A program made the position numbers and the translations under genes. Source: an uncultured Bacilli bacterium (lineage in GTDB: Bacteria; Bacillota_I; Bacilli_A; RF39; UBA660). From it: DNA of 64,000 nucleotides. The stretch spans positions 13,096 through 77,095 of the forward strand of contig CANQQR010000001.1 in assembly GCA_947626035.1 (NCBI GenBank). Direction: 5' to 3'. The notes beneath the pieces were generated by a model. It was not told where the DNA came from and searched no databases. It saw nothing but the letters and a program-made list of their open reading frames with translations. This document shows positions 1 to 64,000 of this stretch, in pieces; positions within the stretch are counted from its first letter, which is position 1, and the number at the start of each line of letters is the position of its first letter.

Positions 1-179
1 GAACTTTATCAAGAAAGATACCCTGATATGTCAGTTGCCCATCTAGGACACGCAAAAGCAGTCCTGAGTTTTCTGGAAAAGATAGTTTAAAAATGACGAG
101 AGGCGGGCTTCCCGCCCTCTCTTTCTTATGCTCAGCGCGTCTTCAGTCCAGACGCGCCGCAACTCATTATTTAGTAATA

Positions 180-211
180 CTGCACAAAAATTCTGGATCA
201 ATTTTGTGCAA
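180..211. promoter_or_regulatory. Palindromic operator-like site TGCACAAAA-N12-TTTTGTGCA; variants at 1014-1051, 1789-1825, 2854-2890 and 4490-4520
   Basis: Perfect 9-bp inverted repeat; recurs upstream of early cassettes next to a GCCTATTG motif and a TATACT-like -10. Confidence 0.5.
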
Positions 212-423
212 TTTGCCTATTGTAGTCTATCCCAGAATCTGCTATACTATAATTATTCCAAGGGAGAACCCACTGAGCCACAGGTCGAGTGTGGGGCGGC
301 GGTTGGAAGTCGCAATAGACAGTACTACCTTAGGGTATCCGCAAGGACGGAACGCACGTGGAATTAAGATACGAGATTGCGCATAGTATCGAAAATCTTC
401 CTTGGAAAAATTTTAAAAAAGTA

Positions 424-452
424 TTGACAAACAAAAGAAAAAATGCTATAAT
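424..452 (+). promoter_or_regulatory. Consensus sigma70-type promoter (TTGACA-17-TGcTATAAT) driving family-A paralog 504-923; near-identical copy at 4612-4640
   Basis: TTGACA at 424-429, TATAAT at 447-452, 17-nt spacer, extended -10 TG; conserved leader caaggtaagaaaaacaaaaa then AAGGAGG RBS. Confidence 0.6.
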
Positions 453-503
453 GTATTTACAAGGTAAGAAAAACAAAAAACAAATTTTAAGGAGGGTTTT
501 ACA

Positions 504-923
504 ATGGCAGACAAGAAAGTTACTAAGAAGGATCGTTACAATGTACTGATTGAGATGGTGCAGGCGTCGGAACTGGAGAATAAGGACGAGTACGTCGAAT
601 TCCTGAAGCATGAAATCGAGCTTTTGAGCAACCGCTCTAGCAAGTCCGGCTCTACCCCGATCCAGAAAGCAAACAATCGTCTGATTGCTCTGTTAAAGGA
701 TATCCTGGGCGAGCAGGAAAGTCCGGTGACTATCACCAACCTGATGGCAGATCCGCGTCTTGCAACCTACACGGTAGAGAAAGCTGACGGCGTTGTCACC
801 GAGGTTATGACCAACCAGAAGCTGTCCAGTCTGATGAAGAAGCTGGTGGACGCGCACGAGGTTGACAAGACCATCATCAAGAAGGTCGCGTATTTCTCTC
901 TGACCGCGGAGCTGGATGACTAA
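504..923 (+). CDS. Early protein, paralog family A (copy 1 of 3), unknown function
   Basis: Strong promoter and RBS; GC3-rich codon usage unlike flanks; paralogs 4695-5084 and 15462-15866 share motifs QKAN, DPRLATYT.EK, MTNQKL. Confidence 0.6.
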   Translation: MADKKVTKKDRYNVLIEMVQASELENKDEYVEFLKHEIELLSNRSSKSGSTPIQKANNRLIALLKDILGEQESPVTITNLMADPRLATYTVEKADGVVTEVMTNQKLSSLMKKLVDAHEVDKTIIKKVAYFSLTAELDD

Positions 924-934
924 TCCCCACTACT

Positions 935-961
935 GAGAGGGCGCAAGCCCTCTCTTTTTTA
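935..961 (+). terminator. Rho-independent terminator after 504-923
   Basis: GC hairpin gagagggcgcaagccctctc followed by a T-run; a second GC hairpin follows at ~965-1000. Confidence 0.55.
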
Positions 962-1113
962 TTTGGCGGTTCGCCATGGGGCGCGGCGAACCGAGTTTCA
1001 GAACTTAGTAATATTGCACAATTTTCGTGGATCAAGTTTGTGCAGTATGCCTATTGTATTTTCTCCTGAAATAGTGTATACTTAGACTATCAAATGAAAG
1101 AGAGGCAATTAAT

Positions 1114-1326
1114 ATGAAAATTGAAAACAAAGTAAAAAACACTGTGGAATTTCAGAACTTACACATCGGCGATGTCTTTATGTTTAATGCAAAGTATCTC
1201 ATGGTGACAGATACTGACCGCCTTGTTGTTGACTTAAGGGATGGTGCTTGCTATTATCCAGAGGATTTAGGTATTGATGGCTATGATGAAGTGCCTAAAG
1301 TTGAATGTACCTTATTGGTAGAATAA
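1114..1326 (+). CDS. Hypothetical small protein
   Basis: ORF with upstream operator-type promoter. Confidence 0.4.
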   Translation: MKIENKVKNTVEFQNLHIGDVFMFNAKYLMVTDTDRLVVDLRDGACYYPEDLGIDGYDEVPKVECTLLVE

Positions 1327-1337
1327 GGAGGGATGAT

Positions 1338-1712
1338 ATGCTTGCTTTTTACAATGCTGAGTATATTACATACCATAATGATAAAGAATTAGGACGGGAG
1401 TGGGCGAAGGGTTGCTGTGAAGAAAATGAACTTGATAATGAAATTATTGATATTTCATGGGATAATTTGACAGAGATGTATCGCCGCTATGGACTGGCTT
1501 TATATTTTAATTATATGAATCTTAAAAAAGGACGCATTGTATGTCCATTTGATAGCTTTAAAACTATTAAAGAATGGAAAGAACCATTAAATATTAGACT
1601 TGTAGCAAAATATGAGACAGAAGAACCTAAAATAATTGATGTATTAAAATGGCACGACCAAAAGCAAGCAATTCAATATTTGCAGGAAAGAAGTTTAAGT
1701 ATTCGGGGCTAG
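1338..1712 (+). CDS. Hypothetical protein
   Basis: ATG at 1338 preceded by AAGGAGGG RBS; terminator hairpins at 1718-1770. Confidence 0.45.
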   Translation: MLAFYNAEYITYHNDKELGREWAKGCCEENELDNEIIDISWDNLTEMYRRYGLALYFNYMNLKKGRIVCPFDSFKTIKEWKEPLNIRLVAKYETEEPKIIDVLKWHDQKQAIQYLQERSLSIRG

Positions 1713-1889
1713 AGCAATCTAGCCCTCTCTTTCTATGCTCGGCTCGCGATGCACCACCGCGAGCCGCAATTCTCTTTTTAGTAATGTTGCACAAAAATCT
1801 TGTGGCATTTTTGTTACTTTTGCCTATTGAGCTTTTTCCTTAAATAGTTTATACTAGTATCATCAAGAGAGAGAAAGAGAGGTAATGAA

Positions 1890-2060
1890 ATGAGACACCA
1901 CCTGCTGTATTTTAAAACAATTAAAGAATGGATTGACCTGTGGGAATATTCATTCTGGTATGAACGAATTGGAATTGTTATAGGGATTATACTTGATATA
2001 ATCTTATATGTGTTATTTATTATATTCTTTGCTATCGTTATTAAGGAGGTAATGAAATGA
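1890..2060 (+). CDS. Small hydrophobic membrane protein (57 aa), not in supplied ORF track
   Basis: ATG at 1890 after GAGAGG RBS; one predicted TM helix; stop overlaps start of next gene (ATGAAATGA). Confidence 0.35.
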   Translation: MRHHLLYFKTIKEWIDLWEYSFWYERIGIVIGIILDIILYVLFIIFFAIVIKEVMK

Positions 2061-2512
2061 AGGTTTTAGTCTTTGATATGGACGGTACAATCGCTGACCT
2101 GTACGGCGTTGAAGGTTGGTTAGAAGCTCTCAGAAGTTTCGATGAATCGCCCTATACCGACGCCCGCCCGCTTTATGATATGGAAAATCTCAATATGATA
2201 TTGCAGGCTCTTAAAAATCAGGGATGGCACATAGTGGTAACAAGCTGGTTATCAAAATGTAGCAATAAGGAATATGATAACAAGGTGCGGAAAGCAAAAA
2301 AAGACTGGCTCGATAGATATGAGTTCCCATACAATGAAATACATTTCATTAAGTATGGAACGACAAAAGCAAATTGTACTAGGAAGCTTGGCGGTCGCCA
2401 GATTTTAGTGGATGATAATGAAAAAGTACGGGCGGGCTGGACTCTTGGTGAAACAATCGACGCTAATGAAGATATAATAAGAGAATTAATAAATTTAATA
2501 AAGGAGGACTAA
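2057..2512 (+). CDS. HAD-superfamily phosphatase, 5'(3')-deoxyribonucleotidase-like
   Basis: N-terminal motif VFDMDGTIADL (HAD motif I, DxDGT); size and layout fit NT5C-type nucleotidases. Confidence 0.5.
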   Translation: MKVLVFDMDGTIADLYGVEGWLEALRSFDESPYTDARPLYDMENLNMILQALKNQGWHIVVTSWLSKCSNKEYDNKVRKAKKDWLDRYEFPYNEIHFIKYGTTKANCTRKLGGRQILVDDNEKVRAGWTLGETIDANEDIIRELINLIKED

Positions 2513-2515
2513 GAA

Positions 2516-2743
2516 ATGAAAGTAGTAGTAAGATTTGAAGGTAAGAGAGAGGTTGATATTCCAGACGCATGGCTGGAATATGATGCAATGGGTGAGGGTC
2601 ATCCGTACTATGCACCCTACGACCTACGAGATGATGCACCAGTTGTTATGGGCTCACATTCCATTCTATTACCGCCAGAATACGCAAATTTGGAGGTATG
2701 CGCAATCGAAGACCCGGACGGTAAGACAATTGCAGAGTGGTAG
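2516..2743 (+). CDS. Hypothetical small protein
   Basis: ORF with AGGAGG RBS; terminator 2744-2767. Confidence 0.4.
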   Translation: MKVVVRFEGKREVDIPDAWLEYDAMGEGHPYYAPYDLRDDAPVVMGSHSILLPPEYANLEVCAIEDPDGKTIAEW

Positions 2744-2767
2744 GAGCGCGGTTTCCGCGCTCTTTTT
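2744..2767 (+). terminator. Rho-independent terminator
   Basis: Hairpin gagcgcggtttccgcgctc plus T-run. Confidence 0.55.
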
Positions 2768-2996
2768 ACTTGGCGGTGCGTTTTGGCACAAAACGCACCG
2801 AGTCTCTAAATCTTCTATTGTACCACATTTTTCGCTCCCTGTCAATAGGCAAATTGCACAAACCTGGAGATCCCGATTTGTGCAATATTTTTGAAAAAAG
2901 TTCTTGACCTTTTTGTAGGTGTGTGATAGAATATACTTGTAAGGAAGATAACACCTTACATAAATAAAAAACCTATATGAAAGAAGGAATGAAAAC

Positions 2997-3974
2997 ATGA
3001 AAAAGAAGTACTACTTAACACTGGACACTGAAACCGCAACTTTACCTTTTGCTAACTCTATGTGTAAAACCGCAAAAGAGAAGCAGAAAATCGCTATCGC
3101 GAAACCGCTTGTATATGATATTGGATGGACTATAACCGATAGGGCAGGGAATGTTATAAGGAATGAAAACTACCTGATTCAGGAAACATTCTTTGTACCC
3201 AACGTATTCAATACCGCATATTATAAAGACAAAAGACCTATTTACATGAAGTTACTGGAGGAAGGAAAGATTAAAACCGCTTGCTGGAATGACATTATAA
3301 AGGTACTAATTAAAGATTTAGATAGTTGCGATTTAACCACCGCCTATAATGCCTGTTTTGATTTTAAGAAAGCTATTCCCTTTACAGAGCGATATATTTA
3401 TCATCTGTATCGCGCAGACTATAACGAGTGGGAAACAATGCAAAAGAGAATGTGTAAGAAAATCCTTGCGGGGCAGGATGAAAGCGAAAACCCGGACTAC
3501 TTAACGCCAGTATTCAAAATCCGCGGGCGCGAATATCCGATAGCTGATTTGTGGGGTATCTCATGTGAAAGACTTATCAACGCTAACAAGTACCGCGATT
3601 ATTGCTTACAGAATAGACTTCTTACGGCAAGCGCGTTATACTTCAAGACAAGCGCGGAAACTAGCTTTCAGTACCTTATGAAAAATCATGAATTTGTGGA
3701 AGATCATACGGCATTGAGTGACGCGCAAATCGAAGCACAAATTCTTACAAAAGCACTCAAGAAGGGCAAGGTAGAACCGCAGATAAATGCGTTCCCATTC
3801 CGCGACCTGGGCACAACTTATGAATACGTATTAAAAAAGCCCAAATATAAACAAGTGGTGATTGACCTACTGAATGAATATTATGAAGCTTATTCACTTG
3901 AGCATGGTCAAAACGCATGGATAACAAAAATCGAAAATATCTTGCGAACGTTAGAACATGGGGACGAGGGTTGA
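2997..3974 (+). CDS. DEDDh-type 3'-5' exonuclease (DnaQ/RNase T-like)
   Basis: Exo I motif LTLDTETA near N-terminus and Exo III-like HTALSDAQ motif; 325 aa. Confidence 0.5.
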   Translation: MKKKYYLTLDTETATLPFANSMCKTAKEKQKIAIAKPLVYDIGWTITDRAGNVIRNENYLIQETFFVPNVFNTAYYKDKRPIYMKLLEEGKIKTACWNDIIKVLIKDLDSCDLTTAYNACFDFKKAIPFTERYIYHLYRADYNEWETMQKRMCKKILAGQDESENPDYLTPVFKIRGREYPIADLWGISCERLINANKYRDYCLQNRLLTASALYFKTSAETSFQYLMKNHEFVEDHTALSDAQIEAQILTKALKKGKVEPQINAFPFRDLGTTYEYVLKKPKYKQVVIDLLNEYYEAYSLEHGQNAWITKIENILRTLEHGDEG

Positions 3975-4000
3975 AACCCTCTCCCCAAAGGAGGAAAAAC

Positions 4001-4375
4001 ATGACAAGAGAACAAGAGATACAACACCACATGAAGCAATTGAAAATTTCAAGAGAAGAAGCAGAACAGCTTTACAAGGATGATCACAGCGATACCGTGC
4101 TTCCAGAGGTTGCGGAAATGGAAGTAAAAGCAAAGAAAATGAAACGTAGGTATGAGGGTGATACTAAAGCGCGGGTTCCCGCTCAACGCGAAAAGAAGCT
4201 AGACCCTGTCAAAGTTGAGGTAATCCAAACGATCGCTAAGAACTTGACCAGATGCGTACTAGATGACAAGCTGGGCGAACCGCACGACATTGATATCGTG
4301 AACCCACAGCGTGAAGTTAAATTCAAGATTGGGTCAGTAAACTACTCGGTCACTCTGACCCGACACAAGGGATAG
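4001..4375 (+). CDS. Hypothetical protein, paralog of 5186-5593
   Basis: ATG at 4001 after AAAGGAGGAAAAAC; shares ...R(E/D)EA.Q...D and ...FKIG..Y..L(T/I)R(H/K)K C-terminal motifs with 5186-5593. Confidence 0.45.
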   Translation: MTREQEIQHHMKQLKISREEAEQLYKDDHSDTVLPEVAEMEVKAKKMKRRYEGDTKARVPAQREKKLDPVKVEVIQTIAKNLTRCVLDDKLGEPHDIDIVNPQREVKFKIGSVNYSVTLTRHKG

Positions 4376-4611
4376 GCGTAAGCCTATCCCTTTAAGCATC
4401 GGCCGGCACGCGATGAACCGCCGCGTGCCGAATCTTCCATTATACCATACCTTGGCAACTTTGTCAAGCGAAATTTTCAACAACTTTGCCCAAACTTTTA
4501 TCCCAAAATTTGTGCATTTTTACTCTTGTGCTTTCCGCGCCTATGTGATATACTAGTATCATCAAGAGAGAGAAAGAGATTTAAAAAGCCAAATAAAAAA
4601 TTAAAAAACTC

Positions 4612-4640
4612 TTGACAAACAAAAGATAAAGTGATATAAT
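4612..4640 (+). promoter_or_regulatory. Consensus promoter for family-A paralog 2
   Basis: TTGACA 4612-4617, TATAAT 4635-4640, same leader as 424-500. Confidence 0.6.
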
Positions 4641-4694
4641 AAAGCTACAAGGTAAGAAAAAACAAAAATAAATTTTTAAAGGAGGAATTAAGTT

Positions 4695-5084
4695 ATGACA
4701 AAGAAGGAAATGTTTGAAAAGGTAATTGCACTGGTGGAGTCCGCAGAAGTTGAGAACAAGGATGAAATTCTGGAGAAGCTTAACCATGAGGTGGATATGC
4801 TGAACAGTAGAAAGAGTTCGTCCAAACCTACCGCGGTTCAGAAGGCGAATGACGTCCTTATGAAGCTTGTTAAGGAGATCCTGGCGGAACAGGAGAATCC
4901 TGTGTCTGTAACTGAACTCATGCAAGATCCGCGCCTTGCTACGTATACCATTGAAAAGGAAGATGGCCCCTCGGTTCAGTATATGACGAACCAGAAGCTT
5001 ACCTCTATCCTGGGTAAACTGTGTGACGTTAAGGAGGTTGTGAAAACGGTAGAGAAAAAGAAGTCCTACTTCTCTATTGCCTAA
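4695..5084 (+). CDS. Early protein, paralog family A (copy 2)
   Basis: See 504-923; same promoter and leader architecture. Confidence 0.6.
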   Translation: MTKKEMFEKVIALVESAEVENKDEILEKLNHEVDMLNSRKSSSKPTAVQKANDVLMKLVKEILAEQENPVSVTELMQDPRLATYTIEKEDGPSVQYMTNQKLTSILGKLCDVKEVVKTVEKKKSYFSIA

Positions 5085-5185
5085 TGGGTGGGTGGGGTAT
5101 ATCCCTACCCACCTAAAATCAAAAATTTGATTTTAAAAAATTTTTTTGATATAATTATTATATCAAAAGAAAAGAGGGAATTAGC

Positions 5186-5593
5186 ATGACATATAAGCTA
5201 GGGAAACGCACAATCAGGATTCCAGATTCAGATATTGCGCGGTCGGTGGAAAAGTTAGGCATAACCAGAGATGAAGCAATCCAGATGTGGTTAGAGGATG
5301 AGGGATACCTGGAGAATGAAGAGCAAGAAGCCTTGGAGCGGAAAGCTAAAGAAAATCGCATAACCGCAACTATTCATCAGGCAAGCGCAGTCGATGTTCA
5401 AAAGAAAACTCAAAAGGAGAGAGTGAGAAAAGAAGATCCAACAAAGGAGCTAATTATAGCAAAAACCGCGGAATTTCTTAAAGAATATGCGGAAAATGTT
5501 ACAATAATTAACGTTGGAAAGCTGATTTCATTCAAAATTGGCGATGATGATTATGAATTTAACCTAATTCGCAAGAGAAAACCTAAAAAATAG
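5186..5593 (+). CDS. Hypothetical protein, paralog of 4001-4375
   Basis: ORF with GAGGGAATTAGC RBS; paralogy by shared motifs. Confidence 0.45.
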   Translation: MTYKLGKRTIRIPDSDIARSVEKLGITRDEAIQMWLEDEGYLENEEQEALERKAKENRITATIHQASAVDVQKKTQKERVRKEDPTKELIIAKTAEFLKEYAENVTIINVGKLISFKIGDDDYEFNLIRKRKPKK

Positions 5594-5647
5594 CACGGGC
5601 GGGCGCTAAAAAGCGCCCAAAACCTCGCAAAATGGAGGAAAATAACA

Positions 5648-5872
5648 ATGTATCATGTATTTATTGATGCTGGCGGTGAAGTGTTATGTAAAACTGTGGA
5701 TGATGCTATTGACTATGTAAGAAATTGGGTTAGTGAAAGAGGAGCCTTAAATAGTCTGACTTTTGACTTCTCTAACTGGGATATGAAATATATTGTTTTT
5801 CACATAGATCATGATGGTTATTATTGGCTAGGATGTATTGAGCTTTTACCTATTTGGAATAAGGAGGAATGA
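5648..5872 (+). CDS. Hypothetical small protein
   Basis: ORF with GGAGG RBS. Confidence 0.35.
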   Translation: MYHVFIDAGGEVLCKTVDDAIDYVRNWVSERGALNSLTFDFSNWDMKYIVFHIDHDGYYWLGCIELLPIWNKEE

Positions 5873-5875
5873 TAC

Positions 5876-6100
5876 ATGGATTTTATTTGGTATCTTAACT
5901 GGGAGAATGAATCAGTAGCATTTTCTACTAAAAAGCAGGCTATTGAATATGTAACTAAGAGAAGCGAAGATGCAGATTGGGGCTTGCAGTGGGATGAATC
6001 ATTGGAAGATTACATTAGTTTTATTTCAACTTGGTACGATGGTGGAGAAGAAACTTATGTTATTAAAGCTGTGCCATTCAATCCAGACCCGGAGAGCTAG
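5876..6100 (+). CDS. Hypothetical small protein, weakly similar to 5648-5872
   Basis: ORF coupled to upstream gene; terminator hairpin 6108-6140. Confidence 0.35.
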   Translation: MDFIWYLNWENESVAFSTKKQAIEYVTKRSEDADWGLQWDESLEDYISFISTWYDGGEETYVIKAVPFNPDPES

Positions 6101-6276
6101 ATTCGCCGGGTCCTGATCTGGCATCAGGACCCGCTTTCCGCATTTTCACCTAGCATATGCAATTTTTCCCTGGAATTTTTGATCCTCCCCATAGCGCGAT
6201 TCATCCCGAATCAATCTCACCCCTCAACACCTCGCAAGATCCACCTTACCTACCTACCTCTTCCCAACCTGACCCC

Positions 6277-6740
6277 ATAACGCCACAGACCCACAACCGC
6301 CGCTCTTATAGCAAAAAATTGGTTCCTCCCGCCCCATTTTTTTATTGCTCTAACTGAGTTATTTTAACACCAAACTGCTACATTATTAAGTTTACGAGTA
6401 TTTCTCCACATTTTATATAACTTGCTTCAGAGAAGCTCGTATAACGCCACAGACCTACAACCGCCGCCTATAGCAAAAAATAGACCTCTCCGCTAACTCT
6501 TTTATTATAGTCTAACTAAGTTAGCGTAAGCCTAAACTGCTACATTATAACATTTCCGAGTCTTTCTCCATTCGAAAATCTTCTTGCCTCAGGCGGGGTC
6601 CCTCGCCCTATGACGGCCACATACCCGCAAACCGCGTTTTCTAAGTCCCTCCCGCGGCTCTTTTATTATAGTCTAACTAAGTTAATTTAACCCCATTTTG
6701 CTACAAATATACCCCGACGAAACTTTGTAAGTCCAAATTT
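6277..6740. repeat. Approximately three tandem direct repeats of ~164 bp (iteron-like), non-coding
   Basis: Unit ataacgccacagacc(c/t)acaaccgccgc...ctaactaagtt...aaactgctacatta... starts at 6277 and 6441; a partial third copy lies at ~6615-6735. Confidence 0.6.
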
Positions 6741-6874
6741 TTTCTCAGCTCAGATTGGCAGCTGAATTAAAATTTAAATACTTTATTGACTTTTGAAAAA
6801 AATTATGATATAATATATACATAAAAGATAGGAGATATTTTACTATTCACTTTTGTGTAAAGGAGAGCTGACTA

Positions 6875-7284
6875 TGGATATTAATAAGACTATTGCTGAG
6901 ATGATGAAAGATATGTCTGAGGATGACGTTAAGGCGGCGGTTAATAAAGCCATTGCCGCGGAGAGGATTCGCAGAGAAGCGGAGGCCGAAGCTAAAAAGA
7001 AAGCATCAGCTGCCTCAGAGCGGGATAATGTAGCTCAGTTACGGCGCATTGCCGCGAACACTATGTCTGGCTATATGAAGGCCGCGATGCCCAAGATTTT
7101 TGGTGATATTGACAATCTTGCGGACCAGATTGAGGAAGCGTTCATTGAGACCGAGGAGGAGTTTAACAGAACCAGAACTATGTTCGATATTATCATGGAC
7201 GCTCTTGAGGATGAGGACAAAGACAGTTCCAAAGAAACTGAAGATGATGATGTGATTGCAAACTTTTTAAGGCACCTCAGTTGA
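6875..7284 (+). CDS. Hypothetical acidic coiled-coil protein
   Basis: ATG 6875 after AAAGGAGAG RBS; consensus late-type promoter at ~6780-6815. Confidence 0.4.
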
Positions 7285-7675
7285 GAGGTGCCTTAGATGC
7301 AGTACATTGAAAAACGAATAAGGAGCTAGGGTAAGGGTAACGATGAACCTGCAAAGGATGAGGAAGACGGTGCCTGCCCACCACACTTCCTCAATCTTTA
7401 ATAATTTTAATTATTTCTGCTTTCACACTTCCTTAATCTTTACAATTTTAAGTAATCTTTATTCATCTTAAAAGATTTTTTTAACATCTTTTCAACCTTC
7501 CGCACCTTTTATCTACATTCATACGTATAATCTCTATATTCTTTTTAATAATTATGACACTCCTCCATGTTATAAATATTATACCCTATTCTTCTATTCT
7601 ACCTCTTTTATCAAAATAAAATTCAAAAACCAGTTTTGGAAATCATTTTTCAAATTTAAAAATGAAATTTTCAAA

Positions 7676-8074
7676 CTACCTCTGCCCATTTTCCACCTCC
7701 ATCAGTGGTTCAACACTTCCCATACCACTCAGCCTATCTGCTGCCCACTTCAAAATCTCCGTTATACTATGATCATCCCACATAGACTCATCAAACTCAG
7801 CAGATGCCTTCGCAACAACTTCCTTCTCCTTGTCACTCAAGGGCCTAATTTCACCATCTACATTATCTTCAACAACTTCATTTTCCTTATCCTTAAAACT
7901 CAAAAATACACTATCCTTCTGCTCTTGTGTTAATGGCTCAACCTTACCACCTAACACTTCACTAATCAAATCAGCAAAACGCGGCTTGCTTTCCGCAATT
8001 CCGCCAAAACTCTTCTTCTCTTCTGACATCCATAAACCTCCTAACAAAACTCCGCGGCTTGAGGTTACTTTCAA
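7676..8074 (-). CDS. Hypothetical protein
   Basis: ORF on minus strand; first gene of a minus-strand block. Confidence 0.35.
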   Translation of the reverse strand: MKVTSSRGVLLGGLWMSEEKKSFGGIAESKPRFADLISEVLGGKVEPLTQEQKDSVFLSFKDKENEVVEDNVDGEIRPLSDKEKEVVAKASAEFDESMWDDHSITEILKWAADRLSGMGSVEPLMEVENGQR

Positions 8075-8196
8075 ATCGAGGAATGAAAGCGCGAAGCGCT
8101 TGAATGACGAAGATTTGAAAGTAACCGAATGAGATATGAATTATATCGAGGAATGAAAGCGCGAAGCGCTTGAATGACGAAGATATAATTCATATC
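8063..8196. repeat. Twin long hairpins with an identical 34-nt loop-region motif (core shown in evidence) on different 15-bp stems
   Basis: Hairpin A 8063-8126 has stem ggttactttcaaatc/gatttgaaagtaacc; hairpin B 8133-8196 has stem gatatgaattatatc/gatataattcatatc; shared core aggaatgaaagcgcgaagcgcttgaatgacgaag. Confidence 0.6.
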
Positions 8197-8204
8197 GAAC
8201 TACT

Positions 8205-8280
8205 TAATAAAAGTTAAATATATAATATATATATTATATATATAATATATATTATAAGTTAAATAATAAAAGTTTTATAA
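8205..8280. repeat. Long AT-only palindrome (TA-repeat dyad)
   Basis: aaagttaaatatataatatatatattatatatataatatatattataagttaaataataaaagtt reads nearly the same on both strands. Confidence 0.55.
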
Positions 8281-8356
8281 TAGCGATTTAAAAGGTCTTC
8301 TATTTATATATTATCTAAATTTTTAACATCTGCTTGGAGAATCCATCAGAAAATTT

Positions 8357-8962
8357 TTAACACGCCGCTCTCTGAGGTCTATTAGTCACGCTCATAATCA
8401 CTATCTCTCTATGGTCAACATCAGTTTGAACCAACTTATACTCAATAAAATGCAATTCTTGAAGTACATATAAAATATTATTAATAACATGATTGTTACT
8501 TGTAGTGGTTGCCGCGATTCCAATAAAAGACTTCATTTGATTCATAGTAACAATAAAAGACTGTTCTTTATTAGCTATATATCTATTTAATAAATATACA
8601 TAAATACTAATAGTATATTGGCCTAAAGTATCTGTAAGCATTTCTAAAGTATCCAATGGTATCAATGCAGCATCTGCCTTATCAAGATAATTCAATCTGT
8701 AATACTTAGGTCTCACAGGATCTTCTTCAACCAAGCCAATCTTCAGCAAATCTTTAAACCTAGTAGAAGCAGTTTGTCTACTAATCTTCATCTTTTCACC
8801 AAGTGCTACATAATTAATTAATTTCTTTTCTACATACCTTCCGCCATCAAGTAATACTGACTCTTGCTGTAAAATTCCATAAAGTAAATCATTGTATTTC
8901 TTGTCAGCAGTATATTTTTTTGTATCAGGAATTTGTCTTGAATTACTCTGAATTGTTAGCAT
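8357..8962 (-). CDS. Putative DNA-binding protein (winged-helix-like)
   Basis: Segment ISRQTASTRFKDLLKIGLVEE resembles an HTH; function otherwise unknown. Confidence 0.35.
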   Translation of the reverse strand: MLTIQSNSRQIPDTKKYTADKKYNDLLYGILQQESVLLDGGRYVEKKLINYVALGEKMKISRQTASTRFKDLLKIGLVEEDPVRPKYYRLNYLDKADAALIPLDTLEMLTDTLGQYTISIYVYLLNRYIANKEQSFIVTMNQMKSFIGIAATTTSNNHVINNILYVLQELHFIEYKLVQTDVDHREIVIMSVTNRPQRAAC

Positions 8963-9164
8963 ATGTTTTCATCTCCTTTCTATTCTTTGATATTATACTT
9001 AAAAATTAAAATATAACGATTTAACTTTAACGCCCAACCATAAAAACTTTAACATATTTATTAAGAATAGAAAAAATTAAACATATTTGCTATCATCAGA
9101 AAAATTCTAACATATCTTGCATTTTAAGAAAAACCTTAACACGATTTTTTAACATTGACTAAAA

Positions 9165-9764
9165 TTAAATATTAATATTCCACTCTGGTCGGAAAAGCTG
9201 TCTATAGTACGCTTCTCTATCAAATCTATTTACTTTATCGCATTTTTCAAGAATAGTAAAGTTGTCTTCTGTAAGAAAAGGTCTCTTCTGACAGTGCTGC
9301 TGGATCCGCTTGTCTAAATGTTCAGTAGATCCAACATACATAATCTTATTATTATAAATAATAGCATAAACATAATTAGTAGAATCATATTTTTTTACGT
9401 CTTTCTTTATAGAGCATAAAGATGTCCTAGATACCCCAATTAATTTACATATTTCGCTATCCGATTTTGCAGGGAATCTATTCTTACATATATGATAAGC
9501 TATATACACAGAGGAATCTTTAAATATATGATCTCTAATAAACTGTAACTCTTCTGTTGTCAAATCAAAGGGATCATTTACTATAATATTTTCATTGGAA
9601 TCTTCAGATATTATTTCATCATCAACCAACTCTTTATAATATTTAGCTAACGATTGTCTACATTTACCAACTATTTTTGATAAACTACTATAATTAATTT
9701 TTTTCATTGTATGCTGATGTAATAACAAAAATAAATATACATCATTGGTTAGTAAATACCACAT
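9165..9764 (-). CDS. HTH plus GIY-YIG nuclease-domain protein (free-standing homing-endonuclease-like)
   Basis: C-terminal YVYAIIYNNKIMYVGSTEHLDKRIQQH... matches the GIY-YIG core; N-terminal HTH-like segments; strong RBS TAAGGAGA before ATG at 9764. Confidence 0.5.
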   Translation of the reverse strand: MWYLLTNDVYLFLLLHQHTMKKINYSSLSKIVGKCRQSLAKYYKELVDDEIISEDSNENIIVNDPFDLTTEELQFIRDHIFKDSSVYIAYHICKNRFPAKSDSEICKLIGVSRTSLCSIKKDVKKYDSTNYVYAIIYNNKIMYVGSTEHLDKRIQQHCQKRPFLTEDNFTILEKCDKVNRFDREAYYRQLFRPEWNINI

Positions 9765-9934
9765 TTGTTAAAATCTCCTTATCTACTTTTATAAGTTATA
9801 AAAAAATAGGTCAGAAAAATTTTAACATCTTGACCATCTTATAACTTTTCTTCCGACCCCAATCTCTTCATTCGATTTACTTATCATACTTTCGACATCT
9901 TTATATTTGTCCAAAAATTCCAACAAAACAAACT

Positions 9935-10255
9935 TTACCTAGGCATATCACTAAATGACCAATGCTCACCTTCACCATCAGTTAACATTAAGTAACCATA
10001 GTCAATTAACTCATCATAAAAACTCTCAAGTTCCTCCTCAGTCACATTACAGAACTTCATAATCTCTTCATTATCAAGCACATAATCATTATCATCTTCC
10101 AAAACGCCCAAACACATCCATACCTTAAAACCTTCTGTTGATAAAAGCTTCATAGCTATCTTAGTAGCCTGATCGTCAAATATTACTTCTCTCTTATCAT
10201 CACTGAACGCGGTTTGCAGGTTAATGGCGTCTTTGACCTTACTCTTTTTACCCAT
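9935..10255 (-). CDS. Hypothetical acidic protein
   Basis: ORF with GGAGGTGAAGATAG-type RBS on minus strand. Confidence 0.4.
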   Translation of the reverse strand: MGKKSKVKDAINLQTAFSDDKREVIFDDQATKIAMKLLSTEGFKVWMCLGVLEDDNDYVLDNEEIMKFCNVTEEELESFYDELIDYGYLMLTDGEGEHWSFSDMPR

Positions 10256-10271
10256 CTATCTTCACCTCCTC

Positions 10272-10562
10272 TTAATCCTGATACCCGCAGCAGTTATATC
10301 CCTTCTGCCACTCCTCAAAAGACAAAGGACTCTTCTCATATCCACTCTTCAGATACTTCAAATACTCCTTATACTCAGCATCTTCTGCGTCTTCCTTCTC
10401 CAACGCTTCTATCCTAGCCCTCAACATAGCAATCTGACCGTCAAGCCTACCAATCTTATCATCATAATCAACAGCTAAAGTACCAAGAATACCAGCTAAA
10501 CTAATCAAAGCCAAAATAATAAAAACATAAATCACACGGTTACCCTCCCTATAAGACGTCAC
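10272..10562 (-). CDS. Small membrane/coiled-coil protein
   Basis: N-terminal TM helix then a heptad-like segment LDGQIAMLRARIEALEKE. Confidence 0.4.
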   Translation of the reverse strand: MTSYREGNRVIYVFIILALISLAGILGTLAVDYDDKIGRLDGQIAMLRARIEALEKEDAEDAEYKEYLKYLKSGYEKSPLSFEEWQKGYNCCGYQD

Positions 10563-10566
10563 AGGT

Positions 10567-10722
10567 TCAGTTCAAGTCTTCATAACCACGAACCTGCATT
10601 ATTAAATATGTCACTTGGTTCTCAAGCTTTTCAACTCTACTATCCAACTGACCTAACTTCCAACCAATAAAATAACATAATCCAACTAAACAAACACCAC
10701 TAAAAATACCTAATACAATCAT
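10567..10722 (-). CDS. Small membrane/coiled-coil protein, possible paralog of 10272-10562 (not in ORF track)
   Basis: 52-aa ORF with the same TM-then-coiled-coil pattern; weak RBS. Confidence 0.25.
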   Translation of the reverse strand: MIVLGIFSGVCLVGLCYFIGWKLGQLDSRVEKLENQVTYLIMQVRGYEDLN

Positions 10723-10808
10723 CGCGGTTTCCGGGTCTATGGATGTCAGTGAGGCAACTATAAAACGCCACTAACCCACAGCCCGCGTCTCCTTTCTTTC
10801 TCTTGATG

Positions 10809-10873
10809 AGAGTGAATGCTTGCATTCACTCTTTCTATACTTATATTATAACAAAAATTCTCATCTTTGTCAA
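10809..10873 (-). promoter_or_regulatory. Minus-strand consensus promoter (TTGACA...TTATAATAT) plus leader hairpin agagtgaatgc-N3-gcattcactct
   Basis: Reverse complement of 10845-10873 gives TTGACAaagatgagaatttttgTTATAATATA; hairpin at 10809-10832. Confidence 0.5.
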
Positions 10874-10975
10874 CTCCTCACCCGCAAACCGCATACACTT
10901 GACAAATTTTAAAAATTTTGTTACAATTAAAATGTCCAAAGAAAAACAAAAGGAAAGAAAGGTGCTAGATCTATT

Positions 10976-11206
10976 ATGACAATACGAGAATTAATTAACA
11001 AATTAACAGTATTAAGTAATGTTCCTGATCTATCTCTTGATAGTGAAATATCTATCTTCAATAGTTCTATATACATAGGACAACCAAATAAATACTTTAT
11101 CATGATAGATCCATACGATGACAATACCGCATATGGCTATTTAGTACCATTAACACCAAAGGGAGAAAATGATGACATTAACACAAGAGCAAAAAGAAGC
11201 AATTAG
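10976..11206 (+). CDS. Hypothetical small protein
   Basis: ORF downstream of promoter at ~10895-10930. Confidence 0.35.
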   Translation: MTIRELINKLTVLSNVPDLSLDSEISIFNSSIYIGQPNKYFIMIDPYDDNTAYGYLVPLTPKGENDDINTRAKRSN

Positions 11207-11420
11207 TAAATTAACAGACGAGGAAAGAGAAGTTATTGCGGCCTTGGGCAAAATTGCTAAATATACGAAACATCGCAACCTATGTGACGGCCCAAATGGT
11301 ATGTGTATGTTCTGGAATCCTAACGACCGCATTTGTATATTAAGAACCTACGATTGCCCAGAAGCCTGGATTAAAATGTTAGGATTCTACGCAGCTATAT
11401 TAGAGGATGAAGATACATGA
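11169..11420 (+). CDS. Hypothetical small Cys-containing protein
   Basis: ORF overlapping the previous gene by 38 nt. Confidence 0.4.
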   Translation: MMTLTQEQKEAISKLTDEEREVIAALGKIAKYTKHRNLCDGPNGMCMFWNPNDRICILRTYDCPEAWIKMLGFYAAILEDEDT

Positions 11421-11477
11421 TTCATCCTTTATTTTTTAAAAAAATTTTGTTATAATATATATAGAAAGTTAAGGGAG

Positions 11478-11657
11478 ATGGTAAAAATGACAAATTATAA
11501 AGCAAGTGTTTGGGTCATTGATAAGCACGGCGAAGAAAGAGTTCTTGACGCCTGCACAGTCGCAGAAAACACAAGAGAAGCAATCAACAAAATGAAAAAT
11601 TTCTTAGCTAAGTATGATGACAAAGTTATCCAGATCACTATTTGGGAGGAGAGATGA
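11478..11657 (+). CDS. Hypothetical small protein (59 aa, below ORF-track cutoff)
   Basis: ATG 11478 after AAGGGAG RBS and a consensus promoter at ~11425-11462. Confidence 0.35.
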   Translation: MVKMTNYKASVWVIDKHGEERVLDACTVAENTREAINKMKNFLAKYDDKVIQITIWEER

Positions 11658-11660
11658 GCT

Positions 11661-11960
11661 ATGACGCACTGGGAATTAATTGATGAAGCGGTTGCCCTTG
11701 CCGCAGAAATTGAAGAAGCTATGGGAATTGAAGAGAACAACGCATCTATCAAAGCGCGGGTTCTCGATTGGTATAACCATACCGATGTATGTGACGCAGA
11801 GATGCTGGCCGCCGCATCAATGCATGGTTCATTTCAGTCTGTTGATTATAATACGCTTTGTATATGGCACGATGAATATTTCTTTCCTATGAACTGCCAT
11901 GCAAACATCTTCTCTATTGGAGAGATTGAAGATTCCTACCGTGATAAATTATGGAGGTGA
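11661..11960 (+). CDS. Hypothetical protein
   Basis: ORF coupled to upstream gene. Confidence 0.4.
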   Translation: MTHWELIDEAVALAAEIEEAMGIEENNASIKARVLDWYNHTDVCDAEMLAAASMHGSFQSVDYNTLCIWHDEYFFPMNCHANIFSIGEIEDSYRDKLWR

Positions 11961-11964
11961 GTAA

Positions 11965-12165
11965 ATGAAGTTCTTAACTAAGTTTGCAACAATTCTCGCG
12001 TTCTGCCTATGTATTTATATGAGCATATCAACATTTATGATGACTGGCATTATCCTTAATGCTATTTTTCCCTTCATCCCTTTATTGATGACATTCGTAG
12101 GTAGTACAATTGGACTTATTATAATTTCACTTATTATCTTCGCAGTTTTTATTAAGGAGGAATGA
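11965..12165 (+). CDS. Small membrane protein (two TM helices)
   Basis: Hydrophobic 66-aa ORF. Confidence 0.4.
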   Translation: MKFLTKFATILAFCLCIYMSISTFMMTGIILNAIFPFIPLLMTFVGSTIGLIIISLIIFAVFIKEE

Positions 12166-12168
12166 GTT

Positions 12169-12735
12169 ATGACAAAGAGTGAGTGGATGACTAAAAATGG
12201 TTTTGATGAAAATGGCCTCACATGGTGCGTCTTTGGAGATAATACCTACTCAATAAAAGACGAATTAAAGGCGCTTGGATGCAAGTATCATCCAATCCTT
12301 CAGTGGCACTCACCTGAACCACTCGATGTACCAACTGGTTATGGGATGTTTTCTCTTAGATTGACAGACGTCGCGGTATGGGATGAGATTAACCAAGCCT
12401 TTTTCTTTACTGAGGATGGTATTACCGCGATAGATGCTAAGTTCGCATCGTACAATGGAACCAGTCTATCACAATTTGTAGGCAAGATTGGTGAGCACCT
12501 TATAGCCACGACCGCGCTTCTCCGCAGTCATCAACTCTATAATTGTCAGTATGGACTTACTAATATTTACACTTTTTCTATTGGTGATGACATTCTTGTT
12601 TGGGTCACATCAACCTCGCCAGATATTTCAGTAGGTGATGTTGTAAGTCTATCTGGTACTATCGTCAAACATGAAGTCCGTAAGGGAACAAAGACAACCC
12701 GCATTTCAAGATGCAAAGTATGTGCAATAGGTTGA
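12169..12735 (+). CDS. Hypothetical protein
   Basis: ORF with AGGAGG RBS. Confidence 0.45.
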   Translation: MTKSEWMTKNGFDENGLTWCVFGDNTYSIKDELKALGCKYHPILQWHSPEPLDVPTGYGMFSLRLTDVAVWDEINQAFFFTEDGITAIDAKFASYNGTSLSQFVGKIGEHLIATTALLRSHQLYNCQYGLTNIYTFSIGDDILVWVTSTSPDISVGDVVSLSGTIVKHEVRKGTKTTRISRCKVCAIG

Positions 12736-12824
12736 GGTCATTCCTCAACCTTTATTTTTTATAAAAATTATGATATAATAATAGTATGATAAAAAAAGAA
12801 GACGAACGAAATAGGTGGTGCTTA

Positions 12825-13498
12825 TGACTGACAAAGAGATTTTAACATTATTTAAAGATTGTGATTTTGACGATTTAAATGAAGATAATTTTAATCAAAA
12901 TGTCTTAAGTCGCTTACCCGCGGGGTTCCGCTATGATTACTTCTATGGGGCAACTAAATTAGTCCTCATACCCGCAAACCGCGATTTTGTCATTAAGATG
13001 CCATATAAGGGGACTAACATGGAGTGCTGCGAGGGAGCTAATTTTGATATTTACGGTAACCCGCGCTCTCATAGCTACGATCATTGCGCGAGAGAATTAA
13101 TTCTCTACCATGAAGCTAAAAACTCTGGTGTTGCACCAATTCTCTTGAAAAACCACTATGTTGGAGAAGTCAACGACGAAGCTATTTATACACAAAAGAT
13201 AGCGCAGACTTTTGATGACTACTATGATACTCCATTCTTCTTCAATGAGTACTCAATTCACTCACCAAAAGAGATAGAAGCCATGAAAGATAGTTATCAA
13301 AGGAGTCCATACCGTTACAACCAGTATGCAGAGCGGTATAACGCTTGGCTAGTAGATGTACACATCTATTATGGTGAGAAAATGTTCGCGGCAATTCTTG
13401 ATTTTATTAATAACTACATCGAAGATCTGCACGCAAATAACATTGGTTATGCTAATGATAGACCAGTTATATTGGATTATGCGGGTCTCTTGATATAA
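12825..13498 (+). CDS. Hypothetical protein
   Basis: ATG 12825 downstream of consensus promoter ~12755-12790. Confidence 0.45.
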
Positions 13499-13537
13499 GA
13501 CGCCATGTACACAGCTAAATCAGAAAGGAGCGAGGTT

Positions 13538-14008
13538 ATGAGCATTGGAATTGACGAAGCATTACATGCTATTAAGAGCATCACAGAAGCACATGAAAAT
13601 AACATACAATACTTAGTAGAAGAAAATAAGAAGTTGCGGGATGAGCATTATAAAGACACGGAATTGGCAGATATGAAACGTCAATTAGACAGCCTTAAGG
13701 AAGCCTACTACCGCGGGTTTCCGCTTACAGAGCAAGAAAAAGCACAAATTGATCAATGGCAAAAGATCCATGACACTAATGAACATAATAATCCTACGGG
13801 ATACCATGGAGTGAGCGGCGGTGGTTTTGCTTATATGTTTTATCCTACTGCTATTGGTATTCTTACTAAGTGTCGTTGTAATATCTGTCATAAAAGAGCG
13901 TTGAATTATGCTGTTACCAATAGCATGGTAAAAAATGAATTTGATTTAGCTATGTATAATGAGTATATGCGTGATCACAATGCACTCATTGAATTTGAAG
14001 ATTACTAA
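13538..14008 (+). CDS. Hypothetical protein with C-terminal Cys cluster
   Basis: ATG 13538 after AAAGGAG; motif CRCNICHKRAL. Confidence 0.4.
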   Translation: MSIGIDEALHAIKSITEAHENNIQYLVEENKKLRDEHYKDTELADMKRQLDSLKEAYYRGFPLTEQEKAQIDQWQKIHDTNEHNNPTGYHGVSGGGFAYMFYPTAIGILTKCRCNICHKRALNYAVTNSMVKNEFDLAMYNEYMRDHNALIEFEDY

Positions 14009-14019
14009 GGAGGTGTACC

Positions 14020-14217
14020 ATGGCTAAAACACGCGAAATAGTTTGTAAATTTTATGTTTGCAAAGGTCAGTGTGAACGCGGTCGATTGGCGGATTTCTAT
14101 GGTCAATGCCAACATTGCAACCTCTATGAACCTCTCAAAGGCGCACGCCCGCGCAGAAAAAACCTCCGCCGCGAGAAGAAAGAGAAAATAGCTAACGACA
14201 GAAGGGAATGGGAATGA
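14020..14217 (+). CDS. Small zinc-ribbon-like protein
   Basis: CKFYVCKGQCERG...CQHCNLY has 7 Cys in 65 aa. Confidence 0.4.
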   Translation: MAKTREIVCKFYVCKGQCERGRLADFYGQCQHCNLYEPLKGARPRRKNLRREKKEKIANDRREWE

Positions 14218-14411
14218 AAATGTTTGAAGGACGCAAATGGCATAAGAAATGGAAAGAAATGAGTAAAATCATTGATGAATATATTGAAGAATACCAACTT
14301 TGGGCGGATACATTTGAAGAGAAGAAAAAAGAAGATATGTTGAATCCATATAATCAGGCAGTGTGCGCATTGATCGACATAAAGAACGAATTTGAATCGC
14401 TTGAAAAATAA
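14208..14411 (+). CDS. Hypothetical small protein
   Basis: ORF overlapping the upstream stop. Confidence 0.35.
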   Translation: MGMKMFEGRKWHKKWKEMSKIIDEYIEEYQLWADTFEEKKKEDMLNPYNQAVCALIDIKNEFESLEK

Positions 14412-14431
14412 AAAAGAAAGGAAACACACAC

Positions 14432-14677
14432 ATGGATCATTTATTAATTGTAATAGATATGCAAAATGATTTTATCACTGGCTCTCTTGGTTCACCAGAA
14501 GCTAGAGCTATTGTACCACACGTTCATAATTTAATTGAAGGTTGGGTTGGCCCAATTATCTACACAAAAGATACTCACGGTGATAATTACTTAGATACTC
14601 TTGAGGGCCAGAAGTTACCAGTCCCGCTATTAAAGCTAAGATTGATGTATTACATGAGATTAATCAGTTTAAGCTAA
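14432..14677 (+). pseudogene. Truncated isochorismatase/nicotinamidase-family fragment (N-terminal ~68 aa only)
   Basis: LLIVIDMQNDFITGSLGSPEA...IIYTKDTH is the classic cysteine-hydrolase N-terminus; the ORF stops after 81 aa, before the catalytic Cys region; a C-terminal-like remnant sits in another frame at 14680-14745. Confidence 0.5.
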
Positions 14678-14734
14678 AGTCTATGGAAGCATATAGTCCA
14701 GCTATTTATTTTAAATGTTCATGGGAGGAAGAAT

Positions 14735-14768
14735 AGAGCAGGGTACATACTCTGCTCTTTATTTTTTA
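14735..14768 (+). terminator. Rho-independent terminator
   Basis: Hairpin agagcagggtacatactctgctct followed by ttatttttt. Confidence 0.55.
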
Positions 14769-14824
14769 AAAAATTTTTGTTATAATATATGTATAAGAAA
14801 GAGTAAATGCAAAACATTTACTCT
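14769..14824 (+). promoter_or_regulatory. Consensus phage promoter (TTTTTAAAAAATTTTTGTTATAATATATGTATAAG) with leader hairpin agagtaaatgc-aaaa-catttactct (14800-14824)
   Basis: TATAAT at 14781-14786; the same promoter family has more than 25 copies in the window; hairpin conserved at 21176-21200, 27926-27951 and 10809-10832. Confidence 0.6.
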
Positions 14825-14843
14825 TAAATGAGAGAGGAGAGAT

Positions 14844-15041
14844 ATGAATATGTTTTATAAATATGTAGTAGAGTTTTATGATGAAGAAGAACTTGATGAT
14901 AATACTGCACATGGCTTGGTATATGGCGAAAATATGGCGGAGGCCGCGCAGAAAGTACTTAACTATTATGATACTGTGTTCCATATCGAAATAGAAGAAA
15001 GCGATTTTGATTTAGTATACGAGCTTGAAGAGGAGGACTAA
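14844..15041 (+). CDS. Hypothetical acidic protein
   Basis: ORF with GAGAGGAGAG RBS. Confidence 0.4.
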   Translation: MNMFYKYVVEFYDEEELDDNTAHGLVYGENMAEAAQKVLNYYDTVFHIEIEESDFDLVYELEEED

Positions 15042-15043
15042 TC

Positions 15044-15262
15044 ATGGCAATTAATCCATACTATCCTTACATGGCTGAAGCGGAAGGATATCTTGATACA
15101 AGAGAAAGTAAGATTAGACGAGTCATCGCTGATGTAAAACGCTATCCTGACCCCGTAATGTCTCAGTCTGCTTTTGAGACTGTGTGTAAACTTAATGGAC
15201 TTAATCCATACAGTCTCTCAGAGCGCGAGCTCCGCAGAATTAAAACCGCGGTTGGTGGCTGA
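15044..15262 (+). CDS. Hypothetical small protein
   Basis: ORF coupled to upstream gene. Confidence 0.4.
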   Translation: MAINPYYPYMAEAEGYLDTRESKIRRVIADVKRYPDPVMSQSAFETVCKLNGLNPYSLSERELRRIKTAVGG

Positions 15263-15461
15263 CTCTTGAAAACTTAAAAAATTTTTGTTATAATATACTT
15301 ATCAAAGGGAAAGAAAGGTAATGTTGGTATAGTGAGCTGGACCGAAGAGTTGTTTTAACTGGGTCGGTTAGACGCCACTTGAAAACTTAAAAAATTTTTG
15401 TTATAATATCTATGTAAACAAACAAACAATATTTATTTATTTATGAAAAGGAGAAATTATC

Positions 15462-15866
15462 ATGGCAGACGTAAAGATGACTAAGAAGGACTGGTTTATG
15501 GCGATTCGTGAGCAGATTGAGACTTCCGACTGGGAGATGGCCGATGCTGCTCTGGAGTGGATTGACAAGCAGGTTGAGTCTCTGAATAACAGAGCTACCA
15601 AGGCTGCTGAGAGAGCCGCTGATAAGAGGGCGGAAGGGGATGCTCTGCGTGAGATCGTTGCTAGTATGGTCACTGACGAGTGGCAGACTGGTGAGCAGAT
15701 TACCGCTGCGGTAGTCGCGACTGGTGAGGATGTAACCAAGGCTAAGGTCGTTGCAAGGCTGTCTCAGTTGGTTAAAAACCATACTGTGGAAAAGGGTTCC
15801 ATCAAGGATGATGGTCGTCGGATTATTGCTTACCGCAATTACACTGGCGAAGCTGAAGAGGAGTAA
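15462..15866 (+). CDS. Early protein, paralog family A (copy 3, most divergent)
   Basis: MADVKMTKKDWF... parallels MADKKVTKKDRY... of 504-923; preceded by two tandem consensus promoters (15270-15305 and 15385-15420). Confidence 0.55.
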   Translation: MADVKMTKKDWFMAIREQIETSDWEMADAALEWIDKQVESLNNRATKAAERAADKRAEGDALREIVASMVTDEWQTGEQITAAVVATGEDVTKAKVVARLSQLVKNHTVEKGSIKDDGRRIIAYRNYTGEAEEE

Positions 15867-15916
15867 TTAGATAAGGGTGGTATTAAACCACCCTTATTAT
15901 TTTAGGAGGAATATAA

Positions 15917-16738
15917 ATGAAGTATTGTGTCTACTATAAGCCAGGCTTCCGCTATGCGAAAGAGGTAGATGAACTTATTATTACATACAATAGACGTGAT
16001 ACTAGCTTACAGGACTTCCTTAGGGAGCATCCAGATCAGCGTATTTTAATCTACGTCGCGGATCCGCAAGATTTTTGGGATAATAAGTGTCAGAACTATT
16101 TTTTTGCTATGCAGAAACAAGGTAATTTTCCAAAATTTGCTTTAGTTTTTCCAAAATACGATGGTGGAATCACAAAAAAAATAATCGAGGCTCTAATTAC
16201 TGATGAAGTAAAAATTCCTTACTTTTTTGAACTTCCTGCAACAAGCTGGGATACGCTACAAGGCTATCTTGATTTAGGTGTTTCTGACGTTTATATCGCG
16301 GAAGAGTTGGGGTTTAGTATGGCGGCGGTCAGCAGAGTTTGTAAAGAACGCGGGTGCCAGGTTAGATGCTACCCAAACGTGGCCCAATCATCATGGACCG
16401 GGACCCCCGCGATGAAAAAATTCTTTATCCGCCCTGAAGATGTTAAAAGATATGAGGAATATGTAGATGTCTTAGAAATTTGGGGCAGATCCGAGTCTCT
16501 TGAGACTATGTACCGCATCTACGCTAAAGATCAAAGATGGGCAGGCCCGCTGAAAGAACTCATTACCTCTTTTGATCCATCTATTGATGTTAATAATGCT
16601 TGCATTGATCACTGGTTTGCTATGCGGCGAATGTCGTGTGATAAGCGATGCAACAAGGGCTATTACTGCGATACCTGCAATGCTATTGTTAAGTTAGCGA
16701 ATGTGTTGGAACAATACAACGTCATTGTGAAAGATTGA
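15917..16738 (+). CDS. Hypothetical protein with C-terminal 4-Cys cluster
   Basis: 273-aa ORF; motif CDKRCNKGYYCDTC; no confident family assignment. Confidence 0.45.
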   Translation: MKYCVYYKPGFRYAKEVDELIITYNRRDTSLQDFLREHPDQRILIYVADPQDFWDNKCQNYFFAMQKQGNFPKFALVFPKYDGGITKKIIEALITDEVKIPYFFELPATSWDTLQGYLDLGVSDVYIAEELGFSMAAVSRVCKERGCQVRCYPNVAQSSWTGTPAMKKFFIRPEDVKRYEEYVDVLEIWGRSESLETMYRIYAKDQRWAGPLKELITSFDPSIDVNNACIDHWFAMRRMSCDKRCNKGYYCDTCNAIVKLANVLEQYNVIVKD

Positions 16739-16902
16739 TTTTTAATAAAAATTTTGTTATAATATATTTATCAAAAGAAACAAAGGAGATAAGAGTAATG
16801 GCGGCTAAGAAAGGTTGGGCAACACCTTTTAATCGTTTTTAATGAAATTTTATATAAAGTATAAAGGAGGATGATATTATAAACTCAGAATATACTTTAT
16901 AT

Positions 16903-17640
16903 ATGCACAGGAATAAACGAAATGGTAAGGTATATATAGGAATAACAAGACAAAATCCACCAGAAAAAAGGTGGGCAAAAGGTAGAGGCTATCATCATAA
17001 TGAATATTTCCGTGCCGCTATTGAAAAAGATGGATGGGAAGAAGGTTTTGAACATATTATTTTAGAGGATCATTTATCTCAAGAAGAGGCTTGTAAAAAG
17101 GAAAAAGAATTAATTAAAGCATATGATGCGACGAATCCAGAAAAGGGTTACAACCTAGCAGATGGAGGCGTTCATCTCGGTCCCACATCTTTTGAAAAAC
17201 TGACAGAATGGCACAACACGCATAAGAAATTTGGTAAAGATAATGTGTCTTCAAAAAGAGTTAGATGTATTGAAACCAATGATGTTTTTGGATCAATATC
17301 TGAAGCTTGTAGATGGTGTGATTCAACAAAAGTTGGAGAGTGTTGTAGAGGACATAGAAAACATGCAGGTACCCATCCTAAAACTGGAATACAATTATCT
17401 TGGGAATACGTGGATGATGATACAGAAGTTACTATAATATGCAATGAACATCAAGATAATGAATACAGATGGAAACCAACAGATAAATACAAGAAAGTTA
17501 TGTGTATAGAGACAGAAGAAGTTTTTAGAACTGAAGCAGAAGCGTGTAAAAAGTATGGGGCAGCGCGAGGAACGATAGGACGTGCATGTTCGGGCAAAAG
17601 AAAAAGTGCTTTAGGAAAACATTGGAAATGGGTAGAATGA
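16903..17640 (+). CDS. GIY-YIG homing endonuclease (free-standing, I-TevI/Seg-like)
   Basis: N-terminal GKVYIGIT...R...GYN...E matches the GIY-YIG core; C-terminal repeated V.CIETN/E.VF.S..EAC.. NUMOD-like DNA-binding modules. Confidence 0.65.
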   Translation: MHRNKRNGKVYIGITRQNPPEKRWAKGRGYHHNEYFRAAIEKDGWEEGFEHIILEDHLSQEEACKKEKELIKAYDATNPEKGYNLADGGVHLGPTSFEKLTEWHNTHKKFGKDNVSSKRVRCIETNDVFGSISEACRWCDSTKVGECCRGHRKHAGTHPKTGIQLSWEYVDDDTEVTIICNEHQDNEYRWKPTDKYKKVMCIETEEVFRTEAEACKKYGAARGTIGRACSGKRKSALGKHWKWVE

Positions 17641-17653
17641 AAGGAGAATAATT

Positions 17654-17977
17654 ATGGTTAAGGGAGCGGTTAGTAAGGAAAAGATTAAGAACAAGATCCT
17701 TGAGGTATTTCCAGGTAGTTTTTTGTATGACGGCGGGAAAGAGATTCGTATTCCGATGATGGAGGATGGAATCCCCGTCCAAATCAAAGTAGGTCTGACT
17801 GCTGCAAAAACTAATGTAGAACCAGAAGGTTTAGGTCCTAGGTCAATGGCAGTAGTTGATTCAATTGGAGCATTTCCAAATATTGAAGCAGAACCGCCTA
17901 AGAATTTTATGAACGAACCCTCTGACGCAGAGAAGGCAACAGTGGCGGAGTTACTGAAGACATTAGGTTTAGCGTAA
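17654..17977 (+). CDS. Hypothetical protein
   Basis: ORF with GGAGA RBS. Confidence 0.4.
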   Translation: MVKGAVSKEKIKNKILEVFPGSFLYDGGKEIRIPMMEDGIPVQIKVGLTAAKTNVEPEGLGPRSMAVVDSIGAFPNIEAEPPKNFMNEPSDAEKATVAELLKTLGLA

Positions 17978-17995
17978 AATAAAGGAGGTTAAGTC

Positions 17996-18289
17996 ATGGC
18001 ACACATTTATCATTTATCTGAGTGGGAGAGCGGTTCCGGTCTTTGGTGGTATTGCGAGGATGTGTCTGACTTAACTGGACCCTCCGCAAAATGGTGGGCG
18101 CCCGCCCGCGTCTTAGGATTATCTCTTACAGACTTTATTCTCTTGTTGAAGGACACATACCACGCTACTATTGGTAAGTATAATCCAGAGACAGATTATC
18201 TTGATATTAAATGGAAGAAGTATAGCGACATGCACAAATATGTGCTTTATGTCAACAAGGTAGCAAGAAATAAAAACTTCTTGGTCTAA
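17996..18289 (+). CDS. Hypothetical protein
   Basis: ORF with AGGAGG RBS. Confidence 0.4.
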   Translation: MAHIYHLSEWESGSGLWWYCEDVSDLTGPSAKWWAPARVLGLSLTDFILLLKDTYHATIGKYNPETDYLDIKWKKYSDMHKYVLYVNKVARNKNFLV

Positions 18290-18375
18290 AGTATTAAATT
18301 GATTTATTCTCTTTTTCAAAAGACATAAAGAGACCAGAACTATAAGGTCTTTAATTTTGAAAGGAGAAAATAATT

Positions 18376-18990
18376 ATGGCATATACTGTTTTGAAAAAGG
18401 AAGGTCAGAAGGGTAATATTGTTCACTTCTTAGCTGACACAACCGCTGACTATGCCTTTATTGTAGATGAATGCGATCCAGGCAGCACTATCATGGTATT
18501 AGATGAGCCAGAAGCAAAAGGTCCAGATACTTATATGAAAGCTCCATCTGGTAAATGGATTCATATAGATGGCCAGGGCGATAAAGGGCTTCCAGTTAAT
18601 AATGCTGTCGTCAAGATTCCCGCAGCTGATGTAATGAGAGGTGGGCTAAAAGTTGGCGATATGCAGAGTAATGTACAGGTTTATGAGAGTGGTCTTGTAA
18701 CTGGCACTGTTCACGCGGTAACTGGTAATACCTTATATAAAGGTACTCCTAATGGACACTTCTTAAACCTTGATATTCCTACGCCAGAAGGTACAGATGT
18801 AAAATTAACCATTAAGACAAATGGTACTAGCGATACTGAAAAGAAGGATCAAACTCCTGATGGCTCTCTATCCATTCGTCTTGAAAACCTAGATGAAAAG
18901 AAAGCGGATACTGTAACTATTGAGTTTAAGGATAGTGAGACTTCAGTAGGCTCTTATACCTTTAACCTATCTCAAATTAAGAGAGACTAA
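18376..18990 (+). CDS. Tandem paralog 1 of 3 (~204 aa), unknown function
   Basis: MAYTVLKKEGQKGNIVHFLADT...CDPGSTI...KAPSGKW...; these motifs recur in the next two genes. Confidence 0.5.
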   Translation: MAYTVLKKEGQKGNIVHFLADTTADYAFIVDECDPGSTIMVLDEPEAKGPDTYMKAPSGKWIHIDGQGDKGLPVNNAVVKIPAADVMRGGLKVGDMQSNVQVYESGLVTGTVHAVTGNTLYKGTPNGHFLNLDIPTPEGTDVKLTIKTNGTSDTEKKDQTPDGSLSIRLENLDEKKADTVTIEFKDSETSVGSYTFNLSQIKRD

Positions 18991-19005
18991 TAGGAGGTAG
19001 ATGTT

Positions 19006-19617
19006 ATGGCTTATAGTATCTTAAAGAAAGATGGTAAGGCTGGGAATATTATTCATTTCCTAGCTGATTCCGCGGACGATTATCCTTTCATCATTGATGT
19101 CTGTGATCCAGGTAGTACAATTACTATTCCGCAGAAAGGCAGCAAGATTATTTATGTAAAAGCACCATCTGGTCAGTGGGTTTGCGTAGAAGGAGAAGGT
19201 GAAGCTTTCCCAGCCAATGACGCAGAAGTTATCGTTCCAGAAGATGACTTTGTTGTCAGCGGAACTGATAGACCTATCAGTGAGTTCCAATCTGATATAC
19301 GTGTATATCCGACAGGTTTAACAACTGGTACTTCTCACTACGCTAAGAATAACGCTCTTTATGGCACAGGCGATGAAGCAAATGGCCACTTTATTGCTTT
19401 TGTTCTTCCGAAGCCTGAAGGCGCGCAGAAAGTTAAGTTAGGATTATCTGGTGAAGGCGCAGCTATTGATATTCCAGATGATGATACTTATATGTTTAGA
19501 CTAGATGAAGCAAGAAAGAATGGTAAGCATACTGCAACAGTAACCTTCTCTGAGAATGGTGGAGATCCTGCTATTGCATCTTTTGCTTTCAATGTATCTA
19601 AGGTAGTTTTTGATTAA
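19006..19617 (+). CDS. Tandem paralog 2 of 3
   Basis: MAYSILKKDGKAGNIIHFLADS...CDPGSTI...KAPSGQW. Confidence 0.5.
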   Translation: MAYSILKKDGKAGNIIHFLADSADDYPFIIDVCDPGSTITIPQKGSKIIYVKAPSGQWVCVEGEGEAFPANDAEVIVPEDDFVVSGTDRPISEFQSDIRVYPTGLTTGTSHYAKNNALYGTGDEANGHFIAFVLPKPEGAQKVKLGLSGEGAAIDIPDDDTYMFRLDEARKNGKHTATVTFSENGGDPAIASFAFNVSKVVFD

Positions 19618-19634
19618 ACGCGGAGGTGACAATT

Positions 19635-20243
19635 ATGGCTTATAGCGTTTTATCAAAAGAAGGTCAGCAAGGAGGCATCATACACTTCCTTGCTGATACA
19701 GATAAAGATATTATATTTATAATTGATGACTGTAACGCAGGTAGCACCATTAGTGTTTTGAAAGAAAAGCCGCATACTTATATGAAAGCACCTAGCGGAA
19801 AGTGGATTTTAGTTAATGGCGATAGCGATTATCAAGTTCCATTCAATAACGCGGAGGTCGAAGTACCTAAAGCAGATGCTAAGTTTAGTGATAAGACCGC
19901 GGCGGACCTTCAAGAGAACATGGTCTTTTATAAAACTGGTTTGGTCACTGGTACACTTAAGAAATCTACCTATCCAGCTATTTATACAGAAGAAGATAAA
20001 AAGAACGAGCAAGATGGCGACACAGGTCACTTCTTCTGTGCTAACTTAAAGACTCCGCCAAAAGCTACAGAGTATAATATGGTTCTCAATGAAGAGACCA
20101 CTGTGAAGGTTAAGCCTGTTGATGACTGGGTTATGGTTTGTATGGAGCATATCCAAGTAAAGGATAAGACCAAGACTGTTAGAATTACATACGATAGCGG
20201 AGAGTCTTTTACTTTTAACTTAGATCATGTTGATTTAGAATGA
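19635..20243 (+). CDS. Tandem paralog 3 of 3
   Basis: MAYSVLSKEGQQGGIIHFLADT...CNAGSTI...KAPSGKW; ATG 19635 after GGAGGTG RBS. Confidence 0.5.
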   Translation: MAYSVLSKEGQQGGIIHFLADTDKDIIFIIDDCNAGSTISVLKEKPHTYMKAPSGKWILVNGDSDYQVPFNNAEVEVPKADAKFSDKTAADLQENMVFYKTGLVTGTLKKSTYPAIYTEEDKKNEQDGDTGHFFCANLKTPPKATEYNMVLNEETTVKVKPVDDWVMVCMEHIQVKDKTKTVRITYDSGESFTFNLDHVDLE

Positions 20244-20293
20244 CGCGGGAACGCGGATATATGACGTCACGGGGCTAGTTTACTAGCCCTTCA

Positions 20294-20367
20294 GGGACCT
20301 TGGCCTAATTGGTTAAGGCATCTGGCTCATAACCAGACGATTCTGGGTTCGAGTCCCAGGGGTCCCA
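20294..20367 (+). tRNA. tRNA-Met/Ile2 (anticodon CAT)
   Basis: Manual cloverleaf: acceptor gggacct/gggtccc, D stem gcct/aggc, anticodon stem tctgg/ccaga with loop ctCATaa, T arm ctgggTTCGAGTcccag. Confidence 0.7.
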
Positions 20368-20386
20368 CTCATAGGGAGGTGTTGAT

Positions 20387-20656
20387 ATGGGTAAATCTTA
20401 TAAAAAGAATCCTTATATCACCCAAGAAAAAGAAAATACTAAATTGCTTAACAGAAGAATAAGGTATGCGAAGCTCTATGAGTTTAATACTCCTGGGTCT
20501 TTTAAGCGTTTTTTCTCTAATTGGGGATACAAGAGTCTATGGACGAAAGAAGATGCAATTGCTTCGTATCTCAAACATCCTGAAAGATATGAAAAGAGTT
20601 TTCCCACGCTTGAAGATTGGCTTGAATACTGGCGGAGATGTGCTTATAGAAAATAG
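20387..20656 (+). CDS. Hypothetical basic protein
   Basis: ORF with GGGAGG RBS immediately after a tRNA. Confidence 0.4.
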   Translation: MGKSYKKNPYITQEKENTKLLNRRIRYAKLYEFNTPGSFKRFFSNWGYKSLWTKEDAIASYLKHPERYEKSFPTLEDWLEYWRRCAYRK

Positions 20657-20919
20657 CGTTTGGGCAAAGTTGATTAATTGATTTTAACAAAAATTTTTGA
20701 TATAATATTTATATGATAAGAAAGGAAAGATGAACAAACGGATCGTAGTAATCTTTCTGTAAATTTTTTCAGACCAGGATCCTCGTCCCTAGCGTGATAG
20801 CCTTGAGCTTCGCGCCAAGGCCGCCATGCGGAAAGGCTGTTAGGAAAAATACTTATCATTTGATTTTAAAAAAAATTTTTGTTATAATATATGTATAAGA
20901 AATAAAGAGGAGAAAACGT

Positions 20920-21120
20920 ATGAAGTCTTATTTTGTTGTGACTTTTGGTTGGGAAGGTCTTGCTAAAAGGCATAAGATGGTAGTCAAGTACTCCGATGAT
21001 TTAAAGCTTTGGTTCTGCTATGATGAAACAACCGAGACATACAGAGGTCCCATGTTTCACTCTTATAACGAACTGTATGACTGGATTAGTGACTATACAT
21101 TAATTCAAGAAGCTGGGTAA
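20920..21120 (+). CDS. Hypothetical small protein
   Basis: ORF behind consensus promoter 20860-20900. Confidence 0.35.
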   Translation: MKSYFVVTFGWEGLAKRHKMVVKYSDDLKLWFCYDETTETYRGPMFHSYNELYDWISDYTLIQEAG

Positions 21121-21452
21121 AAATGCTTCATTGATTTTTTAAAAATTTTATGATATAATATATTTATAAGATGAAAGAGTAAATAAAAAACATTTACTCT
21201 CATAGACACCTTTACAGCAAACACATTTTCACCCCTTTCAGAAAATGATGAATAATTAAGGAGGAAGTGGGATTCCCACATCCAGCAGGCGGTAGATTGA
21301 GTTGTTGAGTCACTTTGTATCCGCTGGTTTTACTTACTTACTAACTACTCACGGGTGTCTAGTGACTCCTGACCTGGCTATGGTGTAATGGCTACGAAGA
21401 AAAGTACAATGGGAGTAAGGAGGAATATACCAGTGAATACTCCTTAAAATCT

Positions 21453-21527
21453 TGGGATGTAGTTCAGTTGGTTGAGAATGTCGCTCTGATAAGGCGAAGA
21501 TCTTGGGTTCAAGTCCCGACGTCCCAA
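21453..21527 (+). tRNA. tRNA-Ile (anticodon GAT)
   Basis: Acceptor tgggatg/cgtccca, D stem gttc/gaat, anticodon stem tcgct/ggcga with loop ctGATaa, T arm ttgggTTCAAGTcccga. Confidence 0.65.
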
Positions 21528-21799
21528 CTAAGGAAGATGCGGTCCCTCTCATCCTATGGCAAAAACAGATGCGGGACATATTATATCAAACGGTAGTTTA
21601 ATAGGTTAGAACAACTTTGAGGTTGGTCCTGGTTCGATCCCAGGTCGTGCGATATAAAAACTTTCATTGACTTTTTAAAAAATTTTTGTTATAATATATA
21701 TGTAATCGGAAAAGCAAAGAATCATCTGAAGGTTCGGCGGTGACGTTCTGCCCTAAACGTAAAACCGAGAGTTCGCAGATCTTGATAAAACTGCGGTTT

Positions 21800-21873
21800 G
21801 GCTCCTTCCTCTAACTGGTTTAGGAGGTCTGCCCCTCACGCAGAGAATATGGGTCCGAGTCCCGTAGGAGTCA
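21800..21873 (+). tRNA. tRNA-Glu-like (anticodon CTC; loop cCCTCAc with C at position 33)
   Basis: Acceptor ggctcct/aggagtc, anticodon stem tctgc/gcaga, T arm atgggTCCGAGTcccgt. Confidence 0.5.
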
Positions 21874-22251
21874 CTAAGGCCCGATGGAGTCCTCACGAGT
21901 CCATCCGCACTAAGCAAAGCGTAAAAGTGCTAGAGGATGAGAAGAAAGATTGGAGGGTTCGATTCCCCCGCTGGCAAGTCTGCTGGTCCTGGGTGTGGTA
22001 ATCTGAAGAATCTCATGAGGTTTTGGATAAAGTAAACTTGGTTGCCGCCTTGTTGAAATTGGATGACCTAATCCTCGTTAGGAGCGGCGGCAACCGCTCT
22101 TAAGAGCCACTTCGACTACGTAGGTTAAGTCGCATCTCTCAATAGGAGAGGGATGAAAGTAAGGTGCAAGTCCTTACAGTGGTATTCGTGTCTTTTTAGA
22201 CACTTTGTCATACCTCTCTTAAAAAAATAAAGGCGGTCTTATGACCGTCAC

Positions 22252-22324
22252 GGTCCCTTCTTCTAAGTGGTCAGGAAGCTAGCCCTTCACGCTAGCAATG
22301 TGGGTCCGAACCCCGCAGGGATCA
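22252..22324 (+). tRNA. tRNA-Glu-like (anticodon TTC; loop cCTTCAc with C33)
   Basis: Acceptor ggtccct/agggatc, anticodon stem ctagc/gctag, T arm gtgggTCCGAACccccg; near-paralog of 21800-21873. Confidence 0.5.
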
Positions 22325-23603
22325 TTGAGTACTTATGTACTCATGAGGTGCGCTCTTGACACCTAAAACAGAGCTGCTTTGTTGGTTTATAAGCCAAAAT
22401 CAACCTCTAGCGGGAGTTCCGTAAGGTCTTTGGTCTTGTCACCGTTTAATTCCAAGACTGCGCTACTGGGTAATGGGATCCCGAAAACCGCGGGCGCTGC
22501 TAAAAACTGCGGAGATGTAGATACCAGTGCTACATAAACTTTGCTTGATATTCAGTTCACGTATCATAACAGATACGTAGGAATATTTGTCTTTCCCTCC
22601 GCTTTGCAGTTTTGGTAGTTTCTGTTTTCAAAAACTACCTATATTTTTCTCTATTGATTTTTAATAAAAATTTTGTTATAATATATACATAAGATAAAGA
22701 AAGAAAGATTTTGGCTGTGTCGTATATAGGTTAATACGTCAGATCATCTCTGAAGACTGAGGTTCAATTCCTCACATGGCTATTTACCGGTTTCGAGCAG
22801 GGTAGCTCCCCGTCAACCGGAAACCACTTACCATTCGGGATTTACGTTAGTAAGAATGGGAGTCCAAAGTACAAGGACTAAGCAAGAAGAATTTCTTGTG
22901 ATTTTCTATTAGAACGGTTTAACCATTTGGCTATCTGGGTTCAATTCCCAGAATAGCTACTCGTGGCTCGGCTGTATCCACGTAAAACATGAGCAGTTAT
23001 TGAGATCTCGACCGCGCACTCGGGCGGTATATAAGCTGACAGGGAGTTTTGATGGGTAAGAAAAATCTCGGAAAATATTGTAAAAATCCATTCGGGATTG
23101 TTGACAGAGGTAGCGACTGTCAGTGGCGTCTCGTGATAAAAGCCACGCGTGAAACTCCTTGGGGAAGTTGCAAATTCCTCATGTAGTCCTTGCTCACAAG
23201 GCGGTTATGCAACCGACTGAATGCTTCGGGACTGGCAGACTCCATGGTATGCTCGCTTGAGAGTGTCTGCTCGCTTAGTCAGAGCGTATAGGTGACAGCC
23301 ATATTGTAAGATGGTTATTTACTTACAACGTACTAGCAGATTTTAACTTCCTGTACGTTAAGCAGGTGGAGCATCAGAAGTATGTTTATAAGACTCCGTA
23401 GATACAGACCTACGTTAAAAAGGTGTCGCGCGGAACCCGACGCAAGTTCGAAATATCGGGCGGCTGTGATGGTAGCAATAGATAGTCGCGAATATCCCAC
23501 CCTTCGTACTGTGCGCGAGGTAAAACGAATCCACAGCGTAATAGTATAAACTTCTTAATACGTTAAGTTAAGTGAAGCCAGAAGTACGTTTTCAAGGCTA
23601 TAT

Positions 23604-23686
23604 GCACATGTGGTGGAATGGCATACACCTGGCACTTAAAATGCCACGGACTTTGGTCCATGCGAGTTCGAGTCTCGCCATGTGTA
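23604..23686 (+). tRNA. tRNA-Leu (anticodon TAA), type II with variable arm
   Basis: Acceptor gcacatg/catgtgt, anticodon stem tggca/tgcca with loop ctTAAaa, variable hairpin cggactttggtcc, T arm gcgagTTCGAGTctcgc. Confidence 0.65.
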
Positions 23687-23962
23687 TTGGGAGAGCATAG
23701 ACTCCTAGACATTCACAGGCTGATATACCCTGCAAAGTATACTCACTTGTCATGAACAGCGCGGTTGGTAGATGAAAATCCATGCAAGAGGAAAGAAGCG
23801 TCCCTATCAACTGCGCTCCTCTCTTTGAGCCTGTACCCGAATTGGCATAGGGACTTTTAAACTTAATAAATTCTTTAAAAATTTTGGGTACGATTAACAA
23901 ATCTTCTTCTTTTAATTTTTAAGTATTTATAGAAAATAAAACAATAAAGGAGAAGATTCGTT

Positions 23963-24706
23963 ATGGCTCAAAGATTAGATATATTAGATCGAAAAGAGGA
24001 CATTTTAAGATGGATTGAGGAAGGTCAACCTAAGACTTATATATGCAAGGAGTTGCAATGTAAGCAAAGTACCCTTAACAAGTATTTAGAAATTATGGGT
24101 ATTGAATATAAGGGTGTATCTGGATATAGAACTCCAGAAAGTAGAGAAAAATACAGTAACTATATTGATGCATTAACCTATATTCAAAGAGATAAAAGTG
24201 TTAAATCTAATACATTAAAGCAAAAATTATTTAGAGATGGTATAAAAGAATATAAATGTGAGTTATGTGGTTTAAATACATGGTTAGATGGGCCAATTCC
24301 TCTGGAACTTCATCATAAAGATGGAAATCACTATAATAATAATTTAGATAACTTACAAATTCTATGCCCTAACTGTCACGCATTACAACCTAATAATAGT
24401 GGCAAAGCGGTAAAGATTAAAGTTAAGGAAAAGGAAAAGAAAACAAAGCCTTGCCCTAATTGCGGAAAACCTATTGGGATAAAATCTAGGTTATGCACAG
24501 AATGTGTTCATAAAGAACAATATGTTTGCGATCATCCGTCAAGAGAAGAATTAAAGCAGATGATTAGAACTGTTCCTTTTGCCCAAATTGGTAGAAAATA
24601 TGGAGTAAGTGATAAAGCAATACCAAAATGGTGTATTAGTTATAATCTTCCAAGTAGAAAAAAAGATATAAATGGCATCTCAGACGAAGATTGGGAAAAA
24701 ATTTAA
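23963..24706 (+). CDS. HNH endonuclease with N-terminal HTH (homing-endonuclease-like, inside the tRNA array)
   Basis: ELHHKDGNHYNNNLDNLQILCPNCH HNH motif; additional CxxC pairs. Confidence 0.6.
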   Translation: MAQRLDILDRKEDILRWIEEGQPKTYICKELQCKQSTLNKYLEIMGIEYKGVSGYRTPESREKYSNYIDALTYIQRDKSVKSNTLKQKLFRDGIKEYKCELCGLNTWLDGPIPLELHHKDGNHYNNNLDNLQILCPNCHALQPNNSGKAVKIKVKEKEKKTKPCPNCGKPIGIKSRLCTECVHKEQYVCDHPSREELKQMIRTVPFAQIGRKYGVSDKAIPKWCISYNLPSRKKDINGISDEDWEKI

Positions 24707-24734
24707 TAGGTAGCTATGCTACCTACCTATCTAT

Positions 24735-24823
24735 GGAGCGGTATCCGAATTTGGCACAGGAGCGTGATTTAGGCTCACGTAGGCTGGATAGGCCGTCTAA
24801 GGGTTCGAATCCCTTCCGCTCTA
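24735..24823 (+). tRNA. tRNA-Leu (anticodon TAG), type II
   Basis: Acceptor ggagcgg/ccgctct, anticodon stem cgtga/tcacg with loop ttTAGgc, long variable arm, T arm aagggTTCGAATccctt. Confidence 0.65.
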
Positions 24824-24987
24824 CTGGTTTACTGAGGGTTCAAGTTCCTCTCGGCCTACTAAATGTGTGAGGTTTGGAATCCTCTTAACTCAACCGAGCA
24901 CCGCATTTAAGTACATTTTTCTTGCAAGAAAATTTATTATTAGATGTGTGGCCTTCTCACATACAGCATATAGGACTAGAAGGCATT

Positions 24988-25059
24988 TACGATATGGTGT
25001 AATAGGTAGCACGTTCTCATGTAGGGAGAAAAGTGAAGGTCCGAGTCCTTATATCGTAG
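24988..25059 (+). tRNA. tRNA-Tyr-like (anticodon GTA), short variable arm
   Basis: Acceptor tacgata/tatcgta (perfect), D stem gtgt/gcac, anticodon stem ttctc/gagaa with loop atGTAgg, T arm aaggTCCGAGTcctt. Confidence 0.5.
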
Positions 25060-25341
25060 TTTGGTGAAAAGATTTCTTGTCAGGGCCGGCTATTAAATTA
25101 GCATAACGACCCTGAGTCCTAGGGACAAGAGTTCTGACTAGCCATTTTAGGGCTGTAAGCTAACTTAGTAGAAGCGCATGCCTGAAGAGCAGGAGGACTT
25201 GGAGCGTAACCAAGATGGCCCATTAGGCGGACCCATGAACACATGAGCGTATATGTTCGCTAAGAAAGTCCTTATATCAGACAAAAGTAGAACAAAACTG
25301 ATAGGGTTTGACCTCAGAATCTACTAATGAGGTCAATATTT

Positions 25342-25427
25342 GACGGGATGGCAGAGCTGGTTTAATGCTCCACACTGCTAACGTGGCGATCCTCACGGGT
25401 CCGAAGGTTCGAATCCTTCTCCCGCCG
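25342..25427 (+). tRNA. tRNA-Ser-like (anticodon GCT), long variable arm
   Basis: Anticodon stem ccac/gtgg with loop ctGCTaa, T arm gaaggTTCGAATccttc; acceptor gacggga/tcccgcc has one A.C mismatch, so boundaries are tentative. Confidence 0.4.
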
Positions 25428-25468
25428 TCTGGACGTAACAGTCCAAGATTATAATAAGGAGCGGCGAA

Positions 25469-27361
25469 ATGAGAAAGAAACAAGTATGTGCGATGTTTCT
25501 CTCTACTAGCCTAACCATTATGCACGTTTGCGCGTGCCCTATGACAATTCTAGCTAATGAATGTTATGACGTTACAAGCTTTGAGGAGTTGCAAAATGCA
25601 ATAATGGAGGCTAATAATGGAGACATCATAAGAATTGTAACAAGAGAACCGCTAGAGATTTCAGATACAATAGATATAGATAAAGAATTAACTATCACTG
25701 GCGGAACTCTAACAAGAGCAGAAGACAAAACAATATTTAATGTAACTGGAGATTTAACCCTTGAAAGCATAAAGCTGCAAGGCACAAGAGAAGAGAAGAC
25801 TTGGACACATTCACCAGTAATTTGCGAAGGTAATCTAACATTGGAAGACAATGTTACGATTACTAATTTTATAGCAAGGCGCGGCGGTGGGTTATACGTC
25901 GCGGGCGGTGGTGATGTAGTTCTTAACCAAGGTTCAAGAATTATTAATAACGAGGTCCATGCAATCGATCGCTATAACATAAGCGATTCCGCGGTTGGTG
26001 GAGGTATTTTTATCGACTCAGGCGGCTCAGTGGAGTTAGAAGGCGGTATTATTGATGGTAATAAAGCTACTGTCGAGAATGCTTATGATCAGGTTGCGAT
26101 AGGCGGCGGTGTTGCTATCAAAGAAGGCGGACGCTTCGTTATGAATGGCGGCTATATTACAAACAATAGCGTCAGTGGATATTATGGAACTGCGGAAGGC
26201 GGCGGTATTGCCGCGGGAAGCGACCACTACTATCCATCATTCGAGGGTCTTGGTACTGTAAGTTCAGATGACTTACAACTTAACGCTGGAACCATAGCGT
26301 CTAATAGCGCAGTCCGCGGAGGTGGTATTTATTATCACTCTGGCGATACTTTATATCTTGCGGACGCCGCTATAACCGACAATGAAGCTAGGTTCGGCGG
26401 AGGTATCTGGTATTGCCAAGTAGGTTATGGGCAGCTGGGTACGTCGCTTCACTTAGGCGGCAACCGCGCGTCTCGATATGGTGATGACCTATACTCTGCC
26501 AATCCTTTTGGTATGTTTGATGGTTATGACTGTGCTTTTGAGATGTCGCTGCCAGATACGACAACGTGGTATGACGATTATACCAATAACAAAATAGAAG
26601 ACATAAATAGATATTTGTATGGCTACGCCATGATATGGTACTGGGGCGTAGCTGATGAAAACTTTACAACATGGCTTGATGAAAACTCTGATCTCAACTT
26701 TCCCCTTGATAGGGAATGGGAGGATCTAGCGCTGAAAGCTGAGAATGGCGTGGACAGTTGGTCACACGCGTTACAAATCAAGAACAATGTGGCGTCACAA
26801 GAAGGCGGTGGCATTGCTTGTAACGGTAGACTAGAAGCGCCAGATAAGGAAGTTCCGCCTCCTCCACCTCCGCCAGCTACTCCAAGTGAGCCTGAGAAGG
26901 AAACAGAGCCAGATATTCCAGTATCTACACCTAGTGAACCTGAAAGAGAAACAAGTACTGAAGAGACTACTGCACCTAGCACCGAGGAAACTACTGAAGA
27001 AGAAACTACTCCACCAACAGAAACAAGTAGTGAGGAATATACCGAACCTAGTATTGAGAAAGAAACCACACCTGCGGAGACAGTTCCTGAAGAGCCAGAG
27101 ACTCCGCCAGATGAGACAACGCCTGAACCTGTGACTCCCACAGAGCCGCAGCCCGCGCCTCCAATTGAGTATTTCCCAGATGAGCAAGTTCCATTAGGTA
27201 GTTTTGAAGCATTCGAGGATGAGGAAGTTCCACTCGCACCTTGGGAAGCACCTAGAACAAGTGATACTAATAAGGCTGCACAAGCTGGTTTCATAGCTTT
27301 GCTTGCTCTTGCTTCAATGACTCTGTTTGGTCATGAGATACGTAAACACAAAGATGATTAA
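25469..27361 (+). CDS. Secreted beta-helix repeat protein (polymorphic-membrane-protein-like GGG[IV] repeats) with Pro/Thr/Glu-rich linker and C-terminal hydrophobic anchor
   Basis: N-terminal signal-like segment; at least 7 repeats such as GGGLYVAGGG, GGGIFIDSGG, GGGVAIKEGG, GGGIYYHSG; PPPPPPATPSEPEKETEP... linker; C-terminal AGFIALLALASMTLFG plus KHKDD; higher GC than flanks. Confidence 0.55.
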   Translation: MRKKQVCAMFLSTSLTIMHVCACPMTILANECYDVTSFEELQNAIMEANNGDIIRIVTREPLEISDTIDIDKELTITGGTLTRAEDKTIFNVTGDLTLESIKLQGTREEKTWTHSPVICEGNLTLEDNVTITNFIARRGGGLYVAGGGDVVLNQGSRIINNEVHAIDRYNISDSAVGGGIFIDSGGSVELEGGIIDGNKATVENAYDQVAIGGGVAIKEGGRFVMNGGYITNNSVSGYYGTAEGGGIAAGSDHYYPSFEGLGTVSSDDLQLNAGTIASNSAVRGGGIYYHSGDTLYLADAAITDNEARFGGGIWYCQVGYGQLGTSLHLGGNRASRYGDDLYSANPFGMFDGYDCAFEMSLPDTTTWYDDYTNNKIEDINRYLYGYAMIWYWGVADENFTTWLDENSDLNFPLDREWEDLALKAENGVDSWSHALQIKNNVASQEGGGIACNGRLEAPDKEVPPPPPPPATPSEPEKETEPDIPVSTPSEPERETSTEETTAPSTEETTEEETTPPTETSSEEYTEPSIEKETTPAETVPEEPETPPDETTPEPVTPTEPQPAPPIEYFPDEQVPLGSFEAFEDEEVPLAPWEAPRTSDTNKAAQAGFIALLALASMTLFGHEIRKHKDD

Positions 27362-27431
27362 TTGATTTTTAATAAATTTTTTGTTATAATATATGTATAA
27401 GATAAAGAAAGAGTAAAAGGAGAAAAACAAA

Positions 27432-27746
27432 ATGTATAAATTCTACGTGACGGACAATAAGGTGATTTGTGTAACTACATATGCTGGCAAGACTGTGCGG
27501 GGCGTCGCTAAGTGTGATCCTAGAGATACTTTTGATGAAGAGTTTGGTAAGTCTCTTGCAAAGGCGAGAGCTGACTTTAAGGTAGCTAATAAGCGATATG
27601 ATAGAGCTATGGCTAAGCTGGATGAAGCTAGAGCCGCGAGTCGTAAAGCATATGATCGGGAAGAGGATATGTGGAACTATTTAGAAAGTGCGGAAGCGGA
27701 GTATAACAGAGCCTTAGAAATTATGGAAGCATATGATAATACTTAA
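27432..27746 (+). CDS. Hypothetical protein
   Basis: ORF behind consensus promoter 27362-27400; terminator hairpin gcggtcttatgaccgc 27746-27761. Confidence 0.45.
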   Translation: MYKFYVTDNKVICVTTYAGKTVRGVAKCDPRDTFDEEFGKSLAKARADFKVANKRYDRAMAKLDEARAASRKAYDREEDMWNYLESAEAEYNRALEIMEAYDNT

Positions 27747-27766
27747 GCGGTCTTATGACCGCGAGT

Positions 27767-27857
27767 GGAGGTGTAAGCCTAATTGGTAAGGCAGCGGTCT
27801 TGAAAACCGCTAGTAACCGCGATGAGCGGCGTCAGAGTTCAAGTCTCTGCGCCTCCG
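27767..27857 (+). tRNA. tRNA-Ser (anticodon TGA), type II
   Basis: Acceptor ggaggtg/cgcctcc, anticodon stem gcggt/accgc with loop ctTGAaa, variable arm ccgcgatgagcgg, T arm cagagTTCAAGTctctg. Confidence 0.7.
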
Positions 27858-28128
27858 TTCAACCAAAGAAAAATATTTGATTTTTAAAAAATTTTATGAT
27901 ATAATATATACATAAGATAAAGAGAGAGAGTAAATGCTTTGCATTTACTCTACAACGGGAGAGATGTGCGGAGTCACGTTTCTTAGGCACGTACAGCAAA
28001 TATACTTTAAGCTTATTAAAAGTATTTTGTCGTTGGTTCGATTCCAACTTTTTCTTAATTGAAAAGTAGCTCAGATGGGAGAGCAATACTCAAAGTTTTT
28101 TGTGCCTAGTAAATATTAAAAGGAGGAA

Positions 28129-28491
28129 ATGACTATGGAGCGTTATGCAATTTTGGCTTGTGAAGCAATGTACGGTGGTTCTAATGGTATTTACACAACT
28201 AGGATCTTTGAGGGATCTAGACATGATGCAGAAGAACTTGCAACGCAGCTAAGTTTAGATGTAATGGATAGTTATTTCTTCTTCTATGATGAATTTTCTG
28301 AAGCAGCAAGAGAACAGGGATATGAAGAGAACTCAGATGAGTTTGATGACTATGTCATAAGTTGCTATGAAGAGAATATTGAGTATCGCATTGGAAAGAT
28401 TAGAAGCGATGTTACCCTAACTTCTAATGAATTAGAAGAACTACTTGAAAATGATTGGGAAGAGTTCTTTGAAAAGTATTGTATATTATAA
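28129..28491 (+). CDS. Hypothetical acidic protein
   Basis: ORF with AAAGGAGG RBS. Confidence 0.45.
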   Translation: MTMERYAILACEAMYGGSNGIYTTRIFEGSRHDAEELATQLSLDVMDSYFFFYDEFSEAAREQGYEENSDEFDDYVISCYEENIEYRIGKIRSDVTLTSNELEELLENDWEEFFEKYCIL

Positions 28492-45227: not shown

Positions 45228-46696
45228 AACAAGAATATTTAGATATTTTAACTAACATTATTGGCGCGGTTGAGTCTGGCGGACAAATTTATGGAAACCG
45301 CGATTATAGTTGCTATGCAGGCAAGTTTAAAAATTCTGATAAAGAGTATACCTGCACATTAGGCTGGGCAGCTAATTATGGTAATGAAGCCAAAAAGCTC
45401 TGTAATATGATTTTCACGGCAGACCCTGTGGCGTTCAGACAGGCGGATTCCGCGAATATTGAGTCTAGATTAAATAGAGATTGGGTTGCAGAACAATGGG
45501 ACCCAAGCCCTGCAGAAAAGACCGCGCTTATTGCTATTATAACGACTCCCGCGGGTAAGCAATGTCAGGATAAGCTATTCCAGCAACTAATCGAAGGTTA
45601 TATTAAACACGCGGAAAACTATGGTGTGACATCCATCCAAGCACAGATGATGTGGTGCGAGATTGAACACCTTGGCGGATTGGGCCCAGTTAAGCGCATC
45701 TTTACGCGGGCCGCGCAGCCATATACTCCAGATTCTATCTTTGCTTCTTTACTCTTGGACCAGCAAGATACATCAAGTAGCAATCAAGTTGGAGATAAAA
45801 AATTCCAGACCCGCCATGAATGTTGCGTTAGATGGATTAAACAATACGTAACCGAAGAAAAGGAGGTCACTGTTAAAATGAGTAATCCTATAGAAAAGCT
45901 TTTAGCTACAGCCGCCGAGGAAGTTGGTTATCTTGAGAAAAAGTCTAATAAAGATCTAGATGACAAGACCGCGAATGCTGGTAGTAATAATTATACAAAA
46001 TACACAAGAGACATCAAACCTAGCTATCAGCCATGTGAATGGTGTGATATGTTTGTTGATTGGTGTTTCAATAAGACTTTTGGCACTGAGGTAGCCAAGA
46101 AGATGACATTCCAGACCGCGGGTTGGTCTTCTTATACACCAGACTCTTCTTCATATTATAAGAATAATGGTCATTGGCATACAACTCCGCAAGCTGGTGA
46201 TCAAGTATTTTTCCATAATAATGTGAGAATTAGACATACTGGTATTGTAGAGAGAGTTACTGATACTGGTTTCTATACCTACGAAGGAAACACAAGCGAT
46301 GGTAGTGCGATGATTCCTAATGGCGGTTCTGTATGTCATAAGTTCTACCCATTTAATCACGCTAGTATCGCGGGCTTCGGTAGACCCGACTGGAGTCTAG
46401 TCCAAGGAAACAAATATACTAAGGGCTGGAACCGCGATGATAAGGGCTGGTGGTACGTATATGATGATAATGATTCATATTACAAAAACCAGTGGGCTTT
46501 GATTGATCACTATTGGTATCTGTTCGATAAAGATGGCTATATGCTGACCGGCTGGCAGAAATGGGATAGTGAGAAGAAAGTCATAGGCGAAGGTGAATGG
46601 TATTATCTAAATGAGACAGATAGCTCTGATCAAGGACAGTGCTGGCACGAGACGAAAGAATTTAAAGGTGCTATGGAGCCTTGGTATGTAGCTTAA
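45224..46696 (+). CDS. Endolysin: N-terminal domain plus CHAP peptidase/amidase plus C-terminal cell-wall-binding repeats
   Basis: CHAP-like Cys...His (QPCEWCDMFVDWCF...GDQVFFHNN..HTGIV); repeats GWNRDDKGWWYVYDDN..., ALIDHYWYLFDKDGYMLTGWQKW, EWYYLNETD typical of CW_binding_1. Confidence 0.6.
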   Translation: MKQEYLDILTNIIGAVESGGQIYGNRDYSCYAGKFKNSDKEYTCTLGWAANYGNEAKKLCNMIFTADPVAFRQADSANIESRLNRDWVAEQWDPSPAEKTALIAIITTPAGKQCQDKLFQQLIEGYIKHAENYGVTSIQAQMMWCEIEHLGGLGPVKRIFTRAAQPYTPDSIFASLLLDQQDTSSSNQVGDKKFQTRHECCVRWIKQYVTEEKEVTVKMSNPIEKLLATAAEEVGYLEKKSNKDLDDKTANAGSNNYTKYTRDIKPSYQPCEWCDMFVDWCFNKTFGTEVAKKMTFQTAGWSSYTPDSSSYYKNNGHWHTTPQAGDQVFFHNNVRIRHTGIVERVTDTGFYTYEGNTSDGSAMIPNGGSVCHKFYPFNHASIAGFGRPDWSLVQGNKYTKGWNRDDKGWWYVYDDNDSYYKNQWALIDHYWYLFDKDGYMLTGWQKWDSEKKVIGEGEWYYLNETDSSDQGQCWHETKEFKGAMEPWYVA

Positions 46697-46835
46697 GTAT
46701 ATAGGCAAGTAGTTTTTTGCTACTTGCCTATTTTTTATTGCTGTAACTAAAGTTTTTAGTAGCGCATTTGACTTTCTTCGAAAATTATTATATAATATAG
46801 TTATAAAAGAAAATAACTTAGTTAGGAGCAATAAA

Positions 46836-47054
46836 ATGTATAAAAGAAATGATGTAATTTTGCCAGATGATATTAATGTATCAGAATATTATAGTCCGGA
46901 GCTTGAAGGTCTTTCTTTATATATAAAATATCCATTTCACAAGTATTCGAAAGATTTTATTGAATCTATTGTTAATGAGTTTATTAACAATGATCCAGAG
47001 GTTGCCGCAGTTTATGTAGATTATGATGGATATACGGAGGTTACTGAAAAATAA
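46836..47054 (+). CDS. Hypothetical small protein
   Basis: ORF behind promoter ~46770-46800. Confidence 0.35.
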   Translation: MYKRNDVILPDDINVSEYYSPELEGLSLYIKYPFHKYSKDFIESIVNEFINNDPEVAAVYVDYDGYTEVTEK

Positions 47055-47345
47055 ATGAAGAAAGAATTTGATGGATTAACTATTGATGTAGATGATTATT
47101 TAGTGACTGTTATATATGATAAAAATAAGCATTTTTCTGAGAACTTATTTAATACCGCAAGAAGATTGCTGCATATAGCATTTCCATTGCATGAAATTAG
47201 ATTTAAGGAAAGGAATAATGAAACAGATAAATAGTTCAGAATTATATATTTATAATAAAGATAACCAGTATTTAGGCTCTGCAGATTTCTCATGTATGTT
47301 AGATTGGCCTACTTCTGAGATAATCACATCTAAAAGGAGAAAACA

Positions 47346-47889
47346 AATGAATATTTATTGTGACGGCGGAGCGTCAATAAAAACGCGCAAGGGTGGCTTT
47401 GGAGTGGTAGTTTATGATGAAGAAAATAACTGTGTTATTAATTATCGTTATAAAATGTGCGATCAAACTACCAATAACCGCGAAGAGCTTAAAGCTATTT
47501 TAACAGGCTTAATTCTTGCACATGATACATATCCTAACGAAGAGTGCGTTCTTTACTCTGACTCTTCCTATTGTGTTAATATATGCAATGATTGGATTTA
47601 TCATTGGGCAAGGAATGAATGGAAACTTAAAGGAAAAGAGCAGCAAGTTGAAAATCTTGATTTAATACAACAGATTTATAAAATTCTTACTTCTGAGTTT
47701 TTCTTTGTAGATATTAGGAAAGTTAAAGGACATGCTGGTAATATTGGTAATGAGTTGGCAGATGCTCTTGCTCATGGAGAAGACCAATATAAGAAGATTT
47801 TAAATAAGTATAATGTTAATGAAGATTTTGAATTTGGACTCAAAACTTTGGAAGAAATACTGTCAGAACTTGACAACAATAAAAAATAA
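47346..47889 (+). CDS. rnh: Ribonuclease H (RNase HI family)
   Basis: IYCDGGAS, NNREELKA, YSDSSYC, VKGHAGNIGNELADALA motifs; ATG 47346 after AAAAGGAGAAAAC. Confidence 0.7.
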
Positions 47890-47941
47890 TGATATAATAT
47901 TTTAAGAGAAAAGATAAAACAAAAGGAAGGATAGGTCTAGG

Positions 47942-49225
47942 TTGAGTAATAATAATACTAATACTAATTTATATAATGATGATTCTATACAAAGCCTTGA
48001 TCCTCGTAGTTTCACAAGACTTAGAGCTGGTGTATATTGTGGATCTACAGAATATAGTACACAATTACTTATTGAAATAGTATCTAATGCTATTGATGAG
48101 TGGTCTATTGGTAATGGAAGTGTTATTAATGTTGATTATAAAGATGATGGAAGCTGTAGAGTAGAAGACTTTGGTCAGGGATTTCCCATTAATGTGATGA
48201 GAGATGATGGAGAAACCGTTCTACAAGCTTCTTTTGATGTATTGAATACTTCTGGTAAGTTTACAGATGATGGCGTTTATGAAGGGACAGCACTTGGTCT
48301 TAATGGTATAGGCGGAAAGCTTACTAATTTCTTATCACTTTGGTGTGATGTGTATACATATCGAGACGGTAAAAGTGAGCATATTTGCTTTAGAGATGGT
48401 ATCTTCCAAGCAAGAGAAGTAGGAGAGCAAGGTAAATTTCATACGGGTACTATTGTTGAGTGGAAACCAGATCCTCAGTTCTTTGACAATAGACAAATTG
48501 AGGTAGGTAGAATTAAGAAGTTATTCTACGAATGGACTTGTTTGTGTCCCGGGCTAGTAATTAATCTAACTCATAACGGATCGGATCAGGTTACATTCTC
48601 ATCTAAGCATGGCTTAAATGATCTTGTAGATGATATTGTGAAAGATAATGAGATTATTAAGAATAGGTTAGATATTAGTCATAAAGATGGAAAAAATAAA
48701 TTAAATTTTGTGTTGACTTATTCAAATAGTTACTCTCTTAATATAGTTCCATACGTGAATACTGGCGAAACAAGCGACGGCCCGCATATTAGGCAGGTTA
48801 AGACTATTATCACTAGAGAGTTTAATAAGTTTTATAGAGAGAAGAAGTGGCTGAAAGATAAAGACGCCAATCTTGAAGGTGGAGATATTCAAGAGGGTAT
48901 GGTTATTGTATTTAATATCACCGCTCCTGGAGTATCTTATGATGCACAAACAAAGTCAAGAGTAGTTAAACTTGATATGACTCCTTTCTCTAGTGTGATA
49001 GCCGACGGCGTCCAGACGTGGCTTAATAGTAATGAAAAAGATATCAAAGCTATATTTGATAAAGCTATTAATGCAAGGAAAGCGCGGGACGCGGCTAAGA
49101 AAGCTAGAGAGGCAGTCCGAGAGAATCAAAAGAAGAAGAAAGAAAAAGTTCTCAAGTTTGATAGTAAATTAGCAGATTGTTATAGCAAAGATAGAGCTAA
49201 ATGTGAGATATATATAACTGAGGGT
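47942..49225 (+). CDS. Type II topoisomerase ATPase/B-like subunit, exon 1 (GHKL ATPase plus transducer, ends ...CEIYITEG)
   Basis: RLRAGVYCGST (as in GyrB GLDAVRKRPGMYIGDT), IEIVSNAIDE (as in HLVWEIVDNAVDE); TTG start; the ORF is cut inside the Toprim EGDSAGG motif. Confidence 0.65.
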
Positions 49226-50293
49226 AAGTAACTATTGCCCTAATCCTTTTTACCATTTATCAGTGGGGTCACAGTAATGTGGCTAACGGGGAAGCCTGAC
49301 CGTTACACATGAATGTCAAAACATGTTTAGGCGAAGGTAATCCCGTGGCAAGATTTTATATCTTTGGACAAACTTCGTAAATTCATATTGAGCCTCCTTC
49401 ATATTTCTTTGAAAGGAGATAGTGTATATGATAGGAATTTATAAGTATACAAACAATATAAATCATAAAGTTTATATTGGACAAAGTATTAATTTAGAAC
49501 AAAGAAAAGCGGTCATAAAAGTGCAGCTTTTAATCCAAATGCTAGCGACTACAATTCTCAATTTCATCAAGCAGTAAGAAAATATAGCTGGGAAAATTTT
49601 TCATATGAAGTTATTGCAGAAATTTCTAATGAAGAATATTCACAAAAAATGCTAGATGATTTGGAAAAATATTTTATCAACTATTATGATTCATATAAAA
49701 ACGGCTATAATGCTACTAAAGGTGGAAACGAGGTGGGCAATAGTGTCCACAAAGGAGAAACAAATGGTAGAGCATTGCTAAATAAAGAAGATGTGGAATA
49801 TATTAGAGAATGTTACAATGAACATATTCCATTTAAAATAATATATGAGCAATATAAAGATAAAATATCTAAAAGAGGATTGCAAAAAATTTGGTGGTTT
49901 GAAACTTGGAAGGATATTCATCCAGAATATCATACAGAAGAAAATAAATATTGGCACTCTCATCAAGCTAAAGCAAATGCACCAGAAGTTGCTGCAAATA
50001 ACAAAAGAAAATTCTCTGCTGAAGAAGTAAGACAAATGAGAGAAGAATATGATAATGGATTAACTCCAAAAGAAGTTTGGTTAAAATATGCTCCTGAATT
50101 AGCATGGGGTACTGTATATAATGCTATTACTAGAAAGACATATAAAGATATAAAATAAGCTGTATCGACTATGTGGGGTGAGACCCACAGTACAACTATT
50201 ATTGATACATAGTTGGAAACAGAGGACGTGTTGATGGCCCGACAAGCCGGAGCGAAGAGTTAGTCAGTGCTTATGGAAACATAAGAGTGCACG
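49226..50293 (+). mobile_element. Group I intron (putative) carrying a GIY-YIG homing-endonuclease ORF, inserted in the topo B-like gene
   Basis: Exon 1 ends in U (49225) and the insert ends in G (50293); the exons rejoin in frame to give ...EIYITEG|DSAAGNLKTARDNEFQAVMPVRGKILN, matching the conserved GyrB Toprim motif. Confidence 0.6.
49428..50158 (+). pseudogene. GIY-YIG homing endonuclease, frameshifted (two ORFs 49428-49580 and 49649-50158 in adjacent frames)
   Basis: MIGIYKYTNNINHKVYIGQS... then a +1 shift in the A-run near 49500 continues ...SGHKSAAFNPNASDYNSQFHQAVRKYSWENFSYEVIAE..GYNATKGG, the expected GIY-YIG continuation. Confidence 0.55.
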
Positions 50294-50935
50294 GATAGTG
50301 CCGCAGGTAATTTAAAGACTGCGAGAGATAATGAATTTCAGGCAGTTATGCCTGTTCGAGGTAAGATACTTAACTGTCAGAAAGCAACAATAGCACAGAT
50401 TCAGAAAAATGCTGAAATTATGACTATGATTGACGCTTTTGGTTTGACGATTGACTTAAAAACAATGAAGGTTACATACGAGCCAGAAGATTTGCGGTAT
50501 GACAAAATTATAATCATGAGTGACGCGGATGTTGATGGCGCTCATATCAAGAATTTATTCTATACTTTTGTTTGGAACTTCTGTCCGCAACTTATCATTG
50601 ATGGTCATGTGTATGCAGGAGTCCCCCCGCTGTATAAGCTGACTATTGGTAAAGAATATAAATATATTAAAAATGATGAAGCTCTCGCTGAATGGAAGGC
50701 TGCGAACCCTGGCAAAAAGTTCTCAGTAAAAAGACTGAAGGGCCTAGGTGAAATGTCTGTGGAGGAGACCGAAGAAACATTGACCGATCCCCGCGAGAGA
50801 ATTATTAAGCAAATAACTGTCGATGACGTAAAAGGTACAGATATATTATTTGATCAGCTAATGGGGACAGGCGTAACAGCAAGAAAAGAATATATTAAAG
50901 AACATTCTAGGGAGGCTACTTATAATGCAGAATGA
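50294..50935 (+). CDS. Type II topoisomerase B-like subunit, exon 2 (Toprim domain)
   Basis: DSAAG...MPVRGKILN...IIIMSDADVDGAHIKNLFYTF...VYAGVPPLYKL parallels the GyrB Toprim. Confidence 0.65.
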   Translation, partial: DSAAGNLKTARDNEFQAVMPVRGKILNCQKATIAQIQKNAEIMTMIDAFGLTIDLKTMKVTYEPEDLRYDKIIIMSDADVDGAHIKNLFYTFVWNFCPQLIIDGHVYAGVPPLYKLTIGKEYKYIKNDEALAEWKAANPGKKFSVKRLKGLGEMSVEETEETLTDPRERIIKQITVDDVKGTDILFDQLMGTGVTARKEYIKEHSREATYNAE

Positions 50936-53258
50936 TATCAAAAATGAATTAGGTACAAACTTTATAGAGTATGCTGTCGCTGTTAATACTGATAGATCTA
51001 TTCCTGACGCAAAATGTGGTCTTAAACCAGTAGCAAAGAGAATCTTGTGGTCATCCTTTGAAGAGGGTAGAACTTTTAATAAACCGCATGTAAAATCAGC
51101 GAGAATCGTTGGAGATGTCATGGGTAAATATCATCCGCATGGTGACTCATCTATCTATGGAGCTATGGTAAGATTATCTCAATCTTGGATAATGCGATAT
51201 CCATTAATAGATTGGCATGGTAATAATGGAAATATTGCGGGAGATGGGCCCGCAGCGTCTAGATACACAGAATCTAGGCTTGCAAAGATTTCAGAAGATG
51301 GATTATTAGCTGGAATCAAAAAGCGTAATGTAGATTTTATACCAAACTACTCAGAAGATGCTGAAGAGCCAGTCACACTTCCGTCAATTTTTCCTAATCT
51401 TTTATGCAATCCAAATAGTGGAATTGGTGTCGCTATGGCATGTAATTGGCTGCCACATAATCTCTCTGAGGTGGCCACCGCAATTTTTGACTATATGGAT
51501 AATAAAGAACCTATTTTACCTGGTCCTGATTTTCCAACGGGTGGAATTGTTATCAATAAGAACGATATTCCTAATATTATGAAAACTGGCCATGGTAGCG
51601 TAAAAGTTAGAGGAAAATATAAAATAGAGAAACAGAATATTGTTTTTTATGAGATACCTTATGGTACTACAATTGAAGACTTACTTGATGAAATAGGCGA
51701 AGTATGTGGTGGAGAAAAGAAAGAGATTGATGGAGTCACAGAAGTAAGAGATGAAAGTAATAAGAAAGGTTTGCGTATTGTTATTCAATGTTCAAAAGAT
51801 GCAAATCTTGAATCAATAGCAAATCAATTATTTATGAAAACTAGTTTACAAACATCTATCTCTTATAATCAGGTAGCGTTAATTGATAAGACGCCAACTG
51901 AGTTAAATCTATCTGATTGTATTAAAATTTATATAGAACATAATAAAGATTGTCTAATACGAGAGACTCAGTTTGATCTTGACAAAGCCGAAGCCCGCAA
52001 AGAGATTGTTGACGGATTGCTTAGAGCACTATTGTCTATTGATGAAATAATTGCTTTTATTAAAGCTAGTGAATCATCAGCAGTAGCTAAAGATGGTTTA
52101 ATTAAGACATATGGTTTTACAGAGAACCAAGTTAAAGCAATCTTGGCTATGAGATTGTCAAGTCTTGCCAAACTTGAAAGCGTTGAATTAAATCAAGAGA
52201 GAGCAGAACTTGAAAACAATATTGAGGAATGGCATAAAATTATTAGAGATCAAGATAGACAAATCCAAATTATTAGGGAAAGACTTTCTGCTCTTGTAAA
52301 GAAATATGGAGATGTGCGTAGAACAGAATTAGCGCAGATTGAAACGCCAAAAGAAGAGAAGATTGTAGAGGAAATAATCCCAGAAGATGTAGTAGTTATC
52401 TTCTCTCAGAGCAGTGACATTAAGCGGGTACCGCGTAAAAGTTTCAAGGTCCAGCGTAAGAATGGTAAAGGCATCAAAAGCGAGGACGATGCAATCTTAG
52501 CTACAATCTCTACTAACACTGTTGATACATTAATGTTATTTACATCAAAAGGAAGAATGCTTAGACTATATGTAGACAATGTTCCTGCTGGTACAAATAC
52601 ATCAAAAGGAGCGAAAGTAAGCACATTAATTAGCTTAGATGCGGACGAGCGTGTAATTGCGATAACCTCGCTTTATAGAGATAGTAATGCTAAGTATGTA
52701 GTATTCTTCACTAAGAACGGCATGATTAAAAAGACCAAGCTTGAGGAATATATGCAGCTGAAGAAGAATACTGGTATTATTGCAATAAAGTTAAAAGAGG
52801 GAGATTCTTTAGCCAATGTAACTTTCTTAAATGAAGAAGAAGTTATTGTTATAACAAAGAAGGGTATGGCTATTCATTTTCCAACAGATGATATATCTCC
52901 AATAGGAAGAGTAACCGCGGGAGTTCGGTCAATGAAGCTTGGGCCTGAGGACGAAGTGCTTATAGGTTTACCTATCCATAAGAAGACCGACAACCTTGCA
53001 ATATTCACAGAGCGAGGATCTGGAAAGAAAATTTCACTTGAAGAAGTTCCATTCCAGTTACGAGGCGGAAAGGGAGTCGCGGTATCTAGCACTTCTATAG
53101 CGGGCGCCGCGATGATAGATAATAATGATGATATATTGTTAGTTGGTTTGCCTAACTCAATATGTGTGTCTGCTACTGATATTCCTCTAATGAGCAGGGT
53201 TAGTAGCGGAAATGCAATGATTAAAAATAGTAAGATCATGTCAGTCGTCAAATTATAA
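50925..53258 (+). CDS. Type II topoisomerase A subunit (GyrA/ParC/gp52-like)
   Basis: CGLKPVAKRILWS (as in GLKPVHRRILYAM); active-site region AASRYTESRLA; 777 aa. Confidence 0.7.
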   Translation: MQNDIKNELGTNFIEYAVAVNTDRSIPDAKCGLKPVAKRILWSSFEEGRTFNKPHVKSARIVGDVMGKYHPHGDSSIYGAMVRLSQSWIMRYPLIDWHGNNGNIAGDGPAASRYTESRLAKISEDGLLAGIKKRNVDFIPNYSEDAEEPVTLPSIFPNLLCNPNSGIGVAMACNWLPHNLSEVATAIFDYMDNKEPILPGPDFPTGGIVINKNDIPNIMKTGHGSVKVRGKYKIEKQNIVFYEIPYGTTIEDLLDEIGEVCGGEKKEIDGVTEVRDESNKKGLRIVIQCSKDANLESIANQLFMKTSLQTSISYNQVALIDKTPTELNLSDCIKIYIEHNKDCLIRETQFDLDKAEARKEIVDGLLRALLSIDEIIAFIKASESSAVAKDGLIKTYGFTENQVKAILAMRLSSLAKLESVELNQERAELENNIEEWHKIIRDQDRQIQIIRERLSALVKKYGDVRRTELAQIETPKEEKIVEEIIPEDVVVIFSQSSDIKRVPRKSFKVQRKNGKGIKSEDDAILATISTNTVDTLMLFTSKGRMLRLYVDNVPAGTNTSKGAKVSTLISLDADERVIAITSLYRDSNAKYVVFFTKNGMIKKTKLEEYMQLKKNTGIIAIKLKEGDSLANVTFLNEEEVIVITKKGMAIHFPTDDISPIGRVTAGVRSMKLGPEDEVLIGLPIHKKTDNLAIFTERGSGKKISLEEVPFQLRGGKGVAVSSTSIAGAAMIDNNDDILLVGLPNSICVSATDIPLMSRVSSGNAMIKNSKIMSVVKL

Positions 53259-53296
53259 TATTTGACGACTGATAAAATATATGTTATAATATTATT

Positions 53297-53695
53297 ATGA
53301 ATAAAAAAGAATATAATCAATATTTAGTTACAGGCGTAGAAGATGGCTGGATAGAGGTCGGAAGAGATATTTGGGATAAATATTTAAAAGCAAAGAAGGA
53401 GTTAGAAATGACTGTTACAATTCCTTTTGAATTAGGCGAACCAGTTTATGTGCTTGAAAGGCGTGAAGTGGTAGATGAAAGAAAATGGATTAAACCTGAT
53501 TGTAGTCTAGGTGGGGATGTTGATGGTCCATTTGATCGTGGTCATTATGAATATACCTATAAGACAATTACAGAAATTAGGAAAGTGAAGTTTCATTTTG
53601 GATTATTAGATAAATATAAAATAACTGAGATATATAGAACACGAGAAAGAGCTGAGGAGGCTAGAGATGGATACTGCTTCGATGAAGAAATATAA
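53297..53695 (+). CDS. Hypothetical protein
   Basis: ORF behind promoter ~53265-53295. Confidence 0.4.
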   Translation: MNKKEYNQYLVTGVEDGWIEVGRDIWDKYLKAKKELEMTVTIPFELGEPVYVLERREVVDERKWIKPDCSLGGDVDGPFDRGHYEYTYKTITEIRKVKFHFGLLDKYKITEIYRTRERAEEARDGYCFDEEI

Positions 53696-53915
53696 AGTAA
53701 ATGTACCAGTTGGTTGGATAGTGGGTTATTTAAGGTATGGTCATTTTGAAGGTATTGTAGAATTAACTGATAAACAATTAGAAGAAATAAATAGTGGTGG
53801 CGTAAATCGTAGAGATTTTTGCAGAGAATATTTAGATTTGGTTGTTGATAGCTACAGAGTAGATGACTATGGTAATATAGGGGATATAGAATTAGAAGAG
53901 GTAAAAGATGTTTGA
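53667..53915 (+). CDS. Hypothetical small protein
   Basis: ORF overlapping upstream gene. Confidence 0.35.
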   Translation: MDTASMKKYKVNVPVGWIVGYLRYGHFEGIVELTDKQLEEINSGGVNRRDFCREYLDLVVDSYRVDDYGNIGDIELEEVKDV

Positions 53916-55032
53916 TAAAGCGAAAATTGAAGAGTTATATCCTGAAGCGGTAATGATTCCAGCTATGAAGATCCACGCAAGCACAGATAGCCAGTTAAGG
54001 GCGGCGTGTGATAGTGGGGATTATTTTGGCCAGCTTAAAAAGGATGGATACTGGTATCAGTATGAAAAACACGAATATCATTCATATCTATTCTCTCGCA
54101 GCACAAGTAAAAAGACTGGTCTACAGGCGGAAAAATTAGCTAATGTTCCTCATATTGCGGAGGCTTTAGCAGTTTTGCCCAAAGACACAATTTTAGTTGG
54201 TGAAATCTATTATCCTGGCGGTAGTTCAAAAACAGTCACTGAGATCATGGGATGCCTACCAGCTAAGGCGGTAGAGCGTCAAGCGGGCTCCCGCGGTTTA
54301 ATTCATTATTATATTCATGATATTTTAATGTATGATGGTGTTAATTTGGTTAATATGGGTAATGAATTGCGATATAAAGTTCTTGAGAAGATCTTTCATC
54401 TTTACTCTCTTGATAAATATGACTTCTTAGAGTTAGCAGAGGTCTGGTATGATAACCTTTATTCCAGAGTGGGGGATGCTCTTGCTTCTGGAGAAGAGGG
54501 TATGGTAATTAAGAAAAAAGACGGATTGTATATACCTGACGGTAGACCTATGTGGAACCTTAAGGCTAAACGAGTAGATTTTGCAGATGTTGTTATTATT
54601 GGCTTTGAAGAACCAACAAGAGAGTATTATGGTAAGGAAATAGAAAACTGGCAGTACTGGATATGGGAAATGCCAAGTGAAGAAATGTTCCTTGAATATT
54701 TACCTATTGGAGCGCATTATGGAGAAGAGTGTATTAGCGGTCGTAATGTAGCTGTAACAAAACCATACTATATGGGTTGGCATAACTCACGCATTAAAAT
54801 TGGTGCATATGATGATGAAGGTAATATGCACGAGATTGGAGTAATTCATTCTGGCATTTCTGACGAAATGAAGAAAGATATGACAGAAAATCCAGATAAA
54901 TATCTTAATCATGTATGTGCGATTCAGTGTATGCAGAAGGACTCGGTTGCTAAAACTATACGTCACGGCTTCCTAAAATTTATGCGTGACGATAAAGACG
55001 CTAGAGAGTGTAAACTAAGTGAAATTTTTTGA
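53908..55032 (+). CDS. ATP-dependent DNA ligase
   Basis: Motif I LKKDGYW (KxDG); motif IV-V EGMVIKKKDGLYIPDGRPMWNLKAKR. Confidence 0.6.
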   Translation: MFDKAKIEELYPEAVMIPAMKIHASTDSQLRAACDSGDYFGQLKKDGYWYQYEKHEYHSYLFSRSTSKKTGLQAEKLANVPHIAEALAVLPKDTILVGEIYYPGGSSKTVTEIMGCLPAKAVERQAGSRGLIHYYIHDILMYDGVNLVNMGNELRYKVLEKIFHLYSLDKYDFLELAEVWYDNLYSRVGDALASGEEGMVIKKKDGLYIPDGRPMWNLKAKRVDFADVVIIGFEEPTREYYGKEIENWQYWIWEMPSEEMFLEYLPIGAHYGEECISGRNVAVTKPYYMGWHNSRIKIGAYDDEGNMHEIGVIHSGISDEMKKDMTENPDKYLNHVCAIQCMQKDSVAKTIRHGFLKFMRDDKDARECKLSEIF

Positions 55033-55063
55033 CTATTTTGAAAATTTTTGATATAATAGTTAT

Positions 55064-55255
55064 ATGAATAATAAACATAGATCTTACATAAGAAGAAAGG
55101 CTCTGGAAATTATAGAGTTAGAGCAAGAGATAAATTTGGGCAATAATGTTCAAGAGAATCAAAAGAAAATTCAATATATTATGTCTGCTCTCCCAATGAA
55201 TGATATAATGCTTATAGATGATTATATCATAAGAAGCAAATTATTGACTAAGTAA
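55064..55255 (+). CDS. Hypothetical small protein
   Basis: ORF behind promoter ~55035-55065. Confidence 0.35.
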   Translation: MNNKHRSYIRRKALEIIELEQEINLGNNVQENQKKIQYIMSALPMNDIMLIDDYIIRSKLLTK

Positions 55256-55346
55256 AAAATTTATGATATAATATATGTATAAATGGATGATAAATTCATC
55301 TTTTAATATAATAAATATAGTTGAATAAAAAGGAGAAAATTTAGAA

Positions 55347-55622
55347 ATGGCTGCATTAAAAGAAAATAGTTTAAAGGTTTTTAATTACATGAAGAGTCTG
55401 GCTCCAAGTGAAAATGTCACTGCTGCTGATATTGCAGAAGCTACTGGTCTTCCTGTTAAGAGCGTAAATGGTATTGTTACTTCTGCATTCCAGAAGAAAG
55501 GCTTGATGGAGAGAATCCCAGCAGAGATTGAGTTGCCTGATGGATCACATAAGGGGATCAAGCTAATTAAATTAACTGAAGCTGGTCAGGCTTTCGACCC
55601 AACAGCCGAAGCTGAGGAATAA
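55347..55622 (+). CDS. Small winged-helix DNA-binding protein (paralogous fold to 57563-57934)
   Basis: AADIAEATGLPVKSVNGIVTSAFQKKGLMER is an HTH plus wing pattern. Confidence 0.45.
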   Translation: MAALKENSLKVFNYMKSLAPSENVTAADIAEATGLPVKSVNGIVTSAFQKKGLMERIPAEIELPDGSHKGIKLIKLTEAGQAFDPTAEAEE

Positions 55623-55685
55623 AATACGTGGGCTAAGTCATAACTAGATGGCTTAACCCATTTTCTTTAGCTGGAGGGTAGACAT

Positions 55686-56660
55686 ATGATAGTCAATATT
55701 TGTTTTTTAATTATAGGATTTATAGGGATAATACTACTATATATTGGTCTGAAGAAATTTAACGAAGCGTCACTTATGGTTGACGCCAAACAAGAAAATA
55801 TACAAAAAGAACAAGAGGAAATAAAAAAGCTTAATCGAGATAAACAAAATCTGCAATGGGAGATTAATCAATTAACAATTAGTTTAGATAATTATATCAA
55901 AGGGCAAGAGAAGGAGTATAAGGAACAAAAAGAACGTCTCGATGAACAGCTAGATTTATATAAACAAAAGACAGACCATGCTAGAAGTATTTATGTTGAT
56001 AATATAGAAAAAGAATATGATCTTGTTGAAGCTACTTATAAGAGGAAGACTCAAGAGTTAAAAGACAAACAAGAGAAAATAGAAAAAGACATTAAAGACG
56101 CGGGTTCCCGCTTTGAGGCGCTTAAGAGCGAGATTAATGCTGCCACTGAGGCGCAACTCCGCGAGCAACAAATGCAATTAAATCAAGATTTTTATAAATT
56201 AAATCCATCTAAAGAAGATTTAGATGACATATTAAAACTTGAATCTGTTAAACCAATGCTTCATAATCCTGTTATATTAAGTAAGTTAATTTGGTCTACT
56301 TATTTTTTAAAGCAGGCAAATGCTTTATGTAGTAGAGTATGCGGAGAAGAACCTGTGACAGGTATTTATAAGATTACAAATCTGGATACGAAACAAGTGT
56401 ATGTAGGCCAAAGCGTATCGATCCAGGATCGTATCAAACAACATTTGAAGGCGGGTCTAGGAATCGATGCCTCTTCAACAAATAAATTATATAAAGCTAT
56501 GTCACAATATGGCATCTGGAACTTTACTTTTGAAGTATTGGAGCAGTGTCCGCGAGAAAAATTAAATGAAGCTGAGAAGCGTTGGATTGAAATATATAGA
56601 GCAAATGAACTTGGATATAATAGTAACTGCGGGATAGGTAAGAAGGAGATAAAAGGATGA
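55686..56660 (+). CDS. Membrane-anchored coiled-coil protein with C-terminal GIY-YIG nuclease domain
   Basis: N-terminal TM ICFLIIGFIGIILLYIGL; ~170 aa heptad-rich K/E/Q region; C-terminal TGIYKITNLDTKQVYVGQSVSIQDRIKQH...YG..NFTFEVLE...EKRWIEIYRANELGYNS is a complete GIY-YIG core. Confidence 0.55.
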   Translation: MIVNICFLIIGFIGIILLYIGLKKFNEASLMVDAKQENIQKEQEEIKKLNRDKQNLQWEINQLTISLDNYIKGQEKEYKEQKERLDEQLDLYKQKTDHARSIYVDNIEKEYDLVEATYKRKTQELKDKQEKIEKDIKDAGSRFEALKSEINAATEAQLREQQMQLNQDFYKLNPSKEDLDDILKLESVKPMLHNPVILSKLIWSTYFLKQANALCSRVCGEEPVTGIYKITNLDTKQVYVGQSVSIQDRIKQHLKAGLGIDASSTNKLYKAMSQYGIWNFTFEVLEQCPREKLNEAEKRWIEIYRANELGYNSNCGIGKKEIKG

Positions 56661-57487
56661 AGTTTGAACATACTAAGGTATTTAACTTTGAAGGTGCTTT
56701 CAGGGGACTTAGAAATCCTCTTAATAGCTGGAATAAATCTGATAGTTATTTTGGTTTAATTAGTACAGAATATGATATAGAAGATGATTGGACAGTCGCT
56801 TGTGATTGGTTACATAAAAAATATCCAGATGAAAATTATGCAGATTTATATGAGAACCACGAAGAAGAGTTAGAGGAAAAAGATGAATGGCTACTTAAAA
56901 ATGGTGTATTAGAAGATGATGTGAATAAAGATATTGCTAATGTAGCATTTATCGGTCCAGCTGATATGGAACTTGCGCAACGTCTAGTGCGCTCAGGACC
57001 TGAACACCGCAAATTTCTTCGTCAGATTATGGTGTCTGTTGATATAACCGCACCCCAATACATCTGGGCCGAGCTTGATACTTACAAAGTAGGCACAACC
57101 GCGAATAGCACATCTAAGATGCACAAACTAGCCTCTACTCCTATTACTATTGATTGTTTCGAAACAGGAGATATGCAAGATGTAATTATTGAAGATAGTC
57201 CAGAACCTACTTTTGTCGTAACGTCTGGCTATATGGCTAACACAATGATTACTTGGCTTGAAGAATTACGTCAAAAGTATAATGAAACAAAAGATAAGAA
57301 ATATTGGAAAGAGCTAATTCGTTGGCTTCCAGAATCTTGGCTACAGACTCGTACAGTTACAATGAATTATGAAAATATCCTATCTATCTGCAAGCAACGT
57401 AAAGGACATAAGCTATCAGAGTGGAGTGCGTTTATTGATTGGGCTAAGGGGCTGCCCTACGCTTCAGAGCTATTGTTTTTAGACTAA
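56657..57487 (+). CDS. Hypothetical protein (possible nucleotide-metabolism enzyme; no diagnostic motif found)
   Basis: 276-aa ORF translationally coupled to upstream gene. Confidence 0.4.
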   Translation: MKFEHTKVFNFEGAFRGLRNPLNSWNKSDSYFGLISTEYDIEDDWTVACDWLHKKYPDENYADLYENHEEELEEKDEWLLKNGVLEDDVNKDIANVAFIGPADMELAQRLVRSGPEHRKFLRQIMVSVDITAPQYIWAELDTYKVGTTANSTSKMHKLASTPITIDCFETGDMQDVIIEDSPEPTFVVTSGYMANTMITWLEELRQKYNETKDKKYWKELIRWLPESWLQTRTVTMNYENILSICKQRKGHKLSEWSAFIDWAKGLPYASELLFLD

Positions 57488-57562
57488 TAGACACTTATTT
57501 GATTTTACTAAATAATTATGATATAATATTAATATAATAATAAAGGATGGTTAGTAAAATTA

Positions 57563-57934
57563 ATGACAAATAAAGAAGTGTTTATTAAGATTGTAGAAGA
57601 AGAAATTTTTAATCATGATGATATTTATGTAGAGCAGTATGAGGAAGAGTTTAATCAAGCTTTAAGTTATTTTAATGAATTAAAGAATAGTAAAACTAAA
57701 GAACTTCCCCTAATTACAGAAAAAGGTAAGCAAATATTAACCTTTATGATAGAAAATCAAGATAAATATAATAACATCTTCAAAGCAAAAGATATTGCAG
57801 AAGGACTATTCATTTCTGGACACTCAGTATCTGGCTCCATGCGGAAACTGATCTCCGCAGGTTTTGTGGAAAAAATTGGTCAATCACCTGTTACCTATTC
57901 TCTTACTGAGAAGGGTGAGATAGTATCATTTTGA
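57563..57934 (+). CDS. Winged-helix DNA-binding protein
   Basis: KAKDIAEGLFISGHSVSGSMRKLISAGFVEKIG is HTH-like. Confidence 0.45.
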   Translation: MTNKEVFIKIVEEEIFNHDDIYVEQYEEEFNQALSYFNELKNSKTKELPLITEKGKQILTFMIENQDKYNNIFKAKDIAEGLFISGHSVSGSMRKLISAGFVEKIGQSPVTYSLTEKGEIVSF

Positions 57935-58006
57935 CAAGATTAAAAATTTATGATATAATATTAATATAATAAAATTAGAGATTAATTATAAGGAGAAAAT
58001 AAGTAA

Positions 58007-58975
58007 ATGAAGAAATGTGTAAACACAGAAAGAATTTGTGGTAGAGTTTATGAACATAATTTAGCTATTAAGACAGTACAGAATCAGACTTCTACGAATT
58101 ATGGGAAAGAGTTTATTTCTGGCACTCTTGATGTTGCAACTGACGATGAAGGACTCAATGTTCTTCAGATTCATTATACGTATGTGACTCCAACAACTAA
58201 AAGCGGAGGAATTAATAATACTTATACTGCATTAAAGAAGATTATTACAGAAGGAAAAACTTGGGTTGCGGATGGTAAAGATGCGGCGACCAAGGTTAGA
58301 ATTGATACAAGTCTGGATTTAAATGACTTTTATGCGCAGGATGGATCATTGGTATCCGCAAAGCGTAATGAGGGTGGATTTGTAACTATTATTAATGATT
58401 TGGATGATGAAACTGATAGAAACAAGTTTACTGTAGATATGCTTATTACCAATGTTACTAGAGTTGAAGCTAACGCGGAAAAGCATATTGATAAAGATTA
58501 TCTATCAATTAGAGGAGCCGTATTTAATTTTAGAGGAGATTTACTTCCTGTTGAATTGGTTGTACATAACGAAATGGGTATGAAATATTTTGAAAATCTT
58601 GACGCTTCTCCATCTAATCCTATTTTTACCAAGGTGTGGGGAAGAATTATGTGTACAACTATTAAAACATCAATCGAAGAAGAATCTGCTTTTGGTGAGA
58701 GCGCGGTTCGTATTTCTACAAGAACTACTAAAGAATGGGTAATCACTGGTGCAGCGAAAGTTCCTTATGAATTTGGAGAGGAAAAAGTACTGACAGCGGA
58801 TGAACTTACTAAAGCAATGCAGAATAGAGAGGTTCATTTAGCTGAGATCAAGAAAAATAATGAAGAATACAAGGCTGCTAAAGCTGCAAAGGTAGATAAT
58901 GCTTTCGCGGCTGGCGGTGTGATGAATATGCCTGGGGCAACGGTTGCAGCTCCGACCGGAACTTGGAACTTCTAA
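58007..58975 (+). CDS. Hypothetical protein (possible ssDNA-binding protein)
   Basis: 322-aa ORF in the replication block; Ala/Gly-rich tail ending in aromatic F; terminator hairpin 58976-58997. Confidence 0.35.
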   Translation: MKKCVNTERICGRVYEHNLAIKTVQNQTSTNYGKEFISGTLDVATDDEGLNVLQIHYTYVTPTTKSGGINNTYTALKKIITEGKTWVADGKDAATKVRIDTSLDLNDFYAQDGSLVSAKRNEGGFVTIINDLDDETDRNKFTVDMLITNVTRVEANAEKHIDKDYLSIRGAVFNFRGDLLPVELVVHNEMGMKYFENLDASPSNPIFTKVWGRIMCTTIKTSIEEESAFGESAVRISTRTTKEWVITGAAKVPYEFGEEKVLTADELTKAMQNREVHLAEIKKNNEEYKAAKAAKVDNAFAAGGVMNMPGATVAAPTGTWNF

Positions 58976-59015
58976 GAGAAGGGCATCTGCCCTTCTCCTT
59001 GGTTTATTGAGTGAG

Positions 59016-59046
59016 AATAATAAATAATAAATAATAAATAATAAAT
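59016..59046. repeat. Short tandem repeat (AATAAAT) x ~4.4
   Basis: aataaataataaataataaataataaataag. Confidence 0.7.
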
Positions 59047-59066
59047 AAGGAGATAGATAGATATAT

Positions 59067-59160
59067 GAGTGAATTAAGTTTGTTAGATATTCAACCACAT
59101 CAAGTTAGTAGGGATTTAAGAGGTTACTCAGTGTTCTTCTATGGCGAGGCCAAAAGCGGT
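59067..59160 (+). CDS. AAA_24/Sak4-like RecA-fold ATPase, exon 1 (ends inside the Walker A motif: ...FFYGEAKSG)
   Basis: ATG 59067 after AAGGAGATAGATAGAT; exon 2 supplies KTTTATKF to complete GEAKSGKTT. Confidence 0.5.
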
Positions 59161-60152
59161 TCCCGGTCAAAGTGACGTTAGCCGCAATTATATGGGGAAA
59201 ATGCGGGAATGCGTAATAGATAATAGATACTAAATTATAATAGTAATATTATAATGGCAAAGGGTAATGCCTAAGGTATAGTAACAAGTCTATTATTATG
59301 CGAGAATCCGCAGCTAAAGTCCTAGAAAGTAGGATAAAAGTTCAACGACTAGATTTTATAATCGTAGATTTTATAATCGAAACACCCGTAGGTGTTTAGT
59401 TAAGGAGAGTTAAAATGCTTGAAAGACAGTGGAAAAAAATTATTATAGACGGTAAAGAAACCTTTTATAGTGTATCTAATTATGGAGAAGTTAGAAATGA
59501 TTCTACAAGAACCCTATTAGGTGGTCATGTTAATAACAATGGTTATAGAATGGTCCATCTAAGACAACGTATGAACAAAATGTGTTCCGTTCATAGGCTT
59601 GTTATGAAAGCCTTTAAGCCTTGTGATAATATGGATGATCTGCAAATAAATCATATTGATGGAAATAAATTAAATAACTATATTGAAAATCTTGAATGGT
59701 CAACAGCTTTGGAAAATATGCGACATAGTTATATAAATGGTTTACAACCTAGAAAAATGAGAACATGCTATCAATATGATTTAGATGGAAATTTTATAGC
59801 TGAGTATATTAATGGTAATGAAGCGGCAAAACAACTGAATCTTGATTATACAACTATTAATCATTGTATGAATGGAGAGTTGCAACATTATCGTCAATTT
59901 CAATTTAAAGATTATAAGGCTGATAAAATTAAACCATGGAGTAATCCAAGAAATCAAATGGTTTATGTTTATACCGATAATGGAGAGTTTGTAGAAACAT
60001 ATGAAAATCAAAATAAATGCGCAGAGGCTTTTGGAGTGGCAGCTTCTTCAATGAGTAGATACATTTCTGGGACTAGAAAATTAAAAGGTTTCGTATTTTC
60101 AAGAAAACCTCTTTAATTAAATATTTGAAGATATAGTCTAAACGAAAGTTTG
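59161..60152 (+). mobile_element. Group I intron (putative) carrying an HNH homing endonuclease, inserted in the Walker A codons of the ATPase gene
   Basis: 5' exon ends in U (59160) and the insert ends in G (60152); in-frame rejoining gives GEAKSG|KTTTATKFPRH; the supplied ORF 60150-61097 has no ATG and no RBS. Confidence 0.55.
59415..60116 (+). CDS. HNH homing endonuclease (NUMOD4 N-terminus, HNH core, C-terminal IENR/HTH-like repeats)
   Basis: FYSVSNYGEVRN; VHRLVMKAF...INHIDGNKLNNYIENLEWST; repeated ...NGNEAAKQLNLDYTTINHCMNGE / ...NQNKCAEAFGVAASSMSRYISG. Confidence 0.65.
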   Translation: MLERQWKKIIIDGKETFYSVSNYGEVRNDSTRTLLGGHVNNNGYRMVHLRQRMNKMCSVHRLVMKAFKPCDNMDDLQINHIDGNKLNNYIENLEWSTALENMRHSYINGLQPRKMRTCYQYDLDGNFIAEYINGNEAAKQLNLDYTTINHCMNGELQHYRQFQFKDYKADKIKPWSNPRNQMVYVYTDNGEFVETYENQNKCAEAFGVAASSMSRYISGTRKLKGFVFSRKPL

Positions 60153-61097
60153 AAAACGACAACAGCGACCAAGTTTCCTCGCCACCTTCTGCTAGCCGCA
60201 GAAAAAGGTTATAATGCGATTCCTGGCGCAATGGCGATGCCAATTAATTCATGGGGTGACTTCCGAAAAGTATTAAAGCAACTGAAAGATCCGCGAGTGA
60301 AGGAGCGTTATGAAACCGTAATCCTAGATACTATAGATATATTCTATGACTATTGCGAATCATACATCTGTGCAAACGCTAAAAGGGCGGATGGAGGATA
60401 CGGAGTCGATGCCATAGGTGACCTAGGGTACGGGAAGGGGTATACAATGGCCGCGAAAGAATTTGACGAGTGCCTGAGAAGTATTGTGCAGATGGACTAC
60501 GGTTTAGTTCTTATTAGTCACGCTGTAGATAAAACTTTTACAGATGAACAAGGGCATGAGTTTAATCAGATTGTTCCAACATTGAGTGGAAAAGCGCGTA
60601 ATATTGTACTAAGAATGTGTGATCTGATTGGCTATTCAAGAGCAGTTCAAAATGCAGATGGAACCACAACTACTAAACTCTTTATGCGAGGCACTCCGCG
60701 CTATATAGCCGGCAGCCGCTTTAAATATACGCCAGATGTTATTGATTTTACTTATGATAATCTTGTAAAAGCTATTTGTGATGCTATTGATAAACAGATG
60801 GCGGAAGATGGCGCACAGTATTTTACAGATGAGTATCAAAATCTACATTCCGCGCCGGTCGAATTAGATTTTGATGAATTATTAAATGAATTTAATAGTC
60901 TAGTTTCTGAAGTTACTTCTAAGGTTGATGATGCGACGTTCAAAGAGTTCTGGTCTCCGCGCATCACGCAGATTATTGAGCGATATTTAGGTAAGGGACA
61001 AAAAGTAAACAATATTTCTAGAGAGCAGACAGAAGCTCTAGATCTAATTATTACAGATTTTAAAGAATTAATTAAAAATAATAAGTTAGGGGCGTGA
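60153..61097 (+). CDS. AAA_24/Sak4-like ATPase, exon 2
   Basis: KTTTATKF (Walker A completion), VILDTIDIF (Walker B-like), RecA-fold length. Confidence 0.5.
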   Translation, partial: KTTTATKFPRHLLLAAEKGYNAIPGAMAMPINSWGDFRKVLKQLKDPRVKERYETVILDTIDIFYDYCESYICANAKRADGGYGVDAIGDLGYGKGYTMAAKEFDECLRSIVQMDYGLVLISHAVDKTFTDEQGHEFNQIVPTLSGKARNIVLRMCDLIGYSRAVQNADGTTTTKLFMRGTPRYIAGSRFKYTPDVIDFTYDNLVKAICDAIDKQMAEDGAQYFTDEYQNLHSAPVELDFDELLNEFNSLVSEVTSKVDDATFKEFWSPRITQIIERYLGKGQKVNNISREQTEALDLIITDFKELIKNNKLGA

Positions 61098-61174
61098 CAT
61101 TAGTCACGTCCTTTCTTGATTTTATATAAAAAATATGGTATAATATTAATATAAATATTATAGGAGTTATAGCT

Positions 61175-61690
61175 ATGGCTCATATTATGAAGTGCAAAGT
61201 ATGCGGGGAATCATTTGATAGAGATAAGATAACTTGCATACATGTTGGTAATAGATACGCGCATGTTGAATGTGCACAGAAAGCAGAGTTAAAGGGTGAA
61301 TTGATCGAGCCTCCGCAAAAAGATCCAGATTTAATCGCTCTTGAAGAATACGTAATGAAGTTATTTAATCAAACATATGTAAGCCCCGGAATAAGAAAGC
61401 AAATTAATCAGTATCATGATGAATATAAATTCACTTACAAAGGGATATTGCAAAGTTTGATTTATTTCTTTGAATTAAGAGGCAATCCAATAGATAAAGC
61501 TAATGGACATATTGGAATTGTACCATATATATATAAAGAAGCAACAACTTATTATTATAATCTATATTTAGCTAAAATAGTAAATAATCAAAAAAACATT
61601 AATGATTATAAACCAAAAATAAAACATATTGAAATCACTCCTCCAAAGGCGGAGACTAAAAAAATTAAATTATTCAACTTAGATGAATAG
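61175..61690 (+). CDS. Zinc-finger protein upstream of the helicase
   Basis: MKCKVCGESF...CIHVGNRYAHVECAQ has CxxC...HxxC. Confidence 0.4.
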   Translation: MAHIMKCKVCGESFDRDKITCIHVGNRYAHVECAQKAELKGELIEPPQKDPDLIALEEYVMKLFNQTYVSPGIRKQINQYHDEYKFTYKGILQSLIYFFELRGNPIDKANGHIGIVPYIYKEATTYYYNLYLAKIVNNQKNINDYKPKIKHIEITPPKAETKKIKLFNLDE

Positions 61691-63242
61691 GGGTTTTAAT
61701 ATGAATAAATATATAGATAAATCTGCCATTATCCAGGTAATAGGGAATATTTATAATAATCCTGGTCTACTTGATATGGAAGATAAATATAACTTTAATG
61801 AAGAAGACTTTCCAGAAGAGTTCCATAAGATACTCTTTGGATCGATATATAATTTACACGCGCTCGGTGCTAAAAAAATAGATATTAATACAATAGAAGA
61901 TTATTTACAACAAAGACCTAAAAAGTTCGCGGTATATCAATCAAATAAAGGGTCTGAGTATATAACTAGAATTAGTAATGGTGTTCAGTATGCAGCTTTT
62001 GATTATTATTATCAGCGGATGAAAAAAATGACTCTGTTAAGAATGTATAATCAATTAGCTGGGTTAGATTTATCATGGCTGTATGATATAGATAATATCT
62101 TTGATATTAAAAAGCGTCAAGCGCAAGAGGATTGGTTAGATAATACACCAATAGATGAAATAGCAAACGCTATCGATCAAAAAATAACAGATATAAGAAT
62201 AAAATATATTAACAATAGCGAAGCAGACATAATAAACGCGGGAACCGGAGCTATGGAGTTACTAGAGCAGCTTCGGCAGCATCCAGAAGTTGGCTATCCG
62301 ATGTATGGACCTTTGATTAATACAATCACACGCGGCGCCCGCCTTAAAAAGTTTTATCTGCGGTCCGCGGCTACTGGTGTTGGTAAGACAAGATCAATGA
62401 TTGCAGATGCTTGCTTTATTGCTTGTGATGAACTATTTGACAAAGAACAAGGATTATGGATAAGTAATGGCACTAAAGAACCAACGTTGTTTATAGCTAC
62501 AGAACAAGAATTAGATGAAGTACAGACAATGATGATAGCGTTTTTGGCTAATGTAAATGAGGAACATATCGTTAAAGGTACTTATTTAGCGGGTGAGTGG
62601 GAGCGAGCAACCTACGCCGCGCAATTATTACAAAGATGTCCTATATATACAATTAGATTAAAAGATTTTTCGTTACAAGATATAGAGAACACCATTAAGT
62701 CGAGTGTGAGAGAACATAAGACTCATTATATTTTCTTTGACTATCTTCACTCTAGTATGAAAATTCTTGAAGAAGTATCATCAAAAGCAAAGGTAAAGGG
62801 ATTAAGGGAGGACAATATCCTCTTTATGATTTCTACAAAGCTGAAAGATTTATGTAATGATTATGGTGTTTTTATTATGACAGCCACTCAGTTAAATGCT
62901 GAATATAAGACTGCGCAGCAGTACGATCAAAATTTACTCCGTGGTGCGAAGAGTATCGCTGATAAAATAGACTTAGGTTTAATTATGCTTGAAGTAAGTC
63001 AAGATGATAGAGCTGCGCTAGAAGATGTTGTCAGTAAAGGCTTTGATATGCCTTCAATTAAGATCTCTGTGTATAAAAATAGACGAGGTCGATATAAAGA
63101 TATTTTAATGTGGTGTAGAGAAGACCGTGGAACTTGTAGAATAGAACCAATGTTTGTGACAGATTACCAATATCAGTTAATTGAAATAGAAGACTTAAGA
63201 GTAACAGTGAAAGAAGAATCAGCATTTGATGAAGAAGTATAA
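61683..63242 (+). CDS. Replicative DNA helicase (DnaB/gp41-like)
   Basis: Walker A SAATGVGKTRSM; C-terminal RecA-like segment ...LFMISTKLKDLCNDYGVFIMTATQLNAEY; 519 aa. Confidence 0.65.
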   Translation: MNRGFNMNKYIDKSAIIQVIGNIYNNPGLLDMEDKYNFNEEDFPEEFHKILFGSIYNLHALGAKKIDINTIEDYLQQRPKKFAVYQSNKGSEYITRISNGVQYAAFDYYYQRMKKMTLLRMYNQLAGLDLSWLYDIDNIFDIKKRQAQEDWLDNTPIDEIANAIDQKITDIRIKYINNSEADIINAGTGAMELLEQLRQHPEVGYPMYGPLINTITRGARLKKFYLRSAATGVGKTRSMIADACFIACDELFDKEQGLWISNGTKEPTLFIATEQELDEVQTMMIAFLANVNEEHIVKGTYLAGEWERATYAAQLLQRCPIYTIRLKDFSLQDIENTIKSSVREHKTHYIFFDYLHSSMKILEEVSSKAKVKGLREDNILFMISTKLKDLCNDYGVFIMTATQLNAEYKTAQQYDQNLLRGAKSIADKIDLGLIMLEVSQDDRAALEDVVSKGFDMPSIKISVYKNRRGRYKDILMWCREDRGTCRIEPMFVTDYQYQLIEIEDLRVTVKEESAFDEEV

Positions 63243-63399
63243 AGAGTTAAAAGAGCTATGGGATTGGCTTGATTTTTGTGCTTGGGTTGGTAATTGGAAG
63301 AAAGCAAATGAGACTTCTAATAAAATAGATGAAATTGCAAAGGTCATAAAATTGCTAATTTCTTTGCCAGTATATTTTATCCATTTTAGGTGTGCTATC

Positions 63400-63999
63400 A
63401 TGTATGATAAAGATGAATTAAAGAACTCTTTGACTATTGAACAAATATTCGATTTAGTTACAGATCTAGGTGGTGAGCCTATTATGAAAGATGGTTATTT
63501 TGTATCACGAACCATCTGCCATAATCCGCCTGGCACCGGATCATATAAATTGTATTATTACGATAATACAAAACTATTTAAGTGTTTTACAGAATGTTCT
63601 GATACTTTTGATGTTTACGAACTAGTATGTAAGATAAATAACCTTAGAAATGATGATAATAGCTATCAGTTGTTTAAAGCAATATTATACATACTTAAAT
63701 ACTTCAACATAGCTAATGAAAACTTTGATTTTTCAGACCAACAAGAATTATTAGGCGATTGGAATATTCTTAATAAATATGATGAAAATAACTCAATTAG
63801 ACTACAACAAATTGTTGATTTAAAAGTTTATGATGAATCAATTTTAAAAAATCTTCCACATCCTATAATTGAACCTTGGGAGGCGGAAGGTATCGATAGA
63901 AACGTCATGAGCAGGCACAAAATTGCCTATGACCCAGCCGCGCAAGGAATAGTAATTCCGCATTATGATATGTCTGGAAACCTTATAGGAATTAGAGAG
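63400..63999 (+). CDS. DNA primase (DnaG-like, zinc-binding N-terminus), 5' partial at window end
   Basis: CHNPPGTGSYKLYYY...CFTECSD Zn-ribbon pattern; later ...AQGIVIPHYDMSGNLIGIR (Toprim beginning). Confidence 0.5.
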   Translation, partial: MYDKDELKNSLTIEQIFDLVTDLGGEPIMKDGYFVSRTICHNPPGTGSYKLYYYDNTKLFKCFTECSDTFDVYELVCKINNLRNDDNSYQLFKAILYILKYFNIANENFDFSDQQELLGDWNILNKYDENNSIRLQQIVDLKVYDESILKNLPHPIIEPWEAEGIDRNVMSRHKIAYDPAAQGIVIPHYDMSGNLIGIRE

Positions 64000-64000
64000 C

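What the first reader, a model, noticed from the sequence alone, without database searches (positions are those of the whole stretch)
27955..28110. Possible split or permuted tRNA: canonical 3' half (T-arm) lies upstream of a canonical 5' half (D-arm)
At ~28022-28055 the sequence agtat-tttgtc-gttggTTCGATTccaac forms the 3' anticodon-stem strand, variable loop and T-arm. At ~28065-28100 the sequence gtagctcagatgggagagc-a-atact forms a textbook D-arm and the 5' anticodon-stem strand. The two halves share complementary anticodon-stem strands (atact/agtat) but occur in the order 3'-half then 5'-half. They lie on one transcript, behind a consensus promoter and leader hairpin, and ahead of ORF 28129. 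This resembles circularly permuted tRNA genes, which are processed via a circular intermediate. It may instead be a degenerate rearranged tRNA.
Basis: inference. Interest (0 to 1): 0.5.

Follow-up and report, generated by a model that had tools for sequence, protein, structure and literature searches.

The report
Phage Y-RNA-like tRNA mimic
The "back-to-front tRNA" is real, but it is best read as a phage-encoded Y-RNA-like tRNA mimic from a large, apparently undescribed family that travels with a divergent Ro60-type RNA-binding protein, not as a tRNA gene awaiting rearrangement.

Summary
At 27983-28110 (+) there is a T-arm, a D-arm downstream of it, and complementary AGUAU/AUACU strands.

This order (T-arm, closed acceptor-like hairpin, D-arm, open anticodon stem leading to a basal helix) is the solved topology of bacterial YrlA Y RNAs. 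YrlA is the best Rfam match (34.9 bits, below the gathering score of 69).

At least 80 related elements exist in viral contigs. A model built without the window scores it at 88.9 bits.

Bas63 gp130, reported to counter the Ppl defence system, belongs to this protein family, and Bas63 carries the RNA too.

Five more RNAs in the window share the helix+ACAGCAAA handle with other cargo.

Verdict: a new variant of a known kind (a Ro60/Y-RNA-like RNP). A true permuted tRNA gene is unlikely here.

The parts
27877..27905 (+). Sigma-70-type promoter TTGATT-17-TATAAT with an extended -10 TG. It probably drives the transcript that contains the element.
   Evidence: 10 of 12 matches, TG present. A consensus match only; not shown to be functional.
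27927..27984 (+). Two leader hairpins (27927-27951 and 27959-27984) upstream of the element. It is unknown whether they belong to the mature RNA.
   Evidence: MFE fold. They are not part of the conserved family model.
27983..27990 (+). Outer (basal) helix, 5' strand, UUAGGCAC.
   Evidence: Pairs with 28102-28109. In the family, 7 of 7 pairs show compensatory changes and 93.5% of cells pair.
27993..28000 (+). Conserved single-stranded motif ACAGCAAA, the candidate protein-binding site.
   Evidence: CAGC is invariant and the following AA is at least 90% conserved in 41 elements. The motif occupies the position of YrlA's GNCGAAN0-1G motif (PMC4201824). Its role is inferred.
28006..28020 (+). V hairpin UUUAA-GCUUA-UUAAA. 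In most relatives this is an anticodon-arm-like hairpin with a 7-nt loop; in the window it is degenerate.
   Evidence: Alternative pairing: AUACUUU (28002-08) with AAAGUAU (28019-25) in the MFE fold.
28021..28025 (+). 3' strand of the anticodon-stem-like helix (AGUAU). It pairs with 28086-28090.
   Evidence: Family helix: 74.8% of cells pair versus 39.6% in shuffles (0 of 500 reach it); covariation score 0.75 versus 0.20.
28026..28031 (+). Variable-loop equivalent UUUGUC. The final C is the C48 partner of G15.
   Evidence: Read from the sequence. GUC is conserved before the T-stem in the family.
28032..28048 (+). T-arm GUUGG-UUCGAUU-CCAAC.
   Evidence: 100% of cells pair in the family, and 4 of the 5 pairs covary.
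28049..28066 (+). Closed acceptor-stem-like hairpin UUUUUC-UUAAUU-GAAAAG (6 bp).
   Evidence: In the family, 6 of 6 pairs are compensatory and 99.2% of cells pair. The stem is usually 7-8 bp in relatives.
28067..28085 (+). U8-A9 linker, D-arm GCUC-AGAUGGGA-GAGC and A26.
   Evidence: U8, A14, G18 and A21 are invariant and G19 is at least 90% conserved.
28086..28090 (+). 5' strand of the anticodon-stem-like helix (AUACU).
28102..28109 (+). Outer helix, 3' strand, GUGCCUAG.
30770..32266 (+). Gene for a 498-aa Ro60 structural homologue (Pfam DUF2828 + DUF7788/vWA, phrog_850), the proposed protein partner.
30597..30717 (+). Sister RNA. The same helix (AAAGCUC/GAGCUUU) plus UCAGCAAAC handle encloses a normal-order tRNA-like cargo (ARAGORN 'tRNA-???', 6-nt anticodon loop). 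It ends 53 nt upstream of the Ro60-homologue gene.
29614..29706 (+). Sister RNA. The handle (AGAUGCAG/CUGCAUCU plus UACAGCAAU) encloses a cargo that has only a T-arm.
29467..29538 (+). Short sister RNA. The handle (AAGACUCAU/AUGAGUCUU plus ACAGCAAAU) has no tRNA-like cargo. It abuts tRNA-Gln.
28501..28575 (+). Short sister RNA. The handle (AAGGCGGU/ACCGCCUU plus CACAGCAAAA) has no tRNA-like cargo. It abuts tRNA-Pro.
21203..21361 (+). Probable sister RNA. The handle (UAGACACCU/GGGUGUCUA plus UUACAGCAAAC) encloses a ~120-nt cargo of unknown shape.
   Evidence: Not examined further.

Best explanation
The element at 27983-28110 (+) is a phage-encoded non-coding RNA of the Y-RNA kind, with the YrlA-type architecture.

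A basal helix plus a conserved single-stranded ACAGCAAA forms a protein-binding handle. The rest folds into an L-shaped tRNA mimic whose acceptor stem is closed by a loop and whose anticodon stem is open towards the handle. That arrangement is why the 3' half of the cloverleaf lies before the 5' half.

The most likely partner is the Ro60 structural homologue encoded 2.66 kb downstream on the same strand (30770-32266).

Proposed mechanism (inferred):
1. The ring-shaped protein binds the handle.
2. The tRNA-shaped module recruits or decoys a tRNA-recognising factor, such as a processing, modification or repair enzyme, an exoribonuclease, or a host tRNA-targeting defence nuclease.
3. The resulting RNP acts in RNA quality control, RNA repair or counter-defence during infection.

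The phage makes a set of such RNAs (at least five more in this window) that share the handle but present different cargo, in the way Salmonella has YrlA and YrlB.

Shown here: the structure, its conservation and covariation, the genomic linkage to the protein, and the Ro60 fold of the protein.

Inferred: physical binding, the role of ACAGCAAA, the identity of the effector, and the biological role.
For: RNA identity
- The best Rfam match is YrlA, over the full model length (34.9 bits, E = 3e-6).
- The topology equals that of the solved YrlA structure: T stem-loop, closed acceptor stem (6 bp in Salmonella as well), D stem-loop, and an open anticodon stem leading to the Ro60 module (10.1101/312249; PMC4201824).
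- The tRNA tertiary-core nucleotides are present in the window (U8, A14, G15/C48, G18, G19, A21, U54-U55-C56, A58). Most of them are invariant or at least 90% conserved across the family.

Family
- 41-sequence alignment: 22 of 23 RNAalifold pairs are compensatory.
- 93.2% of cells pair, versus 63.9% in shuffles and 33-44% when slid.
- 86 matches at E < 1e-6 in 56 viral loci.
- A leave-one-out model scores the window at 88.9 bits.

Linkage to the protein
- Among loci fetched by an RNA pattern alone, 23 of 56 with a true element carry the DUF2828 protein within about 8 kb, against 6 of 44 without one (Fisher p = 0.0036).
- In 31 loci holding both, the two are on the same strand in 31 of 31; the median gap is 623 nt and 14 lie within 500 nt.
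- The window meets Chen et al.'s criterion (within 4 kb, same strand).

Protein
- AF2 model: pLDDT 91.3, pTM 0.91.
- The DxSxS MIDAS motif is invariant.
- Mycobacteriophage annotators call homologues 'Ro-like RNA binding protein'.

Transfer to studied phages
- Faith1 has the element 101 nt after its Ro-like gene.
- Bas63 has an unannotated element at 63.3 bits in its tRNA array.

Context
- An OB-fold domain that I recall as typical of phage RNA-ligase-like proteins (PHA02142; own knowledge), a phosphoesterase, a nucleotidyltransferase and a PIN-PhoH protein lie downstream.
Against: - No binding, expression or RNA-end data exist for this phage.
- The element is below Rfam's YrlA gathering score (34.9 versus 69; Faith1 scores only 21.7).
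- It lacks YrlA's GNCGAAN0-1G motif.
- The protein gives no Pfam TROVE hit and only a marginal profile hit to Ro60 sequence (E = 0.78), so homology rests on a predicted fold.
- The window's element is 2.66 kb from the gene, with tRNAs and an ORF between. Both lie in the tRNA region, so part of the linkage could reflect shared residence in tRNA arrays.
- The thermodynamic MFE of the window copy prefers another pairing of AGUAU, with the upstream AUACU (-31.6 versus -25.0 kcal/mol for the family fold).
- The co-occurrence test is modest in size, and the loci are short.
Confidence: 0.75

Rival explanations
1. It is a true circularly permuted (or split) tRNA gene. The leader and trailer pair, the ends are cut and ligated or held together, the acceptor loop is opened by RNase P and a 3' processing enzyme, CCA is added, and a functional or chargeable tRNA results.
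For: - The family is a near-perfect permuted cloverleaf. In 36 of 55 resolvable members the few nucleotides after the D-arm plus the 5' strand of the upstream hairpin complete exactly a 5-bp anticodon stem with a 7-nt loop. Permuted controls give 10.8 +/- 2.4, maximum 18.
- The loops show U33 in 32 of 36, R37 in 35 of 36 and A38 in 32 of 36, with varied anticodons.
- Acceptor-like stems are mostly 7-8 bp, and N-CCA follows the 3' strand in 3 of 49 (0.77 expected, p = 0.04).
- M. smegmatis YrlA, with a 7-bp stem, is cut by RNase P and receives CCA in vivo (PMC4201824).
- These phages encode RNA-repair-type enzymes (PMC13148394).
Against: - The window copy fails the test. It has no 7-nt U33 loop, a 6-nt variable loop, and a 6-bp acceptor-like stem with a G-U pair and a UUAAUU loop without CCA.
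- Chen et al. detected no RNase P cleavage of Salmonella YrlA or D. radiodurans Yrn1 and attributed this to their lacking a 7-bp acceptor stem (PMC4201824).
- The junction is an 8-bp helix with 15- and 11-nt unpaired strands, not a bulge-helix-bulge.
- The same handle encloses cargo with no tRNA shape (28501-28575, 29467-29538) and a normal-order tRNA-like with a 6-nt anticodon loop.
- The element is tightly linked to a Ro60 homologue.
- No paper held in the searched library reports a permuted tRNA gene in a bacteriophage.
Confidence: 0.06
2. It is a degenerate remnant of two adjacent tRNA genes (the T-arm of one and the D-arm of the next), with no function of its own.
For: - The element lies in a tRNA array with 17 tRNA hits in the window.
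- Tandem tRNAs do mimic the T-arm-then-D-arm order: most hits of the first pattern scan were such pairs.
- An origin of YrlA from dimeric tRNAs has been proposed (10.1101/312249).
Against: - The spacer is a closed 6-bp hairpin, not two acceptor strands plus a gap.
- No flanking tRNA halves are detectable.
- At least 80 homologues in unrelated phages keep every helix through compensatory changes.
- An invariant non-tRNA motif (ACAGCAAA) and a covarying outer helix are present.
- The leave-one-out score is 88.9 bits.
Confidence: 0.03
3. The helix+ACAGCAAA handle is a processing or stability signal of phage tRNA-array transcripts (a site for a nuclease or a chaperone of precursors). The tRNA-like element is simply one cargo. 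The Ro-like protein is linked only because both sit in the tRNA region.
For: - The handles sit directly against tRNA genes (28575 then tRNA-Pro at 28579; 29538 then tRNA-Gln at 29542), and one wraps a tRNA-like in normal order.
- No terminator follows the element, so it must be cut out of a longer transcript.
- Handles are frequent in the tRNA regions of many phages.
Against: - Faith1 has no tRNA genes near gp55 in the stretch examined, yet three handles follow the Ro-like gene directly.
- The strand and distance linkage to the protein (31 of 31 on the same strand, 14 of 31 within 500 nt) is tighter than shared neighbourhood would predict.
- Ro60 proteins are known to bind exactly such helix-plus-conserved-strand handles (PMC4201824, PMC12135203).
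- This rival overlaps with the main explanation if the Ro-like protein is the factor that reads the signal.
Confidence: 0.12

Closest known systems
YrlA (Y RNA-like A; Rfam RF02553), the tRNA-mimicking Y RNA of Salmonella, Mycobacterium and other bacteria and of some phages, bound by Rsr/Ro60
   Same: - The order of modules is the same: basal helix with a conserved 5'-strand motif, an optional V hairpin, the T-arm, a closed acceptor-like hairpin, UA, the D-arm, and an open anticodon stem.
- The tRNA tertiary-core nucleotides are conserved.
- It is encoded within 4 kb and on the same strand as a Ro60-type gene.
- It is accompanied by sister RNAs that lack the tRNA module, like YrlB.
   Different: - It scores 34.9 bits against a gathering score of 69.
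- The conserved handle motif is ACAGCAAA, not GNCGAAN0-1G.
- The partner is a DUF2828+vWA protein that Pfam TROVE does not recognise.
- Most family members, though not the window copy, also keep an anticodon-arm-like hairpin with a U33/R37 loop, whereas solved YrlA 'lacks the anticodon loop'.
Phage Ro60 with Y-like RNAs: Thermus phage phiLo phiRo60 with Yrl1/Yrl2 (PMC12135203), and the mycobacteriophages, CcrColossus and Bacillus phage G that paper cites from Chen et al. 2014
   Same: The phage encodes a Ro60-fold protein plus several nearby small RNAs, each with a terminal stem and a conserved motif in an internal bulge. A role in hijacking host RNA enzymes or escaping defence has been proposed.
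   Different: Those proteins are canonical TROVE proteins, and their RNAs carry the CGAA motif. The phiLo Yrls are not described as tRNA-shaped.
Bas63 (Felixounavirus) gp130, a Ro60-like counter to the Ppl defence system (PhageMaP preprint 10.1101/2024.10.10.617714)
   Same: It is the same protein family (30% identity, E = 2e-55, full length) with the same position next to the tRNA array. The authors guessed that Y RNAs might hide among the tRNAs.
   Different: They proposed that some annotated tRNAs are the Y RNAs. Here the candidates are unannotated elements between the tRNAs (L151:22781-22909 and three short handles). No RNA was identified in that work.
Circularly permuted tRNA genes of Cyanidioschyzon merolae and other algae
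   Same: The 3' half lies upstream of the 5' half on one transcript, the acceptor ends are joined by a short intervening sequence, and the leader and trailer pair.
   Different: Those are processed at a bulge-helix-bulge motif by the splicing endonuclease and a ligase through a circular intermediate into decoding tRNAs (own knowledge). Here there is no BHB, the window copy has no anticodon loop, the host is bacterial, and the gene is linked to Ro60.
D. radiodurans Yrn1
   Same: It is a Ro60-bound Y RNA with a tRNA-like effector domain. [quoted passage not shown] That resembles the window's sister RNA at 30597-30717.
   Different: It has a different handle sequence, and no dihydrouridine was detected in its 'D loop' (PMC4201824). 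It is bacterial, not phage-encoded.

Membership tests
YrlA / bacterial Y RNA (Rfam RF02553) | Reaches the Rfam gathering score (69 bits). | tested here: not met
   34.9 bits, E = 3.1e-6, model positions 1-114. Relatives score 35.1 (L003) and 21.7 (Faith1).
YrlA / bacterial Y RNA (Rfam RF02553) | Module order: T stem-loop, closed acceptor-like stem-loop, UA, D stem-loop, with the anticodon-type stem open towards a basal helix. | tested here: met
   for the window. Covariation of all five helices in 41 relatives. Compared with 10.1101/312249 and PMC4201824.
YrlA / bacterial Y RNA (Rfam RF02553) | Conserved tRNA tertiary-core nucleotides (U8, A14, R15:Y48, G18, G19, T-loop). | tested here: met
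   Window: UA, AGAUGGGA...GUC, UUCGAUU. Invariant or near-invariant columns in A2.
YrlA / bacterial Y RNA (Rfam RF02553) | GNCGAAN0-1G motif near the 5' end (the proposed Rsr contact). | tested here: not met
   The position is occupied by ACAGCAAA (27993-28000). CAGC is invariant across the family.
YrlA / bacterial Y RNA (Rfam RF02553) | Encoded within 4 kb of, and on the same strand as, a Ro60 orthologue. | tested here: met
   2,660 nt upstream of 30770-32266, same strand. Family: 31 of 31 on the same strand, median gap 623 nt. The protein is a Ro60 homologue by fold only.
YrlA / bacterial Y RNA (Rfam RF02553) | Bound by Ro60/Rsr in vivo, and modified by TruB and DusA. | not testable with these tools
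   Needs RIP/CLIP and modification mapping.
Ro60 / TROVE proteins (for the ORF at 30770-32266) | Pfam TROVE (PF05731) match. | tested here: not met
   Only DUF2828, DUF7788 and weak VWA hits, even at E <= 10 and for four distant homologues.
Ro60 / TROVE proteins (for the ORF at 30770-32266) | Helical-repeat ring followed by a vWA domain with a MIDAS motif; overall fold like Ro60. | tested here: met
Circularly permuted tRNA genes | The 3' half (T-arm) lies upstream of the 5' half (D-arm) on one strand, with complementary anticodon-stem strands. | tested here: met
Circularly permuted tRNA genes | Joining the ends gives a complete cloverleaf with a 5-bp anticodon stem and a 7-nt loop (U33, R37). 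| tested here: not met
   The window copy fails ('window row: '). 36 of 55 relatives pass, against 10.8 in controls.
Circularly permuted tRNA genes | Bulge-helix-bulge motif at the leader/trailer junction. | tested here: not met
   The junction is an 8-bp helix with unpaired strands of 15 nt (27991-28005) and 11 nt (28091-28101), by inspection of the fold.
Circularly permuted tRNA genes | A circular intermediate and a mature joined tRNA exist. | not testable with these tools
   Needs RT-PCR across the junction and tRNA-seq.
Tandem (dimeric) tRNA genes | Two complete tRNAs flank the T-arm/D-arm pair. | tested here: not met
   No tRNA is called at 27955-28110 by ARAGORN or by Rfam at gathering. 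Only a 21-bit partial tRNA match.

The most novel reading that the evidence does not exclude
Members of this phage RNA family are true circularly permuted or two-piece tRNAs.

After RNase P opens the acceptor loop and CCA is added, as happens to M. smegmatis YrlA, the halves would be held together by the handle and perhaps the Ro60-like ring. They would then form a chargeable or decoding tRNA, or a precise anticodon-loop decoy for tRNA-targeting defence nucleases.

This would be the first permuted tRNA system in bacteria or their viruses. The window copy would be a degenerate member.
Probability: 0.07. Interest if true: 0.9.

Novelty: new variant of a known kind. Interest (0 to 1): 0.6.

Why it matters
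- **It explains a puzzling sequence.** An apparently scrambled tRNA turns out to be an ordered, conserved RNA.
- **It points to an unrecognised branch of the Ro60/Y-RNA system.** The protein family is filed as DUF2828, 'vWFA protein' or 'RNA-binding protein'. It is present in 705 of about 50,700 phage records, including the Felixounavirus, Listeria, Staphylococcus, Campylobacter and cluster L mycobacteriophage groups. It appears to be a Ro60 homologue, and its candidate RNA partners have now been identified.
- **The RNAs are absent from Rfam at curated thresholds.** They are unannotated in reference phages, and in Bas63 they are overlaid by probably spurious ORFs.
- **It makes an open question testable.** One member of the protein family (Bas63 gp130) is reported to counter the Ppl defence system. 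The RNAs are concrete objects for asking how a phage Ro60-type RNP defeats host immunity.
- **The near-complete permuted cloverleaves bear on origins.** With anticodon-type loops in many members, they also inform how Y RNAs may have arisen from tRNAs.

Tried and rejected
- **DNA similarity search of the region against annotated phages.** Only about 50-nt promoter-like matches were found. The phage has no close relative in that collection; the best protein identity is about 39%.
- **Sequence searches of the protein against PDB.** Nothing was found for the single sequence or the shallow profile. The diverse profile gave only a marginal Ro60 hit (E = 0.78).
- **First pattern scan, T-arm...D-arm.** It mostly recovered tandem tRNA genes, the false positive Chen et al. 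warned about. This was solved by adding the CAGCAAA anchor and a closed-hairpin filter.
- **N-CCA after the acceptor-like 3' strand.** Enrichment is weak (3 of 49, p = 0.04), so I do not rely on it.
- **The MFE alternative, in which AGUAU pairs with the upstream AUACU.** It is thermodynamically favoured in the window. I did not adopt it as the native fold, because the downstream pairing is the one that covaries in the family.
- **Literature.** No paper links DUF2828 to Ro60. No paper in the searched library reports a bacteriophage permuted tRNA gene. The supplementary phage table of Chen et al. 2014 is not held, so I could not check whether any of their 22 phages carry this subfamily.
- **Rfam scan of the G+C-rich non-coding stretches nearby.** There were no hits.

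Full report
**1. The observation**

The window is an AT-rich phage sequence. It has 17 tRNA hits on the + strand between 20.3 and 30.7 kb. Its best matches among annotated phages are only about 39% identical at the protein level.

At the reported place the sequence reads as follows:
- AGTAT: 28021-25
- TTTGTC: 28026-31
- GTTGG-TTCGATT-CCAAC: 28032-48
- TTTTTC-TTAATT-GAAAAG: 28049-66
- TA: 28067-68
- GCTC-AGATGGGA-GAGC: 28069-84
- A: 28085
- ATACT: 28086-90

So are the promoter at 27877-27905 (TTGATT-17-TATAAT with a TG), the leader hairpin and the ORF at 28129.

First, the stretch between the arms is itself a closed 6-bp hairpin. Second, an 8-bp helix (27983-90 with 28102-09) encloses the whole element and is followed on the 5' side by ACAGCAAA.

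**2. What it resembles**

A permissive Rfam scan of the region gives YrlA, the tRNA-like bacterial Y RNA, as the best family. The match covers the model end to end at 34.9 bits and E = 3e-6, but it is below the gathering score of 69.

Chen et al. (PMC4201824) and the YrlA crystal-structure preprint (10.1101/312249) describe exactly this order: T stem-loop, an acceptor stem closed by a loop (6 bp in Salmonella), UA, D stem-loop, and an anticodon stem that opens into the Ro60-binding module. The "3' half before 5' half" order is thus the normal design of a known RNA class.

The window copy also keeps the nucleotides of the tRNA tertiary core.

**3. A large family**

Pattern scans of viral contigs were combined with a topology filter requiring a T-arm, then a closed hairpin, then a D-arm. 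This gave 44 distinct relatives. Most raw hits of the simplest pattern were tandem tRNAs and were discarded.

A 41-sequence alignment shows invariant CAGC in the ACAGCAAA motif, an invariant T-loop, and invariant U8, A14, G18 and A21.

RNAalifold recovers the outer helix, the T-arm, the acceptor-like hairpin and the D-arm. Compensatory changes occur in 22 of 23 pairs.

Counting pairs for five helices gives 93.2% of cells paired, against 63.9% in shuffles and 33-44% with slid partners.

It is 74.8% paired, against 39.6% in shuffles (0 of 500 reach it) and 32-41% when slid. It is therefore a real, short (2-5 bp) family helix.

A covariance model finds 86 matches at E < 1e-6 in 56 of 100 loci. 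A model built without the window sequence scores the window at 88.9 bits, E = 7e-17.

**4. Linkage to a protein**

The ORF at 30770-32266 (498 aa) matches Pfam DUF2828 and DUF7788/vWA, and phrog_850 "RNA-binding protein".

Among 100 loci fetched by the RNA pattern alone, the protein is present in 23 of 56 with a true element and in 6 of 44 without one. The mean locus length is the same, and Fisher p = 0.0036.

In 31 loci holding both, the nearest element is always on the protein's strand. The median gap is 623 nt, and 14 lie within 500 nt.

In Faith1 the element begins 101 nt after the gene annotated "Ro-like RNA binding protein".

**5. The protein is a Ro60 homologue by fold**

Sequence methods do not show the relationship. 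There is no TROVE hit and only a marginal profile hit to 1yvp.

A first, shallow-alignment model was poor. With 88 diverse sequences the AlphaFold model reaches pLDDT 91.3 and pTM 0.91.

The DxSxS MIDAS motif is invariant.

The family occurs in 705 phage records. Bas63 gp130, reported to resemble Ro60 and to counter the Ppl defence system (10.1101/2024.10.10.617714), is a full-length homologue (E = 2e-55). Bas63 carries an unannotated element (63.3 bits) and short handles in its tRNA array.

**6. More RNAs with the same handle**

The model and a direct scan show five further RNAs on the + strand of the window that have a helix plus [N]ACAGCAA handle:
- 21203-21361: unknown cargo
- 28501-28575 and 29467-29538: no tRNA-like cargo
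- 29614-29706: T-arm only
- 30597-30717: a normal-order tRNA-like with a 6-nt anticodon loop, just upstream of the Ro60-homologue gene

Loci fetched by the protein alone hold 42 such handles on the protein's strand and 16 on the other. This mirrors YrlA and YrlB: one handle, several cargoes.

**7. The permuted-tRNA rival**

In the family, the hairpin upstream of the variable loop usually has a 7-nt loop [C/A]U-NNN-AA.

In 36 of 55 members its 5' strand plus the nucleotides after the D-arm complete exactly a 5-bp anticodon stem. Permuted controls give 10.8 +/- 2.4. U33 is present in 32 of 36 and R37 in 35 of 36.

Many members are therefore almost perfect permuted cloverleaves, and this keeps a processing-to-tRNA reading alive at low probability. 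M. smegmatis YrlA is cut by RNase P and receives CCA (PMC4201824).

Several points count against that reading for the window copy. It lacks the anticodon-type loop, it has a 6-bp acceptor-like stem without CCA, and it has no bulge-helix-bulge. The handle also wraps non-tRNA cargo.

**8. Mechanism**

Shown here:
- a conserved, covarying, tRNA-shaped RNA with a conserved handle
- several sister RNAs
- tight same-strand linkage to a Ro60-fold protein

Inferred: the protein binds the helix/ACAGCAAA handle. The tRNA-shaped module engages a tRNA-recognising factor. The RNP serves RNA surveillance, RNA repair or counter-defence.

The inference rests on three things: known Ro60/Y-RNA biology; the genes nearby (a PHA02142 OB-fold protein that I recall as RNA-ligase-like, a phosphoesterase, a nucleotidyltransferase and a PIN-PhoH protein); and the Ppl phenotype of Bas63 gp130.

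**9. Novelty**

Y RNAs that mimic tRNA, and phage Ro60 with Y-like RNAs, are known (PMC4201824, PMC12135203). New here:
- a subfamily with a different handle motif
- a partner protein not recognised as TROVE
- frequent retention of an anticodon-type arm
- wide distribution in well-studied phage groups where these RNAs are unannotated

I found no paper describing them. I could not inspect the phage supplement of Chen et al..

I rate the finding a new variant of a known kind, with interest 0.6.

Noticed in passing
window 28736-29008, 29082-29260, 29782-30445: G+C-rich, ORF-poor stretches lie between tRNA genes in an otherwise AT-rich phage. They have no Rfam match even at E <= 1. They could be unknown structured RNAs.
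   Followed up: partly
window 28661-28735: A tRNA-shaped sequence directly after tRNA-Pro. It scores only 20 bits (against the tRNA-Sec model) and ARAGORN does not call it.
   Followed up: no
window 22713-22782 and 25150-25222: Rfam calls these tRNAs (47.5 and 31.7 bits) but ARAGORN does not. They may be unusual tRNAs or further mimics.
   Followed up: no
window 27885-27905 and about 29275-29297: Nearly the same promoter-like sequence (aaaattttatgatataat) occurs twice, once upstream of the element and once upstream of the 29467-29538 handle.
   Followed up: no
window 30630-30701: ARAGORN's 'tRNA-???' has a 6-nt anticodon loop. It is enclosed by a helix+UCAGCAAAC handle (30597-30717) just upstream of the Ro60-homologue gene. 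It is probably a mimic, not a decoding tRNA.
   Followed up: partly
L151 (Bas63, MZ501086) 22749-23023; element at 22781-22909: Two small reverse-strand 'hypothetical protein' CDSs (bas63_0137 and bas63_0138) lie over or next to the Y-like RNA and are probably mis-annotations. Three short handles sharing the AGACC../..GGTCT helix lie at 22073-22139, 22240-22297 and 22695-22762.
   Followed up: partly
L148 (Faith1, JF744988) 5472-5728: Three handle RNAs lie in tandem in the unannotated 368-nt gap right after the 'Ro-like RNA binding protein' gene. The middle one is the tRNA-like type.
   Followed up: partly
L002 6406-6751: A viral contig related to this phage carries a tmRNA gene (Rfam 57.2 bits) inside its tRNA array.
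   Followed up: no
window 23963-24706 and 32311-33645 (-): An ORF with weak HNH and zinc-ribbon matches sits inside the tRNA array, and a radical SAM enzyme gene lies next to the Ro60-homologue gene.
   Followed up: no
family alignment A2/A5 (e.g. L054:1287-1405, L067:12624-12737, L090:10449-10572): A subset of elements has a different D-arm (TCGTCTAG..GGTTAGGAC) and AAC instead of GTC before the T-arm. This suggests that several tRNA-type lineages exist within the family.
   Followed up: no
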